Shown here: positions 1 to 315 of the stretch, piece by piece
How the letters are laid out: the number at the start of each line of letters is the position of its first letter
How positions within the stretch are numbered: the stretch's first letter is position 1
Source of the DNA: Escherichia coli
GTDB lineage: Bacteria > Pseudomonadota > Gammaproteobacteria > Enterobacterales > Enterobacteriaceae
NCBI RefSeq assembly: GCF_003334335.1
Contig: NZ_QOWQ01000221.1
Direction: 5' to 3' (one strand)
Length of the DNA: 315 nucleotides
Made by a program: the position numbers and the translations under genes
Notes under the pieces: generated by a model
Database searches by the model: none
The model's input: the letters and a program-made list of their open reading frames with translations, nothing else
What the model was told of the DNA's origin: nothing

Positions 1-315
1 TCTACTTCCTCTTCACCGACAAGGATGGCGAAAAATACGGTCGCGCAAACAAACTTTCTGGTCTGGATAAGGCGCTGGCTGCCGGGGCAACTGAAATCAC
101 GAAAGAAGAATATTTTGCCCGCAAAAACGGCACATACACAGGTTCACAACAAAATACTGATGCATCTGACACGACCGCACAACCAGACCTGGTAAAAGTT
201 ACCGCTGACGAAGTAAACAAAATTATGCAGGCAGCCAGTATCAGCCAGCCTGACGCCGATAAGTTGCTTGCTGCCTCTCGCGGAGAATTTGTTGCAGGGA
301 TTAGCGACCCGAATG
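1..315 (+). CDS. Internal fragment of a protein-coding gene, partial at both ends (codons begin at position 3; 104 complete codons, 3..314). Product: hypothetical soluble protein, function undetermined.
   Basis: Seen in sequence: the frame starting at position 3 has no stop codon across all 104 codons. About 43 of 104 codons begin with G (hand count: GCN/GAN/GGN/GTN), the periodicity expected of a true sense frame. Codon choice fits enterobacterial usage (ctg, ccg, gcg, cgc, aaa, gaa, acc, ggt), with no aga/agg/ata/cga/cta. The translation has a normal soluble-protein composition. Positions 1-2 (tc) and 315 (g) cannot complete a stop codon, so the ORF necessarily runs beyond both window edges. 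The only in-frame ATG (225-227) has no Shine-Dalgarno-like sequence upstream and is read as an internal Met. Product identity not recognised from memory; no homology search was possible. Confidence 0.8.

Follow-up and report, generated by a model that had tools for sequence, protein, structure and literature searches.

Conserved modules in the middle region of a YdfE-type lambdoid prophage exonuclease of Escherichia coli, with a candidate role in tethering or partner binding

What does a stretch of Escherichia coli DNA encode when one frame is open from end to end and its translation carries no familiar motif, and what might such a protein segment do? The window analyzed here (the whole stretch, 315 bases, 49% G+C) is stop-free in frame +3 (nucleotides 3–314) and gives the same 104-residue peptide, YFLFTDKDGEKYGRANKLSG...RGEFVAGISDPN, that was quoted in the initial annotation. 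The peptide lacks Cys, His and Trp, with Ala making up 14% of its residues and Asp, Glu, Lys and Arg together 27%. For any single frame, the probability of staying open over this length by chance is P = 0.006; of shuffled windows, 3.9% contain one or more such frames. The sense frame is backed by the 823-codon open reading frame to which it belongs and by homology at the protein level (PHROG 2082).

The window is 100% identical (megablast) to many complete E. coli chromosomes, where it falls within the coding sequence of WP_021565031.1, annotated as “exonuclease”. In E. coli strain G1/2 this is an open reading frame of 2,472 bp (L001 8833–11304) encoding 823 amino acids, of which the window supplies residues 391–494; the earlier view that it is entirely intragenic is thus borne out. 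Our main reading, which we rate as very probable, makes the window (positions 1–315, plus strand) an internal fragment, codons 391–494 of 823 in frame +3, of a YdfE-type exonuclease gene that is intact and lies in an ompW-associated lambdoid prophage; the probable tethering role set out below belongs to the same reading.

The gene is already known: E. coli genomes with an annotated copy number in the thousands, and several temperate phages that have been sequenced carry it too. Among 5,426 complete E. coli genomes, 4,047 match the window at 80% identity or more (megablast), always within a gene annotated as an exonuclease, and the window is 87–96% identical in temperate phages that include Evi, mEp460_ev081, Tritos, HannyBb, PhiR42_1 and the PPompW prophages. 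The order in strain G1/2 is racR ... dicB - DUF1482 (ydfD) - exonuclease - excisionase - integrase - ompW, and phages Evi, Tritos and vB_EcoS-689R5 likewise carry dicB - ydfD - exonuclease - xis - int. This arrangement identifies the locus as the early-left operon of a Rac/Qin-like lambdoid prophage, with ompW adjoining its integration site. It had been suggested that a novel system might lie in the surrounding region; the neighbors form an ordinary operon of this kind and give no sign of a novel system. The high-identity match to an annotated phage protein likewise essentially removes the novelty first entertained for the gene itself, with the proviso that this annotation was made by homology and not by experiment. 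PADLOC anti-phage defense models gave no match for the exonuclease or for two of its relatives, no Rfam RNA family was found in the window, and a repeat scan of the window returned just short matches at chance level.

Several copies of the gene are interrupted in the window region. In the PPompW prophage of the Stx2a-converting phage Stx2_14040 (L012 1433–3900) the record lists the ortholog as a pseudogene, “frameshifted by deletion of 4bp”; what has been lost is one GCAG copy of a GCAG-GCAG tandem (GCAGGCAG) at the equivalent of window positions 227–230. The other PPompW records listed give matches of 311, not 315, bases. Many E. coli protein fragments in the databases (P0125, P0056, P0064, P0040 and P0088) leave frame +3 and continue in frame +1 in the region of window positions 25–195, as in the fragment that reads ...DKDGENTVAQTNFLVWIRRWLPG...; several of these shifts lie near a run of five A residues at nucleotides 31–35. 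The shifted fragments may represent real pseudogenes or homopolymer sequencing errors. Because so many database copies are frameshifted in the window region, the gene appears to be dispensable in many lysogens, a point that weighs against the main reading.

The full-length protein aligns end to end with PHROG 2082, “exonuclease” (residues 1–823 against profile positions 1–823, 1838 bits), and the window peptide alone recovers positions 391–494 of the 823 in that profile (E = 1.2e-62). The sole match in our Pfam-A run was PF16473 (Rv2179c-like), at residues 641–813 (E = 2.7e-60); precomputed Pfam matches for the exact protein comprise PF27430 (YdfE_N) and PF27432 (YdfE_C) as well as the Rv2179c-like domain. 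The same C-terminal residues, 641–813, match T4 DexA (8kel), Rv2179c (4hec) and Cap18 (7t2s) in sequence or fold. The exonuclease motifs DLET (646) and HNALDD (796) were found, and the second exonuclease motif has Glu (NFE) where DexA has Asp. With its PF16473 match, DEDDh fold and acidic and histidine motifs, the C-terminal domain is predicted to be a DEDDh 3'-5' exonuclease, and we assume that it is active. Rv2179c-like proteins are single-domain proteins of 155–221 residues, whereas the window protein has 640 additional N-terminal residues; the window lies within this addition, outside the homologous domain.

This N-terminal addition begins with two folded domains, residues 1–207 and 240–344, which correspond to Pfam YdfE_N and YdfE_C. 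A long, acidic and mostly disordered middle follows, in which three short stretches are conserved as modules: residues 386–432 form a mini-domain (module A), residues ∼476–500 a linear motif (module B) and residues 551–566 a CxxC...CxxC zinc ribbon. Elsewhere in the middle, residues 345–383, 502–548 and 568–636 are predicted to be disordered in the full-length AlphaFold2 model. The zinc-ribbon motif, CxxC-x7-CxxC (CTACGQTGGGNCPDCG, L001 10483–10530), is downstream of the window and surrounded by disordered sequence, and residues 518–533 of K-12 RecE are almost the same; it gives a weak match to an NCBIfam zinc-ribbon (seleno)protein model (E = 0.022).

Within the window, positions 3–128 (plus strand) encode most of the mini-domain, a unit of ∼47 residues (∼386–432) that the window enters at residue 391. 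AlphaFold2 predicts a β-hairpin, a helix, a strand and a second helix (β-β-α-β-α), at a pLDDT of 94–96 in the full-length model and 75–83 in the model of the isolated region, the latter being of moderate confidence overall (mean pLDDT 63). The conserved residues of the mini-domain are GPFY, GRANK and G..EI(T/S).EE(Y/H).A(R/L)K; of these columns, R, GPFY, G and EI show no variation at all, and very little is seen in RANK, L, E and K. Positions 129–200 (plus strand) encode a low-complexity, poorly conserved linker (residues ∼433–456, TYTGSQQNTDASDTTAQPDL) whose pLDDT is below 50 in both models, in particular at residues 439–456, and which is the most variable stretch of the DNA and protein alignments alike. 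Two short helices are predicted from positions 201–256 (plus strand; residues ∼458–482, VTADEVNKIMQAASISQPDADKLLAA), both at low confidence (458–468 and 474–482, pLDDT about 50–64), and at this place the aligned relatives carry two alternative sequence types. The remaining positions, 257–315 (plus strand), begin the block shared with RecE and encode the first two-thirds of LAAxRGE(F/Y)VxGISDPxDPKW, which extends six codons beyond the window end; module B is modeled at pLDDT 77–83 with no regular secondary structure. Since the window thus encodes a mini-domain, a disordered linker, weak helices and most of a linear motif, it holds no catalytic residues.

K-12 YdfE, the product of the Qin pseudogene b1577, is 99% identical to residues 1–256 of the window protein, and the order dicB-ydfD-ydfE is common to K-12 Qin and the window gene. 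The K-12 gene is cut by IS2E after codon 256 and has neither the window region nor the nuclease. Given that identity to the truncated K-12 copy, the window gene represents ydfE in its intact state. It is the K-12 fragment that gave the Pfam YdfE models their name, and no Pfam family matched the mini-domain significantly.

The second K-12 relative is RecE (Rac exonuclease VIII), which occupies the same position in the early-left operon. A middle block is common to the two proteins (residues ∼470–626 against RecE ∼455–592, with BLASTP and blastn together placing it at residues 475–625), corresponds to part of the N-terminal region of RecE and runs from DKLLAASRGEFVxGISDPNDPKWVKG, including GISDPNDPKW, through the zinc ribbon to ...ADPxI (BLASTP); DKLLAASRGEFV.GISDPNDPKWVKG is nearly identical in RecE residues 455–480 (BLASTP). 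At the DNA level, K-12 recE aligns with gene nucleotides 1425–1874 at 78% identity (blastn), and since gene nucleotide 1425 is where the recE homology starts, it begins at window nucleotide 257. A helical domain at residues 261–380 is also common to many RecE-type relatives, and NF007259 (exodeoxyribonuclease VIII) aligns residues 246–626 with profile positions 271–603 at 284.9 bits, far below its cutoff of 1269. In contrast, K-12 RecE has no mini-domain, the first ∼80 codons of the window having no counterpart there (BLASTP), and it carries a different helical segment at the position of the helices encoded by 201–256.

The two proteins diverge at either end as well. The N terminus of RecE is of the Exonuc_VIII type (PF06630), whereas that of the window protein is of the YdfE type. 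The C-terminal PD-(D/E)XK nuclease of RecE (DUF3799, PF12684; RecE 564–866), described in a review (PMC11611040), is absent from the window protein, which has the Rv2179c-like domain instead, and RecE 600–866 gave no BLAST match in it. The polarities differ: the Pfam and structural matches of the window protein are to 3'-5' enzymes, whereas RecE is 5'-3' in the K-12 record. So do the neighbors, since recT follows recE in Rac-type loci and an excisionase gene follows the window gene.

The statement in the initial annotation that the protein could not be assigned to a known family does not survive these comparisons: RefSeq has the identical protein as a prophage “exonuclease”, PHROG 2082 covers it from end to end, Pfam places YdfE_N, YdfE_C and the Rv2179c-like family on it, its gene is K-12 ydfE in intact form, and one of its blocks is shared with RecE/exonuclease VIII. 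The accompanying remark that the peptide shows no catalytic or classical DNA-binding signature holds, and the guess at a scaffold-like or structural protein suits a non-catalytic middle region that is modeled by AlphaFold2 as small modules among disordered linkers.

How widely these modules occur was established with an exhaustive phmmer search (query residues 1–642), which gave 244 relatives at 50% clustering. A word-indexed homolog search with the window peptide returned almost solely short E. coli fragments, and the diverse relatives came from the exhaustive search. Segment-by-segment BLAST, covering 56 relatives of at least 300 amino acids, reveals a mosaic family. Module A (residues ∼385–432, GPFYFLFTDKDGEKYGRANKLSGLDKALAAGATEITKEEYFARKNG) is present in 17 of the 56 long relatives, at 43–77% identity, and module B (residues ∼476–500) in 23 of them; both occur together in four only. 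The module-A relatives, whose sources are Klebsiella aerogenes, Enterobacter and Pantoea, appear in the records as exodeoxyribonuclease VIII or as hypothetical proteins. Their nucleases are of at least three types: DEDDh, RecE-type (phrog_607/412, Pfam DUF3799) and phrog_7838, itself labeled “exonuclease”. In place of a nuclease, some have a phrog_26058 C-terminal region.

Exchange of the C-terminal nuclease behind shared N-terminal and middle modules is seen when L001 8833–11304 is set against L003 6787–9387, and in P0130, P0131 and P0126; at the other end, members of the mosaic family begin with either YdfE_N/C or Exonuc_VIII. The phrog_7838 relative P0130 (a Klebsiella aerogenes cluster; Logan contig L008 4693–8325) has a weakly Gam-like open reading frame upstream of its gene, and Sipho_Gp157 and DUF3268 genes, not recT, downstream. 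This neighborhood suggests that each nuclease type comes with its own accessory set. The C-terminal domain of P0130, the third nuclease type, was not found among PDB sequences. Relatives without RGEFVxGISDP (P0136, P0142, P0149, P0159, P0160 and P0190) have G(R/K)FS(I/V)(D/E)GL at the equivalent place after the mini-domain (alignment columns ∼135–160), and this may be the linear motif in diverged form.

What, then, might the middle region do? From their conservation and architecture, modules A and B would most likely serve in tethering or partner binding and are unlikely to be catalytic; the argument is that they persist, within long disordered linkers, while the attached nuclease changes. The same two modules would be retained beside a RecE-type PD-(D/E)XK, a DEDDh or a third type of exonuclease and would act as tethers or partner-binding elements that position whichever nuclease is attached, with DNA ends, or a host or phage partner, as the potential target of recruitment. 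More specifically, and only tentatively, we put forward the possibility that the mini-domain and RGE(F/Y)VxGISDPxDPKW are undescribed modules that bind a partner or DNA ends in enterobacterial prophage exonucleases whose catalytic domains are swapped. Searches of the searchable literature for ydfE, and for Rv2179c together with prophage, found no functional study of the exonuclease or of the window modules.

A tether presupposes that the window region is more than a flexible spacer that links the N-terminal domains to the nuclease, has no specific function and looks conserved because enterobacterial prophages share a recent ancestry and recombine with one another. The spacer reading draws on the predicted disorder of large parts of residues 345–640, on the high variability of the 433–456 linker and on K-12 RecE, which does entirely without the mini-domain and which, according to a review (PMC11611040), does not need its N-terminal region for basic recombination. 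We nevertheless regard it as rather unlikely: in the mini-domain, R, GPFY, G and EI stay invariant at an overall identity of only 33–76% among relatives from Klebsiella, Enterobacter, Pantoea and E. coli, RGEFxxGISDPxDPKW is kept while its flanks diverge completely, and the mini-domain is predicted to be folded, at a pLDDT of about 95. As far as alignments can tell, the invariant columns across genera weaken the case for a spacer. More radical is the proposal that coding is on the minus strand, with the long open frame there as the real gene. Frame -3 is open through the window (positions 2–315, minus strand) and for 164 codons in the full locus (L001 10005–10496, minus strand), but it is nested wholly within the 823-codon sense frame, all of which is covered by strong profile matches, and neither an annotation of the antisense frame nor a homolog was found in any record examined. 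Of the 41 differences between the window and phage Tritos, 26 are at third positions; the wobble positions of frame -3 are those of the sense frame, so this excess suits both frames equally and cannot separate +3 from -3, and we rejected third-position bias as evidence on the frame. Coding sequence is known to give rise to antisense open frames in a register that shares its wobble positions. We judge this one to be a typical shadow open reading frame and not a gene; that it should be real is scarcely credible.

A further alternative concerns the mini-domain itself, which might descend, in degenerate form, from one of two small domains already described: an inactive GIY-YIG nuclease core of the UvrC N-terminal type or, for its second half, a SHOCT-like helical hairpin. 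The GIY-YIG core has the order β-β-α-β-α, the same as that predicted for the mini-domain, and the UvrC GIY-YIG domain (1yd6) ranked second in Foldseek, with 29% identity over 34 columns; this match, however, has E = 1.5 and probability 0.2, and none of the PDB matches that Foldseek gave for the model of the window region was significant (best E = 1.3). By eye, GPFYFLFTDKDGEKYGRANKL resembles a UvrC segment in a GxY...YxGKAxxL-like pattern, yet in that alignment the position of the second Tyr is K, E or D and that of the catalytic Arg is Leu. hhalign produced no alignment with the N terminus of E. coli UvrC, a weak test with a single-sequence template, and a mini-domain profile run against PDB sequences met chance-level matches, with no GIY-YIG protein among them. 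Pfam scans of 20 members yielded weak SHOCT and DUF5417 matches only: SHOCT (PF09851) reached E ≤0.1 in 4 of the 20 (best 0.023), against none at E ≤0.001. An invariant Gly and Glu in the mini-domain fit the published description of SHOCT (PMC3581485). On both sides of this evidence, descent from either domain seems to us improbable. Identity as a GIY-YIG nuclease was not supported by Foldseek, hhalign, the PDB profile search or the residues at the catalytic positions. With no significant structural or profile match, the activity of the mini-domain is unconstrained, which weighs against the tethering or partner-binding reading; module B, too, resembles no fold or family so far described.

The window has little discovery value, coming from an ordinary early-left operon and a known, annotated gene, with nothing that points to a novel system. 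Its value is mainly descriptive: it falls within the part of RecE/YdfE-type proteins that has no assigned function, and it displays two modules that recur across different nucleases. The partners of these modules could clarify how full-length RecE and its isolated nuclease domain come to behave differently in recombineering, and also of what use a tethered 3'-5' exonuclease is to a lambdoid phage with no adjacent annealase. If the modules bind a ligand, this could explain the N-terminal region of RecE, which is known only to enhance linear-linear recombination.

Follow-up and report, generated by a model that had tools for sequence, protein, structure and literature searches.

The stretch of DNA analysed here (the window, 315 nt from Escherichia coli) lies within the coding sequence of a prophage exonuclease. 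Frame 3 of the plus strand is open over all 315 nt and reads 104 residues (nt 3–314, + strand), corresponding to residues 391–494 of an 823-aa protein, such that window residue n is protein residue n+390. This assignment is based on the open frame and on 100% DNA identity to an annotated CDS (product ‘exonuclease’, WP_021565031.1, L001:4833–7304, NZ_CP060083.1). Matches to the window are present in 4047 of the 5426 complete E. coli genomes, with many of the prophage copies 100% identical, and several lambdoid phages match it at 87–96% DNA identity. A 72-aa ORF on the minus strand (nt 2–220) was rejected as spurious, since the plus-strand frame has homologues and flanks that are under strong purifying selection. 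At L001, dicB and a DUF1482 gene are found upstream of the exonuclease gene, and xis and int, adjoining ompW, directly downstream. No recT gene is adjacent to the exonuclease gene there, and the same xis/int neighbourhood, also lacking an adjacent recT, is observed in Tritos and at loci L012 and L013.

The sole Pfam-A match within the protein is a C-terminal Rv2179c-like DEDDh 3′–5′ exonuclease domain (aa 641–813, E = 2.7e-60), to which newer precomputed Pfam matches on the exact protein add YdfE_N and YdfE_C. The sole PDB sequence match (8kel, a 227-aa exodeoxyribonuclease) falls on the C-terminal domain, and the NCBIfam exoVIII/RecE model NF007259 matches aa 246–626 only, at 284.9 bits versus a cut-off of 1269. 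A CxxC...CxxC zinc ribbon is found at aa 551–565. The architecture of the gene is YdfE_N and YdfE_C, followed by a RecE-like central region and the C-terminal Rv2179c-like DEDDh nuclease. Literature searches yielded no study of this protein and, on the RecE central region, nothing beyond ‘unknown function’.

In the window-identical allele, the ExoI (DLET) and ExoIII (HNALDDA) motifs of the DEDDh domain are present and the ExoII Asp is replaced by Glu (GNGANFENTIL). This Glu, at aa 746 (L001:7068–7070), occupies a position that is Asp in 14/14 other distinct homologues checked (GNGxxFDxxxL) and the replacement may alter or abolish nuclease activity. The PPompW copies in the phage collection, including Stx2a-converting phage records (L007:2370–4837), carry a 4-nt deletion at window nt ∼229–232, so that the gene is annotated as frameshifted, i.e. 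as a pseudogene, in those prophages.

The 5′ part of the window (nt 3–137, + strand) encodes most of a conserved ∼50-aa mini-domain (aa 385–435), which begins 6 codons before the window does. When aa 246–640 were searched exhaustively against one representative per 50%-identity cluster of the protein collection, 162 relatives were found, and 16 long proteins among them carry this stretch. Word-indexed protein searches gave almost only short E. coli gene fragments, and the diversity was obtained from the representative search together with tblastn against phages. The consensus is ERxGPFY..G.K.GRANK..GLxKALAxGAxEI(S/T)KEEYxARKNGT(Y/F), with 12 columns invariant in the 16 diverse proteins (R386, G388, P389, F390, Y391, R404, N406, K407, G418, E421, I422 and K431). 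AF2 prediction on aa 383–437 with the 16-protein alignment (mean pLDDT 91.9, pTM 0.72) yields a β-hairpin (390–396, 399–405), a helix (408–416), a strand (420–422) and a second helix (424–432), and AFDB models of homologues share this fold (TMq 0.82–0.98). Nothing outside the mini-domain family matches at E < 1 in a structure search, and Pfam and PDB profile searches with the mini-domain are empty; there is a structural resemblance to RRM-like and split β-α-β folds, confined to this upstream mini-domain. These models indicate that the mini-domain is a small, compact, unannotated folded unit that is predicted to fold independently. The upstream sequence that an earlier note on this DNA had taken for an Ala-rich amphipathic segment instead provides two helices and a strand of this compact ββαβα unit.

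The segment on which that note had focused (nt 129–188, + strand; aa 433–452, or residues 43–62 of the fragment read from the window) overlaps the end of the mini-domain. The peptide encoded by nt 129–188 is exactly as the note had quoted it, the flanking peptides are likewise present as written, and the reported dominance of Thr, Ser, Gln, Asn, Asp and Gly is borne out, with 17 of the 20 residues being S/T/Q/N/D/G/P. This is the maximum of any 20-residue window in the protein and a count that shuffles of the protein reach with P = 0.014. The accompanying statement that aliphatic residues are missing is correct for I, L, V and M, and holds overall only if two Ala are left uncounted. The run without I/L/V/M/F/W/C spans 24 residues (aa 429–452), a length that is unremarkable alone (P = 0.17). 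The protein contains three hydrophobic-free runs of at least 20 residues (P = 0.015), so the segment is one among several polar stretches, and its composition signal is modest on its own.

Full-length AF2 modelling (80-sequence alignment, mean pLDDT 58.8) gives coil by DSSP for aa 433–457 and a pLDDT below 50 over aa 438–456, in agreement with the disorder that structure prediction had been expected to reveal; the only confident parts are aa 241–345 (pLDDT 90–97) and the exonuclease domain (aa 641–820). Constraint is also relaxed in this part of the protein. Across 22 distinct close relatives, mean identity to the query falls from 0.915 over aa 385–435 to 0.556 over aa 436–452, and is 0.773 over aa 453–473 and 0.849 over aa 474–501. 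Nei–Gojobori counts between the window's allele and the Qin/Tritos allele give a dN/dS of 0.02 for the mini-domain (13 synonymous and 1 nonsynonymous differences) and of 0.53 for aa 436–453 (6.5 synonymous and 13.5 nonsynonymous), the latter value resting on 18 codons and ∼20 differences between two allele classes. For the motif at aa 474–501, described below, dN/dS is 0.04.

The actual variable spacer, which is polar, predicted to be disordered and under relaxed constraint, therefore corresponds to nt 138–191 (+ strand; aa 436–453) and only in part to the segment as originally drawn. The core of that segment is indeed variable, but GTY (aa 433–435) is the conserved tail of the upstream module and Q450-P451 is conserved. 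Judged from the alignments, the spacer would comprise about aa 436–453, with a freely variable core of about aa 436–449 together with aa 452–453. Its alleles are of two main types, GTY(S/T)GSQQNT(G/D)ASDTTAQP.. and GTYTGLPQNVDTAEDSEQPEP.., and the length is a constant 20 residues among E. coli alleles. In more distant relatives, the distance from the module to the next motif ranges from 16 to 87 aa, filled by unrelated sequence with a hydrophobic fraction of 0.04–0.22. The comparison of homologues that the earlier note had proposed thus shows a spacer varying in sequence and length between conserved flanks, and conservation within a compact fold applies to GTY only.

Downstream of the spacer, full-length AF2 places low-confidence helices at aa 458–467 and 475–481, and pLDDT is below 50 for most of aa 500–636. 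A 21-residue stretch on this side is common to close relatives only. A RecE-family motif, (D/E)A(D/N)xxLAAxRGE(F/Y)VxGISDPxDPKW(V/I), starts within the window (nt 252–314, + strand) and runs past its 3′ end (aa 474–501); it is conserved in Rac-SA53 RecE, Shigella phage 75/02, Gifsy-2 and a Klebsiella phage. This side does not form a second folded domain; there are two short low-confidence helices and the RecE-family motif in a mostly low-confidence region of ∼200 residues. The linker interpretation is apt insofar as the core of the segment is predicted to be unstructured and varies more among close relatives than the rest of the region does, but not as regards the flanks, which are not two equivalent Ala-rich segments. 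What the segment provides is the first spacer in a beads-on-a-string tether.

The 3′ edge of the spacer coincides with a mosaic (recombination) joint (nt 188–192, without strand). Homology to the window begins only at nt 191/192 in about one in ten matching E. coli records and in several phages, which implies such a joint. The intact 812-aa gene of one such E. coli genome (L012) shares 87–100% identity with the query beyond aa 453 and only 7–33% before it, where it has a Rac/Gifsy-like N-terminal part without the mini-domain, and phage vB_EcoM-606R7 (L004) has the same joint. In the annotation of this phage, the exonuclease gene (L004:2727–5170) is split into two ORFs of 306 and 455 aa. The shorter, N-terminal one is of the same size as K-12 YdfE, which suggests that K-12 YdfE is a truncated remnant of the exonuclease.

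Exactly at the joint begins a nearly invariant DNA block (nt 192–268, + strand; aa 454–479) that includes the predicted helix at aa 458–467 (nt 204–233); dS is 0 over aa 454–473 versus 0.42–0.82 in the flanks. Recent recombinational spread is the simplest reading of this invariance, and the block could be a patch that recombination has spread of late, or a homology ‘linker’ through which modules are exchanged. An RNA or regulatory role for the window and for nt 192–268 is not supported: neither has an Rfam match at E ≤ 1, the fold z-scores (−0.77 and −0.12) reveal no unusual RNA fold, and the window contains no promoter-like or terminator-like sites.

Taken together, it is highly likely that this modular prophage exonuclease, which is of the RecE/YdfE kind, contains a short flexible spacer at about aa 436–453 and that the segment forms its polar core. 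The coding frame, the composition, the predicted disorder, the relaxed constraint, the length variation between conserved flanks and the mosaic joint all enter into this reading. The spacer would be tolerant of change and could therefore be a site where diverged lambdoid prophages join gene halves without harm to the protein.

The joint also invites a stronger interpretation, in which the segment is essentially a recombination scar, its unusual composition and variability being those of filler at the joint between exchangeable gene halves, with any linker function secondary. At nt 191/192 homology breaks off sharply in L012, L004 and around one in ten matching E. coli records, and the nearly invariant nt 192–268 block could be the homology patch for the exchange. 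However, the joint sits at the border of the segment and not inside it, and relatives that have no sign of a joint at nt 191/192 also have polar, hydrophobic-poor spacers after the mini-domain, which argues for selection for a spacer as such. A scar is moreover compatible with a linker rather than exclusive of it, and we regard an explanation of the segment by a scar in the first place as unlikely.

Alternatively, the segment could be a functional short linear motif, for example one at which a partner binds or the protein is modified, rather than a passive spacer. The length of 20 residues, fixed among E. coli alleles that fall into two main sequence types, is consistent with a length requirement or a weak functional role, and in neighbouring parts of the region short conserved motifs are strung like beads. 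The 3′ end of the flagged segment may be functional, since Q450-P451 is conserved together with the (V/I)KV after it, and both are similar to the ‘PE(V/L)xK’ lead-in ahead of the GxGxFS(I/V)xGL motif in relatives. Against this, the two E. coli allele classes disagree at most positions of the core (aa 436–449), with the dN/dS of 0.53 given above; the segment has no counterpart in the 50%-identity-cluster representatives, where sequence and length are unrelated; and the intact L012 gene either lacks it or has other sequence in its place. We therefore find a linear motif improbable as the explanation of the segment as a whole. It is very improbable that the segment belongs to a compact fold missed by AF2, packed for example against the mini-domain or the helical YdfE_C domain. 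The overall quality of the full-length model is low, and with its mixed alignment even the mini-domain has a pLDDT of only 42–68, so that low pLDDT there does not always mean disorder. The mini-domain attains pLDDT 92, however, when no residue after aa 437 is included, and the segment has no hydrophobic residues to bury, is under relaxed constraint and is deleted or replaced in intact relatives.

The flexible spacer thus remains the preferred reading, and it suggests how this part of the protein may work. The spacer would tether the mini-domain (aa 385–435) to a mostly unstructured downstream stretch in which short conserved elements follow one another, namely the helix at aa 458–467, the RecE-family motif at aa 474–501 and the zinc ribbon at aa 551–565, and which leads to the DEDDh domain at aa 641–813. 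It would have no sequence-specific role, selection presumably keeping its polar, hydrophobic-free character and permitting substitutions and changes in length. Such a spacer would be physically flexible and may serve as a tether that brings the modules and the nuclease together on DNA or on partner proteins.

The modularity of the protein, proposed earlier from this fragment, is well supported by its relatives. Pfam matches among 80 aligned relatives are to Exonuc_VIII (43), DUF3799, the RecE nuclease (23), Rv2179c-like (19) and RecT (1). In their domain map, two N-terminal types, the helical domain, the motif and a range of C-terminal effectors are combined in many ways, with the mini-domain and the zinc ribbon each present in some proteins only. 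In P0217, for instance, the mini-domain is combined with a RecE-type nuclease, and recT follows the gene. Four other mini-domain carriers (P0171, P0164, P0174 and P0213) end in a domain of ∼270 aa with the pattern IWxxVMRTDPRFTK...GTSINxEYMxMRATExFGPxGxxWG. This domain has only a faint Pfam Rad52_Rad22 hint (E = 0.079), is labelled only ‘exonuclease’ by PHROGs and has no PDB match; it is possibly an annealase fused to a RecE-like scaffold. A further variant is a 682-aa ‘exodeoxyribonuclease VIII’ of the Shigella phage 75/02 Stx (L008:2049–4097), which has a RecE-like N-terminal part, the helical domain, the motif and the zinc ribbon, and for which the domain map contains no nuclease domain. 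Its gene is followed by gam, recT and exo genes, and the protein fits the ‘RecE-2’ class (PMC12315714).

The spacer alone matters little, as the modules of a mosaic prophage protein can be expected to have polar spacers between them. Its position is of more consequence, in that the window maps to the unannotated middle of RecE/YdfE-type proteins, a large non-nuclease region of unknown function (PMC11611040), and in that the same scaffold bears nucleases of opposite polarity. One wider reading, which we put forward tentatively, is that the mini-domain and the motif are uncharacterised interaction modules (for DNA ends, the host replisome or SSB, or an annealase) that enterobacterial prophages mix with at least three C-terminal effectors, with the spacers and the conserved block as built-in recombination joints. 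The effectors in such a scheme would be the DEDDh 3′–5′ exonuclease, the RecE PD-(D/E)XK 5′–3′ exonuclease and the ∼270-aa domain with its faint Rad52 hint. The boundaries of the mini-domain are useful for constructs that probe the non-nuclease part of RecE-like proteins, for example to ask why full-length RecE favours linear–linear recombination.

Among known systems, Rac RecE (exodeoxyribonuclease VIII) can be compared over its N-terminal and central region, upstream of the nuclease domain (residues 564–866). It shares with our protein the helical domain (query aa ∼262–345), the motif, the zinc ribbon and an acidic tail, with 42% identity between Rac-SA53 RecE and the query over aa 262–626, and its gene is likewise found where the early-left operon ends, adjoining xis/int. 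The function of the RecE N-terminal region is unknown, and the region is dispensable for basic recombineering (PMC11611040). Rac-SA53 RecE is without the mini-domain (aa 385–435), in place of which acidic/polar filler aligns, and it has no equivalent of the spacer. The C-terminal nucleases also differ, being DEDDh 3′–5′ (Rv2179c-like) in our protein and PD-(D/E)XK 5′–3′ in RecE, and the query has no match to the C-terminal 300 aa of Rac RecE (DUF3799/PDB 3H4R type). Membership of the RecE family fails on three counts, namely the curated model score, the nuclease type and the recT neighbour.

The other close parallel is with YdfE and the Qin-type prophage exonucleases, whose domain set (YdfE_N PF27430, YdfE_C PF27432 and Rv2179c-like PF16473) is identical. 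The Qin-position gene in L013 encodes 825 aa and has the same mini-domain, spacer length and motif as the query, and the Qin-type context of dicB, ydfD/DUF1482, exonuclease, xis and int is the same as well. The window's allele differs from this type in the sequence of the spacer, which in the Qin/Tritos allele reads GLPQNVDTAEDSEQPEPI, and in having Glu in place of the conserved ExoII Asp. By its domain set the protein is a YdfE-type prophage DEDDh exonuclease with a predicted 3′–5′ activity; DnaQ-like 3′–5′ nucleases are described for lambdoid Rec modules (PMC12315714).

Generic disordered linkers and the module boundaries of lambdoid phages are likewise polar, of low pLDDT, fast-evolving, variable in length and located at a recombination joint, and apart from its fixed length among E. 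coli alleles the spacer has nothing that sets it apart from them. Polar, variable spacers are an already known kind of feature where modules meet in mosaic lambdoid genes; the only points that are mildly new are the unannotated mini-domain and the shuffled architecture in which it is found.
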